Part shown: one piece after another, positions 1 to 41,304 of the stretch
Numbering within the stretch: position 1 is the stretch's first letter
How the letters are laid out: each line of letters opens with the position of its first letter
Virus record (IMG/VR): IMGVR_UViG_3300044518_000009
Location: 1-41,304 of that record
Direction: 5' to 3' (one strand)
DNA: 41,304 nt
From: a virus
Lineage: Duplodnaviria > Caudoviricetes
Notes under the pieces: generated by a model
Database searches by the model: none
Told to the model about the DNA's origin: nothing
What the model saw: only the letters and a program-made list of their open reading frames with translations
Program-made: the position numbers and the translations under genes

Positions 1-148
1 ACCTGGGCGGGGTGTCGCTCAAGCTTTCCCCGTACTGGCAGTACAAGTGGTGGGTGGTGCTGACGGAGCTGTGGCTGGATCGACCGGCGCCGGAAAAGGC
101 GTAGAGAAGCCCTGAGCGCCCCGTAGGCGCCCGTTCAACCCCCGGTCG
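1..148. repeat. Terminal direct repeat (circular assembly overlap), copy 1
   Basis: 1-148 matches 41157-41304 except G127 vs A41283; it cuts through the 40904..41260 ORF. Confidence 0.95.
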
Positions 149-192
149 GCCAAACTGGTCGGCCGGGGCCCGTAGAGGGAAGGAGAGATACT

Positions 193-798
193 GTGGCGAC
201 CGCTTCCGAAGATGACCCTTTCGTGCTGTACCGGCTCCTACATAAGGGGGCATTATGTTCCGCGAGCCTCCACCGGCAGGGGTGCCGACGGGCGCCGACC
301 CCCGAGCGCTCATGGACCGATGGAAAGGTCTGGAAAGCAACCGAAATCCCCCAGGCAGTTGCGGCGGCAGCTGCGCGGGAAATCGAGGAAGAGACTGGTA
401 TTAAGGTCAGTGCTCGGTGTTCTGTCTGCGGGAGCCTTGAGCGCGTCGGCCCCCAGGTAGCTCTAACCCCGGAATTCCGCAAGCCAAAGACAAGAACCAC
501 TGATCGACTGCGGAGTGGTGACGTCGTGATTTACGACGGACTGCATCTACTTTTAACGGGAAATCCCGAGGTCACCACCCCCAACCCCAACGACCGTCGC
601 CACGTTGTCTACCACTGGGAATGTCAGGCAATCAATCTGACGGACGTACACGCGGAGGGACGCAGGCCGCTGTACTATCTCGACGCAACCCACTATCTCC
701 ACTCTCACGTGTTCAAGGACGGGCGTTGGGGGGCTGGTCCGGAGGATGAGTGGAGTATGCATGCCACCCCCTCCTATCGCTGGACTGTCGCAACATGA
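193..798 (+). CDS. Hypothetical phage protein (contains one TTA codon)
   Basis: 201-aa ORF, GTG start after AAGGAGAG RBS; CxxC motif (CSVC). Confidence 0.7.
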   Translation: MATASEDDPFVLYRLLHKGALCSASLHRQGCRRAPTPERSWTDGKVWKATEIPQAVAAAAAREIEEETGIKVSARCSVCGSLERVGPQVALTPEFRKPKTRTTDRLRSGDVVIYDGLHLLLTGNPEVTTPNPNDRRHVVYHWECQAINLTDVHAEGRRPLYYLDATHYLHSHVFKDGRWGAGPEDEWSMHATPSYRWTVAT

Positions 799-866
799 CG
801 GCTACTTCATCTATTCCCGGTCGGCCAACCGGTCGGCCGGGGTCCTAAGAGGACAGGAGAGAGGCT

Positions 867-1697
867 ATGGAGAGTCCCGAGCGCACCGCGTGGACCATCG
901 CGTGGGAAGCCGCCGGACGCTTCGACAACTTCGAAGAGTTCATGGAATGGGCCAAGAACCAGCAGGAAGTTCAAATCTTCTACCGGCACCCTGCCGGGCA
1001 GAAGGCCGTCACGGTCGAACCGATCGCAGACGCCGTGGCGGAGTACAAGCCGTCGGTGTACGTCACCACCAACGGCGACGAGTACACCCACATCTCCGAA
1101 AACGGCGGCTCGCGTACGCTGTGCGGGACGTACGCCGAAGGAATCGCCGACCGGGTCAGCGAAGAAGCCGTGTTCTGCCCGGACTGCGTTGTGCCCGAGT
1201 GCCCATGGATCATCCGGCCCGCAACGCTCGAAACGCCGGATGAGTACTGCGGGTTGCCCATTGAGTGCGTGGGTGACGACTACTGCCCGGACCACCAGCA
1301 CAAGGCAGACGAGATGGCCGATAGGGAGGAGGGGGCCGACGGTATCGCGTCAGACGAGCAGTGGGCCGAAGCCCTGGCACTGCTGGACACCAGCCGTTGC
1401 CCCTACCCGCTGTCCAAGCGGATGGTGGCCGCGCTGGCGAGCCGTGACCCGGAGACCATCCGTGAGGCGGCCCAATGGGACCTCTCGGACGACGACGGCG
1501 AAGCCCCGACGCTCAAGGCGGCTGACTGGCTGCTGGGCGAGCTGACGCGGATGTGGGAAGGTCGCACCCACATGTCATACTCCGAGCACTGCCACCACAT
1601 CATCGGCTTGGACCCGGAGGACACCAAGAACCACGTCATGCCGTGCGCTGTCTGCGGAAGTGGCGCGCACACAGCCTGCCAGCACGTACCCTACTGA
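867..1697 (+). CDS. Hypothetical acidic Cys/His-rich protein
   Basis: 276-aa ORF with GGAGAGAGG RBS; CPDC and CAVC motifs. Confidence 0.8.
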   Translation: MESPERTAWTIAWEAAGRFDNFEEFMEWAKNQQEVQIFYRHPAGQKAVTVEPIADAVAEYKPSVYVTTNGDEYTHISENGGSRTLCGTYAEGIADRVSEEAVFCPDCVVPECPWIIRPATLETPDEYCGLPIECVGDDYCPDHQHKADEMADREEGADGIASDEQWAEALALLDTSRCPYPLSKRMVAALASRDPETIREAAQWDLSDDDGEAPTLKAADWLLGELTRMWEGRTHMSYSEHCHHIIGLDPEDTKNHVMPCAVCGSGAHTACQHVPY

Positions 1698-1720
1698 GCG
1701 CCCCTCTAGCGCCCTTTCAA

Positions 1721-1755
1721 CCCCTGTCTGGCCACCGGCCCGGCGGGGGCTTTTT
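1721..1755 (+). terminator. Intrinsic terminator-like hairpin
   Basis: CCCCTGTCTGGCC-ACC-GGCCCGGCGGGGG followed by CTTTTT after the 867..1697 stop. Confidence 0.6.
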
Positions 1756-1792
1756 CGTGCCCGTAGAGGGCCGTACAGCGCTCCCAGCGGAC

Positions 1793-1889
1793 GGGATGAT
1801 GAGTGACGACCAAGACGCGAATCCTGGTACAGCCCTTATGTATAGGTAGTAAGTACCTAGAAACAGTCTCAGTTCATCACTCATCACCC
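1793..1889. other. AT-cored inverted-repeat element A (candidate origin/priming site)
   Basis: GATGAGTGACGA...TCATCACTCATCAC arms around TTATGTATAGG; homologous to the reverse complement of 18321-18414. Confidence 0.5.
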
Positions 1890-1910
1890 GGCTTCGCCTG
1901 CTGTCGGTGC

Positions 1911-1938
1911 AAATCTCCTGCTCTCTGGACAGGTAGAG
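1911..1938 (+). promoter_or_regulatory. Phage-specific promoter-like motif copy 1
   Basis: AAATCTCCTGCTCTC-N9-AGAG upstream of the exonuclease gene. Confidence 0.55.
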
Positions 1939-1964
1939 ACTCATCTACCCAGAGAGGGCCGACC

Positions 1965-2804
1965 ATGGCCGCTGTACGCACTATCCAGCGCGGAGGATCC
2001 CGTTTCTATCTCGACCCGGACCGGCCGGAGATCAAGCTTCCCGGGGTGACCAGCGTCATTGGGATGCTGCCGAAGCCGTTCCTTCAGCACTGGGCCGCGA
2101 AGATGACCGCCGAACTCGCCGTCGACGCGCTGCCGTTCGTCGCGCAGATGGCCGAGCGCGATAGGTCCGGCGCCGTCGACTACCTTAAGGGTGCCGCCCG
2201 CCGGTACACCGCCATTCGCGCCGACATCGGCAGCAAGGCACACGATCTGTTTGAACGTATGATCAGGGGCGACGCCGTCGGCCATGTTCACCCCGACGTG
2301 GAGCCGTACCGCCAGCAGTTCGCCGACTTCCTCGCCGCCGTGAACCCCGAGCTGGTCGACGCCGAAAACGTCGCGTGGAGCGACAAGCACGGGTACGCCG
2401 GATCCTTTGATGCGATTCTGCGCGTGTGGCTCGACGATGAGAACAAGCCGACCCCGGATCGCTCCGGAACCCCGGCGCTGATGATCGTGGACTGGAAGAC
2501 GTCCCGCGACACCTACCCGGAAGTTGCGTTGCAGATGGCTGCGTACGCCTACGCGGATCGGATCATCGCGCCGGACGGCAGCACGCGCCCCATGCCGGAC
2601 TTCGATGGTGCGGCGGTACTCCACATCACGCCGGAGGGTTGGGCGTTCAAGCCCGTCCGCATCGACCCGGACGTCTTTGAGTTCTTTGTGACGCTGCGGC
2701 GCATCTTCGACTGGGACCGAGATGTGTCCAAGACCGTGATCGGGCGCGCGATTGCGAAGTCCAGCGGCAAGCTCGTGACCGGCACCCAGCGACGCGGCAA
2801 GTAA
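1965..2804 (+). CDS. PD-(D/E)xK (Cas4/RecB-like) exonuclease
   Basis: PGVTSVIG, G..AH, YAGSFD, IVDWKTS, LQMAAY motifs; ATG 1965 after AGAGAGGG. Confidence 0.85.
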   Translation: MAAVRTIQRGGSRFYLDPDRPEIKLPGVTSVIGMLPKPFLQHWAAKMTAELAVDALPFVAQMAERDRSGAVDYLKGAARRYTAIRADIGSKAHDLFERMIRGDAVGHVHPDVEPYRQQFADFLAAVNPELVDAENVAWSDKHGYAGSFDAILRVWLDDENKPTPDRSGTPALMIVDWKTSRDTYPEVALQMAAYAYADRIIAPDGSTRPMPDFDGAAVLHITPEGWAFKPVRIDPDVFEFFVTLRRIFDWDRDVSKTVIGRAIAKSSGKLVTGTQRRGK

Positions 2805-2808
2805 CTAC

Positions 2809-2830
2809 CTTCACCCAAATTTGGGTGAAG
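2809..2830. repeat. 22-bp palindrome CTTCACCCAAATTTGGGTGAAG copy 1
   Basis: Exact match, 4 bp after the exonuclease stop, upstream of the endolysin. Confidence 0.97.
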
Positions 2831-2859
2831 GTGCACATCACACCTTGGGAGTACTGCAT

Positions 2860-3696
2860 ATGGGTATCTATGGTCAGGACTGGTCTAGCTATCAGGATTC
2901 CGCCCCCGACACCAGCGGCCTCAGCTTCGCGTTCATCAAGGTGACTGAGGGGCTGTCGTATACCAACCCCGAGTGGACCAGCCAGCGGGACACCGCGCGT
3001 GGTGCCGGTCTCGTGGTCGGCTACTACCACTATCCGCACATGGTCAACGACCCGCAGGCGGAGGCGGATCACTTCCTGTCGGTGGCTCAGCCTCAGCCCG
3101 GCGAGGTGATCGTTCTCGACTGGGAGGGTTACGACAGCGCCAACTCTGGTGTGTCGCATGCCGATCAGCTCGCCTACAAGGAAGCGTTCCTGCGCTACGT
3201 CAAGGGCAAGATGCCGAACAACCCGGTCGGCATGTACTGCAACGTCGACTACTGGCGGAACGTCGACACCACCGGCTATTTCGCCGACTTCCTGTGGATT
3301 GCTACCGCTGGGCGCTCCGCTGGCGACCCCGGCATTTCGGCGAACTGGCTGTTCCACCAGTACAGCGACAGCCCGGTTGATTCCGACTACTGCAACCTCG
3401 ACAGCACGGATGCACTGCGAAACTGGGTGCAGTCGTTCGCGGCGCCGTCCGACGCTGGTCCGGCGTGGCCCGGTGAGTACCTGAGCGTACGGACCCCGAT
3501 GCTCCACGACGACACCACGCGAACGTGGCAGCAGCGAATGCACGATCGGGGCTGGAACATTGCCGTCGACGGTTGGTACGGCAGCGCAAGTGCCGCTGTC
3601 TGCAAGGCATTTCAGACTGAGAAGAGTCTGACGGCGGATGGTGTGGTCGGCCCGGCTACGTGGTCGGCGGCGTTCCGTGCGGACAACGTGACCTGA
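2860..3696 (+). CDS. Endolysin: GH25 muramidase plus C-terminal peptidoglycan-binding domain
   Basis: GQDWSSYQ, FAFIKVTEG, GYYHY, LDWE, WLFHQYS; C-terminal VDGWYG..FQ..L.ADGVVGPATW; ATG 2860 after GGGAG. Confidence 0.9.
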   Translation: MGIYGQDWSSYQDSAPDTSGLSFAFIKVTEGLSYTNPEWTSQRDTARGAGLVVGYYHYPHMVNDPQAEADHFLSVAQPQPGEVIVLDWEGYDSANSGVSHADQLAYKEAFLRYVKGKMPNNPVGMYCNVDYWRNVDTTGYFADFLWIATAGRSAGDPGISANWLFHQYSDSPVDSDYCNLDSTDALRNWVQSFAAPSDAGPAWPGEYLSVRTPMLHDDTTRTWQQRMHDRGWNIAVDGWYGSASAAVCKAFQTEKSLTADGVVGPATWSAAFRADNVT

Positions 3697-3703
3697 AAAG
3701 CTC

Positions 3704-3732
3704 AAATTCCTTGCTCTCCAGGATAGTTAGAG
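3704..3732 (+). promoter_or_regulatory. Phage-specific promoter-like motif copy 2
   Basis: AAATTCCTTGCTCTC-N10-AGAG. Confidence 0.6.
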
Positions 3733-3757
3733 AAACCCCGACTTTCCTGGAGAGAAC

Positions 3758-4147
3758 ATGCACGAGCGAGTCAAGCTGTCCGAGGCGCAGATTATGGACA
3801 CCCTGCGGGAGGTGGTGGCGGAGCAGCCGGACTACGTGTACGCGGCGCCGCAGCACATGGCGCGTCCGAACGTTGAGTCGTGCTTTTACGTCCACGCGGA
3901 CGCTGACAGTACGAACATCCGGCCCGGCTGTCTGGTGGGGGCGGTACTGTACCGGCTTGGCGTTCCGCTGGAGCGACTTGCGGCGCACGAGGGTACCGGC
4001 GCATCCTGCGTGACGTCGGTGCTGGTGAACACCGACGATCGCGCGGTGGCGGTGCTCGATTTGGCGCAGGGTGCACAGGACAAGGGCTCGACGTGGTCTG
4101 AAGCGCTTGCGCACGCAGAGCGAGTCTTGCCGACGCTGTACATCTAA
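3758..4147 (+). CDS. Hypothetical phage protein
   Basis: 129-aa ORF with GGAGAG RBS; PDYVY, PGCLVG, QD.G.TW motifs recalled from actinophage hypotheticals. Confidence 0.8.
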   Translation: MHERVKLSEAQIMDTLREVVAEQPDYVYAAPQHMARPNVESCFYVHADADSTNIRPGCLVGAVLYRLGVPLERLAAHEGTGASCVTSVLVNTDDRAVAVLDLAQGAQDKGSTWSEALAHAERVLPTLYI

Positions 4148-4154
4148 GAGAACG

Positions 4155-4185
4155 CCCCCGGTGACTTCGGTTGCCGGGGGTTTCT
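4155..4185 (+). terminator. Intrinsic terminator
   Basis: CCCCCGGTGAC-TTCG-GTTGCCGGGGG followed by TTTCT. Confidence 0.75.
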
Positions 4186-4197
4186 GCGTTTCCGGGC

Positions 4198-4226
4198 AAA
4201 TTCCCTGCTCTCTACATAAGGCAGAG
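4198..4226 (+). promoter_or_regulatory. Phage-specific promoter-like motif copy 3
   Basis: AAATTCCCTGCTCTC-N10-AGAG right after a terminator, upstream of the gp3-like gene. Confidence 0.6.
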
Positions 4227-4253
4227 AAGGAACGAGCCTGAGGAGGCAGCGAG

Positions 4254-4928
4254 TTGGCACTACGAATTTTCGAGACCGACCCCGAGAGCAAGCCGAAGCC
4301 CAGGTTTACCGACGACGCCGTTGGCCGCTTCTACTCAGGCCGGTCTGTCAACAACCTGCCTGAGTCGCTTGAGAACTGGCGCGTGATGACCGGCGACATG
4401 GCGGTCGCCAACGACGTTGCTCACCGGCTCGGCGGCACACCGGAGGAGACCGACAGCGCCAGCGAACACTTCATCGAGGTGCTGACCGAGGCGCCAAAGG
4501 TTCTGGTCGTGGTCGACGCCGAGTCCGGCTATTACTCGGATATGAAGCTCTGGAACCGCAGCAAGCTTGTCCATCATTGTGACGGCGTGGAGTTCCTGTC
4601 GCCCGATGATAAGGCCGGTAAGCCCTGCGGTTGCCCCTCGCTGTTCGCCGAGCGCAAGCAAGCGGCGCGAGACTTCATGGGGCCGTCGCCGAGCATCACC
4701 ATCCGGTTCCGACTTGCTGACGACTATGAGCTCGGCGAGTTCAAGTTTCAGACCGGTTCGTGGTCGCTGGCGGAGGTTGAAGGCGAAGTCCTCGACAACC
4801 TGTCCCGCATCGGTGGCGAAGTGCTCTGTGAGCTGTCGCTTGAGCTAGTCGAGTACAACACAAAGAAGGGCCGGGCCGTCAGCTACCGCAAGCCCGTGCT
4901 AAAGGCGCTCAAGTCCTACACCCGCTGA
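4254..4928 (+). CDS. phiC31 gp3-like recombination directionality factor
   Basis: DDAVGRF.SG, WR..TG, GGTP, DMKLW..KL.HHCDG, PCGCP.LF.ERK, F.LADD.ELG.FKFQTGSW, LELVEY match my recollection of phiC31/phiBT1 gp3; TTG start after GGAGG. Confidence 0.85.
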   Translation: MALRIFETDPESKPKPRFTDDAVGRFYSGRSVNNLPESLENWRVMTGDMAVANDVAHRLGGTPEETDSASEHFIEVLTEAPKVLVVVDAESGYYSDMKLWNRSKLVHHCDGVEFLSPDDKAGKPCGCPSLFAERKQAARDFMGPSPSITIRFRLADDYELGEFKFQTGSWSLAEVEGEVLDNLSRIGGEVLCELSLELVEYNTKKGRAVSYRKPVLKALKSYTR

Positions 4929-4944
4929 ATCCAGGAGAGAACAC

Positions 4945-5175
4945 ATGGCCTTCTACCTCGTGACCCGCACCGACGACCTCGATTACAACCAGTACGACGG
5001 CATGATCGTCCGCGCCAGCGGCCGCAAGCAGGCACTTGCGCTCGTCACCCGGGGCCCCGGTGATATTCCCTTCGCTGGCTTCGCTAAGGACGGCTCGAAC
5101 GCCCGGGTGGAGAAGCTGGAAGACGGCAGGGAGCACAAGAACGCTGTTCTGCTGGCTAGCTTCATCGGGTCGTGA
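4945..5175 (+). CDS. Hypothetical protein
   Basis: 76-aa ORF with AGGAGA RBS. Confidence 0.8.
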   Translation: MAFYLVTRTDDLDYNQYDGMIVRASGRKQALALVTRGPGDIPFAGFAKDGSNARVEKLEDGREHKNAVLLASFIGS

Positions 5176-5315
5176 CGGCCGAAGCGCTGCGCGAGCTGAC
5201 AGACGATCAGATCTGGGGTCCGCTGTGGTGGTGGTCACCGGATCTGCGTCTCGCGGTAATTCACGAACGGCGCCGCCGATTCGGGTGGGACGACGGAGAG
5301 AGAGAAAATGGCTAA
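5172..5315 (+). CDS. Small hypothetical protein (47 aa, below the ORF track cutoff)
   Basis: GTGA overlap with the previous stop; MTAEALRELTDDQIWGPLWWWSPDLRLAVIHERRRRFGWDDGERENG fills the gap. Confidence 0.6.
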   Translation: MTAEALRELTDDQIWGPLWWWSPDLRLAVIHERRRRFGWDDGERENG

Positions 5316-5628
5316 GGCAGCGAAGAACACCAAGACGGTAATCACGGAGACGGTGACGCTGGAGCTTTCCGCGCATGAGGCAGAGGCTCTGGCGGCAGTA
5401 CTTCGCCGAGTGGCCGGAAGTCCGGATAGCAGCCCCCGAAAGCTCACCAGCGGGGTTCTCAACGCGCTCCGCATCGCTGGAGTTCGGGACATACAGTACA
5501 GCACCGGGTTCCGACTGGGGATTTCAGATCTTCGACACTCGGCGGATTTGATCACTGTCGATTCCGCTGTCACCTTCAGCGAGTATCCGGGGACGTGGAG
5601 CAAGGCGGAGCGCGGAGAGGGCAACTGA
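5308..5628 (+). CDS. Hypothetical protein
   Basis: 106-aa ORF after GGAGAGAGAG RBS. Confidence 0.8.
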   Translation: MAKAAKNTKTVITETVTLELSAHEAEALAAVLRRVAGSPDSSPRKLTSGVLNALRIAGVRDIQYSTGFRLGISDLRHSADLITVDSAVTFSEYPGTWSKAERGEGN

Positions 5629-5629
5629 C

Positions 5630-5905
5630 GTGGCAAAGCGCGGAGTTGTCACCGACTATGCCGGTGAGGAACTATACGCCGGTGACCTTGTGGCCTACGC
5701 CGCACGACAGGGCAACCGGGTCCGCATGAGCGACGCACTCGTGCTGAAGGTCACGGCGGTGCTGGAGGGTGGCAGGCTTCGCCCGATGCTCCACGTGCAG
5801 CCGACTGGCACGGAATCGGGCTTCACCCGGCGCAAGACGATGCGGAGCGAGTGGATTGCCGCCGAGCATGTCCGGCTGATCGAGTCGCAGGTTGTAGGGC
5901 AGTAA
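5630..5905 (+). CDS. Hypothetical phage protein
   Basis: 91-aa ORF with GTG start, tightly packed with neighbours. Confidence 0.8.
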   Translation: MAKRGVVTDYAGEELYAGDLVAYAARQGNRVRMSDALVLKVTAVLEGGRLRPMLHVQPTGTESGFTRRKTMRSEWIAAEHVRLIESQVVGQ

Positions 5906-5910
5906 GTCGT

Positions 5911-5951
5911 AGGGCCGGACCGTACCCGCTGTGGTGCAGTCCGGCCCTTTT
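5911..5951 (+). terminator. Intrinsic terminator
   Basis: AGGGCCGGAC...GTCCGGCCCT followed by TTT. Confidence 0.7.
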
Positions 5952-5961
5952 GGCTACCCAC

Positions 5962-5983
5962 CTTCACCCAAATTTGGGTGAAG
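5962..5983. repeat. 22-bp palindrome copy 2
   Basis: Exact match, intergenic, after a terminator. Confidence 0.97.
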
Positions 5984-5997
5984 CTAGAAGGGGTTAC

Positions 5998-6078
5998 GTG
6001 TACATCTGGTTTTTCAACGCGCTGGTGGTGGGCTACCTCATTGGCCTACTGGTCGGAAGGGGGATGCGACGTGGCTAG
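5998..6078 (+). CDS. Putative small membrane peptide (26 aa)
   Basis: GTG start after AAGGGG; hydrophobic MYIWFFNALVVGYLIGLLVGRGMRRG. Confidence 0.45.
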   Translation: MYIWFFNALVVGYLIGLLVGRGMRRG

Positions 6079-6484
6079 GTGCGAGCTATGCGGGGCCGAC
6101 AAGCCACCGGAAAGCTTCCTCGCTGGCAAGGCACGCAAGCCTAGCCGTGCATGCGCAAGCTGCCGGAACAAACGGCGGGCACGACACATCAAGAACTACT
6201 ACCGGGCGCTGCCGCCGGACAAGCGCCACACGCTGACACACAAGCGGCGGGCGGAAGCCTACGGCGTGGAACACGAGGAATACAGTCGGACCGACATTCT
6301 CCGGCGCTGGAACTACCGGTGTGCATACTGCGGGGATCGCGCGACGCACCTTGACCATGTCGTTCCGCTGTCGCGTGGCGGGGCCGACGTTGAGTCAAAC
6401 ATCGTGCCTGCGTGCGCGAAGTGCAATCTGTCGAAGGGTGCGAAGACTCTTGACGAATGGGGGTGCGGTGAAGCATCCGCATGA
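6071..6484 (+). CDS. HNH endonuclease with N-terminal Zn-finger-like region
   Basis: CAYCG..HLDHVVPLSRGGAD..SNIVPACAKCNLSKG; N-terminal CELC and CASC. Confidence 0.9.
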   Translation: MARCELCGADKPPESFLAGKARKPSRACASCRNKRRARHIKNYYRALPPDKRHTLTHKRRAEAYGVEHEEYSRTDILRRWNYRCAYCGDRATHLDHVVPLSRGGADVESNIVPACAKCNLSKGAKTLDEWGCGEASA

Positions 6485-6572
6485 CGACGATGAGCTGTTC
6501 ATGGTCGTGCTCTTCGGGATGATGCTGCTGATGTTCCTCACCCTCTGCGTAGCGGAGAGCGCGCAGCCCTAA
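6468..6572 (+). CDS. Putative small membrane peptide (34 aa)
   Basis: GTG start; hydrophobic LFMVVLFGMMLLMFLTLCVA. Confidence 0.45.
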   Translation: MKHPHDDDELFMVVLFGMMLLMFLTLCVAESAQP

Positions 6573-6579
6573 GTTTCAC

Positions 6580-6609
6580 AAATTCCTTGCTCTCAAGGGT
6601 TACCGAGAG
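6580..6609 (+). promoter_or_regulatory. Phage-specific promoter-like motif copy 4
   Basis: AAATTCCTTGCTCTC-N10-GAGAG upstream of the primase-helicase. Confidence 0.6.
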
Positions 6610-6621
6610 GGAGGAAAAACC

Positions 6622-9066
6622 ATGCAATTTGCAGATGTGCTCGCCCGCTTCACCAGCGTCACGGAGGAGGCGGACGGCGGATACCTTGCGTTGTGCCCGG
6701 CACACCCGGATTCCCGTCCGTCCCTTCGCATTTGGCGCGGGGATGACCACAAGGTTCGGCTCACCTGCCGCGCCGGATGCGAGACGGATTCCGTACGCAT
6801 CGCCGCCCGGTTGAACTGGACTGACCTGTTCGACGCTGAAGGCCCGGGGCAGACCGTCCCGCGTGAGCGTCCCTCGCTGGTCGGCCCTGGCCCAACTGCC
6901 GCGCTGGCGCAGTACGTTGATGAGACGCAGGTGAGGCTTCACAGCTTCGCGGAGGAGGGTGCTGCGGCTGCACGGCATTACCTCTGGGAGCGCTTCGGGG
7001 TCGGTGGCGAAACTGCGTACGACTTGGGTATCGGGTACACCTGCGATGCCCAAATGCCGTATCTCTCAAGGGCGTTCACGGCGTACCGGCGAGTGACGGT
7101 TCCGTTCTACGACTTCAACGGCGTGGCCCGTGGCCTTCAGGGGCGCGACCTGACCGGCAAGTGCCCCGGTCGGTGGGTTGGTCTCATGAACCCTGACGGC
7201 CAGCGATGGGGGCAATACGGCGTCTTCCGGGGGCAAGGTGGCTATGGGGTCACACTGGTCACGGAAGGGCCCGGGGATGGGCTCACGGGCGTTGCCGTCG
7301 GCTACGACGTCGTCATGGTTCGTGGCGCCTCGCTGGTCAGCTCGCCGGAATTGCTGGCAGAACTGGCCGACGGTCTCAAGGGGTCGCACGTCATTGCGTG
7401 TGGCGACAACGACGAATCCGGGCTTCGCTTCAATCGCGTGCTCGCTGAAGGGCTGAAGTCGCACGGAATCACCGTTCACGCACTTCGGATCCCCGACTTC
7501 GGGCCGAAAACCGATCTTACGGACTGGCGCGAGCAGGATCCGGCCGCATTCCCCGCAGAGCTCCACAGCGCGGTGAAGGCTGCGCGGCCCATTCTTGATG
7601 CTTCCACCGAACGGGCCGAGGCTGTCGCTGCCGACGTGGCCGAGAAAACCGGCGTCGTCAGCGTAGACAGCGCACAGGGCCGGGATGCGCTGGAGAAGTT
7701 GCGGGAACTCACCGTTCAATATGGCGAAGCGAGCGACATGCTGAATGCCGCCGCGCTGGTCGCGTGGACCGATGGCCGTATTCGGTTCGCGCCGGGTCTG
7801 GGCTTCTATGTGTGGAATGGTCGGGTCTGGGAGCACAGCGAAGTTGGTGTGCGCCAGGAAATCCACCGGATGGGCGCCGCTCTCATGCTTTCCGGTAGTG
7901 AGGACGGCCGGAAAGCTTCGCGCGGCTTTACCATGCGAAAGCAGATCGACAACCTGCTGAAAGAGTTGCGGGCGGTTCCCACGGTCCAGGTGAGCGCTTC
8001 GGCGTTCGACGCACAGCCGGACTTGCTGAACTTTCGCAACGGCACGGTGGATCTCCGCACCGGGAAGATCCGACCCCACGACAAGCGCGACATGCTGACG
8101 TACTGCCTCGACATTGACTACCGGCCGGACGCCGAGTGCCCGCGCTGGGAAACGTTCCTCGAAGAGATTTTCCCGGGCATGCCCGACCTTCCCGCGTACA
8201 TGCGGCGGCTGATCGGGTACGGCATCACCGGCCACACGTCCGAGCAGTGTTTCGCTGTGCTGTGGGGCAAGGGCGCCAACGGAAAATCAGTGCTAACCGA
8301 CACCCTCACGTCCGTGTTCCGCAGCGTCACCAAGACAACCCCGTTTGCCACTTTTGAGGAAAAGCAAAGCGGCGGCATCCCCAACGACGTTGCCGCGCTA
8401 AGGGGTTCGCGGCTGGTGATGGCCAGCGAGGGGGAGAGCGGCAGGCCCATGGGTGAGGCTGTGCTCAAGCGGTTGACCGGCAAGGAAATGGTCACGGCGA
8501 GGTTTCTGCGGCAAGAGTTCTTCGAGTTCAAGCCCCGGTTCCTCATCATGTTGGCGACCAACCACAAGCCGAGGTTTCGCGGGCAGGACGATGGTCTCTG
8601 GCGCCGAGTGAAGATGGTTCCTTTCACGCGCTTTTTCGACGTCCATGAGCGTGACTATGGCCTTGACGTCAAGCTGATGGCCGAGGCTGAGGGGATTGCA
8701 GCGTGGGCGGTGCGCGGAGCCGTGGAGTGGTACCGGGAAGGGCTCAACGACCCCGGCGTGATCACGCAGGCAAGCAAGGAATACCGCGAGACCAGCGATG
8801 CACTTGCCGGATTCTTCCCCGGTGTGCTGGAGCCGTCGTCGGACGAATGCCGTCTGCTGGGGAACGCCGCTTTCAATCTGTATCTCGAATGGTGTGAGGC
8901 CGAAAACCTGCCGATGAAGGAACGTTGGCGACGCCAGACGTTCTACACGGCCCTTGAAGAACGTGGCATCACCAGGAAGAAGACGAAGGATGGCATCACG
9001 CTGTTTGGCGTGCGCGAGGTGAGCCAAAGTCCGAACGCCACCGGTCCCGGCATCTTCGCGAAGTAA
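6622..9066 (+). CDS. DNA primase-helicase (Zn finger, Toprim, P4/D5-like SF3 helicase)
   Basis: CPAH..C..GC; VTEG..D and GDND Toprim motifs; Walker A GKGANGKS; LMLATNHKP-type and WRR motifs. Confidence 0.93.
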   Translation: MQFADVLARFTSVTEEADGGYLALCPAHPDSRPSLRIWRGDDHKVRLTCRAGCETDSVRIAARLNWTDLFDAEGPGQTVPRERPSLVGPGPTAALAQYVDETQVRLHSFAEEGAAAARHYLWERFGVGGETAYDLGIGYTCDAQMPYLSRAFTAYRRVTVPFYDFNGVARGLQGRDLTGKCPGRWVGLMNPDGQRWGQYGVFRGQGGYGVTLVTEGPGDGLTGVAVGYDVVMVRGASLVSSPELLAELADGLKGSHVIACGDNDESGLRFNRVLAEGLKSHGITVHALRIPDFGPKTDLTDWREQDPAAFPAELHSAVKAARPILDASTERAEAVAADVAEKTGVVSVDSAQGRDALEKLRELTVQYGEASDMLNAAALVAWTDGRIRFAPGLGFYVWNGRVWEHSEVGVRQEIHRMGAALMLSGSEDGRKASRGFTMRKQIDNLLKELRAVPTVQVSASAFDAQPDLLNFRNGTVDLRTGKIRPHDKRDMLTYCLDIDYRPDAECPRWETFLEEIFPGMPDLPAYMRRLIGYGITGHTSEQCFAVLWGKGANGKSVLTDTLTSVFRSVTKTTPFATFEEKQSGGIPNDVAALRGSRLVMASEGESGRPMGEAVLKRLTGKEMVTARFLRQEFFEFKPRFLIMLATNHKPRFRGQDDGLWRRVKMVPFTRFFDVHERDYGLDVKLMAEAEGIAAWAVRGAVEWYREGLNDPGVITQASKEYRETSDALAGFFPGVLEPSSDECRLLGNAAFNLYLEWCEAENLPMKERWRRQTFYTALEERGITRKKTKDGITLFGVREVSQSPNATGPGIFAK

Positions 9067-9078
9067 CCCGGCTGTTCA

Positions 9079-9110
9079 GGCCCGTACCCAGATGTGGGTA
9101 CGGGTCCCTT
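9079..9110 (+). terminator. Hairpin between primase and polymerase genes
   Basis: GGCCCGTACCCA-GATG-TGGGTACGGGTCC with a weak U tract. Confidence 0.5.
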
Positions 9111-9125
9111 CGTATGGGAGAGAAC

Positions 9126-11006
9126 ATGCGCACCTATCCGCACCTTGTTGCCGGTGAGACCGTTCGGGTCTACGTGCCGGAAGACGCCATGGATCTGGAC
9201 ATTTTCCTTGACTGGGTCCGTGCTGCTGCCAAGTTGGGCCCGATATCGCTGGACACCGAGACGACCGGGCTCGACATCTACAGCCCCGGATACCGGCTTC
9301 GCATGGTCCAGTTCGGTACCCGCGACACCGCCTACGTCATTCACTGGGAACGTGGCGGCCGCTTCGTGCAGGCAGCACTGACTGCGCTTCACAACGTGCA
9401 CCGGTTCCAGATCCACAATGCGCCGTTTGACTGGCTGGTTTTGGACAAGCACGCGGGGATTCCGCTGGAGTCGTTGGCGCCGCGAACCACCGATACACAG
9501 GTGCTTGCCAAGCTGATTGACCCGCGTCAGCCCCAAGAGGGCGGCATTGGGAGCGCTCTCAAGCCGCTTTCGGCGCACTACATCGACCCGGCAGCACCGG
9601 ACACCCAGGGGGACCTCACGGCGGTCTTCCATACCCTCGGCCTCACGAAGGAAACCGGGTGGGCAGGGACTCCGCTGGAACACCCAATTTTCAACCTGTA
9701 CGCGGGACTTGACGTCATTCTGACCGCGCGTCTCGCGCCCCGCCTGATTGCCTCCCTGGACCACCTCGGCGTACGCCCGGAGCTCCGCCAGTACGAGCAC
9801 GAGATAGCCCGGATCTGCGCGCACATGCAACGGCGTGGCATGGTACTGGACGCAGGCTACACGCAGGGGCTGGACGCCACCCTTGCCGCCGAGTCGGAAG
9901 AGTTCGCGCGCGTAGCAGCCCGATACGGGGTCGAGAACGTCAACTCCACCAAGATGATCGCCGAAGCTCTCGCAGGCATGGGGGAGACCTTGACGGAGCG
10001 GACGGCCAGCGGCGCTGTCAAGGTCGACAAGGCGGTTTTGCTCTTGCTGGCGGACATGGACTTGCAATGGAAGCGCCTTGGGGCTCGAAAGCCAAATCCC
10101 TTGGCCGAAGCGGTGCTTCGCAGCAAGCGCGCGGGCAAGTGGCGCACCACCTACGTACGGACGTTCCTCAATAGCGCCGACGCTGCGGGACGGGTGCACC
10201 CGAACATACAGAGCCTGGCTGCCAGGACAGGACGTATGTCCGTGACCGGCCCGGCACTCCAGACCCTTCCTTCCGGGGATTGGATGATCCGTCGGTGTCT
10301 GCTGGCCGAGGAAGGCCACGTCATGATTTCGACGGACTTTCAGGCGATCGAGATGCGCGTACTGGCGGCGCTGGCGGATGTCCGCAAGATGAAGCACGGA
10401 TTCCAGAATGCCGACAGCTACCCGAAGGAGGAGTACCCGGACGGGTTCGACATCCATATGTACACGGCGCGGCTGATCAAGGGCCCGAATGCCACCAAGG
10501 GGCAGCGCAAGACTTTCAAGGGTGCCGGATTCGGACAGATCTACGGCGGGGGTGCCGCAACAATTGCCAGACAAACCGGCGCACCCATTGAGGAAATCCA
10601 GCAAGCAATTAGCGCGTATGACCGGGAGTTCCCGGAAATCAAGCGCGCGTCTAGGTGCTGGCAGCGTGAGGCGTACCAGGGCGGCATGGTGTTTGTGTCG
10701 GCGACCGGGCGGAGGCTTCCGCTGGACCGTGACCGAGCCTACGCGGTCGTCAACTACGCCTGTCAGTCCGTGGCCCGTGACTGCCTCGGACAAGCGCTCC
10801 TGCACATCGAGGAAGCCGGGCTGCTGGATGCGCTTCGCTTGCCGATCCATGACGAAGTGCTCGCGTCGGTTCCGAAGAGTGACGCGGCGGATGTGGCGCG
10901 TGAGATCGAACGGTGCATGACCTTTGACCTGTTTGACGTGCCCATTGTTGCTGAGGCGGAGATCGGCGGCCGGTCGTGGGGAAGCCTCTACGGGGCCGAC
11001 TTCTGA
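9126..11006 (+). CDS. DNA polymerase family A (3'-5' exonuclease plus polymerase)
   Basis: DTETTGL (ExoI), HNAPFD, YAGLD, TGRMS, DFQAIEMR (motif A), R..FK...FGQIYG (motif B), IHDE (motif C); ATG 9126 after GGGAGAG (alternative start 9114). Confidence 0.95.
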   Translation: MRTYPHLVAGETVRVYVPEDAMDLDIFLDWVRAAAKLGPISLDTETTGLDIYSPGYRLRMVQFGTRDTAYVIHWERGGRFVQAALTALHNVHRFQIHNAPFDWLVLDKHAGIPLESLAPRTTDTQVLAKLIDPRQPQEGGIGSALKPLSAHYIDPAAPDTQGDLTAVFHTLGLTKETGWAGTPLEHPIFNLYAGLDVILTARLAPRLIASLDHLGVRPELRQYEHEIARICAHMQRRGMVLDAGYTQGLDATLAAESEEFARVAARYGVENVNSTKMIAEALAGMGETLTERTASGAVKVDKAVLLLLADMDLQWKRLGARKPNPLAEAVLRSKRAGKWRTTYVRTFLNSADAAGRVHPNIQSLAARTGRMSVTGPALQTLPSGDWMIRRCLLAEEGHVMISTDFQAIEMRVLAALADVRKMKHGFQNADSYPKEEYPDGFDIHMYTARLIKGPNATKGQRKTFKGAGFGQIYGGGAATIARQTGAPIEEIQQAISAYDREFPEIKRASRCWQREAYQGGMVFVSATGRRLPLDRDRAYAVVNYACQSVARDCLGQALLHIEEAGLLDALRLPIHDEVLASVPKSDAADVAREIERCMTFDLFDVPIVAEAEIGGRSWGSLYGADF

Positions 11007-11060
11007 GACCTGCGTCACATCTCACGGTAGCCGTCTGTAGTGGCATGACAGCAGAGAGGG

Positions 11061-11082
11061 CTTCACCCAAATTTGGGTGAAG
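11061..11082. repeat. 22-bp palindrome copy 3
   Basis: Exact match, intergenic, after the polymerase. Confidence 0.97.
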
Positions 11083-11240
11083 CTGTTCTATGAGAATTTC
11101 GCGCCTGTCTCCGGGCAGGACGAAGCAAGGGCTACGCGCGTAGGAAGTTTCGCAACAGTGGCGTAACGCTACGCGCGTACCACACATCGAAGGCTTACCC
11201 CTGAGGATGACCTTCGAATCCTTAGGTAACGACTCATCTT

Positions 11241-11255
11241 CTGACGGTTTGTCAG
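11241..11255. promoter_or_regulatory. CTGAC-N5-GTCAG operator-like site
   Basis: CTGACGGTTTGTCAG, perfect arms, intergenic. Confidence 0.45.
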
Positions 11256-11414
11256 GTGGCTTAAGCCGTTGATCACCTCTGATCACCGGCGTACGTTGTG
11301 GGCCAAGCAACGACATCCGGCCATGCACAGCCCTGTCGGAGCGCCCCGAATCGGGGTCCGGTAGGGCTGTGCGCGCTGTGGCTGCGGCATGCCCGCATCC
11401 GCCCCGTTTTCGGG

Positions 11415-11443
11415 AAATTCCTTGCTCTCTCACGAGAGCAGAG
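11415..11443 (+). promoter_or_regulatory. Phage-specific promoter-like motif copy 5
   Basis: AAATTCCTTGCTCTC-N10-AGAG upstream of the sigma-like gene. Confidence 0.6.
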
Positions 11444-11468
11444 ACCCGAAACGAGCGGAGTCGATGCC

Positions 11469-12317
11469 GTGATCAAGCTGTCCGAGCACCAGATAGCAGC
11501 AGCCAAAGCCAACGACCTCTCGGCGGTGTCCGCCGTGGTGGCCGCTACCGATGGGCGTGTTGTGCAGCTCGCCCGGAAGTACGCCACCACGGGGACCAGG
11601 ACCGACCTCGACCTTGCCGACGACCTTGCCCAGATAGGCCGCGAAGCCGTCTGGCAGGCCATAGGCCGATTCGAGGGAACCGACGTAGCCCAGTTCTTCG
11701 CGTTCATCAACCGCACTCTTGAAGGCGTCCTTAGCGACGAACGGCGCCGGGGTACACGTCAAGGCGTCAACCAGCAGGCAGCAAAGGACTTCGAACGCGC
11801 CGTCACGCTGGCCGGGGGCGACCCGCATGAGGCCGAGAGGCTTGCCAGCAGCACTGCGGCGATGGGGCTGCGGAAGATGTCCCCCGAGATGGCCTATGCC
11901 GCGCGGCTTGCCTGGCAGGGGACTGACTCGCTGGATGCCCCTCTGCCGGGCTCTGAGGGGTCTCAGACGCTCGCCGACACGATCGGGGTACCCGAGGACC
12001 TGTTGGAGCCTGCCGACTACAACACGGCCCGCCGTAAGGCCACGAGGGATCGCGTACACGCCACGCTGGCCCGGCTGAGCGAACGACAGGCGGACGTGAT
12101 TCGGGCCACGTGGGGCATACCGCCCGAGCTCTACTTCGGCCCCGGCGAGAATGACGAACTGCTCGCCGATGAGATGGGCATCACGGTGTACCAGGTCCAG
12201 CAGGCACGGACCTACGGATACGCCAGGTTCAAGGAAATTTGGGAGGCGGAAGACCGGCGCACCGCAGTCCGTGCTTTCGAGGACTGGGCGAGCTTCTTCA
12301 CGGGGGTGGCGGCGTGA
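11469..12317 (+). CDS. Sigma-70-like transcriptional regulator (phiC31 gp12-like)
   Basis: Region 2-like DDLAQIGREAVWQAIGRF; SLDAPL; region 4-like L.RLSERQADVIRATWG..LADEMGIT...VQQ; GTG 11469 after CGGAG. Confidence 0.8.
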   Translation: MIKLSEHQIAAAKANDLSAVSAVVAATDGRVVQLARKYATTGTRTDLDLADDLAQIGREAVWQAIGRFEGTDVAQFFAFINRTLEGVLSDERRRGTRQGVNQQAAKDFERAVTLAGGDPHEAERLASSTAAMGLRKMSPEMAYAARLAWQGTDSLDAPLPGSEGSQTLADTIGVPEDLLEPADYNTARRKATRDRVHATLARLSERQADVIRATWGIPPELYFGPGENDELLADEMGITVYQVQQARTYGYARFKEIWEAEDRRTAVRAFEDWASFFTGVAA

Positions 12318-12832
12318 AGGTCTGCACGAAGTGTGGTGAGGAAAAATCGCCGGACGGATTCGCGAGAGACAAGCGGCGCAAAGATGGTCTTCAAGTTCAC
12401 TGCAAAGCCTGCTACCGCGAATGGTATGTGGCCAACGCCGAGCGTAAGCAGGCAGCGGTGGCGGACAACTATCGCGCAAACCGGGCGAAGTACCTGACCT
12501 ACAACAACGCGTACTACCAGGAAAACGCGGAGCGGCTAAGGGAATACCGGCGAGAGTACTGCAAGGCCAACCATGATGCAGTAAGTGCCGCTCATGCGCG
12601 CCGCAGGGCTCAACTTGCCAACGCGCACCATGAGCCCTACACCCGATCTGAAATCTTGGCCCGCTGGGGCGGAAAGTGCTGCTACTGCAACGCGTTGGCG
12701 GAGCACCTTGACCACGTGACGCCGATATCCCGCAACGGTGCGGACGCAGAGTGGAACCTCGTTCCCGCGTGCGCGCCATGTAATCACAGCAAGTACAACA
12801 AGTCACTTGCTGAATGGGCAGCAACGTTCTAG
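12314..12832 (+). CDS. HNH endonuclease
   Basis: N-terminal CTKC..CKAC; CCYC..HLDHVTPISRNG..NLVPACAPCNHSK; GTGA overlap. Confidence 0.9.
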   Translation: MKVCTKCGEEKSPDGFARDKRRKDGLQVHCKACYREWYVANAERKQAAVADNYRANRAKYLTYNNAYYQENAERLREYRREYCKANHDAVSAAHARRRAQLANAHHEPYTRSEILARWGGKCCYCNALAEHLDHVTPISRNGADAEWNLVPACAPCNHSKYNKSLAEWAATF

Positions 12833-12840
12833 AGGGAGAG

Positions 12841-13007
12841 ATGAAGCTCAACACCGCAGACGGCGAACCATCGAAGTCACACGCATGGGCGAGCTGTGTG
12901 ACGTGCACGTGCGCAACGCCGCTGGAGAGTCCACCGCCACCGTGTGCATGACGCGGGCCGAGGTGGCAGCGCTCCTGTCAGTCCCGGCCGGTAGGGTGGC
13001 GGGGTGA
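12841..13007 (+). pseudogene. Small hypothetical gene with an apparent 1-bp deletion near 12864
   Basis: Strong RBS then ATG MKLNTADG; protein-like reading continues in the -1 frame (RTIEVTRMGELCDVHVRNAAGESTATVCM...). Restoring GGCCGA joins them. Confidence 0.55.
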
Positions 13008-13043
13008 CCGAACCGTGACGCAGGTACATCGCAAGGATGAGAC

Positions 13044-13065
13044 CTTCACCCAAATTTGGGTGAAG
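13044..13065. repeat. 22-bp palindrome copy 4
   Basis: Exact match, abutting a putative -35 element. Confidence 0.97.
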
Positions 13066-13066
13066 G

Positions 13067-13096
13067 TAGACCGGGCCGTGATCCGACTGCTAGGGT
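13067..13096 (+). promoter_or_regulatory. Putative host (HrdB-type) promoter
   Basis: TAGACC-N18-TAGGGT upstream of the 13129 ATG. Confidence 0.4.
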
Positions 13097-13128
13097 CCAG
13101 CCAGCAGTCAGCAAGGAGGGGAGAGAGC

Positions 13129-13323
13129 ATGCTCGAAGTGTGGGACGCGCTCAAGGGCGTGGAGTTCCGCGACAACCCGCGACGCATGGTGGTCACTGTG
13201 GAGACGATCACCGGGCTAACCAAGGAGGTTGTGGTACCCGAGGGCATCGTGAGCTGGCTCGACAAGTGGATCGACGCCGGTAAGGCCCAGTGGGCCAAGG
13301 AAGACGCTCCGCCGAGCGAGTAG
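13129..13323 (+). CDS. Hypothetical protein in a stand-alone transcription unit
   Basis: ATG after AAGGAGGGGAGAGAG; own putative promoter and terminator. Confidence 0.75.
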   Translation: MLEVWDALKGVEFRDNPRRMVVTVETITGLTKEVVVPEGIVSWLDKWIDAGKAQWAKEDAPPSE

Positions 13324-13330
13324 GCGAAAT

Positions 13331-13365
13331 GGGTCCGTACCCCAAGTGGGTGCGGGCTCTTTTTT
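13331..13365 (+). terminator. Intrinsic terminator
   Basis: GGGTCCGTACCC-CAAGT-GGGTGCGGGCTC followed by TTTTTT. Confidence 0.8.
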
Positions 13366-13486
13366 ATTGCCTAAAACATTAGTTAGCGGAACTAAAGACA
13401 GTTTGCCATTTGCGTAGATTACGTCCCGTAGTATGCGAATGTCCATATAGATACCGTTAAGACCGCTAATACTTCGAAGGGTGATA

Positions 13487-13903
13487 ATGCACTGTTACGA
13501 GCGTCCGACGACCGAGCTCACGTTGGACGTGCCCGTCAGCAGGCTGGAATCCGGCTGCTGGGAATGGGCGCCCTGTCAGATGGTCGACCCAGTACAGGAG
13601 TACGTGTACACGCCCGAAGAACTCTGCCGGGTCATGTCGCACTATGGAGAGCTGGTCGCCGCGAAACTTCGCGACTACCCCCGGTTCCGCCTGAGAGCTC
13701 GGGGACTCTTCACCGGTCGCCCGCTGGCAGCGCAGGAGTGGGCATGGAACGACCGCTACCGGGCCTACGAGCCGGACGGCGCGCTGTGGATGGACATTCC
13801 GCCGCAGAGCGAGTGGCCGGAGGAGTTGCTGCGGGCGCACTCCGTCATGAGTGGCAAGACCGGCGGCAAGCCGTGCGCCACGTGTGAGTACCGGAAGCCC
13901 TAG
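13487..13903 (+). CDS. Hypothetical protein
   Basis: About 138 aa, Trp-rich, C-terminal CATC; follows an AT-rich intergenic region. Confidence 0.6.
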   Translation: MHCYERPTTELTLDVPVSRLESGCWEWAPCQMVDPVQEYVYTPEELCRVMSHYGELVAAKLRDYPRFRLRARGLFTGRPLAAQEWAWNDRYRAYEPDGALWMDIPPQSEWPEELLRAHSVMSGKTGGKPCATCEYRKP

Positions 13904-14125
13904 GCGGCCGTCTGCGGGCCGATCCCCGACGCCTTGGGCAGTCCGACCGGGGGCGCGTGTGCGGTGCTCTGAGGCCCCAATTCGCGCCCCCCATACGGGT
14001 GGTGACCAACAGTCAGTCTCGCCGAACCATTGGACGCGCGGGCAAATGCGGGTCTACTCTGAGTGCACCCAATCACAGCCGCGAGTGATCATGGTCGCTC
14101 GCCGACGTGTATAGGACAACTCAAC

Positions 14126-14464
14126 ATGACCCAAGCGGACCGTACGCAGAATCCATCTGCGCCTCGGAGAATGTCGCTTAACTCGACCATCACGGGCGAG
14201 CAAGCTGACATTCTCCTCACCAGCTTGCCGCCCGTTTCGCATGCAAAAAAGACCGTGAGCCCGGCGGTAATGGCAGCGACCAAGGCCGAGTACGACCCCA
14301 CGTGGTACGACCGGCAAAAGGGCAACGGCCGTGGCACACCCAAGGATTGGCACTTTTGCGAGTGCGGCAGCGAGAAGTGCCCCGACAAGGGCAAGATGGA
14401 CGGCACGGCGCTGGCCCCCTGGCTCAACCGGCCGAGCCGTTCGGCGGTGAACGATGCCGCGTAA
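14126..14464 (+). CDS. Hypothetical protein
   Basis: ATG 14126; contains CECGSEKC; start uncertain. Confidence 0.5.
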   Translation: MTQADRTQNPSAPRRMSLNSTITGEQADILLTSLPPVSHAKKTVSPAVMAATKAEYDPTWYDRQKGNGRGTPKDWHFCECGSEKCPDKGKMDGTALAPWLNRPSRSAVNDAA

Positions 14465-14601
14465 GCCCAAGGCGCCTCCGTGTATTCGGTGTGCCGAGCT
14501 CGACGCCCGCGAGCGCAGGGCGAAAGCAAAGTTCGACCGTTCGGCTGAGACCGATGTCCGGGTCCTGCGGGGCTACCACGCGCCCGAATGCGAGGTGCAG
14601 C

Positions 14602-14754
14602 GTGAAGCGTCGTAGGTGCGCCATGTGCGCAGATCTCATCGCTCGGGAATGCGTAGCCCGGGCGGACACCGACTTGTCGGCGCTGGTGGTCGTGCGAATG
14701 CTGCGGCGCCGTCACCTGCTCAAGAGGCACTGCGGGGTGAAACGTGCGCGGTGA
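14602..14754 (+). CDS. Small CxxC-containing hypothetical protein
   Basis: GTG after GAGGTG; MKRRRCAMCADLIARECVARADTDLSALVVVRMLRRRHLLKRHCGVKRAR. Confidence 0.4.
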   Translation: MKRRRCAMCADLIARECVARADTDLSALVVVRMLRRRHLLKRHCGVKRAR

Positions 14755-14902
14755 CTGCGAGGATGACCAGCTCGACCACAGCGGGCAGCAAATCGAGGAG
14801 CAGCCGCCTGCGCCGGAGCCGGTAGAGGAATCCGAGACCATGCGTCAACTGCGCGCGCAAACACGGGAAATCAACGCCCGCGCTCGGCGCGAGTTCTGCT
14901 AG
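14744..14902 (+). CDS. Small acidic hypothetical protein (52 aa)
   Basis: GTG after GGGGTG; overlaps the previous ORF end. Confidence 0.4.
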   Translation: MRGDCEDDQLDHSGQQIEEQPPAPEPVEESETMRQLRAQTREINARARREFC

Positions 14903-14913
14903 GAGGGGACGAA

Positions 14914-15069
14914 ATGCCCGTGAACCACAACCGCCCGCAAAGCGGCATGTTCGACAGTCACGGCGACGGCCACCCGCCCCGCGAGGCGTACCTGACCCCC
15001 GAGGCGCCGGAACCGGCCGCCGAACAGGCCGACGACGTGGCGCCAGCGGAGGAAAAGCCGAATGCCTAA
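14914..15069 (+). CDS. Small hypothetical protein (51 aa)
   Basis: ATG after AGGAGGGG; stop overlaps the next start. Confidence 0.55.
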   Translation: MPVNHNRPQSGMFDSHGDGHPPREAYLTPEAPEPAAEQADDVAPAEEKPNA

Positions 15070-15250
15070 GAAAGCCGTGCAGCTGGACCGCTGGGACGTG
15101 ACGTTTCGGTACAACAGGGGGGCGTCGATGCAAGCACTCGCCCGCGAGCTGGGGGTATCCCAGGGATACCTCCGCCGACACCTGTTGGGCTGGGGGGTAC
15201 ACGTCCGCAACAAGTCCGAGGCGGGCGCAATGCGCCGCCGTAGGCCGTAG
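15062..15250 (+). CDS. Small helix-turn-helix DNA-binding protein
   Basis: YNRGASMQALARELGVSQGYLRRHLLGWGV HTH pattern; GGAGG RBS. Confidence 0.75.
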   Translation: MPKKAVQLDRWDVTFRYNRGASMQALARELGVSQGYLRRHLLGWGVHVRNKSEAGAMRRRRP

Positions 15251-15328
15251 GGCCCGCTAGACCGCCCCGTCCATGCGTCTTCCCCCCGTGGCGCATGGCC
15301 GGGGCGGTCTGGGTCCTAGGCTTGCCCC

Positions 15329-15682
15329 ATGGACCTGAAGTGCTGCACCACGTGCCAAGAGACCAAGCCGACAAGTGAGTTCTCTACTGCCGCCGGTAAG
15401 CCGAGGAGCCCATGCCTCGACTGCAAAAATGCCCGCAACAAGGCGCGTTTGCAGCGGATGCAAGCCGAGGACCCGGAAGTGTTCCGCGCGGAGCGATCCA
15501 GGCAACACGCAGCGCGAGAGACGAAACGGCAGGAGAAACGGAGGGCAATCCGGGTCGCCGCGCTCCTCGAATTCGCTAAGGCGTACGACGAATGCCGCGC
15601 GCAAGGGATGAGCCAGGACGCGGCTGTTCGGGTCGCCGCAGACCAAGTGCCAGACCAATGGGACTACCGGGCGGCACACTGA
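15329..15682 (+). CDS. Zn-finger protein (HNH-type N-terminal domain without nuclease motif)
   Basis: CTTC..KP.SEF..CLDC followed by a charged helix; no HNH motif. Confidence 0.6.
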   Translation: MDLKCCTTCQETKPTSEFSTAAGKPRSPCLDCKNARNKARLQRMQAEDPEVFRAERSRQHAARETKRQEKRRAIRVAALLEFAKAYDECRAQGMSQDAAVRVAADQVPDQWDYRAAH

Positions 15683-15978
15683 TCTGCCGGGCGGGTGACA
15701 TAAACCCCGTAGCCGTGCCCGTAGCGGCGCACAGAGGCCCGTTCAGGACGGCGCGTGAGGGTGTAGAAGCGGGCGAGATCATCGCACAGCCGGACAGCGT
15801 CAGCCCGGGACAGGCAGGGAGACCGAAGCTCTGTGATCATGCCGCCGATCGTAGGTCTCGGCGCCGACACGGGGCATCCGCCGGAAGTCGCACAGGAAGG
15901 TCACAGGCAGGATACGGAGCCGGTCTCAGTCTGTCTGATTAAGCGTCAGAACCGTTTGTAAGCCGGTAGTCTGCGCAC

Positions 15979-16353
15979 ATGATCGTGATTGAGCACGAAC
16001 CAGCCTGGTTCACCCCACGACGTGAACTCTCGGCGGCTTATGGCGCCGTTCTCGATGTGCAGCCCCGGTACCGCGTAGTTCGGCTCCGGGAAACCCGGAG
16101 AAGGCCGAGTGGTGGTGCGCATCGTGCAGCGTGGTTCATCCGGGATTGCATGATCCCCGGAACAGCCCCGGCAAGTCTCGGCGACCAACCCCTTCGCTTC
16201 CACAGCGAGCGGGCTGCAAACAGGTGGCTGGCTTGGTGCGTGTCCGTGTGGAGGGGGCAGGGGGAGGACGTACTCCGGGCTCAGACCGAGATTCCCGACG
16301 ACTGGTGGGCAGGCGGACAGGCACGCTGGCTGGCTAGCTGGAGTGCGGCGTAG
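15979..16353 (+). CDS. Hypothetical Trp-rich protein, possibly leaderless
   Basis: 124-aa ORF; TAGTCT -10-like hexamer 6 nt before ATG and no RBS. Confidence 0.55.
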   Translation: MIVIEHEPAWFTPRRELSAAYGAVLDVQPRYRVVRLRETRRRPSGGAHRAAWFIRDCMIPGTAPASLGDQPLRFHSERAANRWLAWCVSVWRGQGEDVLRAQTEIPDDWWAGGQARWLASWSAA

Positions 16354-16420
16354 GGCCCTGCACAGGTGAACCCCGTCTAGGCGCTGGGCATGCGGTTCCT
16401 CGTTCTCCGGCAGCAAATGC

Positions 16421-16494
16421 GCAGGTCAGCTACAATGCTCATGTGCGCATGCCGCCTCAGTTACATGCGCACATGAGCATGTACGATGACCTGC
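16421..16494. other. Putative attP
   Basis: Perfect 17-bp inverted repeat ATGCTCATGTGCGCATG-N12-CATGCGCACATGAGCAT (16435-16480) with outer GCAGGTCA/TGACCTGC, directly upstream of the serine integrase. Confidence 0.75.
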
Positions 16495-16525
16495 ACAAAC
16501 GCGCAGGTGACAGCCGGAGGGGTTC

Positions 16526-18016
16526 GTGGACGAGATCGACCTGTACCTACGCAAGTCCAAGGTAGTACGCGAGGAAGACCCCCGAGATCTGACGTCGATC
16601 ATGGCGCAGGAAGAGTTGGGGCGGCGCTGGGCCGCACGAAACGGCTACCGGGTCCGGCACGTGTGGGTGGACAACCTGAGCGCGTGGAGCGACGTCAAGC
16701 GACCCGAATTCGATAAAGCTCTCGCGGCAATTATGCTCCTTGAAGTAAAAGCGCTGTGGTGTTTCGCGCTGGATCGGTTCACCCGAAAGGGCATTGACGA
16801 TATCGGCCCCGTGCTCGGCCGGGCGCGCGTCATTTTCGACTACGAGGGGCTGGATAGCTCCATCGAGCGTGACCGGCGGTGGATCATCGACCGCGCAGAA
16901 CAGGCGCGCGAATACTCGATGCGGCTCAGTTATAACGTGCGCACCACCAAAGCTAGCCAGCAGAAGTCCGGAAAGTGGCTCGGAAAAGCGCCGTACGGCC
17001 TTGAAATCGACGACCCGAAAACCCGCAAGCTCAAGCACAACAACGAGTGGCCGACAGTGTTGCGCATTGTGCAAGAAATCGCCGACGGGTCATCGGGAAG
17101 GAAATTGTGCTTCCGTATGAATGCCGAAGGAATCCCCTCACCCTCCGGCGGTAAATGGCAGTCCTCCACCGTTTCCCGCATCATCAACAACCCGGTGTAC
17201 GAGGGGTGGCAGGTCGTCAATCAGCGCGGCAACCCGGGCAACGCGACGGTCTTCCGCAATGAAAATGGCGAGCGGGTGTCGGTATTCGCGGAGGGTTACG
17301 ACCCGATTCCGCCGGAGTTGCTGGCCAAGGCGCGCGCAGTTATGACGGGACATTTGGTAATGCCTCCGCGCACCGGCGAGCCACGCACAAGGCATCTCCT
17401 TACCGACCTAACGCGCTGTGAAGGCTGCACGGGCGCACTCCCCTGCGAGGGGCGTAGCCACGTCTGCTCGGCACACAAAATCGGAAAGGGATGCCCTGCA
17501 CCCACTACGGTTTTGCGGACCCTGTTGGAGGATTACATCAGGGACGCGTGGGTGTCCCGACTGAAAGCGGCAGATGACGGGGATCCTCTCTTGAAAGCCG
17601 TGGCGGAGCGCTACGCGGCACTCAGGGACCCGAAGACGTCGGCGGAAGCCGAGGAAGCCATAGCGGCGTTCAAGACTGCCGAGGCGGCCGTTCAGCGGCT
17701 CGTGGACCAGATGGCAGCAGGTATGTACGACCCGCCGTTTGATACGCACCTGCCCCGGTTGCAGGAGGAAGCACGGGCGGCGCTGATCGTGGCTAAGGCT
17801 CGAATGGAAAAGATCATGCCGCAGAGTGTTGACATCTCGTTCCTTCGGGAACCAGAAACGGCATATGCCGCATGGGACGGCGCATCACCGCAACTTCGGC
17901 GCGAACTCGTGAGGCTGGCTATCCGGAAGATCTACGTTTCCAAGGCGGAGGCTAGGTTCAAGCCGTTTGACGGTCCGTCGCGCGTGCGGATCGTATGGCA
18001 CGGCAGCGCAGAGTGA
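16526..18016 (+). CDS. int: Large serine integrase
   Basis: YLRKS catalytic motif, SAW..RPEF, LDRFTR, GKAPYG, NP.Y.G recombinase domain, Zn ribbon CEGC..C..C, coiled coil; GGAGGGG RBS. Confidence 0.95.
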   Translation: MDEIDLYLRKSKVVREEDPRDLTSIMAQEELGRRWAARNGYRVRHVWVDNLSAWSDVKRPEFDKALAAIMLLEVKALWCFALDRFTRKGIDDIGPVLGRARVIFDYEGLDSSIERDRRWIIDRAEQAREYSMRLSYNVRTTKASQQKSGKWLGKAPYGLEIDDPKTRKLKHNNEWPTVLRIVQEIADGSSGRKLCFRMNAEGIPSPSGGKWQSSTVSRIINNPVYEGWQVVNQRGNPGNATVFRNENGERVSVFAEGYDPIPPELLAKARAVMTGHLVMPPRTGEPRTRHLLTDLTRCEGCTGALPCEGRSHVCSAHKIGKGCPAPTTVLRTLLEDYIRDAWVSRLKAADDGDPLLKAVAERYAALRDPKTSAEAEEAIAAFKTAEAAVQRLVDQMAAGMYDPPFDTHLPRLQEEARAALIVAKARMEKIMPQSVDISFLREPETAYAAWDGASPQLRRELVRLAIRKIYVSKAEARFKPFDGPSRVRIVWHGSAE

Positions 18017-18030
18017 CCTAGACAGCACAG

Positions 18031-18066
18031 AGCCCCCGAGACAGTGTCGATGCCTCGGGGGCTTTG
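18031..18066 (+). terminator. Terminator-like hairpin after the integrase
   Basis: AGCCCCCGAG...CTCGGGGGCT followed by TTG. Confidence 0.65.
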
Positions 18067-18320
18067 CTACGCCGTCCCGCCCGTGGTGACTGTCGAGGGA
18101 CAGCGCCCGGCACGGGGTCTTAGACGGCCTGTCAGACATCCCATGCGGCACCGTCACCACGGACGGCAGTGAGGCCAGCCTGCGGCAGTGAGGGACGCTT
18201 TGCATGTATGCAGAACGCCGCATACCTATGAAATATCACATGTCACGTGATACAGCGATGACGCGGGTGACGACACCGACAGCGAGGGTGGTCGACGACA
18301 CCCCCTCGGGCCTGCACGTT

Positions 18321-18414
18321 GATGACGAGTGACGAACTACTACTCATCTGAGGTATATCCCTATACATATAAGGCTCCATACCCAGATTCGCATCACGGT
18401 CGTCACTCATCACC
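18321..18414. other. AT-cored inverted-repeat element B (inverted homolog of 1793-1889)
   Basis: GATGACGAGTGACGA...TCGTCACTCATCAC around CCTATACATATAAGG. Confidence 0.5.
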
Positions 18415-18526
18415 GCCCCACTTTCGCCGTCCGCGCCAATTCGCTGCCCTCTAGTACTGCCACGGCGGAACTACCGCGCACACACGAAACGACGTTCGGC
18501 GGTCCGCGTGTCCGCCGTCCAATTCT

Positions 18527-18586
18527 CCCGCTGGCGCTCCCGGGTCGATGCCCTCTCTCCCATCCCCGGTTCTGAGCGCTGGCGGG
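18527..18586 (+). ncRNA. Long hairpin with anti-Shine-Dalgarno-like loop (candidate sRNA)
   Basis: CCCGCTGGCGCTC/GAGCGCTGGCGGG, CCGGG/CCCGG and GATG/CATC stems with loop CCCTCTCTCC. Confidence 0.3.
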
Positions 18587-18649
18587 CACTTTGTGGGGTA
18601 GCTCCCCTTGCGGATTCTGAGAGTGGCGACGGCTGGCCTTGGATTCGTA

Positions 18650-18721
18650 GGTCCCTTGGTGTAATGGCAAGCACCCCTCCTTGACCGGGAGGTAGTGCCG
18701 GTTCGAGTCCGGCAGGGATCC
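18650..18721 (+). tRNA. tRNA-like gene, anticodon GAC (Val?) on a Gln-like body, atypical loop
   Basis: Acceptor GGTCCCT/AGGGATC; D GTGT/GCAC; anticodon stem CCTCC/GGAGG with loop TTGACCG; T GCCGG-TTCGAGT-CCGGC; no encoded CCA. Confidence 0.75.
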
Positions 18722-18779
18722 CGCGCGCAGCAGCAAGGTACCGAGGCATTTGCCGGGGTCTGTATCGAAAGCCTTGCAT

Positions 18780-18852
18780 GGCCGCTTAGCCCAATGGCAG
18801 AGGCGCAGCGCTTAGAACGCTGAAGTTCCCGGTTCGAGTCCGGGAGTGGCTA
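18780..18852 (+). tRNA. tRNA-Leu(TAG), short variable loop
   Basis: Acceptor GGCCGCT/AGTGGCT plus A73; anticodon arm CAGCG-CTTAGAA-CGCTG; T CCCGG-TTCGAGT-CCGGG. Confidence 0.9.
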
Positions 18853-18864
18853 CGTAGTGACTAC

Positions 18865-18886
18865 CTTCACCCAAATTTGGGTGAAG
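18865..18886. repeat. 22-bp palindrome copy 5
   Basis: Exact match, 12 bp after tRNA-Leu. Confidence 0.97.
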
Positions 18887-18913
18887 CTCCCTGCGTGCCG
18901 TGGATGGTCTCTC

Positions 18914-19264
18914 ATGCCGACTTGCCTTGCCTGCCAGTCACCGGCGACCCACAGGGGACGCTGCAAGGCATGTTGGACGGCCTATGAGGCGCGACCCGCT
19001 ATCCGTGCCCGCCGTAAGCGTGCTGCCGCCATTGCGCGCGGAAATGACGCCGCTGCCCGCAAGCGCGCTGAGATTCGCGAAGCCGGATGGGGTGCATGCG
19101 CTGCCTGCCCGGCCCTTGTCCTGCCATCTGCTGTGGACGTGGATCACATTCTTCCGCTGGCCAAGGGTGGCGAGGATATTGATTCCAATATTCAGGTGCT
19201 GTGTAGGCCGTGCCATAAGGCCAAGACACGGCGGGATTTCGACTATAAGGCTCTGCCGTTTTAG
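18914..19264 (+). CDS. HNH endonuclease
   Basis: CAAC..VDHILPLAKGG..NIQVLCRPCHKAKT. Confidence 0.88.
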   Translation: MPTCLACQSPATHRGRCKACWTAYEARPAIRARRKRAAAIARGNDAAARKRAEIREAGWGACAACPALVLPSAVDVDHILPLAKGGEDIDSNIQVLCRPCHKAKTRRDFDYKALPF

Positions 19265-19272
19265 GAGGGTCA

Positions 19273-19608
19273 ATGCCTAAGCGGCCTTGTCTTATTTGCG
19301 GCAGACTTACCAGCAACCCATCTAGGTGCGATACCCATCAGGCGGAATATTTTTCGGCTCAGAATAGGCGCCGTGGTAGTTCTACAGCGCGTGGTTACGG
19401 TTCTCAATGGCGCGCTGTGGCCAAGGCTGTAATAGCTCGGCATAGGGCTGTATACGGCAACTGGTGTATGGGCTACAAGGTAGAACCTCATGCCAGCAGT
19501 GATCTCACGGTGGATCACATTGTGCCTAAGGCTGCTGGTGGGACCGACAGTCTCAGCAACCTCCGAGTCCTCTGCCGAGGCTGCAACAGCCGAAAGCGGG
19601 ATGGCTGA
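19273..19608 (+). CDS. HNH endonuclease (terminase-associated type)
   Basis: MPKRPCLICG..C..H, RGYGSQW, LTVDHIVPKAAGGTD..NLRVLCRGCNSRK; AGGAGG RBS; adjacent to the putative cos and terS. Confidence 0.9.
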   Translation: MPKRPCLICGRLTSNPSRCDTHQAEYFSAQNRRRGSSTARGYGSQWRAVAKAVIARHRAVYGNWCMGYKVEPHASSDLTVDHIVPKAAGGTDSLSNLRVLCRGCNSRKRDG

Positions 19609-19746
19609 GCCGGACGGCGTTGCGCTGTGCCTCACCTGAGGTGACCTCCCACCCGTTTTGATGCGTGTTACTTAGTGTGACTCCCAAAACGGACATTAGG
19701 GGGCATGGGGGGGCGTATCAATCTCTGGTTGCTCACGCTCCGGGGA

Positions 19747-19757
19747 CCCGGCCCCCA
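19747..19757. other. Putative cos site
   Basis: CCCGGCCCCCA between HNH and terS; resembles the CCCGGCCCCA 3' overhang I recall for phiC31. Confidence 0.55.
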
Positions 19758-19800
19758 TGGGGAAAAACACGGCCGCGAAATTATGACCCGGGGGGTGTCG

Positions 19801-20271
19801 ATGGTCGCTGGTCGTCCACCCGTCCCGAACGAGCGAAAGCGCAAGCTGGGCAACCCCGGACGGCGCGCGCTCCCCGACGTTGCCTCTGTAACGGCCGTGG
19901 AGGGGGTCCAGACGGCCGCACCGACGCACCTGGGCCCAGAGGGTCAACGCATGTACGAACGCGTCACAGCGGGCGCTGCGTGGCTTGCCGAGACTGACGG
20001 CCCAACGCTTGAGTTGCTGTGCGAGAAGCTCGACCGTCTCGCCGACTTCCGCGCTCTGCTGGCTGAGTCCTCCGCCGTGCTCTACACCGACAAGGGCTAC
20101 GCCTACGCACACCCGGTAGTCGGCATGATTTCGACTACCGAAACAGAGATTTCGAAGCTCTTTTCAATGCTGGGGCTTTCGCCGACCGACCGAACCCGAA
20201 TGGGCCTGGCTGAGGTGAAGGCCCGCAACGCGTTTGAGGAGATGTTGGCCAAGCGATCCGCCAGGGAGTGA
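19801..20271 (+). CDS. terS: Terminase small subunit (P27-like)
   Basis: GRPPVP..K.KLGNPGRR, HP, LGLSPTDRTRM motifs. Confidence 0.9.
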   Translation: MVAGRPPVPNERKRKLGNPGRRALPDVASVTAVEGVQTAAPTHLGPEGQRMYERVTAGAAWLAETDGPTLELLCEKLDRLADFRALLAESSAVLYTDKGYAYAHPVVGMISTTETEISKLFSMLGLSPTDRTRMGLAEVKARNAFEEMLAKRSARE

Positions 20272-20274
20272 CCG

Positions 20275-21789
20275 TTGCTTGCTCCCTTGTACCTCACCCC
20301 GGTGGACGAGGCTGATATCACCCGTGGTGACGGCGCAGACTTCGGGGACTTCACGCAGTTTCTCCGGGTAACCAAAGACTCCGTGGGTGGCAGCGCCGGT
20401 GAGCCTATGGTGATGCGCGATTGGCAGACTGCCATGATGCGACGCCTGTTCGCCAGGAAGCCAAATGGTCGCCTCAAGCATCGACAAGCCTTGATCGGCG
20501 TTCCCCGCAAGAACGGGAAATCCGCTCTCGGCGCCGGTGTCGCGCTGTATGGCCTGGCTTTTGGCCCGCGCGGTGGTGAAGTGTTCTCCTGCGCTGCCGA
20601 TAAAGAACAGGCGAGGATCGTTTTCGGCACCGCGAAGAAAATGATTGAGCTGGAACCTCAGTTCTCAAATCTCTTCAAGTGCTATCGCGACGCGATTGAG
20701 CTTCCGGCGACCGGCAGCGTGTATCGCGTTCTCTCGGCCGAGGCATTTACCAAAGAGGGTCTGAATCCTCACCTCGTTCTTTTTGATGAGGTCCATGCGC
20801 AGCCAAATCGCGAACTATGGGACGTGATGGCGCTTGCCACTGGCGCCCGCACCGAGCCTCTTTTGGTCGGAATTACGACCGCCGGGGTTAAGTCGGATTC
20901 TACGGGCGGCGACAGCCTGTGCTACAGCATGTGGCAGTACGGCTGCAAGGTCGCCAGCGGCGAAATCGACGACCCCACGTTCTATTTTGAGTGGTGGGGT
21001 GCCCGGGAGGACTCGGACCACCGCGACCCTGCGACGTGGGCCGGTGCAAATCCCGGCTTTGGCGACATTGTCTCTGAGGACGACTTTCACAGCGCTGTTC
21101 TGCGGACGCCGGAAGCCGAATTTCGCACGAAAAGGCTTAATCAATGGGTTTCAACAGCGCAAGCCTGGTTGCCCGCCGGTGCTTGGGAAGCGTGTGCCGA
21201 TACATCCGTGACTATTCCCGATGGGTCCGAAGTCTGTATCGGATTTGATGGCTCGTTTTCGAACGACAGCACTGCACTCTGCGTCGTCTCCTGCCCGTCC
21301 AGCGAGGATGACAAACCCCATGTAGACGTGGTCGCCGCGTGGGAGAAGCCGCAAGGAAGCGGCCAAGGCTGGACAGTCCCGATCGTCAACGTTGAGGACG
21401 AAATCCGCGCTGCTTGCCGCCGCTGGCAGGTTCGGGAGATCGTGTGTGACCCCTTTCGCTGGGCTCGCACCTATCAGGTTCTCGAATCCGAGGGTTTGCC
21501 GGTTGTGGAGTTTCCGCAGTCTCCCTCGCGAATGATCCCGGCCACCACGCGCTTTTTCGAGGCCGTGATGAACAAGTCTCTGACGCATTCTGGGGACCCC
21601 CGCTTGGCGCGACATCTGTCGAACTGCATTATTCGCACGGATGCGCGCGGGTCACGGCTGGCCAAGGAAACCCGGGATTCGCCCCGGAAGATTGACCTGG
21701 CAATCGCCGCCGTAATGGGCCTAGAGCGAGCCTGCCAAGAGCCAGAGCGAGAGCCGGTGGCCCAGTTCTGGTCATGGGCTGACCTGTAG
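20275..21789 (+). CDS. terL: Terminase large subunit
   Basis: Walker A PRKNGKS, Walker B LVLFDEVH, ITTAG, GFDGS..D, KIDLAIA. Confidence 0.96.
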   Translation: MLAPLYLTPVDEADITRGDGADFGDFTQFLRVTKDSVGGSAGEPMVMRDWQTAMMRRLFARKPNGRLKHRQALIGVPRKNGKSALGAGVALYGLAFGPRGGEVFSCAADKEQARIVFGTAKKMIELEPQFSNLFKCYRDAIELPATGSVYRVLSAEAFTKEGLNPHLVLFDEVHAQPNRELWDVMALATGARTEPLLVGITTAGVKSDSTGGDSLCYSMWQYGCKVASGEIDDPTFYFEWWGAREDSDHRDPATWAGANPGFGDIVSEDDFHSAVLRTPEAEFRTKRLNQWVSTAQAWLPAGAWEACADTSVTIPDGSEVCIGFDGSFSNDSTALCVVSCPSSEDDKPHVDVVAAWEKPQGSGQGWTVPIVNVEDEIRAACRRWQVREIVCDPFRWARTYQVLESEGLPVVEFPQSPSRMIPATTRFFEAVMNKSLTHSGDPRLARHLSNCIIRTDARGSRLAKETRDSPRKIDLAIAAVMGLERACQEPEREPVAQFWSWADL

Positions 21790-21793
21790 CGAC

Positions 21794-21815
21794 CTTCACC
21801 CAAATTTGGGTGAAG
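21794..21815. repeat. 22-bp palindrome copy 6
   Basis: Exact match, 4 bp after the terL stop. Confidence 0.97.
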
Positions 21816-21827
21816 CTAGGAGGGCGT

Positions 21828-21992
21828 GTGAAGCGCAATAGTCCGCACGTCGTCCGGCGTGTGTTGTCCGAGATTGCCGACGTGGCCGGTATTGGGTGCC
21901 TCGTAGGTGCTGCGTGGAGTTGGCATATCGCCGCCGGGGTTGCGTTGCTGGGCGTGGCGCTGCTGGTGGTCGGTTGGGTGATAGACCGGTGA
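21828..21992 (+). CDS. Small membrane protein between terL and portal
   Basis: GTG after AGGAGG; two hydrophobic segments. Confidence 0.7.
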   Translation: MKRNSPHVVRRVLSEIADVAGIGCLVGAAWSWHIAAGVALLGVALLVVGWVIDR

Positions 21993-23233
21993 GCCTGTTT
22001 CGTCGTGCGCTAGAAAAGCGCGTCTATGCCCCGTCCGGTGGTGGTGACCCGTGGGCCATTCCGACCAACGGCAGTCTCGCCGCTGTGACTTCGGCCGGTG
22101 TTCCGGTCACTGAAGATACGGCGATGCAGCTGATCGCGGTGTCCGCCTGCGTTCGTATCCTGTCCGACGCCGTTTCCGGCCTGCCGTTCGACGCTGTGCG
22201 GGCGCAGGGTGAGATCCGGAAGACGCTTGAGCCCCCTCCAGCCGTTATCGCCGACCCGTTCGGTGGTGCGAACGACACCAGGTATCCGACTCGCCGTCTT
22301 GGCCTGGCCCAGATCATGGTGTCGCTGCTGCTGCGGGGAAACGCCTACTGCCTCGTGCTGGCCCGGGATCATCTCGGTCGACCGGTTCGACTGCGCGTGC
22401 TCCACCCCGACCGGATAAAGTGCGAATTCAATGCTCAGGGTGAGCGCGTCTACGAGGTGGACCGAAAGCCGGTGGATTCCGGCGACATCGTCCACATTAT
22501 GGGCATGTGCTTCCCGGAAAGTCCGACCGGCATTAGCGTTATTGAGCATGCTCGGCAGAGTATCGGACTCGGTCTCGCTGCTGAGGAATTCGGGGCACGC
22601 TTTTTCGGTAGTGGCGCCCACATGAGCGGAATTGTGCACGTCCCCGGGGATCTAGACAAGGAGCGCGCACGTCAACTCAAGGAAAGCTTCACTGCGTCTC
22701 ATGGCGGCCTGAGAAATGCCCATACGGTTGGTGTTCTAAGCGGCGGCGCCGAGTGGAAGCCGATTTCGGTAACGCCGGACGATGCGCAATTCCTGGGGAC
22801 CCGGGCCGCGCAAAACTTGGATATGGCGATGCTGTTTGGTATTCCACCGCACATGCTCGGCCAAGTGGATAAAACCACATCCTGGGGTACCGGTATTGAG
22901 CAGCAAGGCTTGGCGTTCCTCGCCTACACGCTGTCCCCGTGGCTCGGCCGGATTGAAGACGCGTGGTCGGCGATGCTGCCGAAGCCTCATACGGCCCGCT
23001 TCAATGTGGATGCGCTTTTGCGGACGGATGCCGCCGGTCGATACGCGGTGTACGGCGCTGCCCGAAGCGCTGGAATCCTCACGCAGAACGAAATCCGCGC
23101 GCTGGAGAACTTTGGCCCGGTCGACGGCGGCGACGACATCGCGGCCCCGTTGAACAGCAATGTGAAACCAATGAAGGATTCCGAGGCTAGTTCCTCGGCT
23201 CCAAAGGCTGACGCTCTGGGGGCGGTGCTGTGA
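21989..23233 (+). CDS. Portal protein (HK97 family)
   Basis: V.ACV.ILSDAVS.LP, SLLLRGNAY, LHPDR, GIS.I, FGIPPHMLG..TSWGTGIEQQ, NEIRALEN. Confidence 0.95.
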   Translation: MSLFRRALEKRVYAPSGGGDPWAIPTNGSLAAVTSAGVPVTEDTAMQLIAVSACVRILSDAVSGLPFDAVRAQGEIRKTLEPPPAVIADPFGGANDTRYPTRRLGLAQIMVSLLLRGNAYCLVLARDHLGRPVRLRVLHPDRIKCEFNAQGERVYEVDRKPVDSGDIVHIMGMCFPESPTGISVIEHARQSIGLGLAAEEFGARFFGSGAHMSGIVHVPGDLDKERARQLKESFTASHGGLRNAHTVGVLSGGAEWKPISVTPDDAQFLGTRAAQNLDMAMLFGIPPHMLGQVDKTTSWGTGIEQQGLAFLAYTLSPWLGRIEDAWSAMLPKPHTARFNVDALLRTDAAGRYAVYGAARSAGILTQNEIRALENFGPVDGGDDIAAPLNSNVKPMKDSEASSSAPKADALGAVL

Positions 23234-23925
23234 CAGGTCTAGCAAGTAGGGCACAGCGCCGGGGTGTGGTCGAGAACCGACAGACGGCATTTCGAGACGT
23301 AGCGCTTCGGTCACACGCCGACGGCACCGGCGGGGAGAATCTGCGATTTACCGGCTACGCGTCCGTGACTGAAACCCCGTACGAAATGAACGATTGGCTC
23401 GGTGAGTACACCGAGGTGGTTCGTCGTGGGGCGTTCACTAAGACGCTGTCCGAAGGTGCCGATGTGCCGTTCAAGGTGAATCACGACGGCATCACGTTGG
23501 CGCGGACGAAGTCGGGCACTATGCGCCTCTCTGAGGACTCCACCGGGCTTTATGTCGAGGCGGACCTAGACCCCAGTTCCCCGGCTGTCCAGACGCTTCG
23601 CAGTGCGATGGAGCGCGGCGACCTCGATGAGATGAGCTTTGGCTTTCGGGTCACGCGGCAGGAGTGGAGCCCGGACTACACGCAGCGGGATATCACCGAG
23701 GTGAACCTATCCAAGGGTGATGTCTCCGTGGTCAACTATGGCGCAAATCCGGCCACTGGCGGTCTGACCAGCCTGCGTGGGCGTGACCTTGAGATGCTGC
23801 TGCGGGATGTTCCGCCGGAGCGTCTGCGACAGTACCTAGAGGGACTCGAAGCCCCCGTCGACCCAGCGGCCCGCGCCGTCGACCTATCGCTGTACTCCGC
23901 CCGCCTTAGGGCACTGAACGTCTGA
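23230..23925 (+). CDS. HK97-family prohead protease
   Basis: FTGYASV, E.VRRGAF.KTL, NHD, GDLDEMSFGFRV, DVSVVNYGANPAT. Confidence 0.93.
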   Translation: MTGLASRAQRRGVVENRQTAFRDVALRSHADGTGGENLRFTGYASVTETPYEMNDWLGEYTEVVRRGAFTKTLSEGADVPFKVNHDGITLARTKSGTMRLSEDSTGLYVEADLDPSSPAVQTLRSAMERGDLDEMSFGFRVTRQEWSPDYTQRDITEVNLSKGDVSVVNYGANPATGGLTSLRGRDLEMLLRDVPPERLRQYLEGLEAPVDPAARAVDLSLYSARLRALNV

Positions 23926-23926
23926 G

Positions 23927-23948
23927 CTTCACCCAAATTTGGGTGAAG
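23927..23948. repeat. 22-bp palindrome copy 7
   Basis: Exact match, 1 bp after the protease stop. Confidence 0.97.
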
Positions 23949-24028
23949 GTACCTGCCTACGCCGGACCCTTAGCAACACGGGGCACCACCTAGGCCATCT
24001 GTGACAACACCAGATACCTAGGAGAACC

Positions 24029-25366
24029 TTGAATAAGCGTGAAATTCTCGCAGACCTACTGGCCAAGCGATCCGCAAAGAGCGGCGAGCTATCCGCGCTG
24101 GTGGACACCGCAAAGGCTGAGTCCCGCGCGCTCACCGACGACGAGTCGACGCGATTCGACGCCACCGAGGCGGAGATTCGCGAGATCGACCAGCGCACGT
24201 CCGAGCTTGATGCACAGATTCGCGCGGATGATGCCGCTGCTGAGATGCAGAAGCGCTATGCGCCGTCCGTGTCGGTGAAGTCCGAGCCGGAGATTTACCG
24301 TTCCGGTCTCGGCGGTCGGTCGTATTTCCGCGATCTGCACCTAGCCCGGAATCAGGGTGACCGTGAGGCGTACGACCGGCTAGAGCGGAACAACCGTGGC
24401 CGCGCGGCGGATGAGAAGCGTGCAATCTCCACCGTAAATGGAGCTGGTGGTGAATTCGTGCCGCCTCTCTGGTTGGAGGATAAGTTCGTCAGGCTTGCGC
24501 GCCCGGGTCGAATTACGGCTAACCTGACGCCGAGTTTTCCGCTTCCGCCGGGTACCGACTCGATTAACATCCCGAAGATCAACACTGGTACTGCGGTTGG
24601 CGTGCAGACCACGCAGAACAGCGCTGTCCAGCAGACTGACCTGACCACCACCAGCATTTCGAGCACCATCACCACGATTGCCGGTGGCCAGACGGTCAGC
24701 CTTCAGTTGCTGGAGCAGTCGCCACTTCAGGTGGACGACGTTATCCTGGCGGACCTGGCTGCGGCCTATGCCGTGACGCTGAACACGATGGTCCTTTCCG
24801 GTACCGGCACCAATGCGCAGCCGACCGGCATTTTCACGCTGGCTGGTACTAACTCGGTCGCCTTCACCTCCGCCTCGCCGACTCTCGGCCTGCTTTACTC
24901 CAAGCTGGCTGGCGCGATTCAGGCGATTCACACCAAGCGGTACATGCCGCCGGACACCATCATCATGCACCCGACTCGGTGGGCATGGGTCGTGGCTCAG
25001 CTTGATGGCCAGAACCGCCCGCTGGTCGTTCCGGCGGCCGGTGGTCCCATGAACGCCGTTGGTAACATGGGCGAACAGGCTTCGCAGGGGTACGCCGGTC
25101 ACATGATGGGTCTGCCGGTCTTCCTTGACGCGACGATTCCCACCAACGGTGGCGCTGGTACTAACCAGGATTCGATCATTGTCGCCCGCATGGCGGATCT
25201 CATGCTGTGGGAGGGCAACATCAAGGCTGAGGCATTCGCCCAGACGTACGCCAACCAGATGTCGATTTTCGTGAGGCTGTACAACTACATGTCGTTCCAG
25301 CCTGCGCGTTTCCCGGCTTCCATTTCCGTGATTTCGGGAACCGGTCTGGTGGCTCCGACCTTCTAA
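24029..25366 (+). CDS. Major capsid protein (HK97 fold, N-terminal delta domain)
   Basis: Coiled-coil N-terminus, GGEFVPP, S.QLLEQS, LSGTG..QPTGI, MHP..W, GLPV..D; TTG after AGGAG. Confidence 0.93.
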   Translation: MNKREILADLLAKRSAKSGELSALVDTAKAESRALTDDESTRFDATEAEIREIDQRTSELDAQIRADDAAAEMQKRYAPSVSVKSEPEIYRSGLGGRSYFRDLHLARNQGDREAYDRLERNNRGRAADEKRAISTVNGAGGEFVPPLWLEDKFVRLARPGRITANLTPSFPLPPGTDSINIPKINTGTAVGVQTTQNSAVQQTDLTTTSISSTITTIAGGQTVSLQLLEQSPLQVDDVILADLAAAYAVTLNTMVLSGTGTNAQPTGIFTLAGTNSVAFTSASPTLGLLYSKLAGAIQAIHTKRYMPPDTIIMHPTRWAWVVAQLDGQNRPLVVPAAGGPMNAVGNMGEQASQGYAGHMMGLPVFLDATIPTNGGAGTNQDSIIVARMADLMLWEGNIKAEAFAQTYANQMSIFVRLYNYMSFQPARFPASISVISGTGLVAPTF

Positions 25367-25389
25367 GGCTGACCGGTTAGGGGCTGAGT

Positions 25390-25848
25390 ATGGCGACGTC
25401 GCAATACGGCAAACTCCATCGGCTACAGCGCCGGACACGCCAAGTTGCTAGCCGTCACTCAGCCCCTCGCCGGGCCCGACCGCACAACCATCTGCGCAAG
25501 GCTCGGGCCCATGCGACGCGTGCTCGCCGACAGCACAAGGGTTCAAAGGGGCTGCGGCATCTGCGGCCGCTGAAGCCTCTCAAGCACGCGAAACCGAAGC
25601 ATCACAAGGCCCGGCATCGGACGACGCTTCAGCACAAGCGGCATGCGCGCCAACTGCACCGCAAGACAAAGAAGTTGGCGAAGCACAGGAAGAGTGCACG
25701 GCACCGGCACACGCTGCGGGCCCACCGGAAACACCGCGTGCACCATCACAGCCAGCATCGCCGGGCGCACCGGAGCGCGCATCACCAGCACCGTACGGCC
25801 CATCACCAGCACCGTACGGCTCACCGACAGCACCGGCGTTACCGGTAG
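25390..25848 (+). CDS. His/Arg/Lys-rich basic protein (protamine-like)
   Basis: 152 aa, hand count about 35 R, 32 H, 16 K, no D/E; fills the capsid-to-connector gap. Confidence 0.65.
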   Translation: MATSQYGKLHRLQRRTRQVASRHSAPRRARPHNHLRKARAHATRARRQHKGSKGLRHLRPLKPLKHAKPKHHKARHRTTLQHKRHARQLHRKTKKLAKHRKSARHRHTLRAHRKHRVHHHSQHRRAHRSAHHQHRTAHHQHRTAHRQHRRYR

Positions 25849-25859
25849 GGGGAGTGCCT

Positions 25860-26750
25860 ATGGCTCAGGTTATGTACTACATGGGCCAGGACGTGGGGCT
25901 TACCGGCACCGCGCTGGACGACAACGGGAACGCCGCTACGGCCTCTCTGACGGTCGCTCTCACGGTCACCGACCCCAACGGCGTGGTGACCCATCCGACA
26001 GCCGCTACGGGCCCGTCAGGGGCTCTCTCGGCCGTCGTGCCGTCCGTGGGAACCGCCGGGGTTTGGCTGTACCGCTGGACTGCAACCGGTACAAGCGTCA
26101 ACTGGGCCTACGAAGACCAGTTCACCGTCCGGCCGACCGGCGTAGAGCAGATGGTCGACCTGGTCTCCGTCAAGAAGCACCTAAACCTGTCGCTCGCTGA
26201 TACGCGACAGGACGACGAGCTACAGAACTTCATCCTTGCCGCCGCAGATCAGGCGCGGGATGTTTGCGGGCCGTTTCTCACGGAAACGCATACCCAGTTT
26301 TTCGACGGGGGAGTGTCGACGCTTAGCCCGGATTGGGTGCCGCTGGCGTCGATTCTCAGCATTACCGAATACTACGGTCTCTCCGCTTTCACGCTGCACG
26401 AAGAGCCCCTAGGCGCGCAGATGGACGCCTTCGCCTTTACAGCGGACTACAACACGGGACAGATTACCCGGCGCACGTTCGGCGGTGAGGCGGCGCGGTT
26501 CGCCGAAGGGTCGAAAAACATCAAGGTGGTCTATACCGCTGGTCGGGGTGGGACCATCCCGTACACGGTCCGTCTCGGTGCTCTGGAACTGATCAGGCAT
26601 CTGTGGCAGCAGACCCAACAGGGCGGACGGCCGAAATTCGGCGGTGCGGGCATGGACGGTGACAGCCTCGGTGTTCCGATGGGATTCGCGCTACCAGACC
26701 GTGTGGTTGAGCTCTGGGCACCATTCCGACGACCACCGGGAATTGCCTGA
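25860..26750 (+). CDS. Head-tail connector (gp6-like) with N-terminal beta-rich extension
   Basis: VDLVSVKKHLNL..DDEL..FI.AA and V.YTAG..P..VRLGALELIRHLWQ. Confidence 0.75.
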   Translation: MAQVMYYMGQDVGLTGTALDDNGNAATASLTVALTVTDPNGVVTHPTAATGPSGALSAVVPSVGTAGVWLYRWTATGTSVNWAYEDQFTVRPTGVEQMVDLVSVKKHLNLSLADTRQDDELQNFILAAADQARDVCGPFLTETHTQFFDGGVSTLSPDWVPLASILSITEYYGLSAFTLHEEPLGAQMDAFAFTADYNTGQITRRTFGGEAARFAEGSKNIKVVYTAGRGGTIPYTVRLGALELIRHLWQQTQQGGRPKFGGAGMDGDSLGVPMGFALPDRVVELWAPFRRPPGIA

Positions 26751-27217
26751 TGTCGATACCTACGTCTTCCGCGCCAAGCGTGCGCCAGTACCTGTACGAC
26801 TCGCTCACAGCTCAGCTGACCCCGGATCCGACGGCTACTGCGTCAAGCCTGCTGGTGTGTTTCGACCAGCCCGGCCCCGGTCAGCCCGACGACATCGTCT
26901 CAATCGGCAAGACGCACAACCAGATTGGCGTCATGGCGCTGGTTGGCGGCGGTGGCACCGGATGGCTGGACGAGAGGTACACGGTCGAGGTCACCGTAGA
27001 CGTCTTCCGGGGCGGTGACGACGCACAAGCCGCATATGCCCGCGCAAGTGCCCTATGTGACGCGGTAGTTGCCGCAGTCCGCACCGATCCGTCGCTGGGT
27101 GGGCGGGTGCTGGTCGCCAAGCCTAAGTCCATTGAGCTTGAAGTCGAAGAAGAGTCCAGCCACATGGGGCGCCGGGCCATCGGAACCATCGAAATCGAGT
27201 GCTTCCAGCGTATCTAG
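26750..27217 (+). CDS. Putative tail terminator/completion protein
   Basis: Position and VRTDPSLGGRV motif. Confidence 0.6.
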   Translation: MSIPTSSAPSVRQYLYDSLTAQLTPDPTATASSLLVCFDQPGPGQPDDIVSIGKTHNQIGVMALVGGGGTGWLDERYTVEVTVDVFRGGDDAQAAYARASALCDAVVAAVRTDPSLGGRVLVAKPKSIELEVEEESSHMGRRAIGTIEIECFQRI

Positions 27218-27239
27218 CTTCACCCAAATTTGGGTGAAG
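27218..27239. repeat. 22-bp palindrome copy 8
   Basis: Exact match immediately after the stop codon. Confidence 0.97.
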
Positions 27240-27253
27240 GTCCAGGAGTGATC

Positions 27254-27427
27254 TTGATCCTCTGCACATACACGGGCGGCGACGACCGCTACTACCCATC
27301 ACTCGGGGTCCATGCCATGCCGGGGCTGGTCGTCGAACTTCCCGAGCTTCCGGCCGATGGGCGCTGGGAAACTACCCCCGGTGCATCCCCGACTGTTCCT
27401 GATGCCCTACCGATGGAGGGGATGTAA
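27254..27427 (+). CDS. Small hypothetical protein before the tail tube gene
   Basis: TTG after AGGAG; YTG...RYYPSLG..PG motif. Confidence 0.65.
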   Translation: MILCTYTGGDDRYYPSLGVHAMPGLVVELPELPADGRWETTPGASPTVPDALPMEGM

Positions 27428-27430
27428 GAC

Positions 27431-28405
27431 ATGGGTATTCGGCCCACAGCGCAAACTGTAATGGGTATCGCCAAGGAAGCACCCGGCGCATGGGGCGTTC
27501 CTGTGGCGGCCACCAACTTTCTGCCTATCAGTCCGCCGACGCCAAAGGACGTTGTCAAGCTCTCGCAGGACAAGGGTCTGCGCGGCTCGATGGTCGCCGA
27601 GTATGGCGAGATCCAGACCGTCAAGCACAGCACCTTTGATTTCGCCGGTGACCTGTTTGCTGACACCTTTGGCTTCCTGCTGGCCGGTGTACTCGGCGAC
27701 CTAACGACCACCGGATCGGCGGCGCCGTATAGCCACGCGTTCTCGGTTCTGAACTCGGCGGATGGCCAGCCTCCGTCCTACACGCTGACGGACGCTTACA
27801 GCGTGAACACGAGGCAGTATCCGGGCGCGAAGTTCTCCGATCTCGACATCAAGTTTTCGGCTGAGGGGCTGCTGACCTACGCAGCAAAGGCCGTTGCGCT
27901 GCCGTCGGTAGCTATCGCTGTGCCGACCCCGTCGTTTACCGGTGTCGCTCCGATTCCGGCGTACATCGGCACCATCGCCATTGGTGGAACGCCGAGCCTG
28001 AGCGTCCTAGACGGGAATATCCAGATCAAGCGCGCCGTCTCAGTCGTCGACACCGTGGACGGAACTCAGGCGCCGCATGCGCTGTGGTCTGGCCCGGTGA
28101 GCGTTTCCGGGAAGCTGACGCTAGTCATGGAAGACGAAGTGCAGCTGACCAACTACCTCAGCAACACGCAGCCGTCCCTTGATGTGACGTTCCAGGTTGG
28201 AACCGGCGCGGCCCTCCAGCAGGTAAAGCTGCACATGTCGCAGGTCGCGTACCAGTCCGCCGACATCACGCGCGGCAAGGACTTTGTAGAGCTTCCGCTT
28301 TCCTTCACGGCCGTGGCGAACACCACCGACATTGGCGCTTCCGGCGGATTCTCGCCGATCAAGTGCACCCTCCAGAACGCGATTGTGGCAGGTACTTACA
28401 AGTGA
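27431..28405 (+). CDS. Major tail (tube) protein
   Basis: 324 aa, GIAKE..WG.PVA, PSYTL; position before the chaperones and tape measure. Confidence 0.88.
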   Translation: MGIRPTAQTVMGIAKEAPGAWGVPVAATNFLPISPPTPKDVVKLSQDKGLRGSMVAEYGEIQTVKHSTFDFAGDLFADTFGFLLAGVLGDLTTTGSAAPYSHAFSVLNSADGQPPSYTLTDAYSVNTRQYPGAKFSDLDIKFSAEGLLTYAAKAVALPSVAIAVPTPSFTGVAPIPAYIGTIAIGGTPSLSVLDGNIQIKRAVSVVDTVDGTQAPHALWSGPVSVSGKLTLVMEDEVQLTNYLSNTQPSLDVTFQVGTGAALQQVKLHMSQVAYQSADITRGKDFVELPLSFTAVANTTDIGASGGFSPIKCTLQNAIVAGTYK

Positions 28406-28848
28406 TGCTCCAAGTGACGCACCTTACTCTTCCCTCCGGCGCTACCGCTGATCTCCGAGACGCTGCCGATGTGACCGAGCGCCAGCGGCGACCGATTAAG
28501 CGCATTCAGGCCCAGCTAGCGGCCCTTCCGGCGTTCGTAGCTGCCGTCAAGGAAGCCGAAGCGGCCCAGCAGGTTTCCGGCGAGCTGACCCCCGACCAGC
28601 AGCTAGCTATTGCCGGTGGTATGGGCGAGGCTTTCGACCTGCTAGAGGAACTGAACGACTACCTGATCGGCGCTGTGGTGCGGGGCTGGTCGTATGACTT
28701 CCCGGTGTCAGCGGATGCGGCGCAGGACCTTCCCGGCCGGGACCTAGACGCGCTTCGCGAGGCGTGTGCTCCTTACCTGAAGGCTCTTATGCCGAACTTC
28801 GAGCCGAACCCGGATCCGGCGTCCCCTACCGTGCCCTCCGCCGTCTAA
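28405..28848 (+). CDS. Tail assembly chaperone (G-like)
   Basis: Follows the tail tube gene with a TGATG overlap; ends ...DPASPTVPSAV. Confidence 0.8.
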   Translation: MLQVTHLTLPSGATADLRDAADVTERQRRPIKRIQAQLAALPAFVAAVKEAEAAQQVSGELTPDQQLAIAGGMGEAFDLLEELNDYLIGAVVRGWSYDFPVSADAAQDLPGRDLDALREACAPYLKALMPNFEPNPDPASPTVPSAV

Positions 28849-29054
28849 GCCAGCGGCTAGAGGGGACCTTTGCCCACCCTCCCGACAGCCTTCCGCTAGA
28901 GGAGTATCGGACGTGGCGACTTTGCACGATGCTCGGCTGTCGCCCGTCCGACCTCGAAGACCAGTCCGCCCTTGAGCTTGATTGGCTGCTGGCGGTCGAT
29001 GACGCGGTTGCGCAGGCTCGGAGAAGCAAGGAAGAGGCGGCAATGAATGGCTGA
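28822..29054 (+). CDS. Tail assembly chaperone T-like segment reached by -1 frameshift
   Basis: Open -1 frame (LCTMLGCRPSDL..LDWLL) lacks a good start; candidate slip site TCCCCTAC at 28822-28829. Confidence 0.65.
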
Positions 29055-29526
29055 CTTCTTCGGTGGCATAGCGCACAGCTCAGAACTTGCACAGTCCGAG
29101 CTGACTGCCATGCAAAAGCGGGTTGATAAGGCCACGATTGCGGCCGTCAAGCGGGTGCAGACGGTTACCAAGACGTCGGTCAAGGGGCAGATGCGCGGTA
29201 AGCCCCGATGGAATCACCGGGGAAAGTCGGCGCGTACGGGCGAGCGGGTAAGCCTGCCGGAATTGCCGCGTCACAGTCCCCGCTCTGGCGGCCCGGGGAA
29301 GATGACCGGCGCGCTGTTCAAGTCGATTAGGTCGAGCAAGCGCCCGCGCAAGGTTGCGGACGGCTACAGCGGCGTTGTGTGGTCCGGTGGGGTAGGCGCA
29401 GCAACGAACCTGTACAAAGCCAAAGTTGAGGGCACCGCGCCGTATTTCAAGCCAGGCATTGCCAAAGCAACTCCCAAAATGGCCGCCGTGTGGGAAGCCG
29501 CGTGGGGCAAGGCAATCAATAAGTGA
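29047..29526 (+). CDS. HK97 gp10-like tail component
   Basis: PGKMTGALFKSI and PYFKPG motifs; basic. Confidence 0.6.
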   Translation: MADFFGGIAHSSELAQSELTAMQKRVDKATIAAVKRVQTVTKTSVKGQMRGKPRWNHRGKSARTGERVSLPELPRHSPRSGGPGKMTGALFKSIRSSKRPRKVADGYSGVVWSGGVGAATNLYKAKVEGTAPYFKPGIAKATPKMAAVWEAAWGKAINK

Positions 29527-29538
29527 GGGTGATTACGT

Positions 29539-32442
29539 ATGGCCAATCTCCCTCCGGTCTTCATTGAATTCATCGGTAACTATTCGAGTCTCAAGCGCAC
29601 CGTCAGTGGCGTCAAAACCGAGCTGGCCGAAGTGGAATCCACCGGCGGCGGTAGCGTGGCCAAGCTTGGCGCCGTTTCTCAGGCCGCACTTCTGGGAATC
29701 GGTGTTGCCGCAGGCGCTGCCGCTGTCAAGACCGTGCACATGGCGGCTGATTTTCAGACGCAGATGCAGCGCGTGCAGACCGGTGCCGGTGAGGCCGCCG
29801 GAAATATGCGGATGGTGGGCGACGGCGTTCTAGCGATGGCCGGGCAGGTTGGCCAGAGCACCGAACAGCTAACGAGCGGGCTCTACACGGTTGAGTCCGC
29901 TGGCTACCACGGGTCCGACGCGCTGAATGTCCTCAAGGTGGCAGCGCAGGGCGCCAAGGTGGGTGCTGCGGACCTCGCTCCGGTGACCGACGCGGTTACC
30001 ACGGCGCTTAACGCGTATTCGCTGAAGGCGAGCGATGCGACCGGCGTCATGAACGCGCTGGTGGCAACCGAGGCGGCCGGAAAGACCAACATGGAAGCGC
30101 TGGCTGGCTCGATGAGCTCAATTCTGCCGGTCGCTTCCGCAGCCCATGTCAGCCTCAATGAGGTCATGGGTGCAATGGCCACTATGACGGCACAGGGTAC
30201 TTCTGCGGATGTTGCCGCAACCTACTTGCGACAGACCATTGGGCAGCTGAGTAACCCCTCAGGCAAGGCCGCGCAGGAGATGCAGAGCCTCGGCCTTAGT
30301 GCTGTCAAGGTCTCCCAGAATCTCGGTACCAACGGCCTCGCGTCCACGCTGAACATGCTCACGAATGCAATCCAGAGCAAAATGGGCCCGGCGGGGACGG
30401 TGCTGGTCGAACACCTGCAAAAGGCCGCTGCCAGCAGCACTGACTTTCAGAAGGTCTTGGCGCAGCTCCCGCCCGCGCAGCAAACCTACATTGGCGCGCT
30501 GGCAACCATGGTCGGCGGGACGAAATCGATGCAGGCTGCTTTGCAGCTGACCGGCCCGCACATGGAAACGTTCAAACAGAACACGGCCGATATCGCCGAG
30601 CATGTGAAGCGCGGCGGTACCCAGGTCGAGGGATGGGCGGAAGTCCAAAAAACGTTCAATCAGCGAATGGCCGAGGCAAAAGCCAGTCTCGAAGCTATCG
30701 GAATTCAGATCGGTCAAGCCCTACTGCCGGTCGCAACGAAGATGATCGGCGTGTTTTCCACCTCGGTTACGTGGCTGACGAAGCACCACAATGTTGCAAT
30801 TGCGCTAGGCGCTGCCGTCGGCGGAATCCTGGTTGTTGGTCTTGCGGCTGCAACCGTGGCCATGTGGTCATTTACCGAATCGATGCTGGCAAACCCCACG
30901 ACCTGGATTGTTGCCGGGGTAATGCTCTTGATCGCTGCCATCGTGCTTTTGGCGATGCACTGGCGCCAGGTATGGGGCTGGATCAAGGAAATCGCTGGTG
31001 ACGTCGGAAACTGGCTGGTCGGTGCGTGGCACTGGATAGCTAACGAAACGTCAAGCATCTGGCACAACGACATTGTTGCCCCGGTCGTCGGTGCCTGGCA
31101 CGACGTTGAGCACTTCTTTGCATCAGCCTGGCACACGGTTGCCGATTCGGTCACCGGCGCGTGGCACTGGATAGGCCACGAGACCTCCCACATATGGAAC
31201 GACGACATCGTTGCCCCGGTCGTCGGTGCGTGGCGAGCCACCGAGAAATTCTTTGCTTCAGCGTGGCACACCGTAGCCGATCCGATCGTTGCTGGCTGGC
31301 GCTGGATCGAGCACGAAACGTCCGCAGTCTGGAACGGGATAACGGCGTTCTTCCGGAAATGGTGGCCGCTTCTGCTGGTCATCTTCGCGACTCCGATCGC
31401 TGTGCTGATGAGCATCTGGAATCACTGCCATACGGCGATCGAGAACACGGCCCGGGCAATCTGGGGTCGAATTTCCGCGTTCTTTGAGAAGAGTTGGGCT
31501 GATCTTTGCAGAGGAGCGGATATTGCTTGGCGGCTGATCACCAAATACGTCGTCGATCCTTCGAAGGAAGCCTGGCGCTGGCTAGAGAAGATCTGGAACG
31601 AGGCGACGGATTGGCTGTCCGCCAAGTGGCGTGACGTGTCTGACGCAGCGTCAGCATCTTGGGCGTGGATAGGCCACGAGGCGAAAGAGGGTTGGCAGCT
31701 AGTCGTCAGCTACATTATCGATCCGCTGAAGGAAATGTGGCAGTGGTTGCAGCACTTCTGGCAGGACGACGTAGTAGGGCTGCTGAAAGCCAACTGGATC
31801 GTCCTCGGCCAACTGGCAGACGCAGGCTGGCGCGCCATCAAGGATTACATCGTTAAACCGCTGCAAGAGGCGTGGGATTGGGTAGCCAATTTCGCGACGA
31901 ATATCGGTGTGACGCTGTGGAACGGAATGGTGGACACCTGGCGCCTAGTCGAGCACATCGGCGATTCGTTTGAGAGTATCGGTTCGAATATCGTCAACGG
32001 CATCATCACCGGTATCGAGAACGATGCAAGCTACCTCTTCAAGTCGCTGAAGAATCTAGCCAACGACGCACTCAATGCGGCGAAATCGTTCCTCGGCATC
32101 AACTCGCCGTCACGCGTTTTCGCTGCGGAAGTCGGCCAGTGGATCCCCCACGGAATTGCCGCCGGTATTGACCAGCACGCTGGGGTGGCTGCACGTGCCG
32201 TCTCGTCCATGGCCAGCGGAACACTCGGCCAGTTCGCCAGCGTAGGGGGCGCCGAGCCCGCTTTCGCCGGTGGCACGGTCGGTAGCGCCGGTAGTAGCGG
32301 CAGTGGCCCGGTGACGGTCGTCAACGTGACGGTGTCCGGTTCGGTCATATCGGCAGAGCGCGACCTAACGAACACCATTCAGAAAGTCATGGCGCAGTAC
32401 GGCGCCCGAAACTCCAGCACCTACACGCCTTTCCGACGCTAG
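29539..32442 (+). CDS. Tape measure protein
   Basis: 967 aa Ala-rich helical, hydrophobic segment, periodic Trp repeats, FLGINSPSRVF near the C-terminus. Confidence 0.95.
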   Translation: MANLPPVFIEFIGNYSSLKRTVSGVKTELAEVESTGGGSVAKLGAVSQAALLGIGVAAGAAAVKTVHMAADFQTQMQRVQTGAGEAAGNMRMVGDGVLAMAGQVGQSTEQLTSGLYTVESAGYHGSDALNVLKVAAQGAKVGAADLAPVTDAVTTALNAYSLKASDATGVMNALVATEAAGKTNMEALAGSMSSILPVASAAHVSLNEVMGAMATMTAQGTSADVAATYLRQTIGQLSNPSGKAAQEMQSLGLSAVKVSQNLGTNGLASTLNMLTNAIQSKMGPAGTVLVEHLQKAAASSTDFQKVLAQLPPAQQTYIGALATMVGGTKSMQAALQLTGPHMETFKQNTADIAEHVKRGGTQVEGWAEVQKTFNQRMAEAKASLEAIGIQIGQALLPVATKMIGVFSTSVTWLTKHHNVAIALGAAVGGILVVGLAAATVAMWSFTESMLANPTTWIVAGVMLLIAAIVLLAMHWRQVWGWIKEIAGDVGNWLVGAWHWIANETSSIWHNDIVAPVVGAWHDVEHFFASAWHTVADSVTGAWHWIGHETSHIWNDDIVAPVVGAWRATEKFFASAWHTVADPIVAGWRWIEHETSAVWNGITAFFRKWWPLLLVIFATPIAVLMSIWNHCHTAIENTARAIWGRISAFFEKSWADLCRGADIAWRLITKYVVDPSKEAWRWLEKIWNEATDWLSAKWRDVSDAASASWAWIGHEAKEGWQLVVSYIIDPLKEMWQWLQHFWQDDVVGLLKANWIVLGQLADAGWRAIKDYIVKPLQEAWDWVANFATNIGVTLWNGMVDTWRLVEHIGDSFESIGSNIVNGIITGIENDASYLFKSLKNLANDALNAAKSFLGINSPSRVFAAEVGQWIPHGIAAGIDQHAGVAARAVSSMASGTLGQFASVGGAEPAFAGGTVGSAGSSGSGPVTVVNVTVSGSVISAERDLTNTIQKVMAQYGARNSSTYTPFRR

Positions 32443-32453
32443 TACGTGGGGAC

Positions 32454-32475
32454 CTTCACCCAAATTTGGGTGAAG
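32454..32475. repeat. 22-bp palindrome copy 9
   Basis: Exact match, 11 bp after the tape measure stop. Confidence 0.97.
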
Positions 32476-32499
32476 GTCTGCCCGTGCTTGGGAGCACTT

Positions 32500-35339
32500 G
32501 TGGCAATCAACCCGAATTGGCCTGTCATTGAGCATGCTTGGGGCCCGATGTGGAACGCCAACGGCGGCGATATCCCCCTAGATCGCTACGTTGAGGTCAC
32601 TGGCCGGGCAATCGGCACTGTCACCACAGGACGTGGTCGACAGTACGAGCTTGACCAGGTGCAGGCCGGAACGCTATCGGCGGTGTTGTCTAACACTGAC
32701 GGTGCGCTTGATCCCATGAATGCCTCGGGTCCGTGGGCGGGCAATATACGGCCGTACCAGCCCTTCCGGATCCGGGCGCAGTACCCGCCAACTCCAAACC
32801 TCCTGACTCAGGTTCAGGCGACCGGCGGGGATCTGGGAGGCATTCCGACCGGCACGATCCCGAGCGGCAATGGTGGGATTGACGTCTTCACTAACACCGA
32901 TCCCGCCGGTGGTTCCATCGTTGCTAGCGCGTCCGCATTTCGGGGGACGAACGTCTTCCAGTTCGCTGTACCCAGCGGAATCGCGGCGGCGGCCCTCATC
33001 TGCTGGACCTATCAGAATGCCGTAACCCCCGGTGCCACGTATTCCGTGCAAATGCAGGTTCGGAATGTAGTAGCGGGCACCTCAATTCCGGTACAGCTGT
33101 ACATCGGGCAGTACAACGCGTCGGGTGGCTTTGTATCGAACACGCCCGGCTCGGTTGTCACGTTGACCGGAAGCCCCACGGCAGCATGGTCCACCGTAAC
33201 GGTCACTGCCACGGCGCCGCAGAACACGTACGGAATGTACGTCGGACTCGTCGCAGCGTCCGCCGTAAGCACCACCTGCACGGTCCAGGTGGACGGGTGG
33301 CAGCTGGAGAAGGCGGCGACCCCGTCGACGTTCACCGTTCCCGGCATTACCTACCCGCTGTACGCCGGATTCGTGGAGCGCTGGCCGTCAAAGTGGGAAA
33401 AGGATGGCACCTACGGGGTTGTCAGCCCGACGGCCGTGGACGCGTTCGCTCTTCTGAGTCAGCGGATCCTCAAGGACCCCCTGACGCAGGAACTCTACTC
33501 GCGTTACCCGACCTACATTTTCCCGCTGTCTGATCCGCAGAACTCGCAAGGATTTGCGGACGCAACCGGCAATTTCCCGGCCGCCACGATCGGTGTCTCA
33601 AAATACGGCGCGGGATCCCTGACGTCGGGCAATCAGATCACCTCCGCATCCGCTGGCGGCACATTTACGGGGAGTACTGGCAGCGTCGTCACGCTCGCAA
33701 ATCAGTACCCGGGCACCAACTTGGTTCCCGAGAACGCATCGTTTATCAGCCTCAGCAACGCAGGGATTACGGGCCCGTCTAATCCCGCGTGGTGGACGCG
33801 AATGCTTGCGTTCCGATATACCGGCCCCACGCCCACAGCTGCCGCTGTCATGTGGTCGGCTATGGATGGCCAGCGGGCAAACAACAACCCGTCAGGCTCA
33901 CAAATTCAGTTCGGAATTAGCACAAGCGGCAACGTCTACGCGAACGTCGGCGGCCCGTCTGGAACCTACCAGCAAGTCGTCAATACGTCAGTGAACGTCT
34001 GTGACGGCAATTGGCACCTGATGCTTGTCTCGTGGGGCCCTTCCATCAACTATTTCGGGCTCGCTGTCGACAACGCGCCTATCGCGTACAGTACGGCGTC
34101 GGCGGCAAACAGCCCAACGGGAATCATCTCGGATTGCGTCGGTGCGTTTGTTGATGCGACTGTCGGTAACGGCACCACCTACGGATTTCAGGGCGATATT
34201 GCTTTTGCCGCCGAGTTCAACGCGTTCCTGTATCCGGCGGATGTCACGGCCATCTACAGCGCGTGGAAGAACAGCTTCGCTGGTGATAGCACGGACCAGC
34301 GGTACGCGCGGATCCTGAAATGGGCTGGCTACACAGGTGTGAGCGATATTGGCACTGGCAGACCCGCAGCATGGGCCCGGCAGTCACCGGCGGACAGGAT
34401 GCCCTGTCGGCGCTTGCCGCTGTGGTCGAGACTGAGAACGGCGTGCACTACGTGAGTACTTCCGGCACGGTCACGTTCCGGGGTCGCGGGTACCGCTATA
34501 ACAACAACACGCCAATCTACGTTTTCGGCGAAAACGGCAGCGCGGGGGAGTGGCCGTACGAGGAAGTTGAGCTTGATTACGACTCAACTCACCTTGCTAA
34601 TCAGGTGACAGTCACGCAGGGTCCGACAAGTGCGCAGTTTATCGGCGTCGACCTCACGTCTCAGGCGAATTACTTTCCTCGAACGATGTCACGCACGGTG
34701 AATTCCACGAACGCGCTGGAATGCCAGGACGCCGCGAACTATTTGGTCAGCCGATACCACAAGCCGCTTACCCGAGTGACCACGCTCAAGCTCCATCCGT
34801 CGGCATACCCGGCACTGTGGCCCGTGTGCCTGTCGCTGGAACTCAACATGCGTGTGCGCATCATGCGGCGGCCGTTCGGTGCTCCGCCAATCCAGATTGA
34901 TGCGTACATCGAGAACATCCAGTGGGACATTGACGACCAGAACGAAGCGGTCGTCACGCTCCAATGCTCGCCCGCCGACTTGACTCCTTACGGCGTTTTT
35001 GCCTCGTTCCACACCACGCTGTACGGCGCTGCCAGCGCGGGAGCAACGACGCTACAGCTCAAGCCTGGCAGCGACAGCACCAACCCCCTTGCCGCGCAGA
35101 TCAGTTCGGGGCAACCGCTGATCCTAGACCCCGGCACCGCGAACGCCGAGACAGTCACCGTGCTGGCGGTCGGCTCCACTACGTCGGGGTGGACGAACGG
35201 CACGATCACGCTGACGGCGGCAACGGTCAACTCACACCCGGTAGGGGCGGTGGTCTGTGAGCCACTTCCGTCCGGTGTCACCAACCCGGCCGCATATGAC
35301 GTGAGCGCGCGGTTCGACAGTAGCGCTTTCTCCTACTAG
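32500..35339 (+). CDS. Large minor tail protein with carbohydrate-binding-like and LamG/ConA-like regions; frame broken near 34359
   Basis: RGRQYELD, L.NTDG.LDP, DGWQLE, DGNWH motifs; ORFs 32446..34455 and 34320..35339 join as DIGTG-QTRSMGPA if one C is inserted. Confidence 0.75.
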
Positions 35340-35348
35340 CGAGGAATT

Positions 35349-35882
35349 TTGGCTAATCCCTCTGTCCCCACGCTTGCCAGCGAAATCCCGGGGAACAACA
35401 TCACGTCCGCGCTGTGGAACGGAAACGTCTACAACGGCCTCACCTACGCGCTGGGTGCACCGCTTTTTGTGGCACGCCAGCAGAATGCCCAGAGTTTCAA
35501 CTCGGGCACGAATACGCCGGTCACGTGGGACACCATCGACATTGACCAGTACGGCGGCTTCAATGCGGCGGTGGATGCCACGAAGTACACGGTCCAGCAG
35601 CCTGGCTGGTACGAGGTTCTGTACAACGTCGCATGGGCCAACAACTCAACCGGCGCGAGATCAGCGTTCCTCATAAAGAATGGTGCGAATCAACCCGGAT
35701 CGTGGTACACGTACGCCGCAGCAGCAAGCAACTACCCAACTTGCTCGGGGTCCTTCCGACTCAAGTGCGCTGTCGGCGACGCAATCCAGGTTTCCGTTCA
35801 GCAGACATCCGGCGCTGCCCTCTCAACTGCCAACCCCGGCGTAGGTGGCCCCTGGTGGTCCGTCCTTTGGTGCCACGTGTAG
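35349..35882 (+). CDS. Minor tail protein (beta-rich, C1q-like appearance)
   Basis: WDTIDID.YGG, YTVQQPGWY, GD.IQV.V.QTSG.ALST; TTG after GAGGA. Confidence 0.7.
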   Translation: MANPSVPTLASEIPGNNITSALWNGNVYNGLTYALGAPLFVARQQNAQSFNSGTNTPVTWDTIDIDQYGGFNAAVDATKYTVQQPGWYEVLYNVAWANNSTGARSAFLIKNGANQPGSWYTYAAAASNYPTCSGSFRLKCAVGDAIQVSVQQTSGAALSTANPGVGGPWWSVLWCHV

Positions 35883-35890
35883 GAGTACTG

Positions 35891-36280
35891 ATGACCAATC
35901 CTCATCCGGCCGTGGTTATGACGGTCAACGCCAAATGCAACCTGTGCGGTGCGGCGGCGGTGGTCCAGTGGCGCCGTCGGCTCACGGCTACCGAACTAGC
36001 GGCATATGACGCCAAGGTGCAGGCGGAGCGGACCCGGCTAACCGCAATCAGCGATCCGGCGAATCCGCCGGTATTCGGCCCGCTCCCCACCTCAGATGAC
36101 GTGGCTATCGCCGTGTATGCGTGCGTGCAGCATGCCGTGAGTCTCCAGAGTGCTTCGCTGGTTCACGCGGCCATCTGCACGGCGCCAAATGCAGCGAACC
36201 TGCCCAACTGCGACTGCACGCCGGAAACGGCACCTCCGCCGGACCCGACGCCAACCCCCACCCTCCCAACGGGCTGGTGA
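35891..36280 (+). CDS. Cys/His-containing hypothetical protein
   Basis: ATG after AGGAG; CNLC, C.QH, H..C, CDC; Pro-rich tail. Confidence 0.75.
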   Translation: MTNPHPAVVMTVNAKCNLCGAAAVVQWRRRLTATELAAYDAKVQAERTRLTAISDPANPPVFGPLPTSDDVAIAVYACVQHAVSLQSASLVHAAICTAPNAANLPNCDCTPETAPPPDPTPTPTLPTGW

Positions 36281-36283
36281 GCC

Positions 36284-36517
36284 ATGGCAGACGACCCCCT
36301 GGGAGTCACCATCTCCGCGCGGGAGATTTACGACGAAATCGTCGGCATGCGTGCGGATGTCCAATCGCTTGCGCAGTCCAATGCCAGCTCCAGCGCGACT
36401 CTCGCCGACCACGAATCACGGATCCGCGCTGTGGAGCGGTGGAAGTACGGCGTACCGGCGGCAACCCTGAGCGGCGTGATCGCCACGGCCGTAGCGCTCT
36501 ACTCCGTCATCAAGTAA
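36284..36517 (+). CDS. Membrane protein with coiled coil (lysis-module type)
   Basis: DHESRIRAVERWKY followed by a C-terminal hydrophobic helix. Confidence 0.75.
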   Translation: MADDPLGVTISAREIYDEIVGMRADVQSLAQSNASSSATLADHESRIRAVERWKYGVPAATLSGVIATAVALYSVIK

Positions 36518-36531
36518 AAGGCTTGCACTCT

Positions 36532-36879
36532 ATGACTAAGGCACGAGAGATCAATGAGCGACTAGGCGTACTGATCACGCGCGCTGTCGGAAGCATGTGG
36601 TGTGCCTATGCGTTCGCTGGGCTCACCCTCACTTCGCTTCCCGACAACGTGGATTCACTCGCGCATTTCATTCAGTGGCTGTCCACGTCATTCCTGCAAT
36701 TGGTCCTGTTGTCCATCATTCTCGTTGGGCAGGACCTTCTAGGGCGTGAGTCGCTGACCCAGCAGACGGAGACTCACGACGCCGTCATGGTAAGTCTGCG
36801 ACTTGTTCGCGAGGATCACGCCGCCATGGCCGCATTGGTGGCCGACCTGCACGCACTACACATCTCAGAGGAGAAGTAA
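36532..36879 (+). CDS. Two-TM membrane protein (DUF1003-like)
   Basis: ITRAVGSMWCAYAF and WLS..FLQLVLLSIILVGQ. Confidence 0.7.
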   Translation: MTKAREINERLGVLITRAVGSMWCAYAFAGLTLTSLPDNVDSLAHFIQWLSTSFLQLVLLSIILVGQDLLGRESLTQQTETHDAVMVSLRLVREDHAAMAALVADLHALHISEEK

Positions 36880-37121
36880 TGTCCCCCATTTCCGGCAAGG
36901 TGACTGCCTCCACGGTTGCCGCATCCATCAGTACCCTGGTGTTCTCCATCGTGGCCCCGCACGTCTTCCCGCATGGCGTCCCGTCGGACGTGGAGGGACT
37001 GGCCGAGACCGTCATCACTGCGGGCGTGACCTTCGTGTCCGGCTACCTGGCGCGCCACGGCGTTACGCAGGCCGTGGAGAAGGAAGTTGAGAAGGTTGTG
37101 ACCCCGCCGGTTGCTGGCTGA
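36879..37121 (+). CDS. Putative holin
   Basis: 80 aa, PI..KVTAS, two hydrophobic helices, FVSGYLA.H, charged C-terminus. Confidence 0.7.
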   Translation: MSPISGKVTASTVAASISTLVFSIVAPHVFPHGVPSDVEGLAETVITAGVTFVSGYLARHGVTQAVEKEVEKVVTPPVAG

Positions 37122-37122
37122 G

Positions 37123-37144
37123 CTTCACCCAAATTTGGGTGAAG
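37123..37144. repeat. 22-bp palindrome copy 10
   Basis: Exact match, 1 bp after the holin stop. Confidence 0.97.
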
Positions 37145-37159
37145 GTAGAAGGAGAGAGC

Positions 37160-37708
37160 ATGGCACGGCAGAACATCGCACTCATGGGTCGGGCGCGCAG
37201 CGGGAAAGACACTGTTGCCGCCCGGCTTGTGGAGGCTCACGGCTATACGCGGGTTGCGTTCGCCGACCCACTCAAGGATGTGGCGTACGAGCTTAACCCG
37301 ATCATTTCCGGCGCTGGCTTTTACGGGTCGGTCCCCATTCGACTGCAATCGGTGATTGACCGGCGCGGGTGGGAATGGGCGAAAGACCACTATTCAGAGG
37401 TCCGGCGCCTGTTGCAGCACCTCGGACAGTCGGTCCGGGATCGTTCTTCCGGGTTCTGGATTCAGCAAGCCTTGATCACTATTTCCGAGGCTTCCGGTCC
37501 GGTGGTTGTCACGGACTGCCGCTACCCCAATGAGGCTGCTGTTCTCAAGCGCATGGGGTTCCGCATGGTTCGAGTCATCCGACCGCACCACACAGACGGC
37601 ACCCCCGAACACGAGAGCGAGACCGCCCTAGACGGCTACCCAGCGGACGTGGAGCTGACCAATGGAGGAACTTTGGGATACCTGCGCGTGCGCGCTGACC
37701 TGCTATGA
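37160..37708 (+). CDS. Deoxynucleoside monophosphate kinase
   Basis: GRARSGKDT P-loop, FADPLK, RRLLQ.LG, VVTDCRYPNE, HESE. Confidence 0.92.
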   Translation: MARQNIALMGRARSGKDTVAARLVEAHGYTRVAFADPLKDVAYELNPIISGAGFYGSVPIRLQSVIDRRGWEWAKDHYSEVRRLLQHLGQSVRDRSSGFWIQQALITISEASGPVVVTDCRYPNEAAVLKRMGFRMVRVIRPHHTDGTPEHESETALDGYPADVELTNGGTLGYLRVRADLL

Positions 37709-37715
37709 CGTACTG

Positions 37716-37740
37716 GCCCCCGCTTCGGCGGGGGCTTTCG
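37716..37740 (+). terminator. Intrinsic terminator (end of late operon)
   Basis: GCCCCCGC-TTCG-GCGGGGGC followed by TTTCG. Confidence 0.8.
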
Positions 37741-37753
37741 TCGTTTCGGGGGC

Positions 37754-37783
37754 TTGCGCTGATATCCCGTCAACCCCTAGTGT
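37754..37783 (+). promoter_or_regulatory. Putative HrdB-type promoter with operator-like motif in the spacer
   Basis: TTGCGC-N18-TAGTGT; CTGATATCCCGTCAA at 37759-37773. Confidence 0.5.
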
Positions 37784-37821
37784 CGTCTCAGCAACAACAC
37801 GACAGACCAAAGGGGAGAGCA

Positions 37822-38715
37822 GTGCGCACCTACACCATCCGGTACAACCGGGCCACGAACCACATCGACGGCATCGGCGCCCGCACGACCAGCGGTGGCA
37901 ATGACATGGGCGACCACGTGTCCTACTACGCGCTGAAGGCGTGCGGATCGCTGACCCGTTCCGGCTCGAACATGGCCGTCAGCAAGTCGTTCGAGTCGCT
38001 GGCGGAGGCTCTGGAGTACGCCCGGAAGCTCGGCGGCCGGAAGCTCTGCAAGACGTGCGAAAAGGCTGCGGAGGCTCTGCTGGCGGCTGAAGCCGAGGCG
38101 GCGGAGGTTGAGGAGGTTGAGGAGGTTGAGGAGGTTGAGGAGGTTGACGCGGTGTACGGCCCGATCTGGGACGCCGAGCTGGCGGTTCGGGGCGAGAGGG
38201 CAAGCGCAACGTTTGGTGACCTTGAGACCCTGGCGCGTGCTCCGCGAAACCTGAAAGCGGCGCAGGAGAAGCTCTACGCGCTGATTGAGTCCCTTACGTT
38301 GGATGAGCTTCGCGAGTATGGCGCGTACAGGAGGGAAATTCGCGAAGCGCACAAGGCTGCGGAGGCTCAGTTGGCGGCGGAGACGGAGGAGGTTGCGCAC
38401 GCTTCGTGCCCGACGCACCCGTGGGCGAGCGGCCGCATGGGTGACGAGAAGTACCACAGCGACGCACGCTGCATCACGGACCCAGAGGGTAGCAAGGCAC
38501 CGCAGTTCGTTCGCCGCGAAGATGGCCCGCGCAGTAACGAGGGGTGGCTCTACGACGCCGCCGGAACGCGCTACTACTTCCACTACTTCAGCTTCCGCCC
38601 GGTTCAGGTATTCGCGGGGTATGACGGCCCGTACGGGCGCATTGGCGAGGGTCTGAACGGAAAGCAGGTTGCGGAGATGACGATTATCGAGTTGCAGGAA
38701 ATCCCCGCGAGCTAG
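37822..38715 (+). CDS. Hypothetical protein with acidic EVE tandem repeat
   Basis: GTG after AGGGGAGAG; CKTC motif; (GGAGGTTGA)x5. Confidence 0.8.
   Translation: MRTYTIRYNRATNHIDGIGARTTSGGNDMGDHVSYYALKACGSLTRSGSNMAVSKSFESLAEALEYARKLGGRKLCKTCEKAAEALLAAEAEAAEVEEVEEVEEVEEVDAVYGPIWDAELAVRGERASATFGDLETLARAPRNLKAAQEKLYALIESLTLDELREYGAYRREIREAHKAAEAQLAAETEEVAHASCPTHPWASGRMGDEKYHSDARCITDPEGSKAPQFVRREDGPRSNEGWLYDAAGTRYYFHYFSFRPVQVFAGYDGPYGRIGEGLNGKQVAEMTIIELQEIPAS
38103..38147 (+). repeat. 9-bp tandem repeat x5
   Basis: GGAGGTTGA repeated 5 times in frame. Confidence 0.95.
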
Positions 38716-38716
38716 C

Positions 38717-38779
38717 GTCGAAACGGGCTCTGGCCCGTCCGTCCGGGATTCGCCACCCGGCGCTGACGAGACAGGCGAA
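38717..38779 (+). ncRNA. Type II hammerhead ribozyme with pseudoknot
   Basis: GTC-GAAA-C GGGC(TCTG)GCCC G-TC | CG(T)CCGGG(ATTCGCCA)CCCGGCG-CTGACGA-GAC; loop TTCGCC pairs with downstream GGCGAA. Confidence 0.85.
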
Positions 38780-38790
38780 AGGGGAGAGCA

Positions 38791-38961
38791 ATGAAGGTAC
38801 GTATTGTGATGACGATCGACGTCGACCCGGACGAGTGGGTGGCGGTCTACGGAGGCAGGCGGGATGGGGTGCGCGAGGATGTCAAAGATTACGCGTTCCA
38901 CAACGTGGTGGAGTCAGCAGGCATCAAAGAGTCGGGCGCTACCGTCACGCTGGTGAAGTAG
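38791..38961 (+). CDS. Small hypothetical protein (56 aa, below the ORF track cutoff)
   Basis: ATG after AGGGGAGAG; MKVRIVMTIDVDPDEWVAVYG...VREDVKDY. Confidence 0.75.
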   Translation: MKVRIVMTIDVDPDEWVAVYGGRRDGVREDVKDYAFHNVVESAGIKESGATVTLVK

Positions 38962-39236
38962 TGGCCGCCAACAGGCTCCACGTATCCCGCGTGCTTCGCG
39001 CCGCTGGCTTCCGGCCACGGCATGGCCAGCGCATGAACGGCCCCGGCGGCTATCGGTCGGCACAGGACGGCGTCCGGGTTCGGGTAAGCCACTGGTTTGG
39101 GCCTGAGGCTGATTACATGCCCGACGACGAACGGGATGCTCTCAGGGCCGAATTCCTCGAAGACTACAGGCTGGCACTCCTGCGCGAAGGGTACTTGGTG
39201 GAGCTGAGCCACGGTGCACTGTATGTGACGGTGTAG
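38961..39236 (+). CDS. Hypothetical protein
   Basis: GTG overlapping the previous TAG; 91 aa. Confidence 0.7.
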   Translation: MAANRLHVSRVLRAAGFRPRHGQRMNGPGGYRSAQDGVRVRVSHWFGPEADYMPDDERDALRAEFLEDYRLALLREGYLVELSHGALYVTV

Positions 39237-39238
39237 GG

Positions 39239-39260
39239 CTTCACCCAAATTTGGGTGAAG
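39239..39260. repeat. 22-bp palindrome copy 11
   Basis: Exact match, upstream of the putative repressor promoter. Confidence 0.97.
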
Positions 39261-39285
39261 CTGACACGCCCACTGACCAGCAGAT

Positions 39286-39315
39286 TTGTGCTGACGGGTC
39301 GTCAGGGCGTAGAGT
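39286..39315 (+). promoter_or_regulatory. Putative HrdB-type promoter of the repressor gene with CTGAC-N5-GTCAG in the spacer
   Basis: TTGTGC-N18-TAGAGT; CTGACGGGTCGTCAG at 39291-39305. Confidence 0.55.
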
Positions 39316-39364
39316 TGTACCAACAGCACGGCGCAGGGCCGGGCAAGGGGAGAGGGTGGAAGTC

Positions 39365-40831
39365 ATGGTTGCAAATGTGGTCAGTGTCCGGGGTGGCAAG
39401 GTGCACATGGGAACTGACGGCATGGGCAAGCACGCATTCCCGCTCTGCCGGACCGGCGGTATGACCAACAGTGGGACGAAGTACCGTGAAACCAGTGATG
39501 ACGTGACGTGCCGTGTTTGCGCCACGTTCATCGATGGCAACGCGTCCAACAATGGAGAGAAGGAAGAAATGGCTGCGAAGGAAGACAAGGCCGCGAAGGA
39601 AGCGAAGTGGGCCGAACTCGGTGAGAAGATCACCGCGTGCATCGAGCGCATCAAGCCCTTGGCGATCGAAGGCAACACGGATGCCGCTCAGGCGATCTTC
39701 AAGGATGAGGTAGAGATGCTCATCCCGCAGATCACCGGCGAAGGGGCGATGGCGGAGCGCAAGAGGTGGCGCGCGCTGGCCGAGGCGGCGTTGGAGGCGA
39801 AGCCGGAGATTACGCCGAGTAGCGAGGTGGCTACTGCCCCGCAGGCTGCCGAAGTGGCATCGCTGGAAACCCGCGACTACCACGACATTGAAGGCGTTAG
39901 CGAGATGGTCGCAAACGCTACCGCCACGCTGGCAGAGGGTATCGAGCACCAGCGCGCGGCCACGTCCCTCGCAAAGCAACTGGCAGCTTCCACTCTGACC
40001 ATCGGCACCCTGATGACCAACCCGGAGGGGAACCCCGACCTTCGGACCCAAAGCCAGGGTTTCCGCGACATGATGACTCAGATCGTGGCTGACGCGCTGG
40101 TGCAGGCAGGCTACAAGGAGGGTGACAAGGACACCGCCCGCGCTGCTAAGAAGCTGGGCAAGTCCATCGCCTACCAGCGCGGCAACCTGCGCGTGAAGTA
40201 CATCCGGACGCTCGCCGACACCCCGGAAGAGCGGGAGAAGTTCGGCCGGGTACTGGAAGCCTTCCCGAACCACAGCGTTGAAGACGCAATCTTCGAGTAC
40301 TACAACCTTGACAGTGCGTCGGAGCTGGAGAAGACGAAGGAGCGCGAGGATGCAAGGCGCGCGCTTGCCTCGGCATCGCTGGCTGAGCTGACGGCCGCTA
40401 TCGCCGAGCCCGACATGCCCGCCGACTACGACGAGGATCACGACGAGGAAGAGGAGGACCAGGAAGACGCACAGAAGGGCGGCGGCGAACCCATCGTGAC
40501 CCCGGGTGAGAAGACACCCCGGAAGAGCCTGTTTGAGCGCCTGTCGGAGGCGGCCGTCAGCGTCGACGACAAGTTCACGGACTTCGAGGACAAGGTCGCT
40601 AAGCAGCTTGACCCGAAGAAGCTCAACAAGGTAGCGGACGAAGACGTGGCCGCCCTCGAAGCCGAGATTGCCACACTCAAGGGGAAGGTGGGCGCGCTGG
40701 GCATGACCATGGTCGCCATTACGCGGGCCCTTGAAAAGGCCGAAAAGGAACTCAAGGCGCGGAAGGTTGTCGTTGGCTCCGCCGAAGCGAGCGCGAGTGG
40801 CAGCGAGGAGGGCGACGACGCCGACGAGTAG
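39365..40831 (+). CDS. Putative immunity repressor (Streptomyces phage type), possible second start at 39569
   Basis: DY..IEGV.E.V, EG...., N..G.PD, KKL..SI..Q....R..Y.R.L pattern recalled from Streptomyces phage repressors; location between the late and early modules. Confidence 0.6.
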   Translation: MVANVVSVRGGKVHMGTDGMGKHAFPLCRTGGMTNSGTKYRETSDDVTCRVCATFIDGNASNNGEKEEMAAKEDKAAKEAKWAELGEKITACIERIKPLAIEGNTDAAQAIFKDEVEMLIPQITGEGAMAERKRWRALAEAALEAKPEITPSSEVATAPQAAEVASLETRDYHDIEGVSEMVANATATLAEGIEHQRAATSLAKQLAASTLTIGTLMTNPEGNPDLRTQSQGFRDMMTQIVADALVQAGYKEGDKDTARAAKKLGKSIAYQRGNLRVKYIRTLADTPEEREKFGRVLEAFPNHSVEDAIFEYYNLDSASELEKTKEREDARRALASASLAELTAAIAEPDMPADYDEDHDEEEEDQEDAQKGGGEPIVTPGEKTPRKSLFERLSEAAVSVDDKFTDFEDKVAKQLDPKKLNKVADEDVAALEAEIATLKGKVGALGMTMVAITRALEKAEKELKARKVVVGSAEASASGSEEGDDADE

Positions 40832-40837
40832 CAAGCA

Positions 40838-40870
40838 CGGGCCCCTGTTCTACCGACAGGCAGGGGCCCG
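40838..40870 (+). terminator. Hairpin after the repressor gene
   Basis: CGGGCCCCTG...CAGGGGCCCG, no U tract. Confidence 0.55.
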
Positions 40871-40903
40871 CTCCGTAGGCAAAACCAAGTCAAGGGGAGA
40901 GAC

Positions 40904-41260
40904 ATGTTCGACAAAGCTTCGGAAAACCTCGTGTGGGAAATCCGCGACCTGCTCCGTGAGGTGGGCACGGAAGATGGCAAGCTCTTGGACGAAGCCCTTG
41001 GCTGGCTGCTCGATGCTAAGGGCAAGACCGCTGAAGACTTCCTCGCAGAGCTCGATGTGTCCGCCGACCGGAGCGAAACGGGCTTCATTGAAGTTGATCA
41101 GCTGTCGCACGTGGTTGACCCGGTCGGGGATATGTTCACCACCATTTCGGGGAAGGACCTGGGCGGGGTGTCGCTCAAGCTTTCCCCGTACTGGCAGTAC
41201 AAGTGGTGGGTGGTGCTGACGGAGCTGTGGCTGGATCGACCGGCGCCGGAAAAGGCGTAG
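40904..41260 (+). CDS. Hypothetical acidic protein
   Basis: 118 aa after AAGGGGAGAG RBS; 3' part duplicated at 1-104. Confidence 0.8.
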   Translation: MFDKASENLVWEIRDLLREVGTEDGKLLDEALGWLLDAKGKTAEDFLAELDVSADRSETGFIEVDQLSHVVDPVGDMFTTISGKDLGGVSLKLSPYWQYKWWVVLTELWLDRPAPEKA

Positions 41261-41304
41261 AGAAGCCCTGAGCGCCCCGTAGACGCCCGTTCAACCCCCG
41301 GTCG
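41157..41304. repeat. Terminal direct repeat copy 2
   Basis: Matches 1-148 with one mismatch. Confidence 0.95.

What the first reader, a model, noticed from the sequence alone, without database searches (positions are those of the whole stretch)
38717..38779. Complete type II hammerhead ribozyme with pseudoknot between two phage genes
Seen: stem II GTC(38717-19)/GAC(38770-72); GAAA (38720-23); stem III AC-GGGC-TCTG-GCCC-GT; cleavage triplet GTC, cutting after C38739; stem I CG(T)CCGGG/CCCGGCG; core CTGACGA (38763-69); and a 6-bp pseudoknot between loop TTCGCC (38749-54) and GGCGAA (38774-79). It starts 1 nt after a stop codon and ends at the RBS of the 56-aa gene. Established: CUGANGA, GAAA and NUH form the hammerhead core, and pseudoknotted type II forms are known from bacteria and phages, with unclear roles. 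Inference: self-cleavage splits the operon and gives the downstream mRNA a structured 5'-OH end. Together with the repeated hairpins at 141, 816 and 40838, this suggests RNA-level partitioning of the accessory gene region around the repressor.
Basis: partly seen in the sequence, partly recalled or inferred. Interest (0 to 1): 0.85.

Follow-up and report, generated by a model that had tools for sequence, protein, structure and literature searches.

The report
Lone hammerhead ribozyme in phiC31-like phage
A well-formed type II hammerhead ribozyme motif fills the gap between two accessory genes of a phiC31-like Streptomyces phage and likely cuts their shared message in two; this arrangement has been known in phages since 2011, and the only unusual point is that it is a lone copy in a phage group where close relatives lack one.

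Summary
Confirmed. 38716-38780 matches Rfam Hammerhead_II above its cut-off (41.9 vs 37 bits). The window is a whole phiC31-like phage genome. The ribozyme is its only copy. It sits between a stop codon and a Shine-Dalgarno in a small accessory operon ahead of repressor c.

It likely self-cleaves after C38739, leaving a hairpin on each new end; cleavage is untested. This stop-ribozyme-RBS layout is the family norm (134 of 163 phage examples have a stop within 10 nt), and Perreault 2011 proposed the processing role.

None of 50 phiC31-like records carries one over the cut-off, and it is not tied to either flanking gene, so it looks like a sporadically acquired spacer module. The claimed partitioning system with the hairpins at 141, 816 and 40838 is not supported.

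This scan has already reported such ribozymes, mostly arrays, on other Streptomyces phage DNA. New member of a known kind.

The parts
37716..37738 (+). Terminator-like hairpin (8 bp, UUCG loop, short U-run) after the dNMP kinase gene; likely 5' boundary of the operon
   Evidence: Read from the sequence; look-alikes in 23 other loci of phiC31-like phages. Not listed by the generic scan.
37754..37783 (+). Host-type promoter candidate TTGCGC-18-TAGTGT, with no copy of the genome's 22-bp palindrome in or beside it
   Evidence: One of two + strand matches of my pattern in the genome. The same-slot promoter of phiBT1 and RemusLoopin has the palindrome inside its spacer. Consensus match only; the generic scan found none.
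37822..38715 (+). Upstream ORF, 297 aa, function unknown; mosaic, with an N-terminal ~80-aa domain also found fused to repressor c proteins
   Evidence: 55 homologues, mostly covering 26-38% of it, several bearing PF25746; stop TAG 38713-15
38717..38779 (+). Type II hammerhead ribozyme with 6-bp pseudoknot; predicted cleavage after C38739
   Evidence: Rfam RF02276 41.9 bits; pairs; covariation
38717..38739 (+). Part that would stay on the upstream product: stem II 5' strand, GAAA, stem III hairpin, GUC with 2',3'-cyclic phosphate
   Evidence: Topology; fold of the 5' product tail keeps the hairpin; end chemistry from PMC6765202
38740..38779 (+). Part that would lead the downstream product: 5'-OH, stem I, core CUGACGA, stem II 3' strand, pseudoknot strand
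   Evidence: Topology. Perreault 2011 reports that the pseudoknot forms without the other strand in three constructs.
38780..38786 (+). Shine-Dalgarno of the 56-aa gene, abutting the pseudoknot strand
   Evidence: Duplex -8.2 kcal/mol with a recalled anti-SD motif
38791..38961 (+). Downstream ORF, 56 aa, small actinophage protein family of unknown function
   Evidence: 92 library proteins at E<=0.001, itself included; Gordonia and Mycobacterium phage homologues; weak phrog_2869 match
38961..39236 (+). Possible third ORF, 91 aa, start overlapping the previous stop; no homologue found, so uncertain
   Evidence: No match
39239..39260 (.). 22-bp perfect palindrome, 1 of 11 identical copies; likely repressor operator
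   Evidence: phiC31 and phiBT1 carry 15-16 copies of their own palindrome
39365..40831 (+). Repressor c homologue, 488 aa, with its own promoter candidate TTGTGC-18-TAGAGT at 39286-39315
   Evidence: PF25746 E 2e-33; tblastn to Rowa and phiBT1 repressors; promoter

Best explanation
The stretch 38717-38779 is a canonical pseudoknotted type II hammerhead motif that fills the gap between a stop codon and the next ribosome-binding site, and it likely cuts the accessory-operon message after C38739 into an upstream and a downstream mRNA. Shown: sequence, pairing potential, family membership, position, single copy. Inferred: transcription from the promoter candidate at 37754; folding once the pseudoknot strand is made; Mg2+-dependent cleavage. 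In type II topology both products keep a hairpin at the new end. The upstream mRNA would end in stem III with a 2',3'-cyclic phosphate. The downstream mRNA would begin with a 5'-OH already paired in stem I and the pseudoknot, directly ahead of its SD. The likely effect is two separately stabilised and translated messages, made without a host nuclease. In this phage it is probably a portable spacer module picked up with accessory DNA, not a core part of the phiC31 programme.
For: Rfam hit above cut-off. All pairs present. On 50 pseudoknot-type examples, 17 of 20 pairs show two-sided changes, 5 of 6 in the pseudoknot; 0 of 500 shuffles reached the covariation score and slid registers fall to 31-42% paired from 86% (rows were chosen for having a pseudoknot, so this leans). 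Unselected for pseudoknot: 59 of 66 short-stem-II examples pair >=5 bp with their own tail, against a mean of 28.8 and a maximum of 39 with swapped tails. A metagenome relative (L241:2504) has the same bulged stem I with four compensatory changes, two in stem I and two in the pseudoknot (read by eye). Position is the family norm: 134 of 163 have a stop 0-10 nt before GAAA (null 4.7% of 8150 random positions, 8.6% of 4419 other GAAA); 108 of 163 have an SD-led start within 35 nt; 23 of 24 multi-copy loci are on one strand. Perreault 2011: 14 of 18 consensus hammerheads were active in vitro, tandem prophage copies cleaved 2-kb transcripts, one set also in E. coli.
Against: No cleavage or expression data. 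A competing inactive register is predicted to be 3.8 kcal/mol more stable without the pseudoknot, though a register of >=4 bp exists in 105 of 163 examples. 0 of 50 phiC31-like records have one over the cut-off, and none of 21 loci of the upstream gene's domain or 7 loci of the 56-aa gene has one adjacent, so nothing shows selection for it at this site. In Gram-positive bacteria a 5'-OH product can be degraded by RNase J (glmS), so the effect could be destabilising. The 163 examples come from one stem-III search pattern plus neighbours, and relatedness was not corrected.
Confidence: 0.62

Rival explanations
1. Neutral passenger: an intact, possibly active ribozyme that came in with accessory DNA from a phage with ribozyme arrays and has no fitness effect here.
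For: Single copy; absent from 50 related records and from phiC31, phiBT1, Rowa and RemusLoopin; unlinked to homologues of both flanking genes. The slot between kinase and repressor holds different genes in phiBT1, Rowa and RemusLoopin and none in phiC31. The best sequence matches lie in unrelated viral contigs, at 79-83%.
Against: Every core base and all 6 pseudoknot pairs are intact, though it differs about 20% from the nearest relatives. It fills the 75-nt gap with 1 nt to spare upstream and abuts the SD, although both neighbours differ from those in other carriers.
Confidence: 0.2
3. Translation-gated or conditional ribozyme: a ribosome terminating at the stop 4 nt before GAAA, or initiating over the pseudoknot strand, decides between the active fold and the competing register, so cutting reports on translation.
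For: Median 1 nt between stop and stem II (n=157); a 5-bp competing register here; Perreault 2011 speculates on regulated phage hammerheads.
Against: Tight spacing is expected from compact phage gaps. The competing register is largely a by-product of the consensus. A test for an evolved upstream anti-SD failed: own upstream was stronger in only 35 of 106, and 5.5% of random stretches pair as well with this SD.
Confidence: 0.07
4. Chance match or inactive look-alike.
For: MFE z-score +0.67; 4 of 18 consensus candidates were inactive in Perreault 2011.
Against: Above the Rfam cut-off; 0 strict hits in 100 simulations; exact intergenic fit; relatives with compensatory changes.
Confidence: 0.01

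Closest known systems
Hammerhead ribozyme type II, Rfam RF02276; Perreault et al. 2011 (PMC3088659; passages, Discussion part 1 of 2, supplements searched for four terms)
   Same: Core, open stem II, loop I to 3'-tail pseudoknot, phage intergenic position, proposed processing of long phage transcripts.
   Different: Single copy rather than a cluster; in a phiC31-like Streptomyces phage (no 'Streptomyces' in the main text or held supplements); bulged stem I, seen in 4 of 163.
Hammerhead arrays of R4-like (Arquatrovirinae) Streptomyces phages: Celia, VieEnRose, R4 and others
   Same: Same host genus and same stop-ribozyme-SD layout; the ribozyme is 81% identical to Celia's first copy. Celia has 10 descriptor hits plus one seen by eye, R4 has 3 in 15 kb, and 49 Streptomyces phage records match one Celia copy.
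   Different: Those are arrays with a GGC/GCC stem II; this is one copy with a GUC/GAC stem II, and its best matches are unrelated viral contigs.
glmS ribozyme (PMC6765202, PMC3997798, PMC11780869; passages)
   Same: Self-cleavage in a bacterial mRNA leaving a 5'-OH before a coding region.
   Different: Different fold, ligand-dependent, lies in a 5' UTR and triggers decay; no ligand is known or suggested here.
Theta (HDV-like) ribozymes of gut phages (PMC10879173; search listing only)
   Same: Self-cleaving RNA in a dsDNA phage.
   Different: Different fold and tRNA-associated; the two tRNAs here lie 20 kb away.
T7 early mRNA processing by RNase III, and the engineered RiboJ insulator (both recalled, no call)
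   Same: A polycistronic phage message is cut between genes; a ribozyme gives a uniform hairpin-led 5' end before an RBS.
   Different: No host enzyme would be needed; natural and type II.

Membership tests
Hammerhead type II (RF02276) | Core CUGANGA, GAAA and NUH cleavage triplet | tested here: met
   CUGACGA 38763-69, GAAA 38720-23, GUC 38737-39
Hammerhead type II (RF02276) | Stems I and III closed by loops, stem II open, with the G10.1-C11.1 pair | tested here: met
   Pairs listed; G38770-C38719
Hammerhead type II (RF02276) | Pseudoknot of 4 or more bp between loop I and the 3' tail | tested here: met
   6 bp; covaries in relatives
Hammerhead type II (RF02276) | Score at or above the Rfam gathering threshold | tested here: met
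   41.9 vs 37 bits
Hammerhead type II (RF02276) | Active fold favoured over alternatives | tested here: inconclusive
   Competing register -24.2 vs -20.4 kcal/mol without pseudoknot or tertiary terms; pseudoknot duplex -7.9
Hammerhead type II (RF02276) | Mg2+-dependent self-cleavage at NUH | not testable with these tools
Clustered phage hammerhead arrays (Perreault 2011; R4-like phages) | Several copies flanking single genes or short blocks | tested here: not met
   One copy in the whole genome
Clustered phage hammerhead arrays (Perreault 2011; R4-like phages) | Sense-strand position between a stop codon and the next RBS | tested here: met
   Stop 38713-15, SD 38780-86, ATG 38791
Hammerhead types I and III | Order CUGANGA, closed stem II, GAAA | tested here: not met
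   No such candidate in the window
Theta / HDV-like phage ribozymes | HDV fold next to a tRNA | tested here: not met
   No Rfam hit of that kind; tRNAs at 18650-18852

The most novel reading that the evidence does not exclude
A phiC31-like temperate phage has captured a self-cleaving RNA into an operator-free operon that reads through into repressor c. Cutting, gated by the ribosome that terminates 4 nt upstream, makes a long-lived hairpin-capped message for the 56-aa gene and the repressor, so a ribozyme would bias the lysis-lysogeny decision.
Probability: 0.06. Interest if true: 0.75.

Novelty: new member of a known kind. Interest (0 to 1): 0.3.

Why it matters
The purpose of self-cleaving ribozymes in phages was still undefined in a 2019 review (PMC6765202), and my searches found no paper on hammerheads in Streptomyces phages or actinobacteriophages (the library is open-licence only). 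A single-copy case is the simplest possible knockout. Its three-gene cassette could be tested in a reporter or in phiC31-type vectors, since phiC31 and phiBT1 lack one. But the phage itself is known only from sequence, the flanking genes have no function, and cultured R4-like phages with arrays are the better model. It adds an example, not a new principle.

Tried and rejected
(1) More ribozymes in the genome: Rfam to E=10 and my descriptor found none.
(2) Hairpins at 141, 816 and 40838 as processing elements: no Rfam match. 141 and 816 resemble terminator-like hairpins of relatives; 40838 matched nothing among my loci.
(3) Link to the flanking genes: none adjacent in 21 loci of the upstream domain. 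Six of these have hammerheads 2.7-3.7 kb downstream (descriptor on all 21; Rfam on 19 of 21 found none). None in 7 loci of the 56-aa gene. Searches found no relatives; one search gave two weak 20-residue matches without a hammerhead. A profile search for the 56-aa family could not run, so linkage was not tested on the wider family.
(4) Prevalence in phiC31-like phages: 50 of the 97 loci were searched as whole records, 36 of them >=90% complete. 0 were over the cut-off; one 18-bit match (L227) fails the descriptor. The descriptor on 80 loci, 1.59 Mb, gave one loose hit with a 1-bp stem II, which I discounted.
(5) Evolved anti-SD upstream of the cut: not general and not significant here. SD accessibility, cut versus uncut, was inconclusive without pseudoknot modelling.
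(6) Aminoglycoside inhibition of Streptomyces phages acting through ribozymes (lead from PMC9239200): the most sensitive phage, Alderaan, has no descriptor hit; dropped.
(7) A promoter inside the 3' end of the upstream ORF (TTGCAG-15-TAGCGT, by eye): spacer too short; dropped.
(8) Expression: no RNA holder listed. Run X2 covers only 157 nt of the promoter region.
(9) The genome contigs pattern scan gave 5 loci, none from Streptomyces.
(10) Literature on the phiC31 operator: one search gave nothing usable, so the name CIR and its operator role are recalled.

Full report
Observation. The sequence at 38717-38779 is as described. Rfam's Hammerhead_II model matches 38716-38780 end to end at 41.9 bits, above the curators' 37, E 2.3e-5. 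All named pairs are there: stem II of 3 bp, stem III of 5 bp plus A-U, stem I of 2+5 bp with a bulged U, and a 6-bp pseudoknot. My own descriptor found one site in the genome. In 100 order-3 Markov simulations it gave 5 loose and 0 strict hits. Against activity: the pseudoknot-free minimum-energy fold is not the hammerhead (z +0.67), and a 5-bp register that pairs the 5' strand with the catalytic core is predicted at -24.2 against -20.4 kcal/mol. That model ignores the pseudoknot (duplex -7.9), and a register of 4 bp or more exists in 105 of 163 natural examples, so it is a caveat, not a defect peculiar to this copy.

Setting. The window is the whole record, with a 148-nt terminal overlap. Gene content and order follow phiC31 and phiBT1: primase 61-66% identical to Rowa, RemusLoopin, TG1, phiBT1 and phiC31, an integrase, tRNAs, head and tail genes, dNMP kinase, then repressor c (PF25746). 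The ribozyme lies in the variable slot between kinase and repressor. There phiC31 has no gene, and phiBT1, Rowa and RemusLoopin each have one unrelated-looking gene. Here the slot holds a terminator-like hairpin, a promoter candidate at 37754, a 297-aa ORF, the ribozyme, a 56-aa ORF, a possible 91-aa ORF, a 22-bp palindrome and the repressor's own promoter candidate. The palindrome occurs 11 times; phiC31 and phiBT1 have 15-16 copies of a different palindrome, recalled as the repressor-binding CIR sites. In phiBT1 and RemusLoopin the same-slot promoter has the palindrome in its spacer. Here it has none within 4 mismatches, so the operon may escape direct repression. That is inference from consensus matches; the generic promoter scan found nothing.

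Relatives of the RNA. A blastn search hit only the ribozyme part, in Celiavirus phages at 81%. Those phages carry arrays: 5 Rfam matches each in 5.5 kb of Celia and VieEnRose, 5 of the 10 above the cut-off; 10 descriptor hits in Celia's right arm, in gaps between genes; 3 in 15 kb of R4. One Celia copy matches 49 Streptomyces phage records. With the annotated loci and the window, these yielded 181 hits in 124 of 126 sources, 163 distinct (L001 left out as overlapping L003). Of the 163, 134 have an ORF-closing stop 0-10 nt before GAAA, against 4.7% of random positions and 8.6% of other GAAA sites. 108 have an SD-led start within 35 nt, and 90 have both. The window's layout is therefore the family norm. 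The set is biased by my stem-III pattern and is not corrected for kinship. The pseudoknot is real at family level: 59 of 66 short-stem-II copies pair with their own tail, against 28.8 on average with swapped tails. On 50 selected copies, 5 of 6 pseudoknot pairs and all 6 stem I pairs show two-sided changes. A metagenome copy shares the bulged stem I with four compensatory changes.

What is unusual. 0 of 50 phiC31-like records searched whole have a match over the cut-off, and there is no credible descriptor hit in 80 loci including phiC31, phiBT1, Rowa and RemusLoopin. Homologues of the flanking genes do not carry it: 0 of 21 for the upstream domain and 0 of 7 for the 56-aa gene, which is a real family. 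So the ribozyme behaves as a portable spacer that this phage acquired sporadically. This lowers any claim that it is central to the phage's programme.

Mechanism. Shown: structure potential, family, position, copy number. Established (PMC6765202): cleavage leaves a 2',3'-cyclic phosphate and a 5'-OH. Inferred: after transcription through 38779 the RNA folds and cuts after C38739. Because type II has both stems I and III closed, each product keeps a hairpin at its new end. The downstream one starts fully paired and runs straight into the SD at 38780-86. RppH prefers unpaired 5' ends and RNase J a monophosphate (PMC3997798), so I favour two separately stabilised messages (0.62). Rivals: neutral passenger (0.20); down-regulation through RNase J as for glmS (0.10); ribosome-gated cutting (0.07; the anti-SD version failed its test); chance (0.01).

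The hairpins at about 140 and 815 are near-copies of each other and resemble hairpins in 11 other loci of related phages; relatives of the 1715 copy end in a T-run. The 40838 hairpin follows the repressor stop and has no relative among my loci. None is a known ribozyme. They read as terminator-like, and nothing ties them to the hammerhead.

Comparison with what is known. Perreault et al. 2011 (PMC3088659; passages; Discussion part 1 of 2; 11 held supplements searched for four taxon terms, none found) defined type II hammerheads and the tail pseudoknot. They described clusters flanking single genes in prophages, proposed processing into gene-length mRNAs, and showed cleavage of such transcripts. 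PMC6765202 (passages) says the purpose remains to be defined. Searches showed no paper on Streptomyces phage hammerheads; most subscription papers are not covered, and sequence datasets that list accessions only could hold such examples. Earlier notes of this scan report the same element many times in other Streptomyces phages, mostly as arrays; none was held for this genome. They are leads, not evidence.

Verdict. Observation confirmed; interpretation partly supported; new member of a known kind; interest 0.3. The boldest reading not excluded, a ribozyme that shapes a read-through message into the repressor, gets 0.06.

Noticed in passing
window 2809, 5962, 11061, 13044, 18865, 21794, 23927, 27218, 32454, 37123, 39239: Eleven identical copies of a 22-bp perfect palindrome, likely the repressor operator. 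None of the other loci held at that point has it within 3 mismatches, which suggests a distinct immunity type. Some copies lie inside called ORF starts.
   Followed up: partly
window 37822-38065: The ~80-aa N-terminal domain of the upstream ORF has two Cys-containing motifs. In other phages it is fused to the N-terminus of repressor c (P0004, P0005) or to unrelated C-termini, so it is a mobile domain of unknown function.
   Followed up: partly
window 38078-38164: 9-nt tandem repeat encoding an EEV run, a linker between modules of the mosaic 297-aa ORF.
   Followed up: no
window 37754-37783: Promoter candidate without the palindrome, whereas the same-slot promoter of phiBT1 and RemusLoopin has theirs in the spacer; the cassette may be expressed in lysogens.
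   Followed up: partly
window 2821-3696: The endolysin gene sits in the early region right after the exonuclease, not after the tail genes as in phiC31 and phiBT1.
   Followed up: no
window 32446-35339: One PHROG family (phrog_5313) is split over two overlapping ORFs in different frames (32446-34455 and 34320-35339): a frameshift, real or from assembly.
   Followed up: no
window 18650-18721: Second tRNA-like gene has a lower score (48.6 bits) and an anticodon loop that does not look standard in the Rfam alignment.
   Followed up: no
L001:1045-1065 and 1458-1475 (Celia): A 17-nt stretch containing the -10 box of the arm's first promoter candidate is repeated just before the first hammerhead; the acetyltransferase gene may have been inserted between promoter and ribozyme (by eye).
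   Followed up: no
L003:18441-18549 (Celia): An eleventh hammerhead with a long, branched stem III that Rfam and my descriptor both missed (by eye).
   Followed up: partly
L131, L138, L140, L143, L145, L146: Type II hammerheads with 4-bp stem II, no clear pseudoknot, often CUGAGGA cores and long stem III; found by descriptor, below the Rfam cut-off where scanned. Across the set, a pseudoknot of >=5 bp is in 59 of 66 short-stem-II but only 25 of 97 long-stem-II copies, suggesting two subtypes.
   Followed up: partly
window 140-168, 815-842, 1715-1750: Related hairpins; the first two lack the T-run and lie just ahead of an SD.
   Followed up: partly
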